Sequence record: PV419677.1
Origin: a phage
DNA length: 64,000 bases
Direction: 5' to 3' (one strand)
Both the position numbers and the translations under genes were made by a program. Below are positions 1-64,000 of the stretch, piece after piece (within the stretch, counting starts at the first letter, position 1; each line of letters begins with the position of its first letter). The notes under the pieces are model-generated. The model searched no databases and was not told where the DNA came from. It was given only the letters and a program-made list of their open reading frames with translations.

Positions 1-1361
1 AAAAATACGCCTCGGGTATTATGTTACACAAAAATACTGGAGAGCTTATTGGCTATTTTGAATTTGACTATCGTAGACGTGATGAAGTTAGATTAATCTG
101 GAAACCGAAAGAAGTTATGTTCACTGCAGAATTACAGAACCAGGAACATGATATTCCATGGACACCAGATAATGACGAACAAGAGAAAGACCCAGACTTG
201 CGTCCTCTTTTAACAAAGATGGTTCCGGATAGTTATTTGCTCCAGGATAGCAACTTTGAAAAATTCTGTGAATATTATTTGCAGTTTATCAGTGATGGCT
301 CTGGTACCTATTATAACAACCTTTTGAACTTGATTCGCAACCAGTACCCGCGCGAGGAAGATGCATGGGAATACCTTTGGAGCGAAATGTACAAAAGAAA
401 TATATATTTGTCAAAGACCAAGCGTGACGAAGTAGTTCGTTTCTTTGAAGCAAGACAGTCTGATTTTTGGGCCACTAAGGGTACTGAAGCATCCTATAAG
501 TTTTTGTTCAAATTGTTATATAATGAAGACGTTGAAATCGATATTGAATCCAAGAACGGAACCGAGTATGACATAATCGTCGAATCTGATAACATCAGCG
601 AAGATATTGTTGGACAAACAATTTACACACCAACTGGTCGCAGTAACGTTACTTATATGGAACGTGACTACAAACAGGGTAAATTGAGATGGCGTATCAC
701 GATTCATAACTTACTTGGTCGCTTTATTGTTGGGCAAGAAATTAAATCCGAAAGGACTTCCTTTGAAGGTATGATTGTTCAGGGTGTTCGTGGGAAAGAA
801 TTACTTAGCAACAACATCGATTATATCAACCGAAATCGTTCTTACTATGTAATGACCATTAAATCAAGTCTCCCAACATCTCGTTATCGTAATGACGTAT
901 TGCGATTTGTTCATCCGGTTGGATTTGGATTCGTTGGAATTACATTATTGACAATGTTTGTTAATGCTGGTCTGTCATTAAAACATACAGAAACTATTAT
1001 CAATAAACTGAACAACTATCGTTGGTCGTCTGGTATTCCGTCAGAATGGTGCGACCGTATCGCAGTTATTGGGGCCGATGGAAACATTGAGCATAGTCCT
1101 GTTACAGGTGAAGCAGTATATAATATTGCTCCTAATGCAGGTTTACCATTCCCATTACCAGCAGATTACGATGCCGAAAACGATTTTTCGGATTTTCATG
1201 GGACTCTCCCGTCTGAACGTCGTAAAAAATACAGTCCATTGTTTGACCAGTCTGCCGTGACTTTTGCTAACTGGCGCAATTTGGTTAATCAACGTCTTAA
1301 GGATGATATTGGTAATCCACGCGACCCGAAAGACCCCACACAGGTAAAGGTAAATGAATAA
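1..1361 (+). CDS. gp7: Baseplate wedge protein gp7, C-terminal part (gene begins upstream of window)
   Basis: Reading frame open from window start; lies immediately upstream of gp8-gp9-gp10 as in T4. Confidence 0.8.
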   Translation, partial: KYASGIMLHKNTGELIGYFEFDYRRRDEVRLIWKPKEVMFTAELQNQEHDIPWTPDNDEQEKDPDLRPLLTKMVPDSYLLQDSNFEKFCEYYLQFISDGSGTYYNNLLNLIRNQYPREEDAWEYLWSEMYKRNIYLSKTKRDEVVRFFEARQSDFWATKGTEASYKFLFKLLYNEDVEIDIESKNGTEYDIIVESDNISEDIVGQTIYTPTGRSNVTYMERDYKQGKLRWRITIHNLLGRFIVGQEIKSERTSFEGMIVQGVRGKELLSNNIDYINRNRSYYVMTIKSSLPTSRYRNDVLRFVHPVGFGFVGITLLTMFVNAGLSLKHTETIINKLNNYRWSSGIPSEWCDRIAVIGADGNIEHSPVTGEAVYNIAPNAGLPFPLPADYDAENDFSDFHGTLPSERRKKYSPLFDQSAVTFANWRNLVNQRLKDDIGNPRDPKDPTQVKVNE

Positions 1362-2358
1362 TTCATCTGTAGTTTATCGTTCGATAATTACCTCGAAATT
1401 TCGAACTGAAAAAATGTATAACTTTTATAAAATGATTGGTAATGAGCCCGACCAGAATACGATGTATGTAACATTCGGTCGTGCTGAACCCTGGGCTTCG
1501 AATGAGAATGACCCGGGGTTCGCCCCTCCTTATCCGGTTGATACAGCACAAGGTGTTGAAGATACTTGGACCAATATGATGGGGGCAGTCAAAGTTTATA
1601 AATCAATGCTTGATTGTGTTGTCCCACGTAAAGACTGGGGCGATATCAGATATCCTAATCCGCTTAACTTCCAGGTAGGGGAAATTGTTGTAGCTAACAG
1701 TGCTCCATATAACCGAACTGATGTTGGTAAAGGTTGGATGGTTTATCGTTGTGTAGATGTTCCTGATGTTGGGACTTGCTCCATTTATTCCATTATCAAT
1801 AAAGAAGAGTGCTTAAAACTCGGTGGTAAATGGACGGCGGAATATAACTCGACGAGAGCTCCAGCAGGGACTGGCGACACTGAAGGACGAGTTGATATGG
1901 GCGATGGTTATCTCTGGGAATATTTGTATGAGATTCCGCCTGATGTATCCATCAACCGTTGTACTAACGAATATATTGTTGTTCCATGGCCTGAAGAAAT
2001 CGAAGAAGACCCGTCACGCTGGGGTTACAAAGATAATATCAGCTGGCAACAAGATGATTTCGGTTTAATATATAGAATCAAAGGATATACAATCAGATTT
2101 AAAGCATTTATGGATTCCATTTACTTCCCAGAATTCAGTCTCCCGGGAAACAAAGGCTTCCGACAGCTGTCGATTATATCCAACCCACTTGAAGTTAAAG
2201 TACATCCTAATGACCCAAATATCAAAGCAATCAAAGAATACTACGATGCAATTGATTTGGACCGTCATTCTGGGGAAATGATTTATATGGAAAACCGCCC
2301 ACCAATTATTCGTGCAATGGACCAGACAGAAGAAGTTAACATTATTTTTGAATTCTAA
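1354..2358 (+). CDS. gp8: Baseplate wedge protein gp8
   Basis: 334 aa, same length as T4 gp8; translation aligns with remembered T4 gp8 over its length (e.g. ...RCTNEYIVVPWPEE...); followed by hairpin terminator. Confidence 0.9.
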   Translation: MNNSSVVYRSIITSKFRTEKMYNFYKMIGNEPDQNTMYVTFGRAEPWASNENDPGFAPPYPVDTAQGVEDTWTNMMGAVKVYKSMLDCVVPRKDWGDIRYPNPLNFQVGEIVVANSAPYNRTDVGKGWMVYRCVDVPDVGTCSIYSIINKEECLKLGGKWTAEYNSTRAPAGTGDTEGRVDMGDGYLWEYLYEIPPDVSINRCTNEYIVVPWPEEIEEDPSRWGYKDNISWQQDDFGLIYRIKGYTIRFKAFMDSIYFPEFSLPGNKGFRQLSIISNPLEVKVHPNDPNIKAIKEYYDAIDLDRHSGEMIYMENRPPIIRAMDQTEEVNIIFEF

Positions 2359-2360
2359 CT

Positions 2361-2385
2361 AGGGACCTTCGGGTCCCTTTTTTAT
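2361..2385 (+). terminator. Rho-independent terminator after gene 8
   Basis: AGGGACCTTCGGGTCCC followed by TTTTTT. Confidence 0.7.
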
Positions 2386-2387
2386 TC

Positions 2388-2395
2388 TATAAATA
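2388..2395 (+). promoter_or_regulatory. T4-type late promoter TATAAATA (gene 9)
   Basis: Exact TATAAATA about 28 nt upstream of gp9 ATG. Confidence 0.6.
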
Positions 2396-2422
2396 TAGCT
2401 ATATCAATAACGAGGCTTACCT

Positions 2423-3292
2423 ATGATTAATCAAACCCCAAAATTATTAGTAGACATCGGCGAGATTGGTAACGCCAGCACCGGTGATATTCTATATGAA
2501 GGCGGTCGTAAACTGAACGTGGATTTAGACAGTTTGTATAATACATTTGGCGACCAGCGTCTATACTCCGTGAACAATGGAGAAAACACCCAGGTCCTTC
2601 ATGCGACTGGATACTATCAAAAAGCTACAAATATCATCGAATGGAACTCAACTGTTGCTCTCGGTTCTATGCGTGATGTCAATACTGCCGAAGGTGTTAT
2701 CACCGCAAGAATTGCAAAAGGTAAAGCAGGCGAAGGTGTTATCTTTATTAACTCCAATGGTTCATTATCCACCTCGATGCCTCTGGAAGTTGAACTACAA
2801 GGCACGGATTCATTCCTGACCGCTGCAACGAACAAAATGAAATTTACTCAGCCTTATACAAAAATTACATTGTGGTGTATTGACGATGCTAACGGCGTAG
2901 GGACCTGGGACTACAAAATTGAAAGTATGTTTGGTAACCAATCTGTATTGCTCGACAAAACATACAATATGAGCTCGGTTGTTCGTGATATTCCAATCGC
3001 TTACCGCGCAGATTATAAAACTATCAAATTGATGCTTACGGCTATTTCAACAGACGAAACTAAATACAAAGCATCAGAAATGTTACTTTACATCGACCTT
3101 AAGGACCGCAAGGTATATAGCACAGAATACGCTGTAATCAGACGTGGACAAGCTAACGACGATGATGAGATATATGCCATCGATTTTAGAATTGATAACC
3201 AGGACATCATACAGGCGGCTATAAGCTCACCCACTGCCATGAAGCTCGCTATTAAAGTAATTTCCGCCCAAACAATCGGAGTACCGGTATAA
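2423..3292 (+). CDS. gp9: Baseplate wedge protein gp9 (long tail fibre socket)
   Basis: 289 aa (T4 288); conserved N-terminus ...DIGEIGNASTGDIL...; TATAAATA late promoter upstream. Confidence 0.9.
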   Translation: MINQTPKLLVDIGEIGNASTGDILYEGGRKLNVDLDSLYNTFGDQRLYSVNNGENTQVLHATGYYQKATNIIEWNSTVALGSMRDVNTAEGVITARIAKGKAGEGVIFINSNGSLSTSMPLEVELQGTDSFLTAATNKMKFTQPYTKITLWCIDDANGVGTWDYKIESMFGNQSVLLDKTYNMSSVVRDIPIAYRADYKTIKLMLTAISTDETKYKASEMLLYIDLKDRKVYSTEYAVIRRGQANDDDEIYAIDFRIDNQDIIQAAISSPTAMKLAIKVISAQTIGVPV

Positions 3293-5103
3293 TGAAACAG
3301 AATTTAAAAATTGGCAATATGGTTGATGATGGTACTGGTGATTACCTTCGTCTCGGCGGTCAAAAAATAAATAATAACTTTGATGACCTTTATTATCAGC
3401 TAGGGGACGGTGAAAATCCCCATGCAGCTGGTGCATGGAAAACTTGGACTACGCAAGAAGGCACCGAGTTGTCCGCTGTTATGGGTCGAAGCTATACCAT
3501 CGATACATCAGCCGGCGCAGTTCGAGTTATCCTTCCAAAAGGAACAACTCAAGAATACAATTATGTAATTCGCTTGCGTGATGTGTTTGCTACCTGGCAA
3601 ATCAACCCGGTGACAATTGTTCCTGCAGTTGGGGATACGATTAAAGGCTCACCGAATCCAGTAGAAATTAAACGCAACTTAGCTGACCTTGAACTTGTAT
3701 ATTGTTCACCAGGTCGTTGGGAATATATCGATAATAAACAAGTCGATAAAATTTCAAATAACGACGTTGCCACAGTTGCATCCCAACAGTTTATTGCCAC
3801 CGAAGGACAAACTGACTTTATCAATGTGTTTGGTGCTATTCCATATAGCATATCGAACTTAGAAGTCAAACATCGTGGTAACGACCTGTTTTATGGTAAA
3901 GATGATATTTTCGACCCGGTGAATGCTGAATTTGGTTCCCCTGGTGCAAACCCTGGTGAAATCGTTGCGCTTGATGGTAAAAGCATCCGTCTGAAAATGC
4001 CATGTGCTGAAGGTGATACTGTTATCATCCGAACATTTAATGATGGTATTGCTCAATGGCGTAGTTCGTATAATCGTCGTGATATACTTGTTCGTAGTCA
4101 AGACAGGACCAAAGAAACAACAATTAATGGCTCTTTGATTGTTACGGATTTGACAACCAAACACACCTTTACAATTGAAGAACTTGGTATTTCTCCGGGT
4201 AGCCCAATTAACCCAAACGCATGTCAGGTATTCATTAACAGTATTTTACAACACCAAGCCGGGACCGCAGGAACTCCAGTATTTTATTGCGAAGGTGCAC
4301 AAGGTTCTACTGCTGCAGAATGTAGTGCAAATGGTGGTAGCTGGTCTGAATCAAACCAGGATTATTTGCTGCAATTTGATGATGATAACCGTATCGAAGG
4401 CATTAGCATTTACCGTGAATTTGAAGACGGTGATATTCTGTCGGTCATTTGGTACAATAACGATATCGGCACAACTATGACCATGGATGAAATCCGTGAT
4501 GAGACTGATACTCTTTATGTTTCTCAGGGAAATACGTTGAGCCTAACCGGTCGTGTGCGTATTACAGATTTTGATAATCCGTTTGCACCAAACGTTGAAC
4601 CAGTCGGTCTTCAGGAAGTTGTTCCATCTTCTGTTGGCGCTATCTTTGAATTATTCTATCCGGTCGGTACAATTTACGAAAATACGGTTAACCCAAATAA
4701 CCCGGTTACTTATATGGGATTTGGTTCATGGAAACGTTTGAAAGAACGTGTAATTGTTGCCTGGTCAGACGACCCTGCCTCAAACTTCCATACAAACAAT
4801 AATGACCTGGATTCTGGTGGTAACCCACAAGCGACAGCAGGTGGTACAGGTGGTAGCGTTGAAGTTCATATTAAAGATATAAACGTACCTAAACTTGAAA
4901 CTGATGAGAAGGTTTTAGTTGTTGATGATAATGGTCCGATTGTTGTCGGTGGTTGTCAGGTAGACCCAGATGCACAAGGTCCAGCCTATACCAAATACAG
5001 AGAAGACAAAGCCACCATTAATCAGGCGCAAGACCCTCAAGCTCAACCAGTTTATACAATGCCTCCATATTTGATTGCTCATCGCTGGGTAAGGATTGCT
5101 TAA
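3292..5103 (+). CDS. gp10: Baseplate wedge/short tail fibre attachment protein gp10
   Basis: 603 aa (T4 602); position between gp9 and gp11; ATG overlaps gp9 stop. Confidence 0.85.
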   Translation: MKQNLKIGNMVDDGTGDYLRLGGQKINNNFDDLYYQLGDGENPHAAGAWKTWTTQEGTELSAVMGRSYTIDTSAGAVRVILPKGTTQEYNYVIRLRDVFATWQINPVTIVPAVGDTIKGSPNPVEIKRNLADLELVYCSPGRWEYIDNKQVDKISNNDVATVASQQFIATEGQTDFINVFGAIPYSISNLEVKHRGNDLFYGKDDIFDPVNAEFGSPGANPGEIVALDGKSIRLKMPCAEGDTVIIRTFNDGIAQWRSSYNRRDILVRSQDRTKETTINGSLIVTDLTTKHTFTIEELGISPGSPINPNACQVFINSILQHQAGTAGTPVFYCEGAQGSTAAECSANGGSWSESNQDYLLQFDDDNRIEGISIYREFEDGDILSVIWYNNDIGTTMTMDEIRDETDTLYVSQGNTLSLTGRVRITDFDNPFAPNVEPVGLQEVVPSSVGAIFELFYPVGTIYENTVNPNNPVTYMGFGSWKRLKERVIVAWSDDPASNFHTNNNDLDSGGNPQATAGGTGGSVEVHIKDINVPKLETDEKVLVVDDNGPIVVGGCQVDPDAQGPAYTKYREDKATINQAQDPQAQPVYTMPPYLIAHRWVRIA

Positions 5104-5768
5104 TGAAAACATTAACGAATAAAAAGGCTGGAGTAATTTCCCGCCTTGCTAGTTGCTTAGAATTTCAAAATACATCAAAAAATATTACGGCTGTCATGGG
5201 TCAACGAGCAATCGGCGGCCCATCTGCAACACAAACAACCGAGGGTATTTTTTATCCAACAGTTCAGAGCGCAATAGATGATATTGCGTTTCGATATGAG
5301 CTTCCGGTTGGCAGTGTAATTACTAATACGAATAACCTTTCTCCTGCGGCAATCAGTCAGTCGGATAAAATTAAATTTACCGGGTCTATTTCTGGTGCTG
5401 GAGTTGGTGATACTGTTTTATTTTTCATTTTTGGTATTCCAGTTGAGGTTATTGTCGGGGATTCGGCTGTATTAGTTGCTTCCAAGGTTAACGATGCTTT
5501 GCTGGCGGCTGTTGCTGATAGTTTAATTGTATCAAGCTCTGCAATTGATAGTGTAGACCAGTCTATATTAAATATTACATATAACGACTATCAAAACCAT
5601 AATTTTGCACCTTTTACTCAATATGGTTGTACGCTTAGCCAGACTATTATACAGCAACCGCGCGGTGGTTATGGTTCCTGGGAATATCTTGGAACTTCAA
5701 CCCAGACATTATCAGGTGGCACAGCAGATGGCGCAATTTCACTTTACCATTATAAGCGAGTATCGTAA
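5103..5768 (+). CDS. gp11: Baseplate wedge protein gp11
   Basis: 221 aa (T4 219); synteny 10-11-12. Confidence 0.85.
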   Translation: MKTLTNKKAGVISRLASCLEFQNTSKNITAVMGQRAIGGPSATQTTEGIFYPTVQSAIDDIAFRYELPVGSVITNTNNLSPAAISQSDKIKFTGSISGAGVGDTVLFFIFGIPVEVIVGDSAVLVASKVNDALLAAVADSLIVSSSAIDSVDQSILNITYNDYQNHNFAPFTQYGCTLSQTIIQQPRGGYGSWEYLGTSTQTLSGGTADGAISLYHYKRVS

Positions 5769-7318
5769 TGACAACGACTAACACGCTAAAACACATTAGC
5801 GATAAATCCGAATATAAAACATTCGACCCGACGGGAACAGCTTTCCCGTCGACTGTTACCAACGTACAAGAGGCTTTAGGGTCTCTTAATAAAATTGCGT
5901 TAGATGGATATATCCCAGCCTCATCCGAAACGACCGCAGGACTCATCAGGCTAGCCACCACACAAGAAGTTATTGATGGTATTAGTCCAGACTCTGCAGT
6001 TACTCCAGCGACCTTAAAAGCTCGTTTAGACATTCCTACGCAAGCTACAGAAACTTATGTAGGTATTACCCGTTATGCAACCAATGCCGAAGCAATTGCC
6101 GGGACAGTAACCGATGCAGCTATTGTTCCATCTTCATTAAAAGCAACAATTGATAATGTTTTTACTGTTCGTGTTGGTACTGAAAATAACCTGGGTGTTC
6201 TTCGTATTAGTACCGAGGATGCAGCTTTAGCTGGCACAGATGACACAACCGCTATGTCTCCGTTGAAAGTTGCTCTGGCAATTGGCAAAGCAACAGCGGC
6301 GCTTCCAACTTATTCAACTGCCACACAAACTGTTTCTGGTTTAGTACGAATTGCTACAAATGCTGAAGTGCAAGCAGGAACCCTGGGTGACGGTGTAGCA
6401 ATTTCTCCAGCAGGTTTAAATGCTCGTACAGCAACACAAGACCGCGCTGGGATTATTCGTCTTGGTAATCAGTCAGAGATTAATAACAGTGCTGATGGTG
6501 TTGCGGTAACTGGCGCAACTCTTAATGGTCGTGGAGCCACAACCGATAATCGCGGCGTCGTTAGATTAACTACTCAGGCTGGGGTTGCTCCTGGTGGTGA
6601 TGGTGCCGGTGCACTGGCTTGGAATGCTGATGTAATCAACACTCGCGGTGGTCAACGAATTAATGGAAGTCTTTCTTTAGATTATATTTCCACCGGCAAT
6701 TTTGATTCCAATACAGCTCATATGGGCGGTCAATTACTTTCTACACAGCGTTATGCTTCTGAACGGGTTCCAGTTGGAACGGTGATGATGTTCGCAGGTG
6801 ATAGTGCTCCTCCTGGCTGGATTATGTGTCACGGCGGCACCGTTAATGGGGACCAATTCCCCGACTATCGAAATACTGTTGGAACTCGTTTCGGTGGCGA
6901 TTGGACCAACGTCGGTATTCCTGATATGCGTGGTTTGTTTGTTCGTGGTGCTGGTACCGGTGGACATATTCTGAATAACCGCGGTCAAGATGGTTATGGC
7001 AAAGACCGTTTGGGTGTTGGTTGTGATGGTTCATGGGTCGGTGGTGTACAAGCTCAGCAAATGTCATATCATAAACACGCGGGTGGTTGGGGTGAATACC
7101 AACGTAACGAAGCTCCATTTGGTGCATCAGTTTATCAAGGTTATCTGGGTACAAGAAAATATGCAGACTGGGATAACGCTTCATATTTTACTAACGATGG
7201 ATTTGAACTCGGTGGCGGCAGAGATGCTTTAGGTACGTTAAACCGTGAAGGTCTTATTGGTTATGAAACTCGCCCATGGAATATGTCTTTAAACTATATT
7301 ATCAAAATTCATTACTAA
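5768..7318 (+). CDS. gp12: Short tail fibre protein gp12
   Basis: 516 aa; aligns with remembered T4 gp12 (e.g. ...GVVRLTTQAG..., ...QQMSYHKHAGG...). Confidence 0.9.
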   Translation: MTTTNTLKHISDKSEYKTFDPTGTAFPSTVTNVQEALGSLNKIALDGYIPASSETTAGLIRLATTQEVIDGISPDSAVTPATLKARLDIPTQATETYVGITRYATNAEAIAGTVTDAAIVPSSLKATIDNVFTVRVGTENNLGVLRISTEDAALAGTDDTTAMSPLKVALAIGKATAALPTYSTATQTVSGLVRIATNAEVQAGTLGDGVAISPAGLNARTATQDRAGIIRLGNQSEINNSADGVAVTGATLNGRGATTDNRGVVRLTTQAGVAPGGDGAGALAWNADVINTRGGQRINGSLSLDYISTGNFDSNTAHMGGQLLSTQRYASERVPVGTVMMFAGDSAPPGWIMCHGGTVNGDQFPDYRNTVGTRFGGDWTNVGIPDMRGLFVRGAGTGGHILNNRGQDGYGKDRLGVGCDGSWVGGVQAQQMSYHKHAGGWGEYQRNEAPFGASVYQGYLGTRKYADWDNASYFTNDGFELGGGRDALGTLNREGLIGYETRPWNMSLNYIIKIHY

Positions 7319-7326
7319 GGACCAAA

Positions 7327-8952
7327 ATGATTAATAAACTCAGTCTCAAAGAACTGCCGTATAGCATCGGTATTCCAGACGAAGGTCAACAGAGAATTCG
7401 TTGGATACAAAACGGCGATTGTATGACTGCGGCCAGTACCAAATATGGTCATGATGGTAATTTGAACGCCGCTGCAGTTGGCGTTCAAACAAACGTAGAT
7501 ACACTCGACGACAACTCAAATGCATCTAAAGAAAAAATAAACGAAATTATTGATAACGTCAATAATATTCAGGAAGCTTTGAATATAACAACTAACACGG
7601 AAGTTGTTAAACAAATTGAAAAAAACCGTACAGATATTCTTGACCTTGATGAACGTCAATTTAATACCGAATTGTTATCAAGCGAAACATCTGAAGACCT
7701 TAAAAAGTTAAAAGAAGATGTTGGTGTTTATGACCCGTTAACCGATTCATATTATCGCACAGTTCGTAATGACCTCGTATGGATTAAAAATGAATTAGGC
7801 CAGTATGTTGACCAAGATATAAATGGTCTCCAGGTTATCGGCAATCCGTCAAAAGGCATGAAACGCCGCATCATCGATAACAGTTCGGCTATTGTTGCTC
7901 ATGGAGTTCGTATTAAGACTCTTGAAGATAACTATCATGATTCTGATGTTGGTTCTCTTAACGTAAAAGTAATTAAAATTCGTGAAGAATTAGGTGAGTC
8001 TACTTTAGCAACAGGTAAACCGGCTGTATTTGTTCGACTGAATACTCTTGATGGTAAAGCAGTTGAAATTGACGAAGATATTGCCAACATTCAAGAAGCT
8101 ATTGGTTTTGGTACCGGACTTGCAATTACAACTCGCGTTGAAAATCTTGGTGGACGTGTTTCGGTCAATGAAACAGATATTGCGGATATCAAACCAAGAC
8201 TTGCTAAGGTTGAAGCTGATATCGGCACCGCTCTGGAACCGTTAACAATTAATGGTCGAATCAGTGCTTTGCGTTCGGATGTTAATGGCTTACAGGTTGT
8301 TGTTGGCCAGGATTCAAGCTCTGGTTTACGTGGTACCACTGCATGGCTTTCTCAGAGAATCGGTACAGAGCAATCTCCGGAGCCAAACACTATCACGTAT
8401 AAGTTGAATGCGACCACTACACTGGCTAACGAAACTGCATCAGGCCTTCAGGATGTACAGGCCGAAATCGGTACAAATAACACTGGTATGAAAGGCTCTA
8501 TTTTGACTTTAACTAGCCAGATGAATGGTACAAACCCTAACGGTGCTACCGTGGCTGAACGTGGTGTTCTTCCAGTTGTAATTAACTTGGATATGCTGAT
8601 GGCGTCCAAGCTGAACGACGCACCATTGGACAATAAGTTATATGGTCGCAAGCAAGGAAACTGGACTGAAATTATCGATACCAGAACCGAGATTGATGCA
8701 ATTAAACTCGATACTGCAAAAATTGCACCATTAACCACTCGCGTGACAACCCTTGAAGGTACAGTAACTCCGCTCCCTGGTCGCCTGGATGCGGCCGAGG
8801 CGAAGATAACTACTTTAGAAGGTAAAGTATCAGCCTTAGAAACAGAGCTCGCCAAAAGGCCTCCTGTCGCTCCTGCAGCTGATGGTCTCCCTTATGTGCT
8901 CGTTGATAATGCATGGGTTCTTTTGTCTACATTCGTGACTGTTGGACCATAA
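7327..8952 (+). CDS. wac: Fibritin (whisker antigen control), coiled-coil with C-terminal foldon
   Basis: Start trimmed to ATG 7327 with RBS TAAGGA; heptad-rich sequence; C-terminal foldon-like ...YVLVDNAWVLLSTFV... Confidence 0.85.
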   Translation: MINKLSLKELPYSIGIPDEGQQRIRWIQNGDCMTAASTKYGHDGNLNAAAVGVQTNVDTLDDNSNASKEKINEIIDNVNNIQEALNITTNTEVVKQIEKNRTDILDLDERQFNTELLSSETSEDLKKLKEDVGVYDPLTDSYYRTVRNDLVWIKNELGQYVDQDINGLQVIGNPSKGMKRRIIDNSSAIVAHGVRIKTLEDNYHDSDVGSLNVKVIKIREELGESTLATGKPAVFVRLNTLDGKAVEIDEDIANIQEAIGFGTGLAITTRVENLGGRVSVNETDIADIKPRLAKVEADIGTALEPLTINGRISALRSDVNGLQVVVGQDSSSGLRGTTAWLSQRIGTEQSPEPNTITYKLNATTTLANETASGLQDVQAEIGTNNTGMKGSILTLTSQMNGTNPNGATVAERGVLPVVINLDMLMASKLNDAPLDNKLYGRKQGNWTEIIDTRTEIDAIKLDTAKIAPLTTRVTTLEGTVTPLPGRLDAAEAKITTLEGKVSALETELAKRPPVAPAADGLPYVLVDNAWVLLSTFVTVGP

Positions 8953-8954
8953 CA

Positions 8955-8976
8955 AAAGGGCTTCGGCCCTTTTTTC
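8955..8976 (+). terminator. Rho-independent terminator after wac
   Basis: AAAGGGCTTCGGCCCTTTTTT. Confidence 0.7.
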
Positions 8977-8977
8977 G

Positions 8978-8985
8978 TATAAATA
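8978..8985 (+). promoter_or_regulatory. T4-type late promoter TATAAATA (gene 13)
   Basis: Exact TATAAATA followed by AAAGAGGA RBS. Confidence 0.65.
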
Positions 8986-9003
8986 CAGTAAAGAGGAAAA
9001 CAT

Positions 9004-9942
9004 ATGGCAACTGAATCATACAACCCGAAACAATTAAAAGATGCAATCCTTCGACGTCTTGGTGCTCCAATTACGAATATCGAAGTTACGACCGAACAGG
9101 TCTATGATTGCATCCAGCGTGCATTAGAATTATATGGCGAATATCATTATAATGGTTATAACAAAGGTTATCAGGCTTTTTATATCGGTCATGATGACGT
9201 TTCACAACAGAAATTTCGCGATGGTGTTTTCGATTTAAAAGGCCGTAATATTTTTGCAGTAACGCAGATTATTCGTACTAACGTCGGTTCATTAACTTCG
9301 ATGGATGGTCAAGCTACATATCCATGGTTCACAGATTTTGTTCTGGGACTGGCCGGGATTAACGGTGGAATGGGTAGCTCATGTAACAGCTTTGGTCCAA
9401 ATGCTTTTGGTGCAGACCTTGGTTATTTTACACAGCTTATGCAATATCGTTCAATGATGCAAGACCTGATGGTTCCGCTTCCGGATTACTGGTATAATGA
9501 CGATACTGAACAACTTAAAATTATGGGCAACTTCCGTCAGGGAGATGTGATTGTAATTGAAGTTTATACCAAATCGTATAACGGCGTGGATTCAATGGTA
9601 GGTAATACAGCTGGATATGGTTTTGCTTCGGCCGATTGTGATAATCCGTGGAATGCTGGCGCACAGTGGGATAACCCGGCACGCAGAATAAGCGGCATGA
9701 GAGCAGGTGAGGACCTTGGACTTCAAGATGGCGCATACAACAACCGTTGGGTGAAAGACTATGCCACGGCGCTCGTTAAGGAAGTTAACGGCAACGTATT
9801 GGCTAAACACCAGGGGATGATGATGCCAGGTGGTACCACGGTTGATGGTGTTCGTTTAATTGAAGAAGCTCGTATGGAAAAAGAACGTCTCCGCGAAGAA
9901 CTTGACCTGCTGGATGCACCGACTCCTATATTGGTGGGCTAA
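9004..9942 (+). CDS. gp13: Neck protein gp13
   Basis: 312 aa (T4 309); late promoter TATAAATA at 8978; synteny wac-13-14. Confidence 0.85.
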
Positions 9943-10727
9943 TGGCTACTTATGACGCAAGATTATTCGCCCGGCTCGAAGACGGGACCGGGTATGACAA
10001 TACCAATGCTACAGAGATATTGAACCCTTATGTAAACTTTATGCATCATGAAAATACTCAGACTTTAGCCGATGCTATTGTTGCTGAAAGTATTCAAATG
10101 CGCGGAATGTCTCTTTATTATATCCCAAGACAATTCGTTAAACCGGATTTATTATTCGGTGAAGACCTCCAGAGTAAATTTGATAAAGCATGGAAATTTG
10201 CTGGATATCTGGATACGTTCGATGCATATCAGGGTGATGGTTCTATCTTTAGTAAATTCGGTATGACTGTGAACGATGAAATTACAATATCCATTAACCC
10301 TAATCTGTTTAAACACCAATGTAACGGAACTGAACCTATTGCCGGGGATTTGATTTATTTCCCTCTTGATAACAGCCTGTTCGAAATTACATGGGTGCAA
10401 CCTTATGACCCATTCTATCAGGTAGGTCAAAATGCTATCCGTAAAATCACCGCGAGCAAATACATTTACTCCGGAGAAGAGCTTAAACCCGAATTGCAAC
10501 GGAATGAAGGTATTAATATTCCAGAATTCAGTGAGCTCGATTTACAACCAATCCACAATATCGATGGTCTTACAGATATCAGCGATATCCCTTATGCTGA
10601 ATCCAATGAGATTAACGCAGAAGCAGCTGAATATGTTAAACCATATTTTGTGCAGAATGGTCGTGGACTTGAGGCTCCTCCGAAGGCAAAACAGGATAGC
10701 TTTGACGATAGTTTCTTTGATGAATAA
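9942..10727 (+). CDS. gp14: Neck protein gp14
   Basis: 261 aa (T4 256); ATG overlaps gp13 stop. Confidence 0.8.
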
Positions 10728-10770
10728 ATACATTTATTAATGCGCCCGAACTGGGCGCCTGGAGGTTACT

Positions 10771-11642
10771 TTGTTTGGGCATTTTTATAATTCGTCTCTG
10801 CGTCGCTATATCGTTTTAATGGGCGATTTATTTTCCCATGTACAAGTGGCCAGAACCAGAGAAGACACTGGACTTAAATATATTAAGGTCCCTATTTCTT
10901 ATGCTTCAAAAGAAAAATTCATGATGCAGCTTGGAAAATGGACCGCTATTCAGAATACACCGACTCCTGACATGTCACCACAAGAACGTGCTGCTCAGAA
11001 GGCTAAAATCGAGACCGTATTGCCCCGTATGAACCTGCATATGGTTGACTTGATGTATAACGGGCAATATAAAACGGCTCTCCAGAATCACACACAGGCG
11101 CGATTTGCTAATAACGACCCCCGCAAGCAGATATCTCAATATTCTCCTGTACCGGTCAAAATGATTTTCGAGCTTGGAATATATACAAGGCATCAAGATG
11201 ATATGTTCCAGATTATCGAACAAATCATGCCTTACTTCCAGCCACATTTTAATACAACTATCACAGAACTTTATACGAATGAAATTACGTTCGAACGTGA
11301 TATAAGAATCGTATTGCAGTCCATAGCAATGGATGAGCAAATTGAAGGTGATGCAATGACTCGTCGTAGACTCGAATGGTCCATTATGTTCGAAGTTAAC
11401 GGTTGGTTATATCCACCGGTCAAGGAAGTAGCCGGGGAAATCCGTACTATCTATCTTGACTTCTTTGCAAATTCCAGAGAGCTTGCACCGGAAGGTAATT
11501 TCGAATCTGTTGACTCGGAAGCCGTTCCACGAGACGTCGACCAAGAAGACTGGCAAGGCGAATCTGTTCAAACCTATTCGCAGGATATTCCTGTACCGGT
11601 TGACCCAGCACCTCCAGCTCCAAGAAAAAATAGGGTACCATT

Positions 11643-11646
<4 letters not shown>
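10771..11646 (+). CDS. gp15: Tail sheath stabiliser/terminator gp15 (TTG start)
   Basis: Translation matches T4 gp15 N-terminus (MFG.FYNSS.RRY..LMGDLFS); initiates at TTG 10771 preceded by GGAGG with 5-nt spacer. Confidence 0.85.
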
Positions 11647-13953
<2,307 letters not shown>

Positions 13954-13982
13954 AAGTAAAGCAAACTATTAGAGGACTCAAA

Positions 13983-15962
13983 ATGGCTTTATTATCCCCG
14001 GGCATTGAGCTCAAAGAAACAACGGTACAAAGCACTGTTGTTCGTAACGCGACGGGTCGTGCGGCGCTGGTTGGTAAATTCCAGTGGGGCCCAGCTTTCC
14101 AGGTAACTCAAATTACAAACGAAGTTGAACTTGTTGATTTGTTTGGTGGTCCGAATAATGAAACAGCAGATTACTTTATGAGTGGGATGAACTTCCTGCA
14201 ATATGGTAATGACCTCCGTACTGTACGTGTTGTTAACCGTGACGAAGCTAAAAACGCATCCCCTATTGCTGGCAATATTGAAACTACCATCGTAACTGCT
14301 GGTACAAACTATGCTGTCGGTGATGTTATTCAGGTTAAACACAACCAGACTGTTGTTGAACCGGCTGGCCGTGTGACCAAGGTCGACGTTGATGGTAAAA
14401 TTCTGGCAATCTTTATTCCTACAAATAAGATTATTGCATTTGCCAAAACTATTAACCAGTATCCTAATTTAGGTAGTGCATGGACCGCGGAAGTTACAAC
14501 CACTTCTTCTGGTGTATCTGGTACCATCACCGTTGGGAAAATTGTTACCGATTCTGGCATTCTGTTGACTGAAGCAGAAAACAGTGAAGAAGCAATTACT
14601 TCTCTGGAATTCCAGGCATCACTAGCAAAATATGCAATGCCAGGTGTTGTTGCTCTTTATCCAGGTGAAATCGGTTCGACTTTGGAAGTTGAAATCGTAT
14701 CTAAAGCTGACTTTGAAAAAGGCGCAGCTGCAAATCTGAATATTTTCCCAGGCGGCGGAACGCGTGCTTCTGTGGCTCGTGCCGTGTTTAACTATGGCCC
14801 GCAGTCTGAAAACCAATATGCAATTATCGTTCGCCGCGATGGCGCAATCGTCGAAAACGTTGTTTTGTCTACCAAACAGGGCGAAAAAGATGTTTACGGT
14901 AATAACATTTACTTGGATGACTACTTTGCAAAAGGTACTTCCAACTACATCTATGCAACATCTCGCAACTGGCCTGCAGGCTTCAGTGGTATCATCAATC
15001 TGTCTGGTGGTATTTCTGCAAACGATAAGATTACCGCTGGTGATTTGATGCAAGGTTGGGACCTGTTTGCTGACCGTGAAGCACTGCATATTAACCTGCT
15101 TATCGCTGGTGCTGTTGCCGGTGAAGGTGATGCGACTGCTTCCACTGTTCAGAAACACGTGGTTTCTATTGCTGACGAACGTCAGGATTGTCTGGCATTT
15201 ATTTCCCCGCCGAAAGGTCTGTTGGTTAACGTTCCTCTGACCCGTGCAGTGGATAACCTGATTGACTGGCGTACAGGTGCTGGCGCATTTGATACTGATA
15301 ACATGAATATCAGCACGACTTATGCAGCGATTGATGGCAACTATAAATATCAGTATGATAAATATAATGACGTTAACCGTTGGGTTCCTCTGGCAGCTGA
15401 TATGGCTGGTCTGTGTGCTCGTACTGATGATGTTTCTCAGCCTTGGATGTCTCCGGCTGGTTATAACCGCGGTCAGATTCTGAACGTTCTGAAATTGGCT
15501 GTTGAACCACGTCAGACCCAACGTGACCGCATGTATCAAGAAGCTATCAACCCGGTTGTTGGTTTCGCAGGTGGTGATGGTTTTGTTCTGTATGGTGATA
15601 AGACTGCAACTAAAGTTCCATCTCCGATGGACCATATTAACGTTCGTCGTCTTACGAATATGCTGAAGAAAAATATCGGTGATGCATCCAAATATAAACT
15701 GTTTGAGCTTAACGATAACTTCACTCGTGCATCATTCCGTATGGAAACTTCTCAATACTTGGATGGTATTCGTGCACTTGGTGGCATTTATGAAGGTCGT
15801 GTAGTTTGTGATACTACTAACAACACCCCGGCGGTTATAGACCGAAATGAGTTTGTTGCTAGCATATATTTTAAACCAGCAAGGTCGATAAATTTTATCA
15901 CGCTTAATTTCGTAGCAACAAGCACGGGCGCTGATTTTGATGAGTTGATTGGAGCGAACTAA
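13983..15962 (+). CDS. gp18: Tail sheath protein gp18
   Basis: 659 aa as in T4; TATAAATA at 13946; strong RBS. Confidence 0.9.
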   Translation: MALLSPGIELKETTVQSTVVRNATGRAALVGKFQWGPAFQVTQITNEVELVDLFGGPNNETADYFMSGMNFLQYGNDLRTVRVVNRDEAKNASPIAGNIETTIVTAGTNYAVGDVIQVKHNQTVVEPAGRVTKVDVDGKILAIFIPTNKIIAFAKTINQYPNLGSAWTAEVTTTSSGVSGTITVGKIVTDSGILLTEAENSEEAITSLEFQASLAKYAMPGVVALYPGEIGSTLEVEIVSKADFEKGAAANLNIFPGGGTRASVARAVFNYGPQSENQYAIIVRRDGAIVENVVLSTKQGEKDVYGNNIYLDDYFAKGTSNYIYATSRNWPAGFSGIINLSGGISANDKITAGDLMQGWDLFADREALHINLLIAGAVAGEGDATASTVQKHVVSIADERQDCLAFISPPKGLLVNVPLTRAVDNLIDWRTGAGAFDTDNMNISTTYAAIDGNYKYQYDKYNDVNRWVPLAADMAGLCARTDDVSQPWMSPAGYNRGQILNVLKLAVEPRQTQRDRMYQEAINPVVGFAGGDGFVLYGDKTATKVPSPMDHINVRRLTNMLKKNIGDASKYKLFELNDNFTRASFRMETSQYLDGIRALGGIYEGRVVCDTTNNTPAVIDRNEFVASIYFKPARSINFITLNFVATSTGADFDELIGAN

Positions 15963-15966
15963 GACT

Positions 15967-15994
15967 TTACTTCTGATTTAACTTGGGTTATAAT
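15967..15994 (+). promoter_or_regulatory. Sigma70-like promoter for the HNH endonuclease gene
   Basis: CTTTAC, 16-nt spacer, TATAAT. Confidence 0.45.
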
Positions 15995-16017
15995 GCGCGT
16001 ATAATATAAATACGCGC
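15995..16017 (+). promoter_or_regulatory. Perfect 8-bp palindrome GCGCGTAT/ATACGCGC enclosing late promoter TATAAATA (16005-16012), directly before HNH RBS
   Basis: Inverted repeat read directly; late motif sits in loop/right arm. Confidence 0.5.
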
Positions 16018-16029
16018 AAGGATTTACAA

Positions 16030-16635
16030 GTGATTATTTCTAAATTTGTTGAAGTTCAAATACGAAATCATGCAAAGTGGTGGAGCGAATACTTAGGTAA
16101 AACTCTAACATATCATGATGTGATTTCTGTACCAGTTGAACAAATGCCAGATAATAGTAATAAAAAGATTGAATGTTCCTGTGATGAATGTGGTGCACAT
16201 TTTGAACGTGGTATTCAGTTGCTTCGGCGCGTTGATAAACATTTATGTAAGACCTGCGCAAGAAAAGATGTGGGTGCAAAAGTTTCTGTAAAAATGGCTG
16301 GAGTATCAAGATTTGATTTACGAGGAGAAAACCACCCTAGATGGAAAGGTAATCGCAAAGAATATGATTTGTATGCCCAGCGCATTCATGCATTAACTCG
16401 TGGAAAACATCTAAAGAATATTTGGTCAACATGGGAAAATGCAGATAAGATAGGAAAATGTGGAGAAGAAGGTGCATATCAGCTTGACCATAAAGTTTCT
16501 ATTGCATATGGATTTTATAATCATATACCAGAGACAGTTATCGCTTCGCTCAACAATTTAGAAATAGTCACTTGGGAATCTAATAGGTCCAAAGGAAAAT
16601 CAAATAGTATTGACTTATGGGATATATTATCCTGA
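16030..16635 (+). CDS. HNH-family homing endonuclease (mob-like), GTG start
   Basis: 201 aa; Cys cluster CSCDECG...CKTC; C-terminal HNH motif ...YQLDHKVSIAYGF...NNLEIVTWESN; RBS AAGGA 7 nt before GTG. Confidence 0.75.
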   Translation: MIISKFVEVQIRNHAKWWSEYLGKTLTYHDVISVPVEQMPDNSNKKIECSCDECGAHFERGIQLLRRVDKHLCKTCARKDVGAKVSVKMAGVSRFDLRGENHPRWKGNRKEYDLYAQRIHALTRGKHLKNIWSTWENADKIGKCGEEGAYQLDHKVSIAYGFYNHIPETVIASLNNLEIVTWESNRSKGKSNSIDLWDILS

Positions 16636-16659
16636 CAGTAAATGTAATTAAGCAGTAAA

Positions 16660-16712
16660 CCGTAGAACCATTATACAATGCTATAAATAAAAGCATATCA
16701 TCGGTTCTACGG
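16660..16712. repeat. 10-bp inverted repeat CCGTAGAACC/GGTTCTACGG with 33-nt loop carrying TATAAATA (plus) and TATAAT with MotA-like box (minus)
   Basis: Read directly; lies between HNH gene and gene 19. Confidence 0.6.
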
Positions 16713-16770
16713 ACTCCTCAGAGCTCCTCCAGCGACCTAAATACATTTATTGATGAATCATATTACCTAG

Positions 16771-16778
16771 TATAAATA
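16771..16778 (+). promoter_or_regulatory. T4-type late promoter TATAAATA (gene 19)
   Basis: Exact motif about 50 nt upstream of gp19 ATG; leader contains palindrome CGCGTACGCG (16793-16802). Confidence 0.6.
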
Positions 16779-16830
16779 CATGCATCAGGGACGCGTACGC
16801 GCGACCTGTGTCTATAAAGAGGATTCCTTA

Positions 16831-17322
16831 ATGGAACTTACTGATATATCCAGAGCCTTCGAATCCGGCGACTTTGCTCGTCCTAACCTGTTCGAAGTCG
16901 AAATCCCATTCCTGGGTAAAAACTTTGCTTTCCATTGTAAAGCAGCCCCGATGCCAGCAGGCATTGTAGAAAAAGTTCCTGTCGGTTACATGAACCGTAA
17001 AATCAACGTTGCGGGCGACCGTACATTTGATGACTGGACTATTACGATTTATAACGACGATGCTCATAAAGTTCGTCAAGCAATTGTTGATTGGCAAAAC
17101 CTGTGTCACGGTATGACTAACGAAATCACCGGTGCAGCTCCTGCTGATTATAAGAAAACCGCTACTGTCCGCCAGTTCCATCGTGATGGCAAGACCGTTA
17201 CGAAAGAAGTTGTTATTACCGGCATGTGGCCAACCAACGTTGGGGAAGTCCAGATGGATTGGGATTCGAACAACGAAATTGAAACGTTCGAAGCAACGTT
17301 CGCAATTGACTGGTGGGAATAA
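16831..17322 (+). CDS. gp19: Tail tube protein gp19
   Basis: Start trimmed to ATG 16831 (RBS AGAGGA), giving 163 aa as in T4; ...RAFESGDFARPNLFEVEI... matches T4 gp19. Confidence 0.9.
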   Translation: MELTDISRAFESGDFARPNLFEVEIPFLGKNFAFHCKAAPMPAGIVEKVPVGYMNRKINVAGDRTFDDWTITIYNDDAHKVRQAIVDWQNLCHGMTNEITGAAPADYKKTATVRQFHRDGKTVTKEVVITGMWPTNVGEVQMDWDSNNEIETFEATFAIDWWE

Positions 17323-17323
17323 G

Positions 17324-17331
17324 TATAAATA
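17324..17331 (+). promoter_or_regulatory. T4-type late promoter TATAAATA (gene 20)
   Basis: Exact motif upstream of gp20. Confidence 0.6.
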
Positions 17332-17340
17332 AAGTTATTA

Positions 17341-17362
17341 TGAGGCTTCGGCCTCATTTCCC
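17341..17362 (+). terminator. Hairpin after gene 19 (weak U-tract)
   Basis: TGAGGCTTCGGCCTCATTT. Confidence 0.45.
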
Positions 17363-17379
17363 AAACTTCGGAGACTCTA

Positions 17380-18954
17380 ATGGCAGGTTTTAACACAATA
17401 CTAAATTTTCTTAAGCCTTGGGCTAAAGAAGATGAACAAGAATATAAGCAACAAGAAAAAAATAATTTAGAGTCAATGACCGGGCCGAAGTTTGACGATG
17501 GGGCTCGCGAAATTGAGTCACAAGAACAAAACGTCCCGTATAATGCATTGATGCAACAGATGTTCGGGAGTAATGAACCTGAAGTAAAAAATACCAGGGA
17601 ATTAATTGACACCTACCGCAACTTACTAAATAATTATGAAGTTGATAACGCGGTGCAAGAAATTGTGTCTGATGCTATCGTTTTTGAAGACGGTAAAGAT
17701 GTTGTAGCTCTTAACCTTGATGCTACCGAATTTAGTCAGAAAATTAAAGACCGAATCCTTGAAGAATTTTTGGAAGTTAATAACCTCCTTAATTTCGAGC
17801 GTAAAGGTTCTGACCATTTTAAACGTTGGTATGTGGATTCTCGAATTTTCTTCCACAAAATTATCAACCCAGCAAAACTTAAAGATGGAGTTCAAGAACT
17901 TCGTCGCCTTGACCCAAGACAAATCCAGTTCATTCGTGAAATCGTTACACGCATGGAAAATGGTACAAAAATTGTCGACGGTTACAGAGAATATTTTGTA
18001 TACGATACTGGCCATGAAAGTTATTGTGCCGATGGTCGTATATATGAAGCAGGTACTAAAATAAAAATTCCTCGTGCGGCAATTGTATATGCACATTCTG
18101 GATTACTTGATTGCTGTGGTAAGAATATCATCGGATACTTGCAACGAGCAATTAAACCTGCAAACCAATTAAAACTATTAGAAGATGCTTTAGTCATTTA
18201 TCGTATAACTCGTGCCCCAGACCGCCGAGTCTTTTATATCGATACCGGGAATATGCCGTCTCGTAAAGCAGCAGCACATATGCAACATATTATGAACACG
18301 ATGAAAAACCGTGTCGTATATGATGCAACCACGGGTAAAATCAAAAACCAACAGCACAACATGTCTATGACAGAAGACTATTGGTTGCAACGTCGTGATG
18401 GTAAAGCTGTCACCGAAGTTGATACTCTTCCGGGAGCGCAAGGCATGTCGGATATGGACGATGTTCGCTGGTTTAAGAACAACCTATATCAGGCTCTCCG
18501 AATTCCATTATCTCGTATCCCTAATGACCAAAACAGCGGCGTTATGTTTGATGCGGGCGCGACAATTACTCGCGATGAATTGAATTTCTCTAAATGGATT
18601 AGGCAGCTACAGAATAAATTTGAAGAAGTTTTCCTCGACCCGCTTAAAACCAACCTTATCCTGAAAAAAATTATTTCAGAAGAGGAATGGGAAAAGGAAC
18701 TAAATAATATTAAAGTTACGTTCAACCGTGATAGCTATTTCACCGAAATGAAAGACGCAGAAATCATGGAACGCAGAATCAATATGCTAACGATGGCTGA
18801 ACCGTTTATCGGTAAATATATTTCGCATCAAACGGCTATGAAGGACTTCCTCCAGATGTCTGATGAAGAAATTAATCAAGAAGCTAAGCAAATTGAATTG
18901 GAGTCCAAAGAGGCTCGTTTCCAAAACCCTGAAGAAGAAGAAGAGGATTTCTAA
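17380..18954 (+). CDS. gp20: Portal vertex protein gp20
   Basis: 524 aa as in T4; TATAAATA at 17324. Confidence 0.9.
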
Positions 18955-19202
18955 TGGATGATTTATTTGAAGCCATTAAATCAAACGACCTCGTAGCCGT
19001 TCGCAAATATTTTGCTGAAAACATTGGCCCAGTATGCGGTAGTTTGATTGAAGAACGTAAGATTGAAATTGCACGTTCCATCATGATTGAAGGCGAAGAG
19101 CCTAAAGAAGATGATGAAGACGGTAAAGCAGAAAAGAAAGACAAAAAAGAATCTGATGACGCTGACGAAGGCGACGATGATGAAGATGAGGACGATGAAT
19201 AA
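18954..19202 (+). CDS. gp67: Prohead core protein gp67
   Basis: 82 aa with acidic C-terminal tail; position between 20 and 68. Confidence 0.8.
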
Positions 19203-19630
19203 TGTTTATTATCCCTGATGATTACGAATTAACTCTTGAAAACATTGAAAGTGTTTCCGAAGAAGCTCAGGGACAATTTGATTCATTATCTGAAGCCTTA
19301 GAAAAAGACGATATAAATATTATTGTAGAAAACATGTTTGCAGCCGGTGAATATGAAAAAGCAACGGTTATCGGCGCGCTGAATGAAGGTGTTCAGCTTA
19401 ACGAATTTATCGTTAAACATGTATCGTCTCGCGGTGAGTTAACCCGCACAAAAGACCTAGCTACTCGTAAGCGTAATGCTTTCCAAACAACTGGTCTTTC
19501 TAAAGCTAAACGTCGTCAAATTGCCCGTCTGGCTACTAAAACAAAAAGAGCAAACCCATCTACGCAAATCAGAGCAGAGCGCAAGCGCAAAAAAGCTCGA
19601 GCTAAGCGTAAAGCATTCGGACTTGATTAA
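19202..19630 (+). CDS. gp68: Prohead core protein gp68
   Basis: 142 aa (T4 141); synteny. Confidence 0.8.
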
Positions 19631-20268
19631 TGGAACAGAAACCAGAGTTACTAATTGAACACTGGGGTCAACCGGGCGAAATTAAAGATGGTGTACCGAT
19701 GTTGGAATCTCATGACGGTTCCAGCAGCGGTTTAAAGCCAGGACTTTATATTGAAGGTATTTTCCTACAAGCTGAAGTTGTTAACCGTAATAAACGACTT
19801 TATCCTAAACATATTTTGGAAAAAGCCGTTGCTGATTATATGACAGAACAGGTTGCTACTAAACAAGCTTTAGGAGAATTAAATCATCCGCCCCGTGCTA
19901 ACGTCGACCCTATGCAAGCCGCTATTATTATTGAAGATATGTGGTGGAAAGGTAATGATGTATATGGCCGCGCACGTATTATCGAAGGCGACCATGGCCC
20001 AGGTGATAAACTTGCTGCAAATATAAGAGCAGGTTGGATTCCAGGTGTATCTAGTCGTGGACTTGGTTCCTTGACTAAATCAGCAAAAGGTTATAGCATC
20101 GTTAATGAAGGTTTTAAATTGACGGTTGGAGTAGATGCAGTATGGGGGCCAAGTGCTCCGGACGCTTGGGTCAAACCAAAGCAGATTACAGAATCACAAA
20201 CGGCAGTTGCCGATACCAGTGCCGATGACGCCTTTATGGCTCTCGCAGAGGCTTTAAAGACGTTATAA
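19630..20268 (+). CDS. gp21: Prohead core protease gp21
   Basis: 212 aa as in T4; position upstream of scaffold and major capsid genes. Confidence 0.85.
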   Translation: MEQKPELLIEHWGQPGEIKDGVPMLESHDGSSSGLKPGLYIEGIFLQAEVVNRNKRLYPKHILEKAVADYMTEQVATKQALGELNHPPRANVDPMQAAIIIEDMWWKGNDVYGRARIIEGDHGPGDKLAANIRAGWIPGVSSRGLGSLTKSAKGYSIVNEGFKLTVGVDAVWGPSAPDAWVKPKQITESQTAVADTSADDAFMALAEALKTL

Positions 20269-20271
20269 ATA
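20264..20271 (+). promoter_or_regulatory. T4-type late promoter TATAAATA (gene 22)
   Basis: Exact motif about 30 nt upstream of gp22 ATG. Confidence 0.6.
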
Positions 20272-20300
20272 AATGTATATCTTAACAACAGGACTACAAA

Positions 20301-21119
20301 ATGCTTAAAGAACAACTCATTTCTGAAGCTCAGAATATCGATGCTTCCGTTGCTCTCGATAGTATTTTCGAATCAGTTAATTTGTCCCCGGAAGCGAAAG
20401 CTACCTTCGGCACTGTATTCGAAGCTACCGTCAAGCAACACGCCATCAAACTGGCAGAATCTCACATTCACGCCATCGCTGAAAAAGCTGAAGAAGAAGT
20501 CGAAAAGAATAAAGAAGAAGCCGACGAAAAAGCAGAGAAAAAACTGAAAGAATCTGCAGCTAAATTCCTGGACCACGTTGCTAAAGAATGGCTCGCTGAA
20601 AATAAACTGGCTGTCGACCGTGGCATTAAAGCTGACCTGTTCGAATCCATGTTCACCGGCATGAAAGAACTGTTCGTTGAGCACAACGTTGTTGTTCCAG
20701 AAGAATCTGTCGATGTTGTTGCAGAAATGCAGGAAGAACTGGCTGAACAGAAAGAAGAAACCGCTAATCTGTTCGAAGAAGTTGCTAAGCGTGATGCTTA
20801 TATCAATTATGTCCAACGTGAAGTTGCGTTGACTGAAGCGACTAAAGACCTGACTGAATCTCAAAAAGAAAAAGTTGGTTCTCTGGTAGAAGGCATGGAA
20901 TACTCTGATGCATTCGGTACCAAAATTGGCGCTATCGTTGAAATGGTTAAAGGTCAGGTAGAACCCACCGGCAAACCAATCACCGAAGCCGCTATAAATA
21001 AAAATGTAGACGATGCTGCGGCACTGAATTACATTTCAGAAGCAGTTGAAGAAAAAGGCGCCAAGCCTACCCTGTCCTTCGCGGACTTGTCTGCTCTCGC
21101 AGCATCACGAATTTCTTAA
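20301..21119 (+). CDS. gp22: Prohead core scaffold protein gp22
   Basis: 272 aa, E/K/A-rich coiled-coil composition; TATAAATA at 20264. Confidence 0.85.
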   Translation: MLKEQLISEAQNIDASVALDSIFESVNLSPEAKATFGTVFEATVKQHAIKLAESHIHAIAEKAEEEVEKNKEEADEKAEKKLKESAAKFLDHVAKEWLAENKLAVDRGIKADLFESMFTGMKELFVEHNVVVPEESVDVVAEMQEELAEQKEETANLFEEVAKRDAYINYVQREVALTEATKDLTESQKEKVGSLVEGMEYSDAFGTKIGAIVEMVKGQVEPTGKPITEAAINKNVDDAAALNYISEAVEEKGAKPTLSFADLSALAASRIS

Positions 21120-21140
21120 TTTAATAAGGTTATACAACAC

Positions 21141-22700
21141 ATGAAAAAGAATGCATTAGTTCAAAAATGGTCCGCTCTGTTGGAAAACGAAGCTCTTCCG
21201 GAAATCGTTGGTGCTTCCAAACAAGCTATCATCGCTAAAATCTTTGAAAACCAGGAACAAGATATTCTGACCGCTCCTGAATACCGTGACGAAAAAATCT
21301 CCGAAGCATTTGGTTCTTTCCTGACCGAAGCTGAAATCGGTGGTGACCATGGTTATGATGCTACCAATATCGCTGCTGGCCAGACCTCTGGTGCAGTAAC
21401 TCAGATTGGGCCGGCAGTTATGGGCATGGTTCGTCGTGCTATCCCGCATCTGATTGCGTTTGATATTTGTGGCGTACAGCCTCTGAACAACCCGACTGGC
21501 CAGGTATTTGCCCTGCGTGCAGTTTACGGTAAAGACCCTGTAGCTGCTGGTGCTAAAGAAGCTTTCCACCCGATGTATGCTCCGAACGCTATGTTCTCTG
21601 GTCAGGGCGCTGCTCAGACTTTTGAAGCACTGGCTGCAGGTAAAGTTCTGGAAGTTGGTAAAATTTATTCTCACTTCTTCGAAGCAACTGGTTCCGCACA
21701 CTTCCAGGCTGTTGAAGCTGTAACCGTTGATGCTGGCGCTACTGATGCTGCTAAACTGGATGCTGAAGTTACCAAACTGCTCGAAGCTGGTCAGCTGGCT
21801 GAACTGGCTGAAGGTATGGCTACCTCCATCGCCGAACTGCAAGAAGGTTTTAACGGTTCCTCTGATAACCCGTGGAACGAAATGGGCTTCCGTATTGACA
21901 AACAAGTTATCGAAGCTAAATCTCGTCAGCTGAAAGCAAGCTACTCTATCGAACTGGCACAGGACCTGCGCGCTGTTCATGGTATGGATGCTGATGCCGA
22001 ATTGAGTGGTATTCTGGCTACCGAAATTATGCTGGAAATCAACCGCGAAGTTATCGATTGGATTAACTACTCCGCACAGGTTGGTAAATCTGGTATGACC
22101 AACACCGTTGGCGCTAAAGCTGGTGTGTTTGACTTCCAGGACCCGATTGATATCCGTGGTGCTCGTTGGGCTGGTGAAAGCTTCAAAGCTTTACTGTTCC
22201 AGATTGATAAAGAAGCCGCTGAAATCGCTCGTCAGACCGGTCGTGGTGCAGGTAACTTCATCATCGCTTCCCGTAACGTAGTTAACGTACTGGCTGCTGT
22301 TGATACTTCTGTTAGTTATGCTGCTCAGGGTCTGGGTAAAGGTTTCAACGTTGACACCACTAAAGCTGTGTTCGCTGGTGTTCTGGGTGGCAAATACCGT
22401 GTCTATATCGACCAGTATGCTCGTGCAGATTACTTCACCATCGGTTACAAAGGCGCTAACGAAATGGATGCTGGTATCTACTACGCACCATATGTTGCAC
22501 TGACCCCGCTGCGTGGCTCTGACCCGAAAAACTTCCAGCCGGTTATGGGCTTCAAAACCCGTTACGGTATCGGTATCAACCCGTTTGCTGACCCTGCTGC
22601 TCAGGCTCCGACCAAGCGCATTCAGAACGGCATGCCGGATATCGTTAACAGCCTTGGCTTGAACGGTTACTTCCGCCGCGTATATGTTAAAGGAATTTAA
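21141..22700 (+). CDS. gp23: Major capsid protein gp23
   Basis: 519 aa; near-identical blocks to remembered T4 gp23 (e.g. KQAIIAKIFENQE, GPAVMGMVRRAIP, YYAPYVALTPLRGSDPKNFQPVMGFKTRYGIGINPFA). Confidence 0.95.
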   Translation: MKKNALVQKWSALLENEALPEIVGASKQAIIAKIFENQEQDILTAPEYRDEKISEAFGSFLTEAEIGGDHGYDATNIAAGQTSGAVTQIGPAVMGMVRRAIPHLIAFDICGVQPLNNPTGQVFALRAVYGKDPVAAGAKEAFHPMYAPNAMFSGQGAAQTFEALAAGKVLEVGKIYSHFFEATGSAHFQAVEAVTVDAGATDAAKLDAEVTKLLEAGQLAELAEGMATSIAELQEGFNGSSDNPWNEMGFRIDKQVIEAKSRQLKASYSIELAQDLRAVHGMDADAELSGILATEIMLEINREVIDWINYSAQVGKSGMTNTVGAKAGVFDFQDPIDIRGARWAGESFKALLFQIDKEAAEIARQTGRGAGNFIIASRNVVNVLAAVDTSVSYAAQGLGKGFNVDTTKAVFAGVLGGKYRVYIDQYARADYFTIGYKGANEMDAGIYYAPYVALTPLRGSDPKNFQPVMGFKTRYGIGINPFADPAAQAPTKRIQNGMPDIVNSLGLNGYFRRVYVKGI

Positions 22701-22720
22701 TCCTAGATTAAGTTAAATAA

Positions 22721-22750
22721 AAAGGGACCCTTGGGGTCCCTTTCTTGTTT
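22721..22750 (+). terminator. Rho-independent terminator after gene 23
   Basis: AAAGGGACCCTTGGGGTCCCTTTCTTGTTTT. Confidence 0.7.
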
Positions 22751-23044
22751 TCATACCATACCATTTAAATGAACTTCTACCCGCCGCTTGATGAGGTCTC
22801 TGAAGTTAACATTGTTTTCTTGAAGTTTCAACCAGTTACCATTTTTATCTTTAGTGTGAGTAGAATAATTACCATTCCACCAGAAATCAGTGTCATATGC
22901 TAAGTTTTCATATTTTTTAACTAGTTTGTTCAGAGCATTGCCATTAACACCATTTGGGTATTTGTTGACCAATGCAATAACTTCAATTTCCAATTTTTTA
23001 AAGGTATTCAGAAGGAAAGTTGCTTTGTTCATTTTAGACTCCAT
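22751..23044 (-). CDS. Hypothetical small protein in the 23-24 intergenic slot
   Basis: 97-aa ORF (probable start at Met5, GGAG RBS); own GTTTAC...CATAAT early-type promoter at 23068-23098; unrelated to segD. Confidence 0.5.
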   Translation of the reverse strand: MESKMNKATFLLNTFKKLEIEVIALVNKYPNGVNGNALNKLVKKYENLAYDTDFWWNGNYSTHTKDKNGNWLKLQENNVNFRDLIKRRVEVHLNGMV

Positions 23045-23067
23045 TGTTTGGTAACTCAGTATGAAAT

Positions 23068-23098
23068 CATTATGTCTTATCTTAATCGGGTTGTAAAC
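23068..23098 (-). promoter_or_regulatory. T4 early-type promoter (GTTTACAA...CATAAT)
   Basis: Minus strand TTGTTTACAA then 18 nt then CATAATG; upstream of ORF 22751..23044. Confidence 0.5.
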
Positions 23099-23104
23099 AA
23101 CTTT

Positions 23105-23112
23105 TATAAATA
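23105..23112 (+). promoter_or_regulatory. T4-type late promoter TATAAATA (gene 24)
   Basis: Exact motif about 27 nt upstream of gp24 ATG. Confidence 0.6.
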
Positions 23113-23138
23113 AAGTATATCACAAAAGGAAAGCGCAA

Positions 23139-24419
23139 ATGGCAAAGATTAACAAATTACTGCGCGAGTCAACTATTACTACCAGCAACTCCTTGGGCCG
23201 CCCGAATCTTGTTGCTTTGACCCGCGCTACGACTAAATTGATTTACCGCGATATCATCGCTGAACAACGTACTAACCAGCCTGTTGCTGCACTGTATGGT
23301 GTTAAATATCTTACTCCTGATAACGAATTCAGTTTCCAGACGGGCGCTACTTATGGAGGTGAAGTCGGTTCTAAAGACCGTACAACTATTCCAGAGTTAG
23401 CTACAGCCACTCAACCTGTGGCTAAAGGCGAATATGTAAAATACCAAAATATCGTTTATAAAGCTCTGGTTGATAATCCATTTGCATCGACCACAGAAAC
23501 AGTGTTATCTGATGTTCTGCAAGAAGGTCTTATTGCATCGACTATTCGTTTAGTTCCTGATGCGGCACACACCGAGAAATTCGAAGCTGGTGATGTTGAA
23601 ATTAGCAATGCTGTATTCCAGGTTAACAAATGGAATGCCCCGGTTAAAACACGTAAATTGAAAACTGCATTAACTGTTGAACTTGCTCAGGATATGGAAG
23701 CAAATGGTTTTAACGCTCCTGCATTCTTGGAAGACCTGCTTGCCACTATTATGGCAGATGAAATTAACAAAGATGTTCTTCAGTCTCTTATTACCGTTTC
23801 CAAGCGTTATAAAGTAACTGGCGTTTCTGACAATGGCACCATCGATTTAACATACGATGCAGCCCCAGAAGGTGCACGTAAACTGTACGAACTGGTTTGC
23901 GAAATGAACTCCGAAATTCAGAAAACTACATCTTATTCCGGTACCTTTGTTGTTGCCTCTAGCCGTGTTGCTGCTATGTTGGCCGGTTCTGGTTGGTTGA
24001 AACACAGGCCAGAAGACGAACAGTGGCTCCCCGAAACAGCGTACGGTTATTTGATTAATGGCCTCCCTGTATTCTGTGATGTTAACAGTCCATTGGATTA
24101 TGTAACTGTTGGTGTTAAAGAAAATTACGGCGGAAACGAAGTCGTAGGCTCAATTTTCTATGCTCCTTATACCGAAGGCCTGGACTTGGATGATGAAGAG
24201 CACGTTGGTGCGTTTAAGGTCATTGTGGACCCAGACAGCTTGCAGCCATCTATCTCTCTGATGGTTCGTTACGCACTTTCAGCTAACCCGTACACCGTTG
24301 CTAAAGACGATAAAGAAGCTCGTATTATCGATGCAACCAATATGGATTTAATGGCCGGTCAGAGCAATATGTCTTATCTGCTCGGTGTTAAACTTCCGCC
24401 AATCATTTATGAGGCGTAA
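23139..24419 (+). CDS. gp24: Head vertex protein gp24 (copy 1, T4-like)
   Basis: 426 aa; aligns with remembered T4 gp24; TATAAATA at 23105. Confidence 0.9.
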   Translation: MAKINKLLRESTITTSNSLGRPNLVALTRATTKLIYRDIIAEQRTNQPVAALYGVKYLTPDNEFSFQTGATYGGEVGSKDRTTIPELATATQPVAKGEYVKYQNIVYKALVDNPFASTTETVLSDVLQEGLIASTIRLVPDAAHTEKFEAGDVEISNAVFQVNKWNAPVKTRKLKTALTVELAQDMEANGFNAPAFLEDLLATIMADEINKDVLQSLITVSKRYKVTGVSDNGTIDLTYDAAPEGARKLYELVCEMNSEIQKTTSYSGTFVVASSRVAAMLAGSGWLKHRPEDEQWLPETAYGYLINGLPVFCDVNSPLDYVTVGVKENYGGNEVVGSIFYAPYTEGLDLDDEEHVGAFKVIVDPDSLQPSISLMVRYALSANPYTVAKDDKEARIIDATNMDLMAGQSNMSYLLGVKLPPIIYEA

Positions 24420-25703
24420 ATGCAAAAGATTAATGCACTAATTCACGAATCAACATTAACGGCGGCCAACCAGGTCGCCCGTCCTAATTTGCTTTCTTAT
24501 ACTCAAGCCACGAATAAACGAATTTTTAAAGCGCTCGTGGCCGAACAGAAAACTACCCAGCCTGTTGCAGCGCTGTATGGTGTTCGTGTTCTGAACCCAG
24601 ATGATAAAATGACTTATCTCGGTGGAGCAACATTTGCAGGTCAGATTGGTATGTTCGAGCGTAAGAATATTCCAGAATTTACAAACAAAGACGAAGCTTA
24701 TGCAGTCGGCGATATGTTCCAGTTTGAAAGTGTTGTGTTCAAAGTTTTGGAAGCATCCCCATTCGCCGGTACACTCGAAACTGATTTAGGTGAAGTTATT
24801 TCTGAAGCCATTGCTGCTGGGCATATAAGAATGATGTCAGATGCTGCTTTCACTGATAAATTTGAAAAGGGGCATCCTGAAATTGCTGAAGCTGGTTTTC
24901 GTATCGATAAATGGCAGACTGAAGTTAAATCCAGAAAGTTGAAAACTTCTTTAACTGTCGAGCTTGCCCAGGACCTGGAAGCAAACGGTTTTGATGCAAC
25001 AGACTTCATCGATAATATTCTCGGCATTCAAATGGCAGAGGAAATTAATAAGGATGTATTGCAATCCCTTATTACTGTTAGTTCCCGCTTCAAGGTGCAA
25101 GGTGTTTCGGAAAAAGGTGTATTGAATCTTACTGACCCGAAATATGATAATGCCCAGGACCGCGCACGAACCCTGTATTATTATATGTGTGAAATGAATT
25201 CTGCAGTTCAACGTCAGACTTCGTTTGCTGGTACATATGCAGTTGCTTCTTCCCGTTGTGCAGCTATTTTAGCCGCTTCTGGCTGGGTTGAGAAAAAGGA
25301 AGACCAGGATGAATTGGCCTATGGTGTTCTGAAGAACGGTTTGCCTCTTTACGCTGATATGAATAGTCCATGCGATTATGTTATTGTTGGTGTAAATGCG
25401 GATATGGGTGAAGGTCAGACGGTCGCATCTTTATATTATGCGCCTTATACGGAAGGACTTAGCGAAGTTGATGATGAGGGTGATACCTCGGTTGGGGAAT
25501 TCAAGGTTATTGTTGACCCTGAAAGCTTACAGCCTACGGTTGCACTGTTAGCTCGTTATGCTTTGACTGCGAACCCTTACACCGTTGCTAAAGATGATAA
25601 AGAAGCTCGCCTTATTGATGGAGCTGATATGGATAAGATGGCTAACCAAAGTCAATTGAGTTCTTATCTTGGCGTTAAACTTCCACCGCTGGAAAAAGAA
25701 TAA
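24420..25703 (+). CDS. Head vertex protein gp24 paralog (copy 2, divergent)
   Basis: 427 aa; roughly half-identical to copy 1 by eye, with shared blocks RKLKT.LTVELAQDLEANGF and TANPYTVAKDDKEAR; ATG directly abuts copy 1 stop (TAAATG). Confidence 0.85.
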   Translation: MQKINALIHESTLTAANQVARPNLLSYTQATNKRIFKALVAEQKTTQPVAALYGVRVLNPDDKMTYLGGATFAGQIGMFERKNIPEFTNKDEAYAVGDMFQFESVVFKVLEASPFAGTLETDLGEVISEAIAAGHIRMMSDAAFTDKFEKGHPEIAEAGFRIDKWQTEVKSRKLKTSLTVELAQDLEANGFDATDFIDNILGIQMAEEINKDVLQSLITVSSRFKVQGVSEKGVLNLTDPKYDNAQDRARTLYYYMCEMNSAVQRQTSFAGTYAVASSRCAAILAASGWVEKKEDQDELAYGVLKNGLPLYADMNSPCDYVIVGVNADMGEGQTVASLYYAPYTEGLSEVDDEGDTSVGEFKVIVDPESLQPTVALLARYALTANPYTVAKDDKEARLIDGADMDKMANQSQLSSYLGVKLPPLEKE

Positions 25704-25727
25704 GGGCCTTGCGGCCCTTTTTTTATT
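25704..25727. terminator. Bidirectional terminator between gp24 paralog (+) and rnlB (-)
   Basis: GGGCCTTGCGGCCC followed by TTTTTTT. Confidence 0.65.
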
Positions 25728-26730
25728 CACTAATTAATGCAATCCATACATGTCTTAATGTTTCTTTTACATTTGCGATAAGTTGCTTTTTAACTTCAAC
25801 AGGATTTTCTGTCTGGGTTAATTCAAGTCCTTCACGACCCGCTTCTTCCAGGATATCCTGGACAGTCAAACCCATTACCTTCCCAAAATCCTTCGGCGAT
25901 ACTTCCCCAATCTTACTGATAACATTGTTAATACGGTTGACAGTCACATAATCAGTAAACTTCCATAAAACATCCAGGTCTTCCTGGGACAACACAACAG
26001 CAGCCTTAATAGGCTTATCAGACTTTTTCTTTTCGCTGAATTTAGAGTTCTTACATTTAATCGCTACACGCTCGCCGTTAGGTAACCATGCAGGAACATC
26101 AGGTTTTAATACAAATCCTTCAGCAGTGAATACTTTACCTTCCACTTTTGCATCAAAATCAGTGGTATTTGCTGTAGTCAATCCTGCGTTATCCACTGTA
26201 AAATTGTAATCAGGGACCACAGAATCCAGGTCATTAGGGAGCTTAATCAAGTCTTCAAAGCTACCTGTGGCCAGGCGTGGAGCAACTTTAAACTTATGAA
26301 TAATACAAAAGGCTTCCATAAGTGTGTCAGTCAGGACGGATTCAGAGCCATCTTCCTTAGTAACGCGGATATCAAACACATAGAAATCTTTATCGCCGTA
26401 ATCCACATTCTTCTGGATACCTGTACCAGCAAACTCACCATAAATCTGGTAAGCCTGGTAATTAATATCCTGTAAAAGTTTCTGCACAGATTTAATAGAA
26501 TCTGCGTAGTTCTTTAATACAATTTCATAACCATAGAAATCTTCTGCAGGTAGGATAGGTCCAGTGCGTTTCGCGCATGTCACATTGTCTTGTTCAATGA
26601 TTAATGAAAAGTTGGTACCATGAATCTTTTCACGAGCTACCCATTCACCGCTGGTGAAGCCTTGCAGGCGAATCTTTTCAATGAACTTGTTATTATAGTG
26701 ATTTTCAAGGCTGTTGTATTTCTTAAACAT
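25723..26730 (-). CDS. rnlB: RNA ligase 2
   Basis: 335 aa (T4 Rnl2 334); N-terminus MFKKY.SLENHYN...EKIHGTNFS with nucleotidyltransferase motif I lysine. Confidence 0.9.
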
Positions 26731-26827
26731 AATCTCTCACTTTTGATGTTATAAATATCATTATAAATTAGACCCGCTATACTTTTTTTCTCTGAAAGGA
26801 ATTAATAGTCACAAAGGGTCTAGAACC

Positions 26828-26855
26828 ATTATACCGCATTTTTATTTGAAGCAAA
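26828..26855 (-). promoter_or_regulatory. MotA-dependent middle-type promoter upstream of rnlB
   Basis: Minus strand TTTTGCTTCAAA (MotA box) then 13 nt then TATAAT. Confidence 0.55.
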
Positions 26856-26860
26856 AAGGG

Positions 26861-27124
26861 TCAGAATTTTACATACAGCATTGGCTTGGATTCTTGCCAA
26901 TCATAATTCCAGGTAAAAGATGTAAATTTTTCTGCTCGCAGAAATTCAGATATCTTTGCGCGGTTTCCTTCTTCATACTCTTTTTCAGAAACTGCCATAT
27001 TAACAGCATCTTTGCCATTCTCGGCGGCGGCGATAGCCACTTTGCGAAATATAGAAATAAAGTCATTTGCAACTTTATCTTGTGACTCTTTGGCTATTTG
27101 GCGTAGTTCTTCTGCGAATGTCAT
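26861..27124 (-). CDS. Hypothetical protein (T4 24.2-like by position)
   Basis: 87-aa ORF; RBS AAGGTGA; start overlaps upstream stop (ATGA). Confidence 0.5.
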   Translation of the reverse strand: MTFAEELRQIAKESQDKVANDFISIFRKVAIAAAENGKDAVNMAVSEKEYEEGNRAKISEFLRAEKFTSFTWNYDWQESKPMLYVKF

Positions 27125-27324
27125 TTCTTCACCTTTTTGTTATTCAAACGTTTACGATAAACAATCTTTTCTTTCGCTTTAAATTTAGCTTTGGCTTGTT
27201 CTACATCAACCCAGGCCTTTGCCATCTCTTTAGCAGTCCCGCCTAATACCTTGGCGATTTCAATAAATGTCATACCAGATTCATGCAGAAAATGTACTTT
27301 AACCTTATCCATAATGATTCTCAT
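27121..27324 (-). CDS. Hypothetical small basic protein (T4 24.3-like by position)
   Basis: 67-aa ORF with K-rich C-terminus; start site uncertain (Met1 or Met5). Confidence 0.45.
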   Translation of the reverse strand: MRIIMDKVKVHFLHESGMTFIEIAKVLGGTAKEMAKAWVDVEQAKAKFKAKEKIVYRKRLNNKKVKK

Positions 27325-27464
27325 GTTGAGTTAGTGAAGTTATCTTAACATGGAATTTTTAACTTGTAAACATGATTTTTATGCCAGATGAACAATTGCA
27401 TGGTATGGTCACAAAGACTCACTAGAGAAGGGTCCAGGTAACATTTGCCCAGTACCATAAAAAT

Positions 27465-27491
27465 AAAGGGACCCGAAGGTCCCTTTTTAAT
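27465..27491 (-). terminator. Rho-independent terminator after hoc
   Basis: GGGACCCGAAGGTCCC flanked by A/T runs. Confidence 0.65.
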
Positions 27492-28624
27492 TAATAAACG
27501 TAATCGTATATAATACCAGTTTCTAAAGCGGTGCGATGAATAACTCGACCATTACGAGATTCTTGTACATCAACCTCTGGATAGTCGGTAATCATTTTTT
27601 GAAGTGTGTATCGGTGCAAATAATACGGGCTATCCGGGTCATCAGTTTTCCAGTCTTGGCCGGCAAGAGTCATTTTCTGAATTTCATCCATAACCCACCA
27701 ACCACACCAGATATAAGCTGAATTACGTACTGGCAATGGGTGAATATATGGTAATTCGCCATCTGGAACTGGTGCGACTTTAGCCGTGACTGTTACATTA
27801 CCAGTTTTGGTAACGGTTACAGGGTTATAATCTGTAGCAGATACAACAACAGAAACTTCAATTAACTGGGAACCTTCGGCGCTTGTATCGATTGCTAAAG
27901 TATCCGTGGTACCAGCGACTGGTGAACCATCTTTCTTCCAAGAATAGGCAAAAGTAGCACCAGCAGGCGCACCGGCTACAGTAGCTTTAAAAGAAGCCGG
28001 AGTTCCTTCAGGAACATTAATAGAGGTCGGTGCTAAAGTAACAGAAACACCCGACATAGTTTTCTTAACAAAAGTTACCGCAGCTCCTTTAGATGCGGTG
28101 CCATTATTATAATCGGGTGCAGAAACAGTAACTTCACAGTTCAATGTATAATTTGCTTCTGCTGATTCGGTGACGGTAATAGTTTTACCAGTTTGACCTG
28201 CGATTACGCTAGTGTTACGTTTCCAAACGTAAGCGATTGTTGCACCAGAAGGAGCGCCTGTCACGTTAGCAGTAACAACTTGAGATTGCCCCACTTCTTT
28301 AGTAACAGAGGCAGGGTCTAAAGTCAATGTAATAGCAGGCATTGTTTTATTCTGGATAGTTAAAGTTGTCTCAGCCTCAGCAGTTTCCGGTTCACCGTCT
28401 GCCGGAGTGGTAGTTGCAACAACTTTAATAGTCTTACTGCCTGCTGGGCCAACAGCGACATAATCCATTGCTGCAGTCACAGAAGATTGAGGAACGCCAT
28501 CAACGGTCCATACAAATGATTCAACACCTTCAGCTGCAGCACCAGAGCCGGTTGCAGTGAAATTGGTTGTTGCTCCAATAACGGCCGTAGCCGCCAAAGG
28601 AGCAATAGCTACGGTATAAGCCAT
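27491..28624 (-). CDS. hoc: Highly immunogenic outer capsid protein Hoc (tandem Ig-like domains plus capsid-binding C-terminus)
   Basis: 377 aa (T4 376); repeated about 90-aa T/V/A-rich beta modules; terminator hairpin downstream. Confidence 0.8.
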   Translation of the reverse strand: MAYTVAIAPLAATAVIGATTNFTATGSGAAAEGVESFVWTVDGVPQSSVTAAMDYVAVGPAGSKTIKVVATTTPADGEPETAEAETTLTIQNKTMPAITLTLDPASVTKEVGQSQVVTANVTGAPSGATIAYVWKRNTSVIAGQTGKTITVTESAEANYTLNCEVTVSAPDYNNGTASKGAAVTFVKKTMSGVSVTLAPTSINVPEGTPASFKATVAGAPAGATFAYSWKKDGSPVAGTTDTLAIDTSAEGSQLIEVSVVVSATDYNPVTVTKTGNVTVTAKVAPVPDGELPYIHPLPVRNSAYIWCGWWVMDEIQKMTLAGQDWKTDDPDSPYYLHRYTLQKMITDYPEVDVQESRNGRVIHRTALETGIIYDYVY

Positions 28625-28633
28625 AATAAACCC

Positions 28634-29299
28634 TTATTTTAAAGTGACAAAAGATGAGTTACGAGTTTCTCGTATTAGAACAGACCCATTACGATTGATG
28701 TAATAAATCAAACTGAATAGGGTTTGATGCGCGGTGGGATGTGGGAAAGCAGTTGGACGTTCTTTCCAATCCGGAGTCTCAGAAATCCACTGATAAATCC
28801 ACCATGGAACAGTACAGAATCCAGGGTTCTTGCCAATAAGCATAAGATTTGGACTAAAGTTTTTTGGTAGAGCAAATACAGGTTTTTCAGATTCGATAAC
28901 CTTAGCAACAGCTGCTTCGAACTTTTCTTCGATAAAAGGAACATCTTCTTCGACCAAAACAACTGGTTCTTCGATTTCAACAACTTCAACCTTTGCTTCG
29001 GTTGGAGCATCAAATAAGAGTTTAGCTTCTTCTTTAGCTGACTCATCGCCATCAAATTTAGCACCTGACAATTCATCGTCAGCATCAATAAGGTCGGTGA
29101 TGCTCAGGCCTTCATTATCATCAGGCATAGGCATGTCAGCAAATGCTTTAAGTCCTGCTTCCAGGTCAGCCAACATATTATCAAAGGTTTTTGTTTTCTT
29201 AACATCAACGCCAAGTGATGCTGCATATTCGGCTAATTTTTCTTTGGCTTCTTTTTTCTCGAGGACACGAATTTCCTCAATGTAGTTCTTGTCAATCAT
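28634..29299 (-). CDS. inh: Inhibitor of prohead protease (Inh-like)
   Basis: 221 aa; position between hoc and uvsW as in T4; acidic internal region. Confidence 0.6.
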   Translation of the reverse strand: MIDKNYIEEIRVLEKKEAKEKLAEYAASLGVDVKKTKTFDNMLADLEAGLKAFADMPMPDDNEGLSITDLIDADDELSGAKFDGDESAKEEAKLLFDAPTEAKVEVVEIEEPVVLVEEDVPFIEEKFEAAVAKVIESEKPVFALPKNFSPNLMLIGKNPGFCTVPWWIYQWISETPDWKERPTAFPHPTAHQTLFSLIYYINRNGSVLIRETRNSSFVTLK

Positions 29300-29317
29300 G
29301 ATGAACCTCGGTTAGTG

Positions 29318-29325
29318 TATAAATA
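29318..29325 (+). promoter_or_regulatory. T4-type late promoter TATAAATA (uvsW)
   Basis: Exact motif about 29 nt upstream of uvsW ATG 29354. Confidence 0.55.
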
Positions 29326-29353
29326 TAGATATATTTATTACCTTGGAATCATC

Positions 29354-30853
29354 ATGGATATTAAAATCAACTTTCTAAATTTTAGTCACGTGCATGTTGA
29401 ATGTGAAGATGGAATCTTCTACGAACTCCGTGATTACTTCAGCTTCGAAGCTGAAAACTATCGCTTCAATCCAAAATTCAAGCAGGGAGTTTGGGACGGA
29501 CGAATCCGCCTCCTGGATTACAATCGTAAATTACCATACGGTTTGGTTAATCAAATTAAAAAGTTCGCTGACCAGTTTGGCTATTCATTCTGGATTGACC
29601 CACAAATCACCGAGAAAGAAGAAATCTCTCGCGAAGAATTCGACAAATGGGTCGAGTCAAAAGAAATCTATTCAGGCAATACTAAGATAACTCCTCATTG
29701 GTATCAATCTGACGCCGTATATGATGGTCTGGTCAACAGAAGAAAGATTCTGAACTTACCTACGTCTGCGGGTAAAAGCCTCATCCAGGCGCTTCTGGCG
29801 CGATATTATCTCGAGAACTATGAAGGCAAAGTACTTATCCTTGTTCCTACAACTGCGCTCGTTGACCAGATGATTAATGACTTTGTTGATTATCGTCTGT
29901 TCCCTCGTGAAGCTTGTCTGGGTATTCGTTCTGGTACCAAACGCGATTCTGATGCGATGATTTATGTATCGACTTATCAGACGGCTGTAAAACAACCTAA
30001 AGAATGGTTTGAACAGTTTGGTCAGTTTATGAATGACGAATGTCATATGGCGACAGGTAAATCAATTTCGACGGTTATCGAAGGCCTTACGAATTGTATG
30101 TTTAAATTTGGTTTGTCAGGTTCACTCCGTGACGGCAAAGCCAACCTTATGCAATATATGGGTCTGTTTGGTGATATCTTTAAACCGGTATCAACATCTA
30201 AATTGATGGAAGATGGTCAGGTCACTGACCTTAAAATAAATAGTATTTTCCTTCGTTACCCTGATGAATTTACCGTTAAAATGAAAGGTAAAACTTATCA
30301 GGATGAAATTAAGGTAATTACAAAAGCTACACGCCGAAATAAATGGGTAACAAATCTTGCTCTCAAGCTTGCTAAAAAAGATGAAAACGTCTTTTTGATG
30401 TTTAAGAATATCGAGCACGGTAAATCGATGTTTGAAATGCTTAAGGAAGCTGGTCATGAGAAAGTGTATTATGTTTCCGGGGAAGTTGATACCGAAACTC
30501 GTAATGCATTAAAGGTCATGGCAGAGAATGGAAAAGGAATTATTGTTGTAGCTTCATACGGTGTATTTTCGACGGGTATTTCCGTTAAAAACCTCCATCA
30601 TATTATTTTCGCTCACCCGGTCAAATCAAAGGTAATTGTACTCCAGACAATTGGCCGCGTGCTTCGAAAACATGAATCCAAATCGACCGCAAACGTTTTT
30701 GATATCGTGGATGATATGGGGGTCAAACCCAAATCAGCAAATGCTAAAAAGAAATATGTTCATTTGAACTTTGCTCTAAAGCATGGTCTTGAACGCATAC
30801 AACGATATGCAGACGAACAATTCAATTATGTAATTAAACAGGTGGAAATATAA
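29354..30853 (+). CDS. uvsW: UvsW DNA/RNA helicase
   Basis: N-terminus MDIK..F..FSHV...C matches T4 UvsW; helicase motif I PTSAGKS and motif II DECH; TATAAATA at 29318; track ORF trimmed to ATG 29354. Confidence 0.9.
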   Translation: MDIKINFLNFSHVHVECEDGIFYELRDYFSFEAENYRFNPKFKQGVWDGRIRLLDYNRKLPYGLVNQIKKFADQFGYSFWIDPQITEKEEISREEFDKWVESKEIYSGNTKITPHWYQSDAVYDGLVNRRKILNLPTSAGKSLIQALLARYYLENYEGKVLILVPTTALVDQMINDFVDYRLFPREACLGIRSGTKRDSDAMIYVSTYQTAVKQPKEWFEQFGQFMNDECHMATGKSISTVIEGLTNCMFKFGLSGSLRDGKANLMQYMGLFGDIFKPVSTSKLMEDGQVTDLKINSIFLRYPDEFTVKMKGKTYQDEIKVITKATRRNKWVTNLALKLAKKDENVFLMFKNIEHGKSMFEMLKEAGHEKVYYVSGEVDTETRNALKVMAENGKGIIVVASYGVFSTGISVKNLHHIIFAHPVKSKVIVLQTIGRVLRKHESKSTANVFDIVDDMGVKPKSANAKKKYVHLNFALKHGLERIQRYADEQFNYVIKQVEI

Positions 30854-31080
30854 TGAAATCCTTTGAAGAAATTATGTACGAAGCATCAATTGAAGGCTTT
30901 ATGGCTAAGATTGGTTCCTGTCAGACCATGGACGGTCTGAAGGAGTTGGAAGGCTATTATAAAAAACGCAGCAAAGAAGCCGAACTAAAAGATTCCGATG
31001 ATATCAGTGTTCGCGATGCTCTTGCCGGTAAACGCGCCGAGCTTGAGGATATGGACGAAGACGAAGACGAAGATTTCTAA
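30853..31080 (+). CDS. uvsW.1: UvsW.1 small acidic protein
   Basis: 75 aa; ATG overlaps uvsW stop; acidic C-terminus. Confidence 0.7.
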   Translation: MKSFEEIMYEASIEGFMAKIGSCQTMDGLKELEGYYKKRSKEAELKDSDDISVRDALAGKRAELEDMDEDEDEDF

Positions 31081-31138
31081 ATAAAAAGGCCCCAACCAAA
31101 AGGAAGGGGCAAAACCAAAAATGGTTAACAACACTAGC

Positions 31139-31306
31139 TAAATTAAAAGTTGGGTCTCGTTCAGTTGCTCTTCTGTATTTTCCGTAACTGGCAAACTCTG
31201 AACATAATTATAACAGGCGCCCGGATGCACCGGACCTTGGTCTGTATCCACAACCAATGCAGAATCGATTGGAGTTTTACAGACAACACAAATCTTATCT
31301 GACATG
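31139..31306 (-). CDS. Small Cys-containing protein (uvsY.-2-like)
   Basis: 55-aa ORF below the track threshold, found by hand: MSDKICVVCKTP...HPGACYNY; RBS GGAGACAATC before ATG 31306. Confidence 0.5.
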
Positions 31307-31444
31307 ATTGTCTCCTCAGTTAAACTTACATATCTATTTAGTGCTCTTCATAATAGCAGCACGAGCTTTCATCTCATTAACAATTTCAGTTATTCGGTTT
31401 GCAGAGATAACCATCTCGTCGAGAATCTTACTAATATTTTTCAT

Positions 31445-31678
31445 TTAATTTTCCTTAAAGTATCTCATACCAGTATCTATCCCCATATTGTGAGAATAGA
31501 ACGCATCATCGATGTATCCTGCAAATTTACCTTTAACATAGATAACATCTTCACCGCAAGGGTGGTCAGCGCAGATACGAATATCTGCACGATTCAATTT
31601 CCATTCCTTCATCATATACTTAATTTCTTCTTCGAACTCTTCGTCTTGGTTAAACGCATCGTCGATAGAATATCGCAT
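31445..31678 (-). CDS. Hypothetical protein (uvsY.-1-like)
   Basis: 77-aa ORF directly downstream of uvsY. Confidence 0.55.
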   Translation of the reverse strand: MRYSIDDAFNQDEEFEEEIKYMMKEWKLNRADIRICADHPCGEDVIYVKGKFAGYIDDAFYSHNMGIDTGMRYFKEN

Positions 31679-32112
31679 TATTTGCCTGCCTCGAATTGTC
31701 TTATTTCTAACATATGTTTAAGTGCGAAACTTCGCGACTTAACACCATCTAATGCAGCGCTACAGAAGTCCTGGAGTAGTGCCCAATACTGAATTGAAGT
31801 ATCAATCTTCAGTATGTTTGAATCTGCTGCCATGACTGTTTTCAATTCCGACTTCTCGTATACATCCATGCATACCTCTTCCCCTGGGTCACCTCTTCCA
31901 GTATAATGGTCTAGTCGTTTTTTCAGTGCAGTTTTCTTCTGAATCTCAAGACGCATTATTTCTTTCTTGCAGTTGGTATACAATCTCAACCATTTGCTAT
32001 GCAACAAAACGTTGTTTTGTGTTTCATATTGAAGTTGCGTACCATCAATTTTTAAATCCGCATCTAACTCATCCTGAAAGACTTCTAACTTATATTCAAT
32101 CTCTGTTTTCAT
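31678..32112 (-). CDS. uvsY: Recombination mediator UvsY
   Basis: Start trimmed to Met11 (MKTEIEY...); aligns with remembered T4 UvsY (..QYE..NNV.L.SKWL...EIMR.E.QKK.ALK.RLD.Y.GRGD...FEAGK); MotA-type middle promoter upstream. Confidence 0.85.
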   Translation of the reverse strand: MKTEIEYKLEVFQDELDADLKIDGTQLQYETQNNVLLHSKWLRLYTNCKKEIMRLEIQKKTALKKRLDHYTGRGDPGEEVCMDVYEKSELKTVMAADSNILKIDTSIQYWALLQDFCSAALDGVKSRSFALKHMLEIRQFEAGK

Positions 32113-32140
32113 AATGTATCCAATGTAAGGGTCTAGAACC

Positions 32141-32167
32141 ATTATACAGCCATAAAATTAAAGCATT
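32141..32167 (-). promoter_or_regulatory. MotA-dependent middle promoter of uvsY, candidate ori(uvsY)/oriF equivalent
   Basis: Minus strand AATGCTTTAA (MotA box) then 12 nt then TATAAT, upstream of the uvsY start. Confidence 0.6.
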
Positions 32168-32555
32168 AACCGTTTTGACTTAGCTGAATCCTGATTTGTT
32201 CGAGGGTGTCAGGGTCATCAACAATGCTGAACTGAACCGTTACGATAATGGAGTTATCATCATACATAGGGACAACTGCAACCTGTAGATTGCTTATTCT
32301 TGGTTCGAAGTTCCGCACCGCGGAGACGATGTTGCGTTTAATGGTATCTGTAATTAACGGTGTGATATTCTCAAAAAGCTGATTACTTATATCACATCCA
32401 AATTCAGGCATAAAAGGCCGTGACCCTTTTCTTGTGGTGATTATTCCCAGAAGACTGTTCTTAACAGACCTTGCACCAGTTACTTTAGCAACGTCTTTAT
32501 CCCAACTTGTAGATAAGTCGGGAGATACATCGCTATACATTTTGTTTATATTCAT
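32166..32555 (-). CDS. gp25: Baseplate wedge protein gp25
   Basis: 129 aa (T4 132); ...IITTRKGSRPF.PEFGCD...QLFEN.TPL... matches T4 gp25. Confidence 0.9.
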   Translation of the reverse strand: MNINKMYSDVSPDLSTSWDKDVAKVTGARSVKNSLLGIITTRKGSRPFMPEFGCDISNQLFENITPLITDTIKRNIVSAVRNFEPRISNLQVAVVPMYDDNSIIVTVQFSIVDDPDTLEQIRIQLSQNG

Positions 32556-33179
32556 TTACATAAACTTAAAGAATTCTTTAAGCCCCTTAATTACATGGAC
32601 AGAATGCGCTCCGCACTCACAAGAGATAGGAATAGCCATTTGGACCTGTGGCTTGAGAAGTTCTTCGGTTAGTGCATTTATATCATCGAGGGTAATTGCG
32701 TTGTATAGGTCCTCGATTTCGGCTTCATTTAAGTCATCAACAACGATGCGCTCGCCACCTTCCGTGATAATATATTCGATACAACAAGCAATCATTTTAC
32801 CTTTATCGCCGTCTTCAAACAACCCAGGATAACGGAATTTAATTTTAAATGCCCCGAAATCACGAATAACTTCAGACTCATCCACGATGCTTGCACGACT
32901 TATAGTCACAGGAATATCTTGTTCCTTTCCGCATTCGCATACCCATGTATGCTCGACGTTAACAGCTCCGAGACTATTTGCCCAGAGATTAATAAGAAGC
33001 AGCTCGGCTTCCTGTTTGTTTAACCCTTTAGCATCAGTGCATTTATTAAGCAGTTCAATTATTGCAGGTTCCATACGCTTTTCTAATTTTGCCTGAAGCA
33101 AATCTTTGTATTCGCGCAATGTAAAAGCCCTACAATTTATAGTTTTATTTTTAATTTGGACAATAAATTCATAAGTCAT
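32556..33179 (-). CDS. gp26: Baseplate hub subunit gp26
   Basis: Start trimmed to ATG 33179 (RBS AAGGAG), giving 207 aa (T4 208); divergent late promoter shared with gene 51. Confidence 0.8.
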   Translation of the reverse strand: MTYEFIVQIKNKTINCRAFTLREYKDLLQAKLEKRMEPAIIELLNKCTDAKGLNKQEAELLLINLWANSLGAVNVEHTWVCECGKEQDIPVTISRASIVDESEVIRDFGAFKIKFRYPGLFEDGDKGKMIACCIEYIITEGGERIVVDDLNEAEIEDLYNAITLDDINALTEELLKPQVQMAIPISCECGAHSVHVIKGLKEFFKFM

Positions 33180-33196
33180 AATTTGCTCCTTTACTG

Positions 33197-33208
33197 TATT
33201 TATAAATA
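33197..33208. promoter_or_regulatory. Bidirectional late promoter TATTTATAAATA (gene 26 leftward, gene 51 rightward)
   Basis: Overlapping TATAAATA on both strands between divergent genes 26 and 51. Confidence 0.55.
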
Positions 33209-33232
33209 TCAATAAAGATAAAAGGGGATTCT

Positions 33233-33985
33233 ATGGCCAATATCGTAAGATGTGAAATGCCAGACGGAGTTCATCGTTTCAAACCGTTTACAGTCGCTGA
33301 TTACCGTGATTTACTGCTTGTGCGAAACGACATGAACAACAAACCCGTCGAAGAACAAAAACAATTATTAGACGAACTGTTGGAAGATTATTTTGGAGAG
33401 TATCCGAAAGCATGGAGACCATACATATTCTTGAAGGTATTCACTTCCTCTATCGGTAAGACAAAAGTCCCGGTAGCGTTCGAATGTCAAAAATGTAAAA
33501 AGACAAAGCAGACTTTGTTTAATATGAGCCAAGGTCCATTGACAAATCCAACAATGGAAACCGCGGGGATAAAAATACAATTTAAGTTCCCTGAAGTAGA
33601 ATATAAAGATAAGTCGGAGCTTGTTCTAAACACCATCCAGACTGTCGAAGACTCAGAACAAAAATACAATTGGGAAGACCTTCCTGAAGAAACGAAGATG
33701 CAGGTTATTGATGCAATTGATATAGAGAGTCTCGAAGAGCTCCTTAAGAAAATGCATTCAGTTTATATTCCATTTACATATGGTTGCTGCGAAAAACACA
33801 AAACCGAATATACAGACTTGATTGATGTCTTTAAGCTTATCCTTAACCCGGATGAAGTCTTTGTATTTTATCAAATTAACCACTTACTGGTAAAGAATCA
33901 ATATACACTGGATAGCATCATGCACATGATTCCTATCGAACGAGGTATTGCTTTATCGTTAGTTGAGAAGGACTTGAAGAAATGA
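33233..33985 (+). CDS. gp51: Baseplate hub assembly protein gp51
   Basis: 250 aa (T4 249); TATAAATA at 33201. Confidence 0.8.
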
Positions 33986-35151
33986 CAGCTAAATCTATGC
34001 AGCGTGAAGGTTTTCCTAATATCAGTATACGCCTTTACGAAGATTATGATGCCTGGCTCGAACACCGTTTTGTAGAACTGGCTGCGACATTTACAACCAT
34101 GACCATGCGTGATTCCCTTTACGGAAGAAACGAAGGTCTGTTGCAATTCTACGACACAAAGAACTTACATACAAAAATGAACGGTGAACAAATTATACAA
34201 GTCTCCGTTAAGAATGCCAACTCAGACCGAACCCAATCCAGAATATATGGAAGCAAACACTTTGCAGTTTCTGTGGATTCAAAAGGCGATAATATAATTA
34301 CAATTCAGCTGGCTCCGATTCATGAAATCGAAGACCTGAAATTTAGTCGTATGTTTTACCCGAGTGTACAAGAAACATTAGTCGAAATGACCGGGGTAAT
34401 TTATCAGGATAGACCGTTGCTTTCTCCACCAATAAACGGCATAAACGTTTATGCTCCTAACGTTCCATGGTGTGATTCGATGAACCGATATATGGAATTC
34501 ATAAGGGAAGTTGGTCTGGCAGTAGAAACTGATAAATTTGTTTTTGTATGGGAAGATATTGATGGAATAAGTATCCAGGATTATGAATGGTTAACATCAC
34601 AAGAGCCAATTAATTTCGTGGTGGGTGAACCTCGATTGGTCGGCCAGTTTGTACAAAACCTCGAGACTCCATTGGCCTTCGATTTTGAATGGTTAACAAA
34701 GGCGAACCAACACACAAGAAAACCATACGAAAACGCAACCGTGTATGCACATTCATTCCTTGACAAGAACGCAACCAGAATAACTTTTGGGGAAGGACAA
34801 AACAGCATTCTGGTATCTCGTTCAGGCGGCTATTCGGATTATACATACCGAAACGGTTTCGAAGAAGCGCAACGATTAATAACCATGTCTCAATATGATG
34901 GTTACGCGCATTGCAAAACATACGGGAACTTTGAATTAACCCCGGGTGATAAGATAAATTTCTATGACCCGAAGAACCAATTCAAATATGATTTTTACGT
35001 AGACGAAGTTATTCATGAAGTGAGTAACAATACATCAATTACAAACCTCTATATGTTTACCAATGGTAAGCCTATTGAAGTTGAAGAGCCACCAAAGGTT
35101 AAAAATGAACTTAAAACTGATTCTGCCGACGAAGAAAATACAGCTGGGTGA
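33982..35151 (+). CDS. gp27: Baseplate hub subunit gp27
   Basis: 389 aa (T4 391); synteny 51-27-28-29. Confidence 0.85.
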
Positions 35152-35623
35152 TAAAGAGATTCACATTCCTAAGCTGGGTCTTAAACATCACAATCTGATT
35201 AAAAACGAACCTAACCCATACGCTGCATTAAGAAAGATTATGCAATCGATATTCCCTAATCTTACAGCAGCTGAATCCGACTTTGTATCTTTACATCTTC
35301 TGGAATTTAATGGTAAGCTAAAAGACAAACGTGAGATTGATGGGTTTACATATAAGCTGGATGATGTTTATATCTGTCAGCGCCTTGAATTCTCTTATCA
35401 AGGAAAAACATTTAAATTCCGCTCTAATAAACCGTATGAAGAATTCGGACCAGTTGACAATCTTCTGGAGACTCTTTATCTCGGGGAAGACGTTCCAGAC
35501 TTTCTGGATATGCCTGCTTTTGTTGCTAAGTGGGCAGACGATATCACAAGCACATTAGCAATCCCGGGACCGAATGGTCCTGTTAAGGGGTTACTGAAAA
35601 TAATGGAACTCCTAAATGAATAA
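35105..35623 (+). CDS. gp28: Baseplate hub distal subunit gp28 (start uncertain; 35063 also possible)
   Basis: 172-186 aa (T4 177); overlaps gp27 3' end. Confidence 0.65.
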
Positions 35624-37361
35624 GAACTCCGAACAAACGAGCTTCAGACGCAGTGGACCGAATAAAAAGCTTATTGAAGAATTAGCACCACAAAGGAGGG
35701 CGGAAGCCCTCTCTGCCGAACAGAATGACGAACTATCGAATCTGAATACAACTCTTACAAATACACAAGCTGCAACCGAACTTGTGTCGGAAGCTATTGA
35801 GGATAAGGGTAATCAGATTATCGAGAATATCCAAACCAATAATGGAGTCCTCCAGGATATCAGTGCTGGGGTCGAACTGACGGCCGAAGCCACCGAGAAG
35901 ACTCAACAAGGGATTAAAAACCTCACGGATATTCTCTCGGATAAACTCGACAAACTCAGCGCAATGATAAGTGGTAAACTAGGCGTCACGTCTCCTGTGG
36001 CTGGTTCTGAAAGCCTTAAACCCGTAGAGGATGCACTACCAGAGCCTGAAGAGAATAAGCCCACAGCGAGCGTTCCAGAGCTCATACCACCTGAAGAACA
36101 AAAGCCAGACGCAGACTTCATTCCGGAACCAGAACAACCAAAAAACGATGCAGAAGGCAAAGAGACTAATACCTGGTCACTTGGCGATAAGCTTGACACC
36201 CTTTCGAAGATAACCGAAAAAGGATTTAAGGCATCGATTTCTGTTGCTGACCGAATCTCCGGGATGTTGTTCAAATACACAATTACGGCCGCTGCTGAAG
36301 CAGCCAAGCTTATTGGTGGATTATTGCTGTTGGTATTTGGTATCGATGCGATACGAGTTTATTTTCAATATTTCATGAAACAATTCGAAAAAGGATGGGC
36401 CGAATTTAATGACAAGTTCAAAGAATGGGGACCGTTACTCGAAGGACTAATGACTTGGGCTAAGAATGCTGAAGCGATGTTTAGTGAAAGGAACTGGTTG
36501 GGATTAGCTGAAGCTATTATCCGTGGGATGGTTAACTTAACGAAGAACATGGCTCAACTTCTTATGCTTGGGATTTCGAAACTGATTTCAGCTATCTTAA
36601 GCAAAATCCCTGGGATGGGCGATTTAGCGGATAATGTGGAAGCCTCGGCTTTGATGTCTTATCAGCAAAATACAGGGGCAACTCTGGATGATGAAGACCA
36701 AACCAAGATAGCAAAATATCATGACAAACGTTCGGCTGAAGCAATGAAAGCTGCAGAGAAGATGAATAAGAAGTATAAGGATAAGCCTGAACTAATTAAT
36801 CAAGCCGAAAAATATGGTAACCTTACCAAGGAACAAGCTGACCAACTTCGCGCGGGTGGTATTGACACAAGCTTCAGAGACCTTCCAGAAGAAGAACGTC
36901 TGGACTATTTCAAGAAGCGTGACAAAGCACAGGCTGATATTATTCGTTTGACCCAAACTGCTGACAACCTAATGAAGCCAGATGCGACCGATAAAAAGAA
37001 TGCGCTGGAAATGAGAGCTAACATTGAAAAACAATTAGCTGACCCTGCTATGGCGAAAGGTGGAGCTCCGAAAGACTTGAATATGCGTGCTCTCCTGGAA
37101 AAACTTGATAAGTCTCTTGAGAAGTTCAAAGATGAACCGAAGGTTAAACCGCCAGACATTAAGACTTCTCCGGATGCGCAACAAGCCGCGAAGGTTGATG
37201 AAGGCATGAAGGCCAAAGAAAATAAATACAAGGATGTACCAGCTCAGGCCCAAATTAACACGGTCAATAATATTCAGAAGACTTCCAGGACGCACTACAA
37301 TATGCCTCCCCAAAGTTCAACCCCTGCCCCTGGCATGAGACAGGCTACGAGAATTAACTAA
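35616..37361 (+). CDS. gp29: Tail length tape-measure protein gp29
   Basis: 581 aa (T4 590); coiled-coil rich; position. Confidence 0.85.
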   Translation: MNKNSEQTSFRRSGPNKKLIEELAPQRRAEALSAEQNDELSNLNTTLTNTQAATELVSEAIEDKGNQIIENIQTNNGVLQDISAGVELTAEATEKTQQGIKNLTDILSDKLDKLSAMISGKLGVTSPVAGSESLKPVEDALPEPEENKPTASVPELIPPEEQKPDADFIPEPEQPKNDAEGKETNTWSLGDKLDTLSKITEKGFKASISVADRISGMLFKYTITAAAEAAKLIGGLLLLVFGIDAIRVYFQYFMKQFEKGWAEFNDKFKEWGPLLEGLMTWAKNAEAMFSERNWLGLAEAIIRGMVNLTKNMAQLLMLGISKLISAILSKIPGMGDLADNVEASALMSYQQNTGATLDDEDQTKIAKYHDKRSAEAMKAAEKMNKKYKDKPELINQAEKYGNLTKEQADQLRAGGIDTSFRDLPEEERLDYFKKRDKAQADIIRLTQTADNLMKPDATDKKNALEMRANIEKQLADPAMAKGGAPKDLNMRALLEKLDKSLEKFKDEPKVKPPDIKTSPDAQQAAKVDEGMKAKENKYKDVPAQAQINTVNNIQKTSRTHYNMPPQSSTPAPGMRQATRIN

Positions 37362-37369
37362 GGAATAAC

Positions 37370-38464
37370 ATGAAAGTAAAAGAACTCGATATTGATATTG
37401 CGGGTTTGTTTAACGGAGGTTCTAAGACCTCCGCGGGGCAGTCAAAAGCTGCCCCGACTCAAGCTACTATTGTGGCGCAATATCCAGCAGAACGAGCTTC
37501 CGGTAATGATTCTTCAGATGATATGCGAGTTAATGACCTTTATAAAAATGGTCTGTTATTCACGGCATACAATTTCAGTTCAAGAACATCTCCGGAATTA
37601 CGCTCAGACAGGTCAAGCCAATTGACTTCATTAAAGAAAGTTTCAAATGGTGCTTCATTTAACCCGGTTAAAAGTTTAACATCTTTTGCTAAATCGAAAT
37701 TAACCGGGGCTGGCTCAACAGGTAAAAGTTTTGATTCAAATGCTGTTGCAAATATCCTGTTGCCTCGTTCGAAGTCTGATGTAGAATCCGTGTCGCATCG
37801 ATTCAATGATGTTGGTGAATCTCTTATTACGAAAGGGGGTGGCTCAGCCACTGGTATTCTTAGTAACATTGCATCGACTGCAGTTTTCGGCGCACTCGAA
37901 TCAGTTACAAACGGTGTAATGGCCGACCACGGTGAACAGATTTACACAACCGCACGAAGCATGTATGCTGGTCCGGATAACAGGACAAAAGTTTATACCT
38001 GGGAGATGACTCCACGTTCGGCCCAGGACTTAATCCAGATAGTGAAGATATACGAGATTTTTAACTATTACTCCTATGGGGAAACCGGTAAAAGTTCGTT
38101 TGCTTCCGAGCTGAAAGAAAAAATCGATACATGGTATAAATCCACCTTCAAAAAGGAAGCAATCGATAACTTTGACGGCAAGTTGCTCGGTGAAGAGATA
38201 ACAAGCTTCCTAACGAACGTTCTGGTGGTCTCTAACCCTACTATCTGGTATATCCGCAACTTCGGTGATACAAGCTCGTACGATGGTCGTGGGGAGCTAT
38301 TTGGGCCATGTCAGATTCAGAGCATAAGATTTGATAAATCTCCGGATGGTCATTTCGGCGGATTAGCTATTGCTCCTAACCTGCCATCGACTTTTGTACT
38401 TGAAATCACTTTCCGTGAAATCATTACGCTTAACCGTGGCTCGTTATATGCGGAGGGTTTCTAA
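37370..38464 (+). CDS. gp48: Baseplate tail tube cap gp48
   Basis: 364 aa as in T4. Confidence 0.85.
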   Translation: MKVKELDIDIAGLFNGGSKTSAGQSKAAPTQATIVAQYPAERASGNDSSDDMRVNDLYKNGLLFTAYNFSSRTSPELRSDRSSQLTSLKKVSNGASFNPVKSLTSFAKSKLTGAGSTGKSFDSNAVANILLPRSKSDVESVSHRFNDVGESLITKGGGSATGILSNIASTAVFGALESVTNGVMADHGEQIYTTARSMYAGPDNRTKVYTWEMTPRSAQDLIQIVKIYEIFNYYSYGETGKSSFASELKEKIDTWYKSTFKKEAIDNFDGKLLGEEITSFLTNVLVVSNPTIWYIRNFGDTSSYDGRGELFGPCQIQSIRFDKSPDGHFGGLAIAPNLPSTFVLEITFREIITLNRGSLYAEGF

Positions 38465-39423
38465 TGTTTACTTTACAAGAATTCCAAACGCAGGCGATTA
38501 ATATCGACTTACAAAGGAATAACCTTTTTAGTGTGGTCTTCGCGACCACACCTTCCTCCAAATCTCAGAATCTTCTGGACCAGTTTGGTGGCGCATTATT
38601 CAGCAACCTTCCTGTTAACTCAGATTGGTTTGGTTTAACGCAAGGCGACTTAACTCAAGGGATAACAACTCTTGTTACTGCTGGGACACAAAAGCTTATT
38701 CGCAAATCAGGGATAAGCAAATATCTTATCGGGGCAATGAGTAACCGTGTTGTGCAATCATTATTGGGGGAATTCGAGGTTGGTACTTACCTGCTTGATT
38801 TCTTTAATATGGCCTATCCAACGGCTGGTCTATTGGTCCACTCTGTTAAGCTTCCGGATAACACGTTGAACTACGAAATGGACCTCAACCATAACGCACC
38901 AAATATCAAGATAACAGGAAGAGAATATTCTCCATTGGTATTGAGCTTTAGAATGGATTCAGAGGCAGGGAACTACAGAGCATTTAACGATTGGGTTAAC
39001 TCTGTGCAAGACCCAGTTACCCAGCTAAGGGCCTTGCCTGAAGACGTTGAAGCTGATATTCAGGTTAACCTTCACTCACGTAATGGATTGCCACATACGG
39101 TTGTTATGCTAACCGGTTGTGTTCCTGTAAGTGTATCAGCGCCTGAATTGAGTTATGAAGGGGATAATCAGATAGCTACATTTGATGTTACTTTTGCTTA
39201 TCGCGTTATGTCAACTGGCGCGGTGGGAAGAGCTGCTGCATTGGAATGGTTAGAAGATAAGGTTATTAAGGGTGTATCTGGTATTAGTTCAGATAACAAC
39301 TTGAACGCAGAAGTTGCCAAATTGAGTCGCTTGTCTGGTGCTCAATCTGGATTAACAAGTCTGTACAATACGTTCACTGGTTCTGGGAGAACAATCTCCG
39401 GTGGAAGTCAACGTATATTATAA
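38464..39423 (+). CDS. gp54: Baseplate tail tube initiator gp54
   Basis: 319 aa (T4 320); terminator hairpin downstream. Confidence 0.85.
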   Translation: MFTLQEFQTQAINIDLQRNNLFSVVFATTPSSKSQNLLDQFGGALFSNLPVNSDWFGLTQGDLTQGITTLVTAGTQKLIRKSGISKYLIGAMSNRVVQSLLGEFEVGTYLLDFFNMAYPTAGLLVHSVKLPDNTLNYEMDLNHNAPNIKITGREYSPLVLSFRMDSEAGNYRAFNDWVNSVQDPVTQLRALPEDVEADIQVNLHSRNGLPHTVVMLTGCVPVSVSAPELSYEGDNQIATFDVTFAYRVMSTGAVGRAAALEWLEDKVIKGVSGISSDNNLNAEVAKLSRLSGAQSGLTSLYNTFTGSGRTISGGSQRIL

Positions 39424-39426
39424 AAA

Positions 39427-39454
39427 GAAAGGGACCCGAAGGTCCCTTTTTATT
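39427..39454. terminator. Terminator after gene 54
   Basis: AAAGGGACCCGAAGGTCCCTTTTTATTT. Confidence 0.7.
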
Positions 39455-39740
39455 TGCGGAATGAAATGAAACCTGCTGCAGTCATTACAGCTTCTTTCTT
39501 AGCAAAGACTGTAATTGCAATTGGTGCTTCAGATTCAAGTTGTCCAGTTACTACACCATTAAAAATATTTTCTGTTTGTTCAGAATTTACAAAGTTTTCA
39601 ACAGGGCGAAGGTCAAACTTCTTATCTTCACCAAATACACGGCGCAATTCATTACCCACCGCGCTGTCAAACTCTTCTGAAGCCGGGATAACATTCTCAA
39701 CTACCAGTTCCTGACCGTTAAAGCGAAAAGATGATTTCAT
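39450..39740 (-). CDS. Hypothetical protein (alt.-1-like position)
   Basis: Start trimmed to Met12 (RBS GAGGA), about 96 aa; own early promoter GTTTACAAG...TACAAT at 39772-39801. Confidence 0.5.
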   Translation of the reverse strand: MKSSFRFNGQELVVENVIPASEEFDSAVGNELRRVFGEDKKFDLRPVENFVNSEQTENIFNGVVTGQLESEAPIAITVFAKKEAVMTAAGFISFRK

Positions 39741-39771
39741 TTTGTTTTCCTCATGTGTAATTGATATGAAC

Positions 39772-39801
39772 ATTGTATCGCACTTCCTTGTGCTTGTAAA
39801 C
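39772..39801 (-). promoter_or_regulatory. T4 early-type promoter
   Basis: Minus strand GTTTACAAG then spacer then TACAAT. Confidence 0.5.
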
Positions 39802-39803
39802 CC

Positions 39804-41864
39804 CTATGAAAGGAATTTAGGAGGAATAGCTTCCAAATTAATACAACTAGCAAGAATACCAAGCCCTTGATTGACTTTCTTCGTTACCCCAGAGGATGCA
39901 AACGATGCAAAGTCAACAGATTCTACTGGCTCTTCTGTTTCCTCGCCCTGATAAACGACAAGCTCACCAGTTTCCATCAACACATCACCATCATAGATAA
40001 CTGCATTTTCATCCAGTTGGTCCGTAGTCTGGATATCAGCTTCCAACATTTTGACGTTCGCGTTTCCTTGATACGAAGCATCAGTAATTTTGGTAATCTT
40101 AACTACAGTCCCACGAGGAAGAATAACTTCCTGCTCGGATGGGTTGCCTGACAATTCCCCAGGAACAATTACGTTAATTAAGTCCGCCCCAGAAATTTTC
40201 CAACCAACATGCATCATTACGTGGTCGCGGCGTGCTTCCGGCATATCTGGTAAAACAATTTCGTCATCAGCCTGGAAAGATGTCCCATCACGATAGTCCT
40301 GATGAACTGCAGCCATAGCAACGTTCGCCACCCAGCCACCAAAGATAATCGGTTTAAACGACGTTGATACATAGTTCCTGAAATAAAATAATTTAGATTT
40401 CTTAATTTTATCAAATGTAGGAACGTTTAAATATTGACCACGCCAAAGAGTTGTATTAGGTGGCAACTTATGTCCAATTTCAAAGGCCGAATCCAATTCC
40501 TTAATTGTTTCGACAACTCTGTCTAGATTTAGGAATTCAGCTTCTTCTTCATAATATTTGCCCATCAAATAATTATTAATATCGGCATAGTTTGCTCCAC
40601 AATAATCTGCAATTGCTTCTCGCTGACCATAATGGAAACGGTTGTCAGTATACCCTGCTGTGAAATTAAGAGTATTTTCTGATGCTTCTTCAGCAAAGTC
40701 TTTAACTGCAACACGAATGGCGCTTGTGTATTCTTTTTCCCAGAGCGAGGCTGCATAAGTGGCTGCATCCACGTTAGGAGGAGCATCATTCATTTTTCTT
40801 TCGATAAATGCGGCTTTGCGAAGGTTAAGAATCTCTGCGCATGATTCGGCAAAAATCTGCATCTGCTTCATACTACCAACTGGAGCACGTTTAAGTTCGC
40901 GATGCATACGATTAAAAATTGGGTCAGAGTCTTCAACACGAATTTCTTCTTTCCAAACACCATTTGCTCGCATAGCCGTATCTGCTGCGCGCATACGAGC
41001 CATAGTATTCGTTTCGGAAGGTCGAACAAAAATTTCCAGTTCTTCATAATCATCGATAAGTTCTGCCGTAGCCGGGCGACTAAACTTAGCAGCTTCTGCA
41101 TCGATTTCGTCCCAACCTTCTGGCACGGAATCCATTGGGGCGTACTGGGCTTGTGCAATAGCTCGGCGACTGATTTTAGTTTTCTGGGCAACAGCAGCAT
41201 CGGTCTTTTTGTTTGCTGCGTCAATCAGAATCTCGGCTGCAATTTCTTGTTTGGATACTTGTGCACCATTATCTTTATTGGTGAATACATCACCAACTTT
41301 AGTTTCGACTTTTTTATATTTCTCAGGGACTGGTGGCATACCATCAACCGAAAGTAGGTCAACACCCCTTTTGTACATAATTACATAAGCGTTCTTTTTA
41401 CCAAGGCCAGAAGCATTCGGAAGAACATGATAACGTCCGCTGGTTTTCATTTGAATCAGTCGATTCATAATACGAATAATAGCTTGGTCTTGTCCTTTCA
41501 TCTTTTTGGATGGGAAACGGAACAAGACTACATCAGGTTTGCCTAGTTTAATGCTTTCCCAGACTGTAGTAAAAATCAAGTTAATTGCATCAAGAGGTTT
41601 TTCACCTAAACCACCCTTCAGAGGAACAGCATGACCGTGTGAAGTTCCGGATAACAGGAATACCTCGGCAATTGCATCGCCGCGTTTATATTGTTTAACT
41701 GTTTCTTTGCCCGTGAATTGCATCAAACGAGCCATAAGAGAATTGGTCCCAGGAACACCGAATTGCCAAACCTGTGGGACCTTGTATTTTGGATTCATAT
41801 TAATGACAGGATAACCGAAGGCTTCGATATATTTGTCAAAGAGTTCATTTAATTGTTCAGACAT
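39804..41864 (-). CDS. alt: Alt-like ADP-ribosyltransferase (head-packaged)
   Basis: 686 aa (T4 Alt 682); C-terminal R-S-E ART triad context (LWRGQ, YVSTSF, EQEVILP); late promoter TATAAATA on minus strand at 41890-41897. Confidence 0.8.
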   Translation of the reverse strand: MSEQLNELFDKYIEAFGYPVINMNPKYKVPQVWQFGVPGTNSLMARLMQFTGKETVKQYKRGDAIAEVFLLSGTSHGHAVPLKGGLGEKPLDAINLIFTTVWESIKLGKPDVVLFRFPSKKMKGQDQAIIRIMNRLIQMKTSGRYHVLPNASGLGKKNAYVIMYKRGVDLLSVDGMPPVPEKYKKVETKVGDVFTNKDNGAQVSKQEIAAEILIDAANKKTDAAVAQKTKISRRAIAQAQYAPMDSVPEGWDEIDAEAAKFSRPATAELIDDYEELEIFVRPSETNTMARMRAADTAMRANGVWKEEIRVEDSDPIFNRMHRELKRAPVGSMKQMQIFAESCAEILNLRKAAFIERKMNDAPPNVDAATYAASLWEKEYTSAIRVAVKDFAEEASENTLNFTAGYTDNRFHYGQREAIADYCGANYADINNYLMGKYYEEEAEFLNLDRVVETIKELDSAFEIGHKLPPNTTLWRGQYLNVPTFDKIKKSKLFYFRNYVSTSFKPIIFGGWVANVAMAAVHQDYRDGTSFQADDEIVLPDMPEARRDHVMMHVGWKISGADLINVIVPGELSGNPSEQEVILPRGTVVKITKITDASYQGNANVKMLEADIQTTDQLDENAVIYDGDVLMETGELVVYQGEETEEPVESVDFASFASSGVTKKVNQGLGILASCINLEAIPPKFLS

Positions 41865-41889
41865 AATAGGTTCCTTATAAAATATGATG

Positions 41890-41897
41890 TATTTATA
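41890..41897 (-). promoter_or_regulatory. T4-type late promoter TATAAATA (alt)
   Basis: Plus-strand TATTTATA, i.e. TATAAATA on minus, about 25 nt upstream of alt ATG. Confidence 0.6.
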
Positions 41898-41900
41898 CTA

Positions 41901-41925
41901 AAAAAGGGCCGAAGCCCTTTTGTTA
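41901..41925 (-). terminator. Terminator after gene 30, immediately before the alt late promoter
   Basis: GGGCCGAAGCCC; minus strand reads stem then TTTTTT. Confidence 0.6.
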
Positions 41926-43455
41926 TTTTAACCCGGTCTTTGACCAGTCGCCAAATACATCTTCGAATGTGTCTGCATGGTCTTTATCGAAACGGAACCC
42001 TTTAATAATCGGCAGGAACAATGCAACCGTATTATCTTTACGAGTCTCGGAAGTCAACCAACCATTGCATTCACAGTCGGCAATCATTCCAACCAATTCA
42101 CCTTTACGAGCTTTAACCATCAAGGCTTCACGGTCCATTTTATGACGCTCCTCAATCGGAATAGTAACCCATTTTTTGGTTTTCTTATCTTTAACTTGAG
42201 TTGTGTCTTTAAAACCAGAACCACAGTTATTTGTAATCTTACCACAAGAAGAACGAAGCACCACACCGCCAATCTTATTCGGGTCTTTATCGTGCTCGTA
42301 ATATCCAATGATTTCCATTGCAATATCAATTACTTCTTTGAACTTATATAGGTTCTTTGAGCGCTTGTTTTCCCAAATCGATGCCATGTTCTTAAGGATA
42401 ATACCTTCAAGACCTTCATCCACGTATTTCTTATAGATAACTTTCGCTTCATCAAGATTGTTAACAACATGGTTTTCAATCAGAATCATGCGGTCAAAAC
42501 CATGCAGCACCACGTTATCTGCAATCATTTTTTCCAGAACAGCAAAACGCACATCGTATTTCAACGGATTGAGAATCTTAACATCAGAATAGACTTCAAT
42601 CAGCGGAACATAATCCCAAACCTGGAATTTCATACAAGAAGCTTCTGCTGCAGAAATAGTTCCTTTCAATGATTTGTTTGCCATACCATTTGAAAAGGTT
42701 CTTGATTCAGCAGTTTCTTTTGCTTTGCTAAGTTCAGGCACATCGTCAAAAAGGAAGCCCAAACCGTCATTCTGGGGAGCTACTTTCTGTTCATGGTATA
42801 CTAACTCGCCATCAATTAAAACGCCCTCAGGATGTCTCTCACGCGCTTCACGAGTAGCTTCAATCAATTCCTTTTTAAGGAGGTCAAGCTTGAGGTATTC
42901 ATTACCAGCGCGGGATAACAATCGAACATCATCCAACTCATCGCCACGAACTTCTGCAAAACACCGAGCGCCATCGGCTTTCAATTGTGCAAAGGCCGGG
43001 AACTTAATGTTCTTAGCAATACCAGCTTCATCATAAGAAGAAGCGAGCATCTGCGGTTGTTCAGGAATTAAACCTTTCCAAACCTTATTCGCAATTGATA
43101 CAGACGCACCACATTCCAGGTCACGCATCATCACGCGGCGAAGAACTTCAACATCATCTTTTTTACCATCTGCAATATAACCAGATAATTCCTCGATTGC
43201 CGCATTACCTGTTAATTTACGCGGGGCTAATGTGAATTCGATAAAGTCAAGCATATCATCGATATTCAGCATTCCAAAGCTTTGGGTAGTTAACCCAGCG
43301 TTTGGCCATTTCTTGATATAGAACTGGATGCCTTTGGAATATGTCAAACGATACACACGTTTAAGGGTTTCATTGTCAGAATACGATTCCAGGATAGCTT
43401 GTTTCTCTTTAGTGGAATCGGTTGCAGCAATTTCATTTAAAATATCTAAAATCAT
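41923..43455 (-). CDS. gp30: ATP-dependent DNA ligase gp30
   Basis: N-terminus MIL.ILNEIA...; adenylation motif LKADGARC; aligns with remembered T4 ligase. Confidence 0.9.
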   Translation of the reverse strand: MILDILNEIAATDSTKEKQAILESYSDNETLKRVYRLTYSKGIQFYIKKWPNAGLTTQSFGMLNIDDMLDFIEFTLAPRKLTGNAAIEELSGYIADGKKDDVEVLRRVMMRDLECGASVSIANKVWKGLIPEQPQMLASSYDEAGIAKNIKFPAFAQLKADGARCFAEVRGDELDDVRLLSRAGNEYLKLDLLKKELIEATREARERHPEGVLIDGELVYHEQKVAPQNDGLGFLFDDVPELSKAKETAESRTFSNGMANKSLKGTISAAEASCMKFQVWDYVPLIEVYSDVKILNPLKYDVRFAVLEKMIADNVVLHGFDRMILIENHVVNNLDEAKVIYKKYVDEGLEGIILKNMASIWENKRSKNLYKFKEVIDIAMEIIGYYEHDKDPNKIGGVVLRSSCGKITNNCGSGFKDTTQVKDKKTKKWVTIPIEERHKMDREALMVKARKGELVGMIADCECNGWLTSETRKDNTVALFLPIIKGFRFDKDHADTFEDVFGDWSKTGLK

Positions 43456-43465
43456 TAATCACCTC

Positions 43466-43747
43466 TTAGTCGTTGGCTCTATTATATGCCACGTCTTCCA
43501 AAAGCAAATCCAACCGCTTATGATAAGTGAACACAAATTTAGTTGCCCCATCTGGTTTCATTTTGGTCATGAAGTGAACATAGATAAATCCTTGCTCAAC
43601 GCATTCACGCCAAACGGGGTTATCTTTAGCCGGATTAATATCAAACGAGTAATTATGATTCACATGACGAATAAACTGGTTAACATGACCGTAATCCATC
43701 GTGGTAGTTGGACCACGGTCAGAAATAGTATGAACGACAAACATCAA
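43466..43747 (-). CDS. Hypothetical protein (30.1-like position)
   Basis: 93-aa ORF. Confidence 0.5.
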   Translation of the reverse strand: MMFVVHTISDRGPTTTMDYGHVNQFIRHVNHNYSFDINPAKDNPVWRECVEQGFIYVHFMTKMKPDGATKFVFTYHKRLDLLLEDVAYNRAND

Positions 43748-44568
43748 TTACCCCCTTGGCCACCGGTCGGTTGATTGTACCAGTATTCAATACCAGTACC
43801 TACACGCTGGCCATATTGATATGGATATCCTGGATTATATCCAGGAGTCCACGGTTGACCAGGCTGCCAGCCTTGCTGCATTTGTTGTTGAAGGCGTCGA
43901 GTTTCACGAAACAGCTCTTCCAGTTTACGGAGTTCATCTGGAGTGAATTCTGGTTTGACCGGTTCATCTTTGTGTTTCAGTTTAAGCTGTCCAGCAACAT
44001 CGTCCCAATTAAAAACTTTGGAAGCTGTTTTAGGAATAGCATCACGTTCGCCGCGGGCCATCCAATAAACCGGAACCTCAAGAATTTCACTCGCATGGTC
44101 GCAATGGTGTGCAAGGTCATCAATATAACAAATGACATTATATTTGTCTTTTGCCTTCTGAAACAAATCCTCTTTAGAGGCTGTATGACCACACATCATC
44201 ACTTCTTTAAACGCTCCAGGGAACAAAGCATTCAGGTTAAATTGACGATTCAAGCGTGCGTCAATGGAATCACCCAGGGCTGTAACAGCCACAAAATCAT
44301 ATTGCTCTTTGAGGTTATTAATAACCCTTAATGCATCCGCATAAGGAGACAAATAGCGAATAAAGTCTGAACAGTTATATTTTTCAATTAACTGCGCGCC
44401 TAACTCTTCATCACAATTGAAAAGTTTACCAGGGGTCACAAATTTTTCATCCTGAATCATCTTAAGGATATGTTCCAGGGGTAAATTATATTTTTGGGCG
44501 AAATAAGGCAAGCCAGACTGCCATGACAAACATACGCCATCAATATCTGTTAAAATAACGGGTTTCAT
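43744..44568 (-). CDS. HAD-superfamily phosphatase-like protein with Gly/Pro/Gln/Tyr-rich C-terminal tail (30.2-like position)
   Basis: Motif I ILTDIDGV, motif II VAVTALG, motif IV YIDD; C-terminus GWQPGQPWTPGYNPGYPYQYG...GGQGGN. Confidence 0.6.
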   Translation of the reverse strand: MKPVILTDIDGVCLSWQSGLPYFAQKYNLPLEHILKMIQDEKFVTPGKLFNCDEELGAQLIEKYNCSDFIRYLSPYADALRVINNLKEQYDFVAVTALGDSIDARLNRQFNLNALFPGAFKEVMMCGHTASKEDLFQKAKDKYNVICYIDDLAHHCDHASEILEVPVYWMARGERDAIPKTASKVFNWDDVAGQLKLKHKDEPVKPEFTPDELRKLEELFRETRRLQQQMQQGWQPGQPWTPGYNPGYPYQYGQRVGTGIEYWYNQPTGGQGGN

Positions 44569-45032
44569 AATGCATCTCTCAATTGGTTAAGTATGTCAAT
44601 AAATTCTTGTTCAGTCAATATTGTATCATGAACAGTAAGGTGGCTCGCCATCGAATGCTTTAAAACTTTGCCTTTTGTAGCTTGTAATGCGTCGCGGAAT
44701 CCTTTGTTTTGGAGCGCTGCTTCAAAATATGCACTTGTATACAGCTCTTTCCATGATGCAGAGTATCTTGAAAAGGGAATTCCAAGCCAGAAAAGCGTCC
44801 CACGGTCCGCAGCTCTTGCATAAGCTCTTCCACTTTGCTGGGCGGCCAATCCGGACATCCCAAATATACGTTTTTGTTGTTCATGATTTCTCACCTTGCA
44901 CCCTTGTAGGAAGCCTTCAAGACCCCCAAACTGGATACCCTCCATAACAAAAGGCCATTTGGCAAAGTTACTTAATGCACATGATGGCCACGGGAAATTG
45001 CTTCTTATTTCTAACTCAGACATTTTTGACAC
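44565..45032 (-). CDS. NADAR (YbiA/DUF1768-like) domain protein, candidate ADP-ribosyl-guanine hydrolase (30.3-like position)
   Basis: ALSNFAKWPFVMEG...F...EGFLQGCK resembles the E. coli YbiA signature FSNFAAWPIKVDG...SEHYFQAQK. Confidence 0.65.
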   Translation of the reverse strand: MSKMSELEIRSNFPWPSCALSNFAKWPFVMEGIQFGGLEGFLQGCKVRNHEQQKRIFGMSGLAAQQSGRAYARAADRGTLFWLGIPFSRYSASWKELYTSAYFEAALQNKGFRDALQATKGKVLKHSMASHLTVHDTILTEQEFIDILNQLRDAL

Positions 45033-45228
45033 TGATAATCTCTACATCAGCCCAATGACCATAACCAGGTAAACGGTCTTTAATAGATAATCCGCCGTCA
45101 GATTTCAGCATTTTAATTGTTTTAGTATATGGTTCAATATTTCGGGCCCATGGACTTACGTCAGTCACGCGATAAGTAACTTCAACCATTTCTGTTCCCA
45201 AAATTTTCTGAATCAGTTTCTTAAACAT
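45016..45228 (-). CDS. Hypothetical protein
   Basis: 70-aa ORF in the 30.x early cluster. Confidence 0.45.
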   Translation of the reverse strand: MFKKLIQKILGTEMVEVTYRVTDVSPWARNIEPYTKTIKMLKSDGGLSIKDRLPGYGHWADVEIISVKNV

Positions 45229-45229
45229 A

Positions 45230-45424
45230 TTATCCTCGCTTTAAGCATTTGATTACAGACAACTCACCACCCATGCGAACGTCTTCAGTTCCATCAACCC
45301 ACAAGACTGCATATGCTTCTTTAATTTGGGTATTGCCTAATTTAAACGCAGGCAGGACCTTTGAAATCATTCCAGGAATACCCACACCTTTTAACTGAAC
45401 AGTTTGTGATAAGAATAATTTCAT
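45230..45424 (-). CDS. Hypothetical protein
   Basis: 64-aa ORF; translationally coupled to neighbours. Confidence 0.45.
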   Translation of the reverse strand: MKLFLSQTVQLKGVGIPGMISKVLPAFKLGNTQIKEAYAVLWVDGTEDVRMGGELSVIKCLKRG

Positions 45425-45711
45425 TAGAACCTCATCTGGAAACCGTGTGATTTAACATTACCGCCATTAATATCAGATGAATTAATTTCGCGCGCCACGG
45501 TTGGGTCAATATTAATGTCACGACTAAGCTTAGTGATTGCCAGAGTATCGCGTCCATTAACAGTCCGGAATTCTAGTGGGCAAACCACATCAACATAGTT
45601 CTTAATGGAATCACGTGTTGGTTCACACCCAGCAGGAACATTAGGGCCTTTTTTAGAGAGAACAACTTCACAGAAATTTTTACGTGTATCAAAGTAAGTA
45701 GTCATAAACAT
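45424..45711 (-). CDS. Hypothetical protein
   Basis: Start trimmed to Met20 (RBS GAGGA); 95 aa; preceded by GGGGGCTTTCGCCCCC hairpin. Confidence 0.5.
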   Translation of the reverse strand: MFMTTYFDTRKNFCEVVLSKKGPNVPAGCEPTRDSIKNYVDVVCPLEFRTVNGRDTLAITKLSRDINIDPTVAREINSSDINGGNVKSHGFQMRF

Positions 45712-45725
45712 AGTATTTTCCTCAA

Positions 45726-45745
45726 GGGGGCTTTCGCCCCCCCAT
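45726..45745 (-). terminator. GC hairpin between small ORFs
   Basis: GGGGGCTTTCGCCCCCCC. Confidence 0.4.
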
Positions 45746-45751
45746 TTAAGA

Positions 45752-46117
45752 TTAGATATCAAATTCATTAAGAACTACATCAAAGATTGCTTCCAGGTGT
45801 TCAGGTTTTGCTTTGTTGCTCAGGATGTGACGAATCCAAGTTTTAACCAGAAGCTTGCGATTAACACCATTCCAGCAAGGATGGGTTCCTAAATCACGTT
45901 CACGGAAATCATCATCTAACGCGATTTTGAATACCGAGCCTTCCATCGTGATTGAAAGAGTGATACCATTTTCAAATCGCATATAAACGTAGTTAGGAGT
46001 CATATATTGTTCAATTTCACACACTGAACCGTTTTGATGTTTCCACAAGCAAATAACTTCAGAAGAACCTGGGATGCAGTTAGAAACATATTTGCGTTCA
46101 AAGTTGATGTAGTTCAT
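45752..46117 (-). CDS. Hypothetical protein
   Basis: 121-aa ORF; RBS GGAG; early promoter inside hairpin at 46157-46186. Confidence 0.55.
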   Translation of the reverse strand: MNYINFERKYVSNCIPGSSEVICLWKHQNGSVCEIEQYMTPNYVYMRFENGITLSITMEGSVFKIALDDDFRERDLGTHPCWNGVNRKLLVKTWIRHILSNKAKPEHLEAIFDVVLNEFDI

Positions 46118-46156
46118 TTTATTCTCCAGTTGTTTTCATTTGTTGGTACAGGTTTA

Positions 46157-46186
46157 TAATATCATAACCTGTACCAAAGTAAACTG
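46157..46186 (-). promoter_or_regulatory. T4 early-type promoter embedded in a 10-bp-stem hairpin
   Basis: Minus strand GTTTAC-17-TATTAT; plus strand hairpin GGTACAGGTT...AACCTGTACC. Confidence 0.5.
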
Positions 46187-46188
46187 TT

Positions 46189-46557
46189 TTATGCGACTTT
46201 AATCCAATTATCTAAATTTAATTCACCCTTAGCTTTCATTTTTTCAATCAGAAGGTCTGCAGTGGTGCGACCATTTTGATACCATGTAACATCTTCAGAA
46301 TAACCAGTTTCTTCATCTTCATAGGTCTTACAACGAATCTTACCCAAAATCAAAGTTTTCAGTTCGTAGGTATCACCAGTAAAAAAGTTTGTTACCATAA
46401 TTTTCCAAGAGAAGTCATCAGAAGGACCTTCTGGAGTCATGCAACCTACAAATTCAAACTGCTCTTTATACAAGTGCCATTGCATCTCTTTAGTTTCGAT
46501 TGCTTTGTAGCCGTCGTGGTCTTTACCTTTGATGTATGAGTTAAGATTGATTTTCAT
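46189..46557 (-). CDS. Hypothetical protein (30.9-like position)
   Basis: 122-aa ORF; RBS GGAG; early promoter 46598-46628. Confidence 0.55.
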   Translation of the reverse strand: MKINLNSYIKGKDHDGYKAIETKEMQWHLYKEQFEFVGCMTPEGPSDDFSWKIMVTNFFTGDTYELKTLILGKIRCKTYEDEETGYSEDVTWYQNGRTTADLLIEKMKAKGELNLDNWIKVA

Positions 46558-46597
46558 TTTATGCTCCAGTGTTTTATTGTGTAACTCAGTATGAAAT

Positions 46598-46628
46598 CAT
46601 TATGCACTGGACCAACCCTGTTGTAAAC
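46598..46628 (-). promoter_or_regulatory. T4 early-type promoter
   Basis: Minus strand GGGGTTTACAA then spacer then GCATAATGATTTCATACTGAG. Confidence 0.55.
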
Positions 46629-46643
46629 CCCTTTATGGAAAAT

Positions 46644-46670
46644 AAAAAAAGGGACTCCGAAGAGTCCCTG
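46644..46670 (-). terminator. Rho-independent terminator after the 58-aa ORF / rIII-proximal noncoding region
   Basis: Minus strand CAGGGACTCTTCGGAGTCCC followed by TTTTTTT. Confidence 0.65.
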
Positions 46671-46836
46671 AACTTATGCTTTCGGCTTACCAAAGCAAGC
46701 TGCATCGGCACGCAATACCGCACGAGCACGAGCCTGAAGTTTATCAGTCACCTGATTGATTCGCTTGTTGGACGCACGCTTGTAACCAGCGCGTTTGGAG
46801 GAGTCATCAACAACTTTAACTTCTTTCTTAGCCATA
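46660..46836 (-). CDS. Small basic protein, possible (58 aa)
   Basis: Found by hand: MAKKEVKVVDDSSKRAGYKRASNKRINQ...; immediately followed by strong hairpin terminator; weak RBS. Confidence 0.35.
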
Positions 46837-46856
46837 TTAAATTCTCTTTAAAATAG

Positions 46857-47224
46857 AATGCAGGACTTATTGGCATTGCCTGCGCAAGCCCTCGAAGGGA
46901 ACATTAGGTTTCGGATATTTAACGACAGGATAACCATAAACCTCGTCATCATAGCTCTTATCTGTTGCACACCGTTAGCTTAAAGGTTCCGGGTTCGATT
47001 TCTCGAGGATAAGATATATACTGATGGATATATAGGCCTTGAGGCGTACTCCCGATTGGCCATCACCTCGGGGTAGCATGCACTTGCCGCTATAAAATAA
47101 CATTCAAGAGGTACACCGTAAAACTGCCGAGGTCTTAAAACTATAATGATTCGCAAATCATTAATCAGACAGTTCGACGGCTCCTCGATTTTAGCTCACA
47201 CTAAGGCAGTGAATCTCCAATAAA
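46857..47224 (-). other. ORF-poor structured intergenic region downstream of rIII (candidate noncoding RNA or regulatory element)
   Basis: No ORF of 60 aa or more on either strand over about 370 nt in an otherwise gene-dense region; perfect 8-bp-stem hairpin TAATGATT-cgca-AATCATTA; complementary segments GACCTCGG/CCGAGGT; direct repeat GATATATA x2. Confidence 0.35.
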
Positions 47225-47479
47225 TTACTTCAATGTTACCACAAAGTGACGAACTGCTTTTCGTGCAGCAGATGCCAGCGGCTTAGCAAATTTCAGTTCA
47301 TCTTTTGCTTCGAGCACTGCGCGAAGGTCGGTTTGAACCGGGTTAAGATGTTTGAAATACTGCAGAATTTCCAGTGCTTCGGCTTCAACATCAATAGATG
47401 CGCCGTAGTTTTCGTGACCGTTATTCCATGCAGTGCGTTGCAGTTCGAGAGCGTGTTGTAATTGTTTGTTTAAAGACAT
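47225..47479 (-). CDS. rIII: Lysis-inhibition accessory protein RIII
   Basis: Start trimmed to internal Met (RBS GAGG), 84 aa (T4 82); position next to gene 31. Confidence 0.7.
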   Translation of the reverse strand: MSLNKQLQHALELQRTAWNNGHENYGASIDVEAEALEILQYFKHLNPVQTDLRAVLEAKDELKFAKPLASAARKAVRHFVVTLK

Positions 47480-47636
47480 TTTAGAAGCCTCAATATGAGG
47501 TGAATATTTGGTGGACACGTTCTTCTGAATTTCACTTCCTTTCGGCAAGTCTCTCAGTTGTAGTCCACCGTTTAGGATTCTCCGGTTAACTAACTGGTCC
47601 GGCAGCCAATCCATATTATTATTTATAACGCTAATT

Positions 47637-47984
47637 TTACTTATAAAGACAAGGAACAGCTTTATAATGACAGGTCACAAATTTCTGCTTAACTTCTTTA
47701 GCCTGCTTAAGTCCCAGTGCAACCAGAGGATGTGGAACGTTTGCAATCTTGCCAACCGGAAGAGGAGTCAAATCACCTACTTCGCAGAAGCCTTCAGGAA
47801 CATCCGGACCAACCGAAAATACTTCACACATCTCCGGGATTTCACCCTGATGGAGTTTTCCGATAACGATGCCTGATGCCGTAGTTTCTTCATCACCAGC
47901 TTGCTTTGGCTCAGAAACCAAAATAATATATTCACCTACTGCTTTAATTGGTAATTCCATATTTAATCCATGTTGTTTGGTCAT
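47637..47984 (-). CDS. gp31: Co-chaperonin gp31 (GroES analogue for capsid folding)
   Basis: 115 aa; near-identical blocks to T4 gp31 ([66 protein letters not shown]). Confidence 0.95.
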
Positions 47985-48015
47985 GTATTAATAATAGCAT
48001 GCATTGTTTGAAGCA

Positions 48016-48315
48016 TTAAAGAACGAGCAGAGTCTCGGTCTGCAGTCCATTCACGGAAATCAATTTATTGAAACAGAATGAACGCCATTCATTAAGCTTG
48101 GTATCAAATACCCGGATATAGCTAACTGGTTCTTTATTGACTTCTGGTCCAGGGGCCTGGATTTCTTTATACGGAAGCAGGTCCAGGTCGCGAGTACAAG
48201 TCATACGACGAACACTGCCATCTGCTTTTTCAAACAGAACTTCGTGAAAGCCAACAGACAAAATAGTCTTGACTTTTTCACGGAGGCGAATTGTTTCTTG
48301 TTCAGTTAAAATCAT
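48016..48315 (-). CDS. Hypothetical protein (31.1-like position)
   Basis: 99-aa ORF. Confidence 0.5.
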   Translation of the reverse strand: MILTEQETIRLREKVKTILSVGFHEVLFEKADGSVRRMTCTRDLDLLPYKEIQAPGPEVNKEPVSYIRVFDTKLNEWRSFCFNKLISVNGLQTETLLVL

Positions 48316-48317
48316 AA

Positions 48318-48551
48318 TTATTCCAAAACAGTTTTAATAGTGGTTGCATTCCGCTCTTTTAGAGCACTCAGCAGGGATTTGCATTTTTCAAAAACCGGGT
48401 CCGTTTTATACCGGATGCTTTCGTCAATCCATTCGGATTTATAGTAAGACTTCCAACGAGAGAAGAAATACTTTTTGTATTCCACTGAAAAAGAGATTAT
48501 ACCCGTCCCCCGAGGACTAAGACTGGTTATTTTAACCATACGAAATTTCAT
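48318..48551 (-). CDS. Hypothetical protein (31.2-like position)
   Basis: 77-aa ORF. Confidence 0.5.
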   Translation of the reverse strand: MKFRMVKITSLSPRGTGIISFSVEYKKYFFSRWKSYYKSEWIDESIRYKTDPVFEKCKSLLSALKERNATTIKTVLE

Positions 48552-49132
48552 TATTCACCACAAAATTCGTTAATGTTTTCCCAGTTCAATTTGTCTAGAC
48601 TGCGCTTAGGCACATTGAACACCTCAATTCCTGCGTTCTTCAGGATATCATCCCAACCAGGAATATTCTTGTCATACGTTTCACAGTAAACCAATTTCTT
48701 GATTCCTGATTGGGAGATTGCTTTTGCGCAATCAGGACAAGGAGAAAGCGTCACATACATAGTAGCGCCTTCAATTGACGAACCCATTCTTGCTGCGAAC
48801 AGAATCGCATTAAGCTCAGCATGGATTTCGTTGTTCTTTGACCAGGCAGAATGGGCTTCGCGATGGGCTTTCGCCAATACAAAACGGTCAACCTTGCTGA
48901 ATCTCACGCATTCTGGCTTATGTCCAGGGACGAGAACGGGTTTAGGTTTATTCAGTAACCAACCTTGCTCTTCCGCATGCTCGCAACAGTTGACCCCACC
49001 TGCAGGGGAACCATTATACCCTGTAGAAATAATGCGCCCATTCTTTTCAATAACAGCTCCCACTTTCCAGGAGCAACATTTGGATTCTTGAGATACAAGG
49101 TATGCGATTTGCAGAACAGTAGTTGGTTTCAT
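48551..49132 (-). CDS. cd: dCMP deaminase
   Basis: 193 aa as in T4; zinc-binding CDA motifs CEHAE and PCPDCA. Confidence 0.9.
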   Translation of the reverse strand: MKPTTVLQIAYLVSQESKCCSWKVGAVIEKNGRIISTGYNGSPAGGVNCCEHAEEQGWLLNKPKPVLVPGHKPECVRFSKVDRFVLAKAHREAHSAWSKNNEIHAELNAILFAARMGSSIEGATMYVTLSPCPDCAKAISQSGIKKLVYCETYDKNIPGWDDILKNAGIEVFNVPKRSLDKLNWENINEFCGE

Positions 49133-49468
49133 TTACATCACCACGAGATAATTGGTTTTAATAGTTTCAACACGATATAATTCATGTCGCAATTTAGTAA
49201 TGCTCTTAACATGTGTTGTAATTATACTATCACCGTCGCTGAAGCGTTTTTTCTTATCGTCAAAAATCACCCCAAACATTCGCTCACCAATTTCTACAGG
49301 AGCTTCTGTGATAACAACCGCATCATAATTACTTGGGTGAATACTTTTAAACAGAGCATCATTCGCAAGCGTTACTTTGATAAATGCAGTTGTTTCTGGG
49401 TCCAACTTACGATGGTCACCTAAATCATTTTTAAGTGATTCTTTGAAAATATCCATTAAATTCATCAT
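49133..49468 (-). CDS. Hypothetical protein (cd.x-like)
   Basis: 111-aa ORF. Confidence 0.45.
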   Translation of the reverse strand: MMNLMDIFKESLKNDLGDHRKLDPETTAFIKVTLANDALFKSIHPSNYDAVVITEAPVEIGERMFGVIFDDKKKRFSDGDSIITTHVKSITKLRHELYRVETIKTNYLVVM

Positions 49469-49710
49469 TGAATATACACTCGCTGCGCTTCAACCAGACC
49501 ATCAGAACCCAATTTCAGTTGGGTAAACTGGTCACCACCTTTTAGAGTAATTTTCGGATTAATGACAATCATAAAACTGCGTGCAGATTCCTGAATAACT
49601 TGCAAAGTCGCAGCAGGGAATCGCTGTGATACGCGGTTAATCATCTCTTGAGCAAATTCCTTCACTTTTTCGTGAAACTCTTCAACAGTAATTGGGGTTT
49701 CGCTAAGCAT
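49465..49710 (-). CDS. Hypothetical protein (cd.x-like)
   Basis: 81-aa ORF; ATGA overlap. Confidence 0.45.
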   Translation of the reverse strand: MLSETPITVEEFHEKVKEFAQEMINRVSQRFPAATLQVIQESARSFMIVINPKITLKGGDQFTQLKLGSDGLVEAQRVYIQ

Positions 49711-50252
49711 CAGATTGCCTCCTGTTTAACTTGTTTAACGATAGAAACTTTTGTGATATCACCTTTGATAATATAGCAATCTTCTGCAGTACCACGGTTT
49801 AACAGGCGTTCTGCTTCGTCTTCCGCATATTCTTTTGACACATGACGAGAGTTAATCTCAATCTTGCCATTTTTAACCACAAGCAATTTCCAAACTGATG
49901 CAAGTTTTACTGGCACAGGTTCAACTTCTGGCTTAACACCAACTTCCGCCTGGATGAAATATTTGAATTCATCTGATAATGGACCAACAGAAACAAACAT
50001 TGCCCCACGATGCCTGTTCTGCTCGTCAGATATTTTTACCAAATCCACAAAATCATTTTCATCAATCAGACGAATCTCACAAACTTTTTTACCGCCGCTA
50101 ACATTATCAGGTAAAATCTTAACTTCAAACGGAGTCATACCGATGTATCCAGCAATTTGGTAATTAGATGCCCATCCACCAGAGACAAACTGTTTTTTGG
50201 CATTTTCAGATACAAATTTGTAAAACTTACCTTCTTCAAAGAAATCGCTCAT
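49710..50252 (-). CDS. Hypothetical protein (cd.x-like)
   Basis: 180-aa ORF; RBS GAGGA; early promoter GTTTAC-17-TATAAT at 50282-50310. Confidence 0.55.
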   Translation of the reverse strand: MSDFFEEGKFYKFVSENAKKQFVSGGWASNYQIAGYIGMTPFEVKILPDNVSGGKKVCEIRLIDENDFVDLVKISDEQNRHRGAMFVSVGPLSDEFKYFIQAEVGVKPEVEPVPVKLASVWKLLVVKNGKIEINSRHVSKEYAEDEAERLLNRGTAEDCYIIKGDITKVSIVKQVKQEAI

Positions 50253-50281
50253 TTTGTTTTCCTCATGTGTTGATGAAATTC

Positions 50282-50310
50282 ATTATACACCATCCATGGT
50301 GAAAGTAAAC
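50282..50310 (-). promoter_or_regulatory. T4 early-type promoter
   Basis: Minus strand GTTTAC-17-TATAAT. Confidence 0.6.
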
Positions 50311-50312
50311 AC

Positions 50313-50591
50313 TTAAATTGCTTCGACAACTACCGTTTGTTTCTGGAAGTCCATTTTGCATGAAATAGCCAAAATGTGGTTATCAATTTTAAATGGAACA
50401 ATTGCAAATGCTGCACCAGGCGTGAGTTGAACAGTGATTGCATCAACTGCATCCGGGAACATGATTTCCAGAATAGCAGACAAACGACCGTGCACTTTTA
50501 GTTCAGTCGACACGTCGACGCTTTCGTATAGATAATCAGATACAATCTGACTAAAAAGTACTTTAACAATTTCAGAATATGTAGGAAACAT
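50313..50591 (-). CDS. Hypothetical protein
   Basis: 92-aa ORF; MotA-box-like promoter upstream. Confidence 0.5.
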   Translation of the reverse strand: MFPTYSEIVKVLFSQIVSDYLYESVDVSTELKVHGRLSAILEIMFPDAVDAITVQLTPGAAFAIVPFKIDNHILAISCKMDFQKQTVVVEAI

Positions 50592-50638
50592 TTCTTTTCT
50601 CGCTTAGTTATTGGGGCTATCCAAAGGACCTAGACCCC

Positions 50639-50666
50639 ATTATACCATAAAATTTTTAAAGCGTTA
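50639..50666 (-). promoter_or_regulatory. Middle-type promoter (imperfect MotA box)
   Basis: Minus strand AACGCTTTAA then spacer then TATAAT. Confidence 0.45.
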
Positions 50667-50879
50667 ATGGACGGTATGCACCTTGACATTAACGATAAAT
50701 CGGTCAATGACTTCAGTCAGCGGAACGAATTCAACATAATATTCGCCCTTGTACCGTTCGTTGATGTCATTACGCAGTGCAGCCAGGTTATTGATAAGAG
50801 CAGGAGACATATTCTGACCTACCAGTTTCTGAAGCTCTTTATAAGCTTCTTCTTCAACTTCATGGTGTTTGTTATACAT
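50664..50879 (-). CDS. Hypothetical protein (start uncertain; track ORF extends to 50948)
   Basis: 71-94 aa; overlaps upstream ORF. Confidence 0.4.
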   Translation of the reverse strand: MYNKHHEVEEEAYKELQKLVGQNMSPALINNLAALRNDINERYKGEYYVEFVPLTEVIDRFIVNVKVHTVH

Positions 50880-51068
50880 AATGTTCTTCCAAGAAGGCCA
50901 AGAGTTCTGGAGCGGATTTAAAGATACCGCCATCGACCTTGTCTTCATCTTTATAGTCCATTACATCCAGGCCAATACGTCCATCAGTTAAAGGCCATAC
51001 GCTGAAAAAGTATTCGTAACGTTTTTCAATTTCTTCGATTGTACGAAAAATCTTTTCGATATTATTCA

Positions 51069-51069
<1 letters not shown>
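50872..51069 (-). CDS. Hypothetical small protein
   Basis: Start trimmed to ATG overlapping pseT stop (TAATG); 65 aa. Confidence 0.45.
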
Positions 51070-52287
<1,218 letters not shown>

Positions 52288-52291
<4 letters not shown>

Positions 52292-52770
52292 ACACCAAGC
52301 TCCTTATAAAGTTCTTCGCGACAAGTTTTAAGGATTTTACCAGTTTCATAAGCTGCGCTTTCAGAAACATCACCAAGTGTAGCGGCAGCTTGCATTTGTC
52401 CATGACGTTTAGCCGCGTATTCAAAACTTTTTACTAGCTCACGAATACGTTCTTTTTCATTGTATTCTTCAATGAATTCTGGGTATTCCCAAACAGGTCG
52501 CATCATACGATACCAATGCTGAATAGTGATATAATTACTTCCATCCAGATTAATAATTTGTGAAGGCTTAATAGCACCCGGAGCATAAAAAGTTACCTGT
52601 CTTACTACATCAATACCGTCCACCATAGCCCAAGCAAAATCAAAAGTTGCCTTCTTTTCAATTGGTGTACTTGCACAGGACCCTAATTTTAAGAGCTTTT
52701 GTAATGCAGGGGATTTAACACCTGAAATGTATTCAGGATTAGCTACAAAAGAATTGTCACGTAAAGTCAT
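52288..52770 (-). CDS. Hypothetical protein
   Basis: Start trimmed to Met13 (RBS GAGGA), 160 aa; early promoter GTGTACAAA-17-TATAAT at 52805-52834. Confidence 0.5.
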
Positions 52771-52804
52771 AGTCATTTCCTCAAATTTTATAATCCGTGG
52801 GAGC

Positions 52805-52834
52805 ATTATACTCTACTCCCATAAGTTTGTACAC
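52805..52834 (-). promoter_or_regulatory. T4 early-type promoter
   Basis: Minus strand AGTAGTGTACAAA-17-TATAAT. Confidence 0.55.
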
Positions 52835-52937
52835 TACTTACCAAAAATACCATGCATGCACATGCTAAACACGATTCCAAAACAAAAACATGCAGCACCA
52901 AATCGAAAGATATCCCATCCGTCAGTACACGCCTCAA

Positions 52938-53228
52938 TCATTTACAACGCTCCTCTTTTAGCTCAGAACGATAATAACATAACATACCTTTTTGGTCATG
53001 TACATACCTTTTTACATCGTTCAGCCAGATTCTAAATTCTTGCGATGCTTCAAAAGGCATACCAACCCACGGCTGACCTTCAATTACCCTCACTTCCCAT
53101 TGCTGCTTATAATCAGCCAATGCAACAGGCCAATTAGGATGAACTTGGATTGTGGGCTCCGCAACGGGCTTCTGGGCACACGAAACGAGTCCAATAGCCA
53201 AACATACTGCCATGATAGATTTCATCAT
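52938..53228 (-). CDS. Outer-membrane spanin lipoprotein (o-spanin, pseT.2-like)
   Basis: Signal peptide with lipobox LVSC at the N-terminus; 96 aa; start overlaps i-spanin stop. Confidence 0.7.
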   Translation of the reverse strand: MMKSIMAVCLAIGLVSCAQKPVAEPTIQVHPNWPVALADYKQQWEVRVIEGQPWVGMPFEASQEFRIWLNDVKRYVHDQKGMLCYYRSELKEERCK

Positions 53229-53578
53229 TTGGTGAGCTCCTGGAAGTCCTGGGCGAACTTATCAAAAGACTGATTAATCTGTTTTTCAACTAATTTAGGC
53301 TTCGCTGCCACAACCTTAGTACGTTTTGCATCTGCACGGAGTTTATCATTTTCCTTCTGCAGGAGTTCAACATATTCCTGACGCTCCTGGTCAAGGAGAT
53401 TAATTTGATTAATCTGGTCTTTTACTGATTGCAGATTTTTCGCGTTATCTTCTGCAACTTTGGTGACTTCCGCCACCGCCGTCTTGAGATTATCTACTTT
53501 TGCTTTTAGATAGAAACCACTACCAGCAGTTACTACCAGGGCGAGCATAAGCCCTGCAGTGAGATTACTTATTTGCAT
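53225..53578 (-). CDS. Inner-membrane spanin (i-spanin, pseT.3-like)
   Basis: 117 aa; N-terminal TM segment LTAGLMLALVVTAGSGFYL followed by charged coiled-coil. Confidence 0.7.
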   Translation of the reverse strand: MQISNLTAGLMLALVVTAGSGFYLKAKVDNLKTAVAEVTKVAEDNAKNLQSVKDQINQINLLDQERQEYVELLQKENDKLRADAKRTKVVAAKPKLVEKQINQSFDKFAQDFQELTK

Positions 53579-54072
53579 AACTTGATGATTACCTCAACAA
53601 TATCATCCTGGGATAAGCCATTCAGGAGGATGTGATTTGTACTGTCAGATGCTGAAATGCGGAACTGATTACCAACTTCATCCGCCATATCATCCTGGGT
53701 TAACACTGGATGTTTAATTCCCAGGCGGTGTTGAAGTGTCAGGGGTTCAACCACAACATAACAAACACATCCATTGATATGCACATTAGGTTGGGTCTGA
53801 TTGATGAACACTTCTGCATCATATTTAACCAAATGGTTCTTTAAGAAGTCAACCATTTCAGGAACAGATTCATGCAGTGCTTCTTTCCGCTCTTCTGATT
53901 TTTTATCACGATATTCTTTTTGTTTCGCCTTCAACTTTTTGTTAGAGGCGAGTTTTTTCCGCAGGTCAGTCATAAGACCAATTTTCTTGGTCCCTTTATA
54001 GACATAAATTCCGTCATGACGGTCACCATATTCATTGACAATCATTTCATTTGAAATCAGTTGCATATCCAT
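53569..54072 (-). CDS. alc: Alc-like protein, assigned by position and 167-aa length
   Basis: Start trimmed to internal Met (RBS GAGGA), 167 aa; lies between the spanins and rnlA as alc does in T4; sequence identity to T4 Alc not verifiable here. Confidence 0.45.
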   Translation of the reverse strand: MDMQLISNEMIVNEYGDRHDGIYVYKGTKKIGLMTDLRKKLASNKKLKAKQKEYRDKKSEERKEALHESVPEMVDFLKNHLVKYDAEVFINQTQPNVHINGCVCYVVVEPLTLQHRLGIKHPVLTQDDMADEVGNQFRISASDSTNHILLNGLSQDDIVEVIIKLCK

Positions 54073-54085
54073 AATATTTTCCTCA

Positions 54086-54319
54086 TTAGTAGCGGTTGTA
54101 ACCCCGGGGACCAAAAGAGTTGGCACCCAGGCGCTCATCTTTCTTTTTGGCTCTTGCTCTAAACCCAGAATCACCTGTTTGAGCTTTCAGTTCTTTTAAC
54201 AATTTGGCCTTTAGGTCAGTAATGAAACCAATCCGGCGGTCTCCCTTATAGACATAGATTCCATCATTTCTGTCACCATATGCCTTTGTAACTCTGTCAT
54301 TTGTAATTAAGTTTAACAT
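54086..54319 (-). CDS. Small paralog of the N-terminal domain of the alc-like protein
   Basis: 77 aa from Met12 (RBS GAGGA); shares motif AYGDRNDGIYVYKGDRRIGFITDLKAKL with downstream NEYGDRHDGIYVYKGTKKIGLMTDLRKKL. Confidence 0.55.
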   Translation of the reverse strand: MLNLITNDRVTKAYGDRNDGIYVYKGDRRIGFITDLKAKLLKELKAQTGDSGFRARAKKKDERLGANSFGPRGYNRY

Positions 54320-54349
54320 GTTTTGGTCCTCATCAGTAGTTGATGGAAC

Positions 54350-54380
54350 CATTATGTATAGAAAGAAGGGGCTTGTACAC
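54350..54380 (-). promoter_or_regulatory. T4 early-type promoter
   Basis: Minus strand GTGTACAAG then spacer then CATAATGG; -35 sits in terminator hairpin of rnlA. Confidence 0.5.
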
Positions 54381-54390
54381 CCCTTTTTTA

Positions 54391-55527
54391 TTATTCAGGA
54401 AGGATTACTTCCGCCTGGTAGTCTAACGGAATGTAAAGTTTATGATTTTTAAGGAAAACTTTATTGATTTGAGCAATCGTTTGTTCAGTTTCCTGTGGGC
54501 GTTGATAGGTGTTCATTAATACGGAGAACAATCCCGGGTATGGTTTACACAACTCTTGACCTTTAATCGCAAACTCGCGTCGGTCTTTTCCTGCTAACTG
54601 TTTTTGTGCATCAAGCAACAATCCCAGTGTATTGGACAGATAATCCAGATGCGTTGCAGTAAAGGCAGTAACTTTTTCACGAGCATAAGTATCGCCAGTA
54701 AACATGGCAATAACATCATCCGCCCCGCCAGCAACAACAACTTCAAACAGTCGTTCGTTATTATTAATGGAGTCTTTAGTATGATGCAGAGCACAATACC
54801 ATTCTGTTTTCATCTTGAACTTCTGACCACTCGCCAGCTCATAGACGAAACCTTCAATCTCTTTCATGCCACGAACGTTCTCAATGCTCGCTGGGTCATA
54901 TGCTTCAACCAGGAAAGGACGAAGCGCTGCATCTTTGAACAGCTCCTGATAAGGAATATATTCACCCGTTTCATTATGGCGAACGTTCAACAAAATCAAG
55001 TCACGTTCCTGGTAAGGAAGAACAATGCGATTTGTTGGTGCAACATATTCCATATTGCAAGTATATCCAGCTTCAGTGATTTCAGTCACACGGGCTCTGA
55101 ACGCTTCACGATGAGGTTGTTTAAACACCTGCAGAGCTTCAGCAGCTTGTGAGCTTTTGATTGACCCTTTGGATTTAAACGCGATATTAGTCTGGTCCAT
55201 ATAAGTGGAAACCAAACTACCATCAGCTTTTGCAGTAACCAGGACAACTTCATCAAGGTTAAGACCAATAGTCATTGGGTTCTCACCCAGATTAAAGAAT
55301 TTTTCCATTGGACGGGCCGCAATGCGAACTGGACCATTGTCATCCATTTCAAACATAATGCCACGGCACTCCAGCGCATCATCAAGGAGCCAATCACTAT
55401 AGGAAGCATAGTTATAGCTAAAGATGCGGAACTTAGTTTCAAATGGAGAAACAAAATCCGTATAGAAAAACTTACCTTTATCAGATTCGGCGCAAAGCTT
55501 CATTAAGTTATCATATAATTCAATCAT
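54391..55527 (-). CDS. rnlA: RNA ligase 1
   Basis: 378 aa (T4 374); ...RIFSYNYASYSDWLL.DALECRGIMFEMD... and KADGSL motif I match T4 Rnl1. Confidence 0.95.
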   Translation of the reverse strand: MIELYDNLMKLCAESDKGKFFYTDFVSPFETKFRIFSYNYASYSDWLLDDALECRGIMFEMDDNGPVRIAARPMEKFFNLGENPMTIGLNLDEVVLVTAKADGSLVSTYMDQTNIAFKSKGSIKSSQAAEALQVFKQPHREAFRARVTEITEAGYTCNMEYVAPTNRIVLPYQERDLILLNVRHNETGEYIPYQELFKDAALRPFLVEAYDPASIENVRGMKEIEGFVYELASGQKFKMKTEWYCALHHTKDSINNNERLFEVVVAGGADDVIAMFTGDTYAREKVTAFTATHLDYLSNTLGLLLDAQKQLAGKDRREFAIKGQELCKPYPGLFSVLMNTYQRPQETEQTIAQINKVFLKNHKLYIPLDYQAEVILPE

Positions 55528-55934
55528 TTCTTCACCTTATGTTGGTAATTCCACGGGGGATTAAAAAGCTTGATGAACATCGGCTCTTCCAGAGACATCG
55601 TTTCGACTGACATCGTACCAAGTTCATTGGTCATTGACAGATTGAAACATTGTCGTGCATAGAATACCACCTTTTTGCCTTCTTGTAAAGCTTCATGTAT
55701 CATCCGGGATTTGTTTGAATCACTCGTCTGTTCGATTCGGTTAATTGCAGTCCGGTAATAGTTGATACGCTTCTTAAGGTTGTTCGTCTTACCAATATAC
55801 ACTAGTTCATCATCAACTGAAATAGCATAGATAACATTTTTCTTGTTTGCGAGAGTAAGGATAGGGATTTTACCATCGACTAACTCTAACTCCGCGTATT
55901 TTATAAAACTGTATTCGTCAGCGATTTGTTTCAT
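55524..55934 (-). CDS. denA: Endonuclease II (GIY-YIG family)
   Basis: Start trimmed to MKQIADEY; about 136 aa; GIY-YIG core VYIGKT...RINYYRTAINR; aligns with remembered T4 EndoII. Confidence 0.85.
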   Translation of the reverse strand: MKQIADEYSFIKYAELELVDGKIPILTLANKKNVIYAISVDDELVYIGKTNNLKKRINYYRTAINRIEQTSDSNKSRMIHEALQEGKKVVFYARQCFNLSMTNELGTMSVETMSLEEPMFIKLFNPPWNYQHKVKK

Positions 55935-55938
55935 AGAC

Positions 55939-55960
55939 AAAAAGGGCCGAAGCCCTTTCC
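55939..55960 (-). terminator. Terminator after nrdB
   Basis: GGGCCGAAGCCC; minus strand reads stem then TTTTTG. Confidence 0.55.
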
Positions 55961-57139
55961 TTATAGATATTTACGGAAACCAGCAAGAACGTTCTCATCG
56001 ACGTCATTGTCAATCTGGGCTACCAGGTAAGCAGACAACTCAACTTCTTGTGGTGCTGATTGCACATTATCAGAGTTAAGATATTCGCGAATCCATGGAA
56101 TCGGGTGCTTAGTAGATTCTAACACGATTTCACACGGTAGACCGCATTGCTTCATACGAGAAACCGTCAGGTAATCGATGAACCGGTTAAGAATCTCGAC
56201 GCTCAGCCCAGGGAGTCCACCATCTTTAAACAGATGCACGGCCCATTCTTTTTCCTGGCGATTAACTTCCATGAAAATGGCTGCGGCTTCTGCTTCACAT
56301 TCGTGTGCAATTTTAACCCATTCGTCACCGTCAACACCAGTCTGCAACTGACGAAGAATATATTGGGTCCCCTTAAGGTGGAGCTGTTCATCACGGGCGA
56401 TGAACTTCATTATCTTCGCATTGCCTTCCATGATTTCCATGTTCTTATGGAAGTTGAAAGTACAGGCAAAAGATACATAAAAACGAATGGCTTCCAGGGC
56501 ATTAATGACATGCAGACAAAGGTAAAGAGAACGCATTAGTTCGTATTTGCATTCTTCTACATGCGTAAGGATATTCGAATATGCGTCCAAATCATATTCA
56601 TTTTCTGAAAAATGCCTAAAAATTTCTTTTGTGTTTTCCCATTCGCGGGTTTTATTCAGAACATCATCATAGTAATGACCGATGGATTCTGCACGCTTCA
56701 TGATTGCATCATCTAACAGGATTTCGTCGAATACCTTCGCCGGGTCCGTATAGAGATTTCGCATGATGTGCGTATAAGAACGAGAGTGAATTGTCTCGCT
56801 GAATGTCCAGGTCTGAATCCATGTATCAAGACTTGGGTCGGAAACTAATGCGGCTAATGCTGCAGCTGGAGCACGACCCTGGATACTATCCAGAAGTGAT
56901 TGATACTTCAGGTTGTTGGTAAAAATATTTTGTTGATGTTCAGGAAGCTTATTAAATTGGGCTCCATCCATCATCAGGTTTACTTCCTCTGGACGCCAGA
57001 AGAATGATAATTGCTTTTCTGTTAATTCTTCGAAAACTTTATGACGTTGGATATCATAACGGGCAATCCCCAATCCTGAACCGAAGAACATTGGCTCGGC
57101 TAAAACATCCACCGGAGTGGTATTAAAAACTGTACTCAT
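55961..57139 (-). CDS. nrdB: Ribonucleotide reductase small subunit
   Basis: 392 aa (T4 388), continuous ORF; diiron ferritin-like RNR beta. Confidence 0.9.
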   Translation of the reverse strand: MSTVFNTTPVDVLAEPMFFGSGLGIARYDIQRHKVFEELTEKQLSFFWRPEEVNLMMDGAQFNKLPEHQQNIFTNNLKYQSLLDSIQGRAPAAALAALVSDPSLDTWIQTWTFSETIHSRSYTHIMRNLYTDPAKVFDEILLDDAIMKRAESIGHYYDDVLNKTREWENTKEIFRHFSENEYDLDAYSNILTHVEECKYELMRSLYLCLHVINALEAIRFYVSFACTFNFHKNMEIMEGNAKIMKFIARDEQLHLKGTQYILRQLQTGVDGDEWVKIAHECEAEAAAIFMEVNRQEKEWAVHLFKDGGLPGLSVEILNRFIDYLTVSRMKQCGLPCEIVLESTKHPIPWIREYLNSDNVQSAPQEVELSAYLVAQIDNDVDENVLAGFRKYL

Positions 57140-57177
57140 TTTATTTCCTCAATAGCTCATCCATGAGCATAATTATA

Positions 57178-59433
57178 TCAAAGTTTACAGGCGGAGCAGT
57201 CTTCTGCTTTAGGAGCTTCGATTTCGTAATCGTCTGTACCAGAACCATCTCTAGTGTTATGATAATAAAGGTTTTTACCACCAAAATACCAGAAGTACAT
57301 CAAGTCGTCAAGCATAACTGACATCGGAACTTTTCCTTTCGGATAATTCTGCGGGTCATAATATGTATTGGCTGATGCTGACTGACAAATCCATTTCAAC
57401 ATAATCGCGACTTGGGTCAGGTAAGGTTTGTTACCTTGCTTAGCCAACACCCATGCATAATCGTACAATCCTTTATTATGTTCGATATTCGGAACAACCT
57501 GGTTAAAGGAACCCTCTTTACTTTCCTTGATACTTACTGGACCGCGCGGAGGTTCGATACCGTTTGTAGAGTTGGAAACTTGGCTGCTTGACTCGCAAGG
57601 CATGAGCGCAGATAAGGTGCTATTACGGATGCCGTGTGCAACCAGGTCTTCCCGCAACGACGACCAGTCACAAACGTAGTTTGGAGCTGCGATTTGGTCA
57701 ATCTTTTTATTGTACCAGTCGATAGGTAATTCGCCTCGAGCCCAACGAGTGTCTGAATAATATTCGCAAGGTCCTTTTTCTTTGGCGAGCTTGATTGATG
57801 CACGGATAAGGCCATATTGTAATCTCTCAAATAGTTCGTGTGTTAAATCATTTGCATCAGCGTATGAAGCGAAATTACTTGCCAGCCATGCAGCATAGTT
57901 AGTAACCCCAACACCCAGGTTGCGCCGTTTTTTGGCTTTCAGAGCTTCTTTAACCGGATAACCCTGGTAGTCCAACAGGTTATCAAGAGCACGAACTTGT
58001 ACTTCGGCCAGCTCGTTAATTTTATCTTGGTCCTGCCAGTCAAAACTATCCAGAACAAATGCAGACAATGTGCACAATCCGATTTCAGCATCTTCGCTGT
58101 TTACATCAGTGGTCGGGATTGCAATTTCGCAGCAAAGGTTTGATTGACGAATTGGAGCCTTATCACGGATGAACGGGGTGTAGTCATTCACGTTATCAAC
58201 GAACTGTGGATAAACCCTGGCTGTCCCGGAACGTTCGGTCATGAATAATTCAAATACATCTTTTGCTTTGATGCGCTTCTTACGAACCGTCGGGTCTTTT
58301 TCCAAGGCTTCATATAACTCACGAAATTTATCCGGGTTATCAAAATACGAATAATACAATTCCCCGCCAGCTTCGTGTGGGCTAAACAGAGTGATGTAAT
58401 CATTCTTAGCCAGTCGTTCCATCATCAGGTTATTCAGCTGGACACCATAGTCCATATGTCTGATGCGGTTTTCTTCAACGCCCTTGTTGTTCTTCAGAAC
58501 GAGTAAATTTTCAACTTCCAAATGCCAAATAGGATAATAAGCAGTAGCAGCGCCGCCACGGATTCCACCTTGTGAACATGATTTAACAGCCGTTTGGAAA
58601 TGTTTCCAGAACGGAATAACACCAGTATGCTTGACTTCACCCATACCGATTTTCGAACCTTCAGCACGAATCATGCCAACGTTGATACCGATACCCGCAC
58701 GCTTACTGATATATTCGATGATTGAGTTAGCAGTCTTATTAATTGACTTCAGGGAGTCAGCAGCTTCGATAACCACACAGGAACTGAACTGCCTGGTAGG
58801 TGTTCTGGCGCCCGCCATGATAGGTGTGGGCAACGAAACCTGTTGCGTGGATACTGCATCATAAAAACGGCAAACGTGCTTCAGGCGGTCCGTTGGTTCA
58901 TCCTGGTGCAGTGCCATGCCAATGGCCATGATAGCGAACTGTGGAGTCTCATAGATTTTCCCAGTGGTTTTATCTTTAACCAGGTATTTCTCTTTAAGTT
59001 GCATCGCGCCTGCATAAGTCAGGTCAAAATCGCGTTCGTGTTTGATACGAGATTCCAGGTAAGTAATCTCTTCAGCCGAGTAGCTTGACAACAGCTCCGG
59101 GTCATATTTACCTTCATTAACACAATAAGAAATCTGGTCAATAAAAGAACGTGGCTCAAACTGGCCATAAACATCTTTACGCAGAGCAAACATCGTAGCT
59201 TTGGCTGCAACATATTGGTAATCTGGTTCTTCAACCGAAATAAGCCCAGCAGATACTTTGATGATAACCGTCTGAATATCACGAGTAGTCATGCCATCGC
59301 GCAGATGTGGTTTGATTGTTTCGTATAATTCATACGGGTCGATATTAGTTCCTTCACATGACCAGGAAAGAACTTTAATAATTTTCTGGCCATCAAAATC
59401 TTGAGATACACCACTACTTTTTTGTACTTGCAT
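57178..59433 (-). CDS. nrdA: Ribonucleotide reductase large subunit
   Basis: 751 aa (T4 754); N-terminus MQ...KSSGVSQ.FD.QKIIKVLSW matches T4 NrdA; C-terminal Cys pair CSACKL. Confidence 0.95.
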   Translation of the reverse strand: MQVQKSSGVSQDFDGQKIIKVLSWSCEGTNIDPYELYETIKPHLRDGMTTRDIQTVIIKVSAGLISVEEPDYQYVAAKATMFALRKDVYGQFEPRSFIDQISYCVNEGKYDPELLSSYSAEEITYLESRIKHERDFDLTYAGAMQLKEKYLVKDKTTGKIYETPQFAIMAIGMALHQDEPTDRLKHVCRFYDAVSTQQVSLPTPIMAGARTPTRQFSSCVVIEAADSLKSINKTANSIIEYISKRAGIGINVGMIRAEGSKIGMGEVKHTGVIPFWKHFQTAVKSCSQGGIRGGAATAYYPIWHLEVENLLVLKNNKGVEENRIRHMDYGVQLNNLMMERLAKNDYITLFSPHEAGGELYYSYFDNPDKFRELYEALEKDPTVRKKRIKAKDVFELFMTERSGTARVYPQFVDNVNDYTPFIRDKAPIRQSNLCCEIAIPTTDVNSEDAEIGLCTLSAFVLDSFDWQDQDKINELAEVQVRALDNLLDYQGYPVKEALKAKKRRNLGVGVTNYAAWLASNFASYADANDLTHELFERLQYGLIRASIKLAKEKGPCEYYSDTRWARGELPIDWYNKKIDQIAAPNYVCDWSSLREDLVAHGIRNSTLSALMPCESSSQVSNSTNGIEPPRGPVSIKESKEGSFNQVVPNIEHNKGLYDYAWVLAKQGNKPYLTQVAIMLKWICQSASANTYYDPQNYPKGKVPMSVMLDDLMYFWYFGGKNLYYHNTRDGSGTDDYEIEAPKAEDCSACKL

Positions 59434-59466
59434 GTTTTCCTCTATAGTTCAAAAGGGTTGGGAACC

Positions 59467-59712
59467 TTAAATTATCTCTGGTAGTTCCGAAGTCATTTCA
59501 TCATTATATTCTTCTTCTGACTGAACAGTGATGTCAAAATATGACTGGACGTCACCGGCTGAATCATGACAGTAGACACGTTCATGTCGTTTGGCCAGAA
59601 ATTTGATTCCGTCAATAGTGATATAAGAATTTGGTGCAGGTAAATCCTGTTCGGTAAATTGTGGCATTTCAAAAATGACTTCGCCTGACTGGCGTTTAAA
59701 TCGTAAATTCAT
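59467..59712 (-). CDS. Hypothetical protein (nrdA.x-like position)
   Basis: 81-aa ORF. Confidence 0.45.
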   Translation of the reverse strand: MNLRFKRQSGEVIFEMPQFTEQDLPAPNSYITIDGIKFLAKRHERVYCHDSAGDVQSYFDITVQSEEEYNDEMTSELPEII

Positions 59713-59771
59713 AATTTCCTCTCATTAAATTTTAAATAATTATATCACGGTGCCCTGAAGCGGAATCGTAT

Positions 59772-60071
59772 TTATGCGCCCAAATCCTCGAGCGAAAAGG
59801 TGTCTTTGAAAAGTTTGTTAACAACCAGAGCGATAACATCGCCATGACATGCTTTCGGTTTGCATGTACACGCTAATCGCATTCCGCGAAGGGTTTCAAG
59901 GTGTTCTCTTTTGATTTCACCCGATTTAATCTTTGCTATGAAATATTCTTTAAAGTTCTTTATGTTTTCTTCTCGGGTACCATCTTTATATGGGTTTCCC
60001 CACATGGTGCCCCGTTGAATATTCACATCAAAGTCGGATTGATATTTGTTAACAACCCGACAGGCTTTCAT
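59772..60071 (-). CDS. Small Cys/His motif protein (nrdA.x-like position)
   Basis: 99 aa; motifs TMWGNPY and LACTCKPKACHGD. Confidence 0.5.
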   Translation of the reverse strand: MKACRVVNKYQSDFDVNIQRGTMWGNPYKDGTREENIKNFKEYFIAKIKSGEIKREHLETLRGMRLACTCKPKACHGDVIALVVNKLFKDTFSLEDLGA

Positions 60072-60132
60072 AGTAGGAAGTTAAGTCCGACCATTATGGC
60101 CAGAAATAAAATACTGGCAATTTGAATTTTCA

Positions 60133-61791
<1,659 letters not shown>

Positions 61792-61795
<4 letters not shown>

Positions 61796-62133
61796 TTTAA
61801 TTCCTTAACTGCCTTTTTAATGGTAGTAAAATCTTTGCGAATATCAAGAACCAATTTGTAAAGATGTTTAATTGTATCTGTATCAAAATATGATACCGCA
61901 CAACGAGAATTGCGAATATCTTCTAATGAATACTTGCTTTCACTTGTACCATATCCAATGATACCACTAATGCACTTGTCATTAAGCGTATATTTCTGTG
62001 GACCATCAATAATATTTTTAGGATAGATGTAAAGGCTCCAATCAAATTTTTGTTCAAGCGTATTAACCTTAACTTCAAGAATCAGTTCAGGATGTGCATC
62101 ATCTTTAGCAAAACAAGTGTATTCAGTAAGCAT
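61792..62133 (-). CDS. Hypothetical protein (frd.2-like position)
   Basis: Start trimmed to internal ATG 62133 (RBS GAGGA), 113 aa; the longer track ORF overlaps the next gene out of frame. Confidence 0.5.
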
Positions 62134-62143
62134 TATATTTTCC

Positions 62144-62383
62144 TCACGCTTTCTTAGCAACTTTCCAGTCAGCTTTAAATTGGTCAACGTCAGAGTGATG
62201 AATCCAGAAACCAGATGAGCTGCCATCTTCATAAAGAGGACAACCATCGCACTCATCTTTCCAACCCATCGCGCATAAAGTTTCTTCAGCTTTTTCCAGA
62301 GCTTCTGGATTGTTACCCTGGATTGTAAAGTACCATTTGCCTTTAACTTCTGAATCTTTGATGCTCTCACGTTGTAATTTCAT
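62144..62383 (-). CDS. Hypothetical protein
   Basis: 79-aa ORF; RBS GGAG; early promoter 62424-62454. Confidence 0.55.
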   Translation of the reverse strand: MKLQRESIKDSEVKGKWYFTIQGNNPEALEKAEETLCAMGWKDECDGCPLYEDGSSSGFWIHHSDVDQFKADWKVAKKA

Positions 62384-62423
62384 TTTATTCTCCAGTGTTT
62401 TAGTTGTTAACTCAGTATGGGAC

Positions 62424-62454
62424 CATTATGTCATAGCCCCATTTGGTTGTACAC
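62424..62454 (-). promoter_or_regulatory. T4 early-type promoter
   Basis: Minus strand AGTAGTGTACAA then spacer then CATAATGG. Confidence 0.5.
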
Positions 62455-62460
62455 TACTTT

Positions 62461-62715
62461 TTAAATTTTATCAAGCCATTTGCCAAGTTTAATCATTTCC
62501 TTGGTGGCTTTTTCCATACTTCTGAACTTAACTAATAAAGGATGAGTATCAACACCCATAACAAGATTGGTTGCAAGACTGTGCTCGCCCACAAGCCACA
62601 ACGAGTATGTTTGAACATCGAGGCCATAATTTCTGTCTTTATGAACTCGTACACCCATCACTTCAAATTGTTCACTGGCTTTTTCCACTGCATTCAGGAA
62701 ATCATCTTTAGTCAT
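62461..62715 (-). CDS. Hypothetical protein
   Basis: 84 aa from ATG 62715, coupled to upstream stop (TAACATG). Confidence 0.45.
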   Translation of the reverse strand: MTKDDFLNAVEKASEQFEVMGVRVHKDRNYGLDVQTYSLWLVGEHSLATNLVMGVDTHPLLVKFRSMEKATKEMIKLGKWLDKI

Positions 62716-62716
62716 G

Positions 62717-63079
62717 TTAAATTCCAAAAGTTGCTTTAATCAAGGCAACAACTTCTGCCGCATTTTTGTGATTTACCTGCACATGAATGGTTTGGGTATC
62801 AACAGGTGCATCGCCATCAACTTCCAGGAAGTGACAGAATTCCCATCCAGCGAGTTCAAAGTACTCATCAGCACCACCCATACTATTCAGGATGGTGCCA
62901 TCTTTCATTTCAACTTTTTCAACAAAATAATCACCTTCAATATAACACATATCCAGGACTTTGAAGGAATTGCCATGTTGTTCCATCAACCTGACCATGC
63001 ACGAATTGTCATCAGGACTATCAGCGATGAATTGTTTTTTGGCAGCGGGGTCTAATACGTAAAATTTACCAGTTTCCAT
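62717..63079 (-). CDS. Hypothetical protein, member of a 120-aa paralog pair
   Basis: 120 aa; RBS GAGGA; shares ...GDYF...DG...DEYFEL..WEF... pattern with 63429..63791. Confidence 0.55.
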   Translation of the reverse strand: METGKFYVLDPAAKKQFIADSPDDNSCMVRLMEQHGNSFKVLDMCYIEGDYFVEKVEMKDGTILNSMGGADEYFELAGWEFCHFLEVDGDAPVDTQTIHVQVNHKNAAEVVALIKATFGI

Positions 63080-63110
63080 TTTAATTTCCTCATATTCAAT
63101 TGAGGGAACA

Positions 63111-63140
63111 TATTATCATGTCCCCGTTTGTTTGTATACT
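63111..63140 (-). promoter_or_regulatory. Early-type promoter (weaker match)
   Basis: Minus strand GTATACAAACAAACGGGGACATGATAAT. Confidence 0.4.
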
Positions 63141-63366
63141 AAGCTTCAATCAAATTCATATAAAATTTAGTGTCTTCAGGGTACATACCATCACAATATT
63201 CATTTTGCATAAAGCGGGTAATGTCTTCAAGAGGACCTTGGACTTCAATTTGAATACCAAAGACTTCAGTATCTTTAATGTAAGTCATACACAAAGAAGG
63301 ATAACGATTGCGGATAACTTCGTAAGTGTATTCAAAATCAACGATATCAATATTAACCTTAGCCAT
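63139..63366 (-). CDS. Hypothetical protein
   Basis: 75-aa ORF; RBS GAGGA; early promoter inside hairpin 63395-63426. Confidence 0.5.
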
Positions 63367-63394
63367 TTTATTTTCCTCATGTAGTTGATAGGTC

Positions 63395-63426
63395 TATAAT
63401 ATCTCAGCCATAGACCTGTTGTAAAC
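63395..63426 (-). promoter_or_regulatory. T4 early-type promoter embedded in hairpin
   Basis: Minus strand GTTTACAA then spacer then TATTAT; plus strand hairpin AGGTCTAT...ATAGACCT. Confidence 0.5.
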
Positions 63427-63428
63427 TG

Positions 63429-63791
63429 CTATTTGAAAGCTTTTTGTAGAAGTTCAATGATTTGGTCGACGTTATTAGCATCCACAACACAATTAATAGA
63501 AACCGCTCCTGAAGGTGTTTTTGCATAACTAGAGTATTCACGGAAGCAATAAAACTCTTCTTCACTAAGTTCAAAATAATCATCACCCATGCCATCATCA
63601 TTATAGATTGCACCATTAGCACAAATGATTTCGGTTACATAATCATAGCCATCTGCGCTTGATATTGATTTAACTTCAAACCAACCACCATTTTCTTGGA
63701 TGATGTCGACCATACTAGCATTCGATGAACTAATATCAATGAAAGATTTAATACGCTGTGGATTGAACTCATATTTTTTGCCGATTTCCAT
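63429..63791 (-). CDS. Hypothetical protein, member of a 120-aa paralog pair
   Basis: 120 aa; RBS GAGGA; early promoter 63829-63859. Confidence 0.55.
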   Translation of the reverse strand: MEIGKKYEFNPQRIKSFIDISSSNASMVDIIQENGGWFEVKSISSADGYDYVTEIICANGAIYNDDGMGDDYFELSEEEFYCFREYSSYAKTPSGAVSINCVVDANNVDQIIELLQKAFK

Positions 63792-63828
63792 TTTTATTTC
63801 CTCAGTTGTTATCAGTAGTTGATGGAAT

Positions 63829-63859
63829 CATTATGCCTTAGCTCAAAGGACTTGTACAC
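63829..63859 (-). promoter_or_regulatory. T4 early-type promoter
   Basis: Minus strand AGTAGTGTACAAG then spacer then CATAATGATTCC. Confidence 0.5.
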
Positions 63860-63877
63860 TACTTTTTGAAAATAAAA

Positions 63878-63902
63878 AAGGGACCCGAAGGTCCCCTTTA
63901 TA
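63878..63902 (-). terminator. Terminator after gene 32
   Basis: GGGACCCGAAGGTCCCC; minus strand reads stem then TTTTTTATTTTC. Confidence 0.65.
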
Positions 63903-64000
63903 TTAAAGGCCAGCCAGAAGGTCGTCAAGACCATCATCGGAAGGCTCTGGAGCGCTTGGAGCAGTCGCAGTGCGTTCAGACTTAGCAGGTTTGCTGGAAG
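63903..64000 (-). CDS. gp32: ssDNA-binding protein gp32, C-terminal end (gene continues beyond window)
   Basis: Minus-strand frame ending ...EPSDDGLDDLLAGL-stop, matching the acidic C-terminus of T4 gp32; terminator hairpin just downstream. Confidence 0.6.
   Translation of the reverse strand, partial: SSKPAKSERTATAPSAPEPSDDGLDDLLAGL

Follow-up and report, generated by a model that had tools for sequence, protein, structure and literature searches.

A truncated Alc paralog directly upstream of alc in gapriverviruses, probably born by tandem duplication and ending in a conserved peptide

Why does a T4-like phage that encodes a full-length Alc protein carry, immediately upstream of it, a second and much shorter open reading frame (ORF) resembling only the N-terminus of Alc? 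In T4, Alc terminates transcription by E. coli RNA polymerase (RNAP) on cytosine-containing but not on modified DNA, for which the paf region of rpoB is needed (PMC2988021, PMC2939025). Alc binds RNAP, and the paf mutations that block it affect β residues R368 and P372, located where the main channel opens (PMC2939025, PMC2988021). This discrimination, termination on cytosine but not on modified DNA, was described more than 30 years ago and still awaits an explanation, and no Alc structure is found in the PDB.

The window analysed here is a stretch of 64,000 nucleotides of phage DNA (sequence record PV419677.1). It represents a T4-like phage of the Gaprivervirus genus. The 1.1-kb alcb/alc region shares 98.9% identity with Escherichia phage vB_EcoM_RZ and 92-99% with 34 records from the VR7/VR20/SP18 group. 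The genes are located on the minus strand in the order nrdB, denA, rnlA, a 77-aa ORF, a 167-aa ORF and the spanin genes pseT.3 and pseT.2. The upstream neighbour rnlA (RNA ligase 1; 54391..55527, minus strand) is a 378-aa ORF whose homologous place is annotated rnlA in SP18, VR7 and RZ. It is followed by the 77-aa ORF alcb (54086..54319, minus strand, stop codon included), which starts MLNLITND, and by the 167-aa ORF alc (53569..54072, minus strand), which starts MDMQLISNEM. The 3' end of alc overlaps the start of the i-spanin gene pseT.3 (53225..53578, minus strand; so annotated in SP18 and VR7) by 10 nt, and alc occupies the genomic place typical of the Alc family, between rnlA and the pseT.3/pseT.2 spanin genes. 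In Escherichia phage DCP80 (PQ671644.1), whose record is only 141 kb long, homology to the window stops inside pseT.3 and the pseT.3 ORF is cut to 83 aa, pointing to a deletion or an incomplete assembly.

The initial annotation had taken the 167-aa ORF for Alc, based on the place and length of T4 alc, and the 77-aa ORF for a short copy of its N-terminal domain. The former is borne out by 56% ungapped identity to T4 Alc over 166 residues and by a match to the Pfam ALC model PF17527 at profile positions 1-176 of 177 (E 6.5e-49, 166.4 bits). The latter, for which coordinates and quoted peptides were also exact, agrees with a BLASTP alignment of AlcB with Alc residues 1-62 (31/64 identities, 48%, E 7e-17); AlcB likewise aligns with residues 1-~55 of T4 Alc (28/55 identities, E 7e-17). 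Judged by sequence, the similarity between AlcB and Alc is far beyond chance. Both proteins exceed the PF17527 gathering cut-off of 25 bits. However, AlcB covers only positions 3-62 of the 177 profile positions (E 3.4e-10, 40.3 bits), lacking the C-terminal part as had been noted, and is therefore a partial paralog rather than a full member of the family. The full-length architecture of about 165-170 aa, consisting of an N-terminal module (N-module), a long helix and a C-terminal α/β domain, is present in Alc but not in AlcB. In the family alignment, AlcB keeps all six N-terminal residues that are invariant in Alc proteins (I, G, D, G, I, G). The idea of a stand-alone domain copy is thus correct for the N-terminal part, but the C-terminal 14-30 residues are new and represent the most strongly constrained part of the protein.

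The alcb/alc pair as such is not new and has been publicly annotated since 2010. In Shigella phage SP18, sequenced in that year, the two genes are named alcb and alca in GenBank, and the alcb record carries the note 'similar to N-terminal region of bacteriophage JS98 Alc'. SP18 alcb (SP18_gp241) and VR7ORF243c (VR7_gp243) are the same gene as alcb of the window, with proteins 96-100% identical, and the public label 'inhibitor of host transcription' is a putative one, transferred by sequence similarity. Several other records list the gene as hypothetical and one as a 'PRC domain' protein, a label that could not be reproduced with Pfam. A dedicated PHROG exists for AlcB (phrog_17715, 77 profile positions, E 9e-54). 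NCBIfam has no family for AlcB or Alc, and an Rfam scan returned only a chance match to Bp1_162 that stayed below the gathering score (23 bits against 50, E 0.48). No paper discussing alcb and no functional study emerged from literature searches. New here are the origin of alcb, its takeover of the alc control region and the strongly selected peptide derived from former promoter DNA.

A tblastn search of 50,697 phage records identified Alc-like matches at 833 places in 797 records, and a full-length match to the 77-aa protein was confined to the ~35 Gaprivervirus genomes among them. In these genomes and in three divergent contigs, alcb is intact at 77-78 aa. The Alc orthologue is genuine, and alcb carries expression signals and occurs in every relative of this genus, so that neither of the observations that would have refuted the initial annotation was made. 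T4, VR5 (Dhakavirus) and Enterobacter phage MY742 show the arrangement rnlA-promoter-alc with nothing in between, and in a lineage with an Alc 63% identical to that of the window (P0005) alc also directly follows rnlA without alcb. Searching 5.8 billion proteins with the 77-aa sequence yielded one cluster and one variant with a frameshifted tail. This variant is encoded on a 9.3-kb ENA metagenome contig (P0025), where a deletion in the alcb tail shifts the frame, replaces the NSFGP motif described below and lets the ORF run over the alc start; it may be natural or made by assembly. When 1.84 billion representatives were searched with a profile, no more than 33 Alc-family clusters emerged, and one of these (P0044) consists of a 78-aa protein only 47% identical to AlcB, borne by a metagenomic contig (L012) with the order rnlA, alcb-like gene, alc. 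The same order is found in a second divergent lineage (L013/L014), whose Alc is 75% identical to that of the window. Searches for further alcb lineages turned up only VR20, VR25 and VR26 in IMG/VR and only one contig, 97% identical, in JGI metagenomes. As far as these sequence collections reach, alcb is rare and limited to Gaprivervirus and divergent metagenomic relatives; it predates the crown group of Gaprivervirus and has persisted ever since. Some Tequatrovirus records contain a 63-aa fragment of the Alc N-terminus whose tail is unrelated (P0038; BFVD A0A3S7GSC5, Escherichia phage vB_EcoM-G28); it resembles a frameshifted, defective alc rather than a paralog.

The origin of alcb can be read from two 24-nt leader repeats, both on the minus strand and at equal distance from the alcb and alc start codons. 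Copy 1, GGTTCCATCAACTACTGATGAGGA (54327..54350), is located upstream of alcb, while copy 2, GGTTACAACCGCTACTAATGAGGA (54080..54103), covers the codons of the AlcB C-terminus and the alcb stop codon as well as the Shine-Dalgarno sequence of alc, GAGGA (54080..54084). The copies are identical at 19/24 positions, a match reached by 0/3000 and 6/2000 shuffles, and the 5' coding regions of alcb and alc share 61-63% DNA identity. The simplest history is an in-place tandem duplication of about 250 bp comprising the early promoter of alc, its leader including the Shine-Dalgarno sequence, and the first ~62 codons. On this reading, the upstream copy kept the ancestral promoter and Shine-Dalgarno hairpin, meaning that the control region once belonging to alc passed to alcb. 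The AlcB frame leaves alc-derived sequence after codon 63 and the next 14 codons correspond to the former promoter and leader. Among the sequences compared, alcb ends either in a TAA adjoining or in a TGA overlapping the alc Shine-Dalgarno sequence. That alcb is a real gene which arose by this duplication is, in our judgement, very probable. Recent gene conversion between alcb and the alc 5' end was considered and rejected based on the DNA identity of 61-63% and the observation that neither of the two alc alleles of the genus is nearer to alcb. An N-module identity matrix across lineages, computed as a test for concerted evolution, showed no clear pattern either way.

The two alc alleles differ in a mosaic patch spanning about codons 9-50 (53923..54048, minus strand). 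Within the patch, nucleotide identity between the window/VR20 type and the SP18/VR7 type is 78-79% (70% when taken in 60-nt windows), compared with 92-100% in the flanks, and dS reaches 0.6-1.3 as opposed to 0.03-0.08 in the C-terminal part and the rest of alc. The allele present in the window contains a 65-nt stretch that is 87.7% identical to alc of an Enterobacter phage, so that this segment looks like a recombination patch.

Substitution patterns mark alcb as a protein-coding gene under purifying selection. Across eight Gaprivervirus sequences dN/dS is 0.02-0.28, with Sd 12 against Nd 2 in the most distant pair, and deep comparisons give pN values of 0.26-0.37 against pS values of 0.54-0.95. 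Codons 1-46 contain 5 synonymous and 6 nonsynonymous variable sites; in codons 47-77, all 10 variable sites are synonymous and 0 are nonsynonymous, and 7/10 of them sit in the 14 codons derived from former non-coding DNA. On the assumption that about 78% of random changes are nonsynonymous, a share derived from S and N of the dN/dS calculation, the probability of finding 0/10 nonsynonymous changes is ~6e-7 and that of 0/7 is ~5e-5, the sites not being strictly independent. The tail contains a conserved C-terminal motif at codons 62-77, ERLGANSFGPRGYNRY (54089..54136, minus strand), the last 14 codons of which stem from the duplicated alc promoter and leader. It can be written as R-x-G-x-NSFGP-x3-N-[KR]-[YF]. 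Although the lineages are only 48-51% identical overall, R63, G65, N67-S68-F69-G70-P71 and N75 do not vary among them. The final position is Y or F in every case, and in L012 and L013 NSFGP is preserved while its codons change synonymously at third positions.

Other ways of reading the same DNA were rejected. A longer alcb beginning at an in-frame ATG at 54352 (88 aa) would overlap the -10 element, start upstream of the inferred transcription start and lack a Shine-Dalgarno sequence. An extended alc of 188-201 aa, given by some gene callers (P0001, P0002), also lacks a Shine-Dalgarno sequence, and conservation between clades is seen for the alcb frame but not for this extension. Since this alternative frame changes freely between clades (P0001 compared with P0002), the constraint must act on the AlcB protein. 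The alc frame is open upstream of its true start (54073..54174, minus strand), and calls of an alc overlapping alcb are likely a recurrent mis-annotation. An alcb-alc frameshift fusion finds no support either; the two frames differ by +1 and no slippery site was seen on reading the sequence.

Expression signals upstream of alcb are consistent with this history. The GAGGA ribosome-binding site reported in the initial annotation is indeed present, 7 nt before the alcb ATG. With regard to the early promoter claimed there, the assessment is mixed. A putative sigma-70/T4-early-type promoter is found at 54351..54379 on the minus strand (TGTACA at 54379..54374, 17 nt, CATAAT at 54356..54351), but its 9/12 match to the consensus is not above chance, ten such matches occurring in 2.5 kb as compared with 6.9 +/- 2.8 in shuffled sequence. 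What stands is its position, which is homologous to that of the T4 promoter after rnlA. T4 early promoters are close to the pattern GTTTAC(A/T)-17-TATAAT just upstream of a gene, and in T4 the sequence GTTTACA-17-TATAGT, preceded by TGT, is located straight after the rnlA stop, with the leader and the alc Shine-Dalgarno sequence coming next. VR5 and MY742 likewise have a consensus-like early promoter directly after the rnlA stop. The corresponding GTGTACA-17-CATAAT of the window, located before alcb and not alc, matches the T4 promoter region at 18/30 positions in a hand alignment, and the metagenomic relatives L012 and L013 have TTTACA/TTTACT-17-TAGTAT/CATAAT at this place. The promoter of the window is credible because of this homology and the near-consensus versions in L012 and L013. 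In the rnlA-alcb spacer, 3 variable places were found in the 77 bases shown across eight genomes, as compared with variation at ~30% of synonymous sites.

The alcb leader can also fold into a hairpin (54324..54351, minus strand) in which the Shine-Dalgarno sequence GAGGA (54327..54331) is paired with a 5' arm abutting the -10 element (MFE -13.2 kcal/mol, z -3.8; 0/200 shuffles fold as well). The same design is built from other sequences in L012 (z -5.9), L013 (-7.2), VR5 (-4.3) and T4 (-4.6). The alc leader of the window shows no significant RNA structure (z +1.0). Altogether, a hairpin hiding the Shine-Dalgarno sequence of the first gene after rnlA, be it alcb or alc, was observed in six phage lineages with z between -2.1 and -7.2 (for example L012:1012-1049, L013:2719-2758, L007:1924-1968 and, in T4, L011 1267-1340). 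This arrangement suggests that only transcripts from the proximal early promoter would expose the Shine-Dalgarno sequence and be translated. A promoter scan between alcb and alc returned no match, leaving alc without a promoter match of its own, so that co-transcription of the two genes is the most likely arrangement. As the alcb frame ends at a stop adjoining or overlapping the alc Shine-Dalgarno sequence, they most likely form one early operon. Just after the rnlA stop, a pattern scan combined with RNA folding further identified a terminator-like GC hairpin, AAGGGG-TGTACA-CCCCTT, followed by a T-rich run (54366..54385, minus strand). It overlaps the alcb -35 element, is identical in the 8 Gaprivervirus sequences compared and might serve to end rnlA transcripts as well as influence use of the promoter. 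The hairpin, flanked by A6 and the T-rich run, has a terminator-like character on either strand and is absent from the T4, VR5 and MY742 spacers.

The AF2 model of Alc (mean pLDDT 92) consists of an N-module at residues 1-33 (helix 8-15, hairpin 23-33), a 47-residue basic helix at residues 34-80 and an α/β C-terminal domain at residues 87-166. In AlcB, codons 1-32 (54224..54319, minus strand) are predicted to form the same helix plus β-hairpin module. The blocks covering residues 11-40 are modelled at pLDDT 89-91 with the secondary structure of Alc residues 8-33. The N-module and the first helix turns are reproduced at pLDDT ~90, while the tail falls below 50. AlcB thus joins the N-terminal module known from Alc to a short helix and a novel basic and aromatic tail predicted to be disordered. 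A Foldseek comparison of the AlcB model with the PDB gave nothing below E 4, and the Alc sequence had no PDB match at E <= 1. The predicted C-terminal domain of Alc may resemble the 'double-wing' DNA-binding domain of T4 MotA, in fold only and at 9-13% identity.

What could AlcB do? The roles put forward in the initial annotation, a competitor or regulator of Alc or a protein with a different partner, are plausible. The putatively MotA-like C-terminal domain is likely the DNA-sensing part of Alc, which would make the N-module the likely docking element on the RNAP elongation complex. Since AlcB keeps the N-module, it most likely docks where Alc docks. We hypothesize that the AlcB N-module docks at the site of the Alc N-module, likely on RNAP, that the docked protein lacks the putative DNA-sensing MotA-like domain and that it would instead present the new tail peptide as an effector of its own. 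AlcB would then represent an accessory factor or modulator of Alc-dependent host shut-off and not a second terminator. This RNAP-docking mechanism is put forward tentatively, as a possibility to which we would not give even chances.

AlcB might instead act on Alc itself, with the N-module and adjoining helix serving as an oligomerisation surface and the resulting hetero-oligomers either damping Alc or adding the tail to it. The shared segment does include the start of the 47-residue helix of the Alc model, and the truncation keeps one module while losing the putative effector domain; moreover, the genes are adjacent and likely co-transcribed, and an alcb stop at the alc Shine-Dalgarno sequence favours a fixed stoichiometry. 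However, there is no sign of Alc oligomerising, helix 34-62 of Alc carries many charges and offers few hydrophobic positions, and two very different alleles of the alc N-module occur beside a near-identical alcb, a poor fit with a tight co-evolving interface. A purely dominant-negative role would also leave the strongly conserved new tail unexplained, and we consider an action on Alc somewhat unlikely. The tail is central to another possibility, namely that the function of AlcB is unrelated to the target of Alc, the N-module being a mere scaffold for a tail that binds a different host or phage partner, for example nucleic acid, another RNAP-associated factor or a defence protein. No part of AlcB is more constrained than the tail (0 nonsynonymous, 10 synonymous sites), its motif is invariant across lineages only ~50% identical overall, and its basic, aromatic and predicted-disordered character is typical of short linear motifs. 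Yet AlcB has kept every family-invariant residue of the N-module after long divergence, which points to retention of the original contact, and no motif known to us matches NSFGP. An unrelated partner is unlikely in our view.

It could also be asked whether alcb is merely a non-functional remnant of the duplication, that is a pseudogene fragment or an annotation artefact. Its absence from most Alc-bearing phages and the tail deletion and frameshift on one metagenomic contig (P0025) might be taken in this sense. However, alcb is intact at 77-78 aa in ~35 genomes and three divergent contigs, it is under strong purifying selection, and its Shine-Dalgarno sequence, promoter and leader hairpin are conserved; the substitution pattern effectively refutes the remnant explanation, which we regard as extremely improbable. 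Docking of AlcB at the Alc site, likely on RNAP, remains the reading we prefer.

The phage clade bearing alcb is unusual with respect to cytosine modification. Gapriverviruses are reported to keep alc, denA, denB and dCTPase but to lack gene 42, which is required for hydroxymethylcytosine synthesis (PMC8056088, PMC12115623), and cytosines in VR7 DNA are reported to be modified but non-glycosylated (PMC6326788). T4 carries beta-gt and gene 42 (dCMP hydroxymethylase) between uvsX and imm/gene 43; in phage RZ (L010, NC_070780.1 34425..35737) this interval contains only four small hypothetical ORFs of 42, 35, 176 and 47 aa. The content of the RZ locus agrees with the published absence of gene 42 despite modified cytosines in the genus. 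The confinement of alcb to this clade may be linked to cytosine modification. A more elaborate proposal, in which AlcB would be an RNAP-directed early factor with a peptide born de novo that adapts the host/phage discrimination of Alc to an unusual phage DNA, appears quite improbable.

Regardless of which reading is correct, AlcB represents a natural dissection of Alc in which the N-terminal module alone has been kept by selection. Its partner, once found, would reveal the role of the Alc N-module and would also test the proposed split of tasks, with docking by the N-terminal module and DNA sensing by a MotA-like C-terminal domain. The main value of AlcB is as an experimental handle on the mechanism of Alc. 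Being confined to a clade with a chemically undefined cytosine modification, AlcB may also be linked to that modification. The locus is further a clean and datable case of a promoter and leader turned into a strongly selected coding peptide.

Among known systems, the closest is T4 Alc (alc/unf; PF17527; PHROG 1253), to which the 167-aa gene of the window is orthologous, being of equal length and likewise located between rnlA and pseT.3. T4 and most of its relatives have no second alc-type gene. Compared with T4 Alc, AlcB is missing the long helix from its midpoint on as well as the entire C-terminal α/β domain, and it has a new C-terminal motif. T4 MotA combines an N-terminal sigma-binding domain with the C-terminal 'double-wing' domain; AlcB lacks the latter, and the N-modules of Alc and MotA are unrelated. 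At the level of expression, the T4 genes e, soc and I-TevI hide their Shine-Dalgarno sequences in read-through transcripts, and the alcb leader hairpin, with a 5' arm at or upstream of the -10 element, resembles them in this respect; we know of no description of such hiding for alc or alcb. Lastly, AlcB can be compared with microProteins such as Id proteins and plant LITTLE ZIPPER proteins, which are also small partial copies carrying an interaction module without an effector domain. Based on sequence and AF2 model, AlcB likewise keeps the putative interaction module and has lost the putative effector domain. The likeness is one of functional analogy only, and AlcB would differ from classical microProteins in having gained a conserved new peptide.
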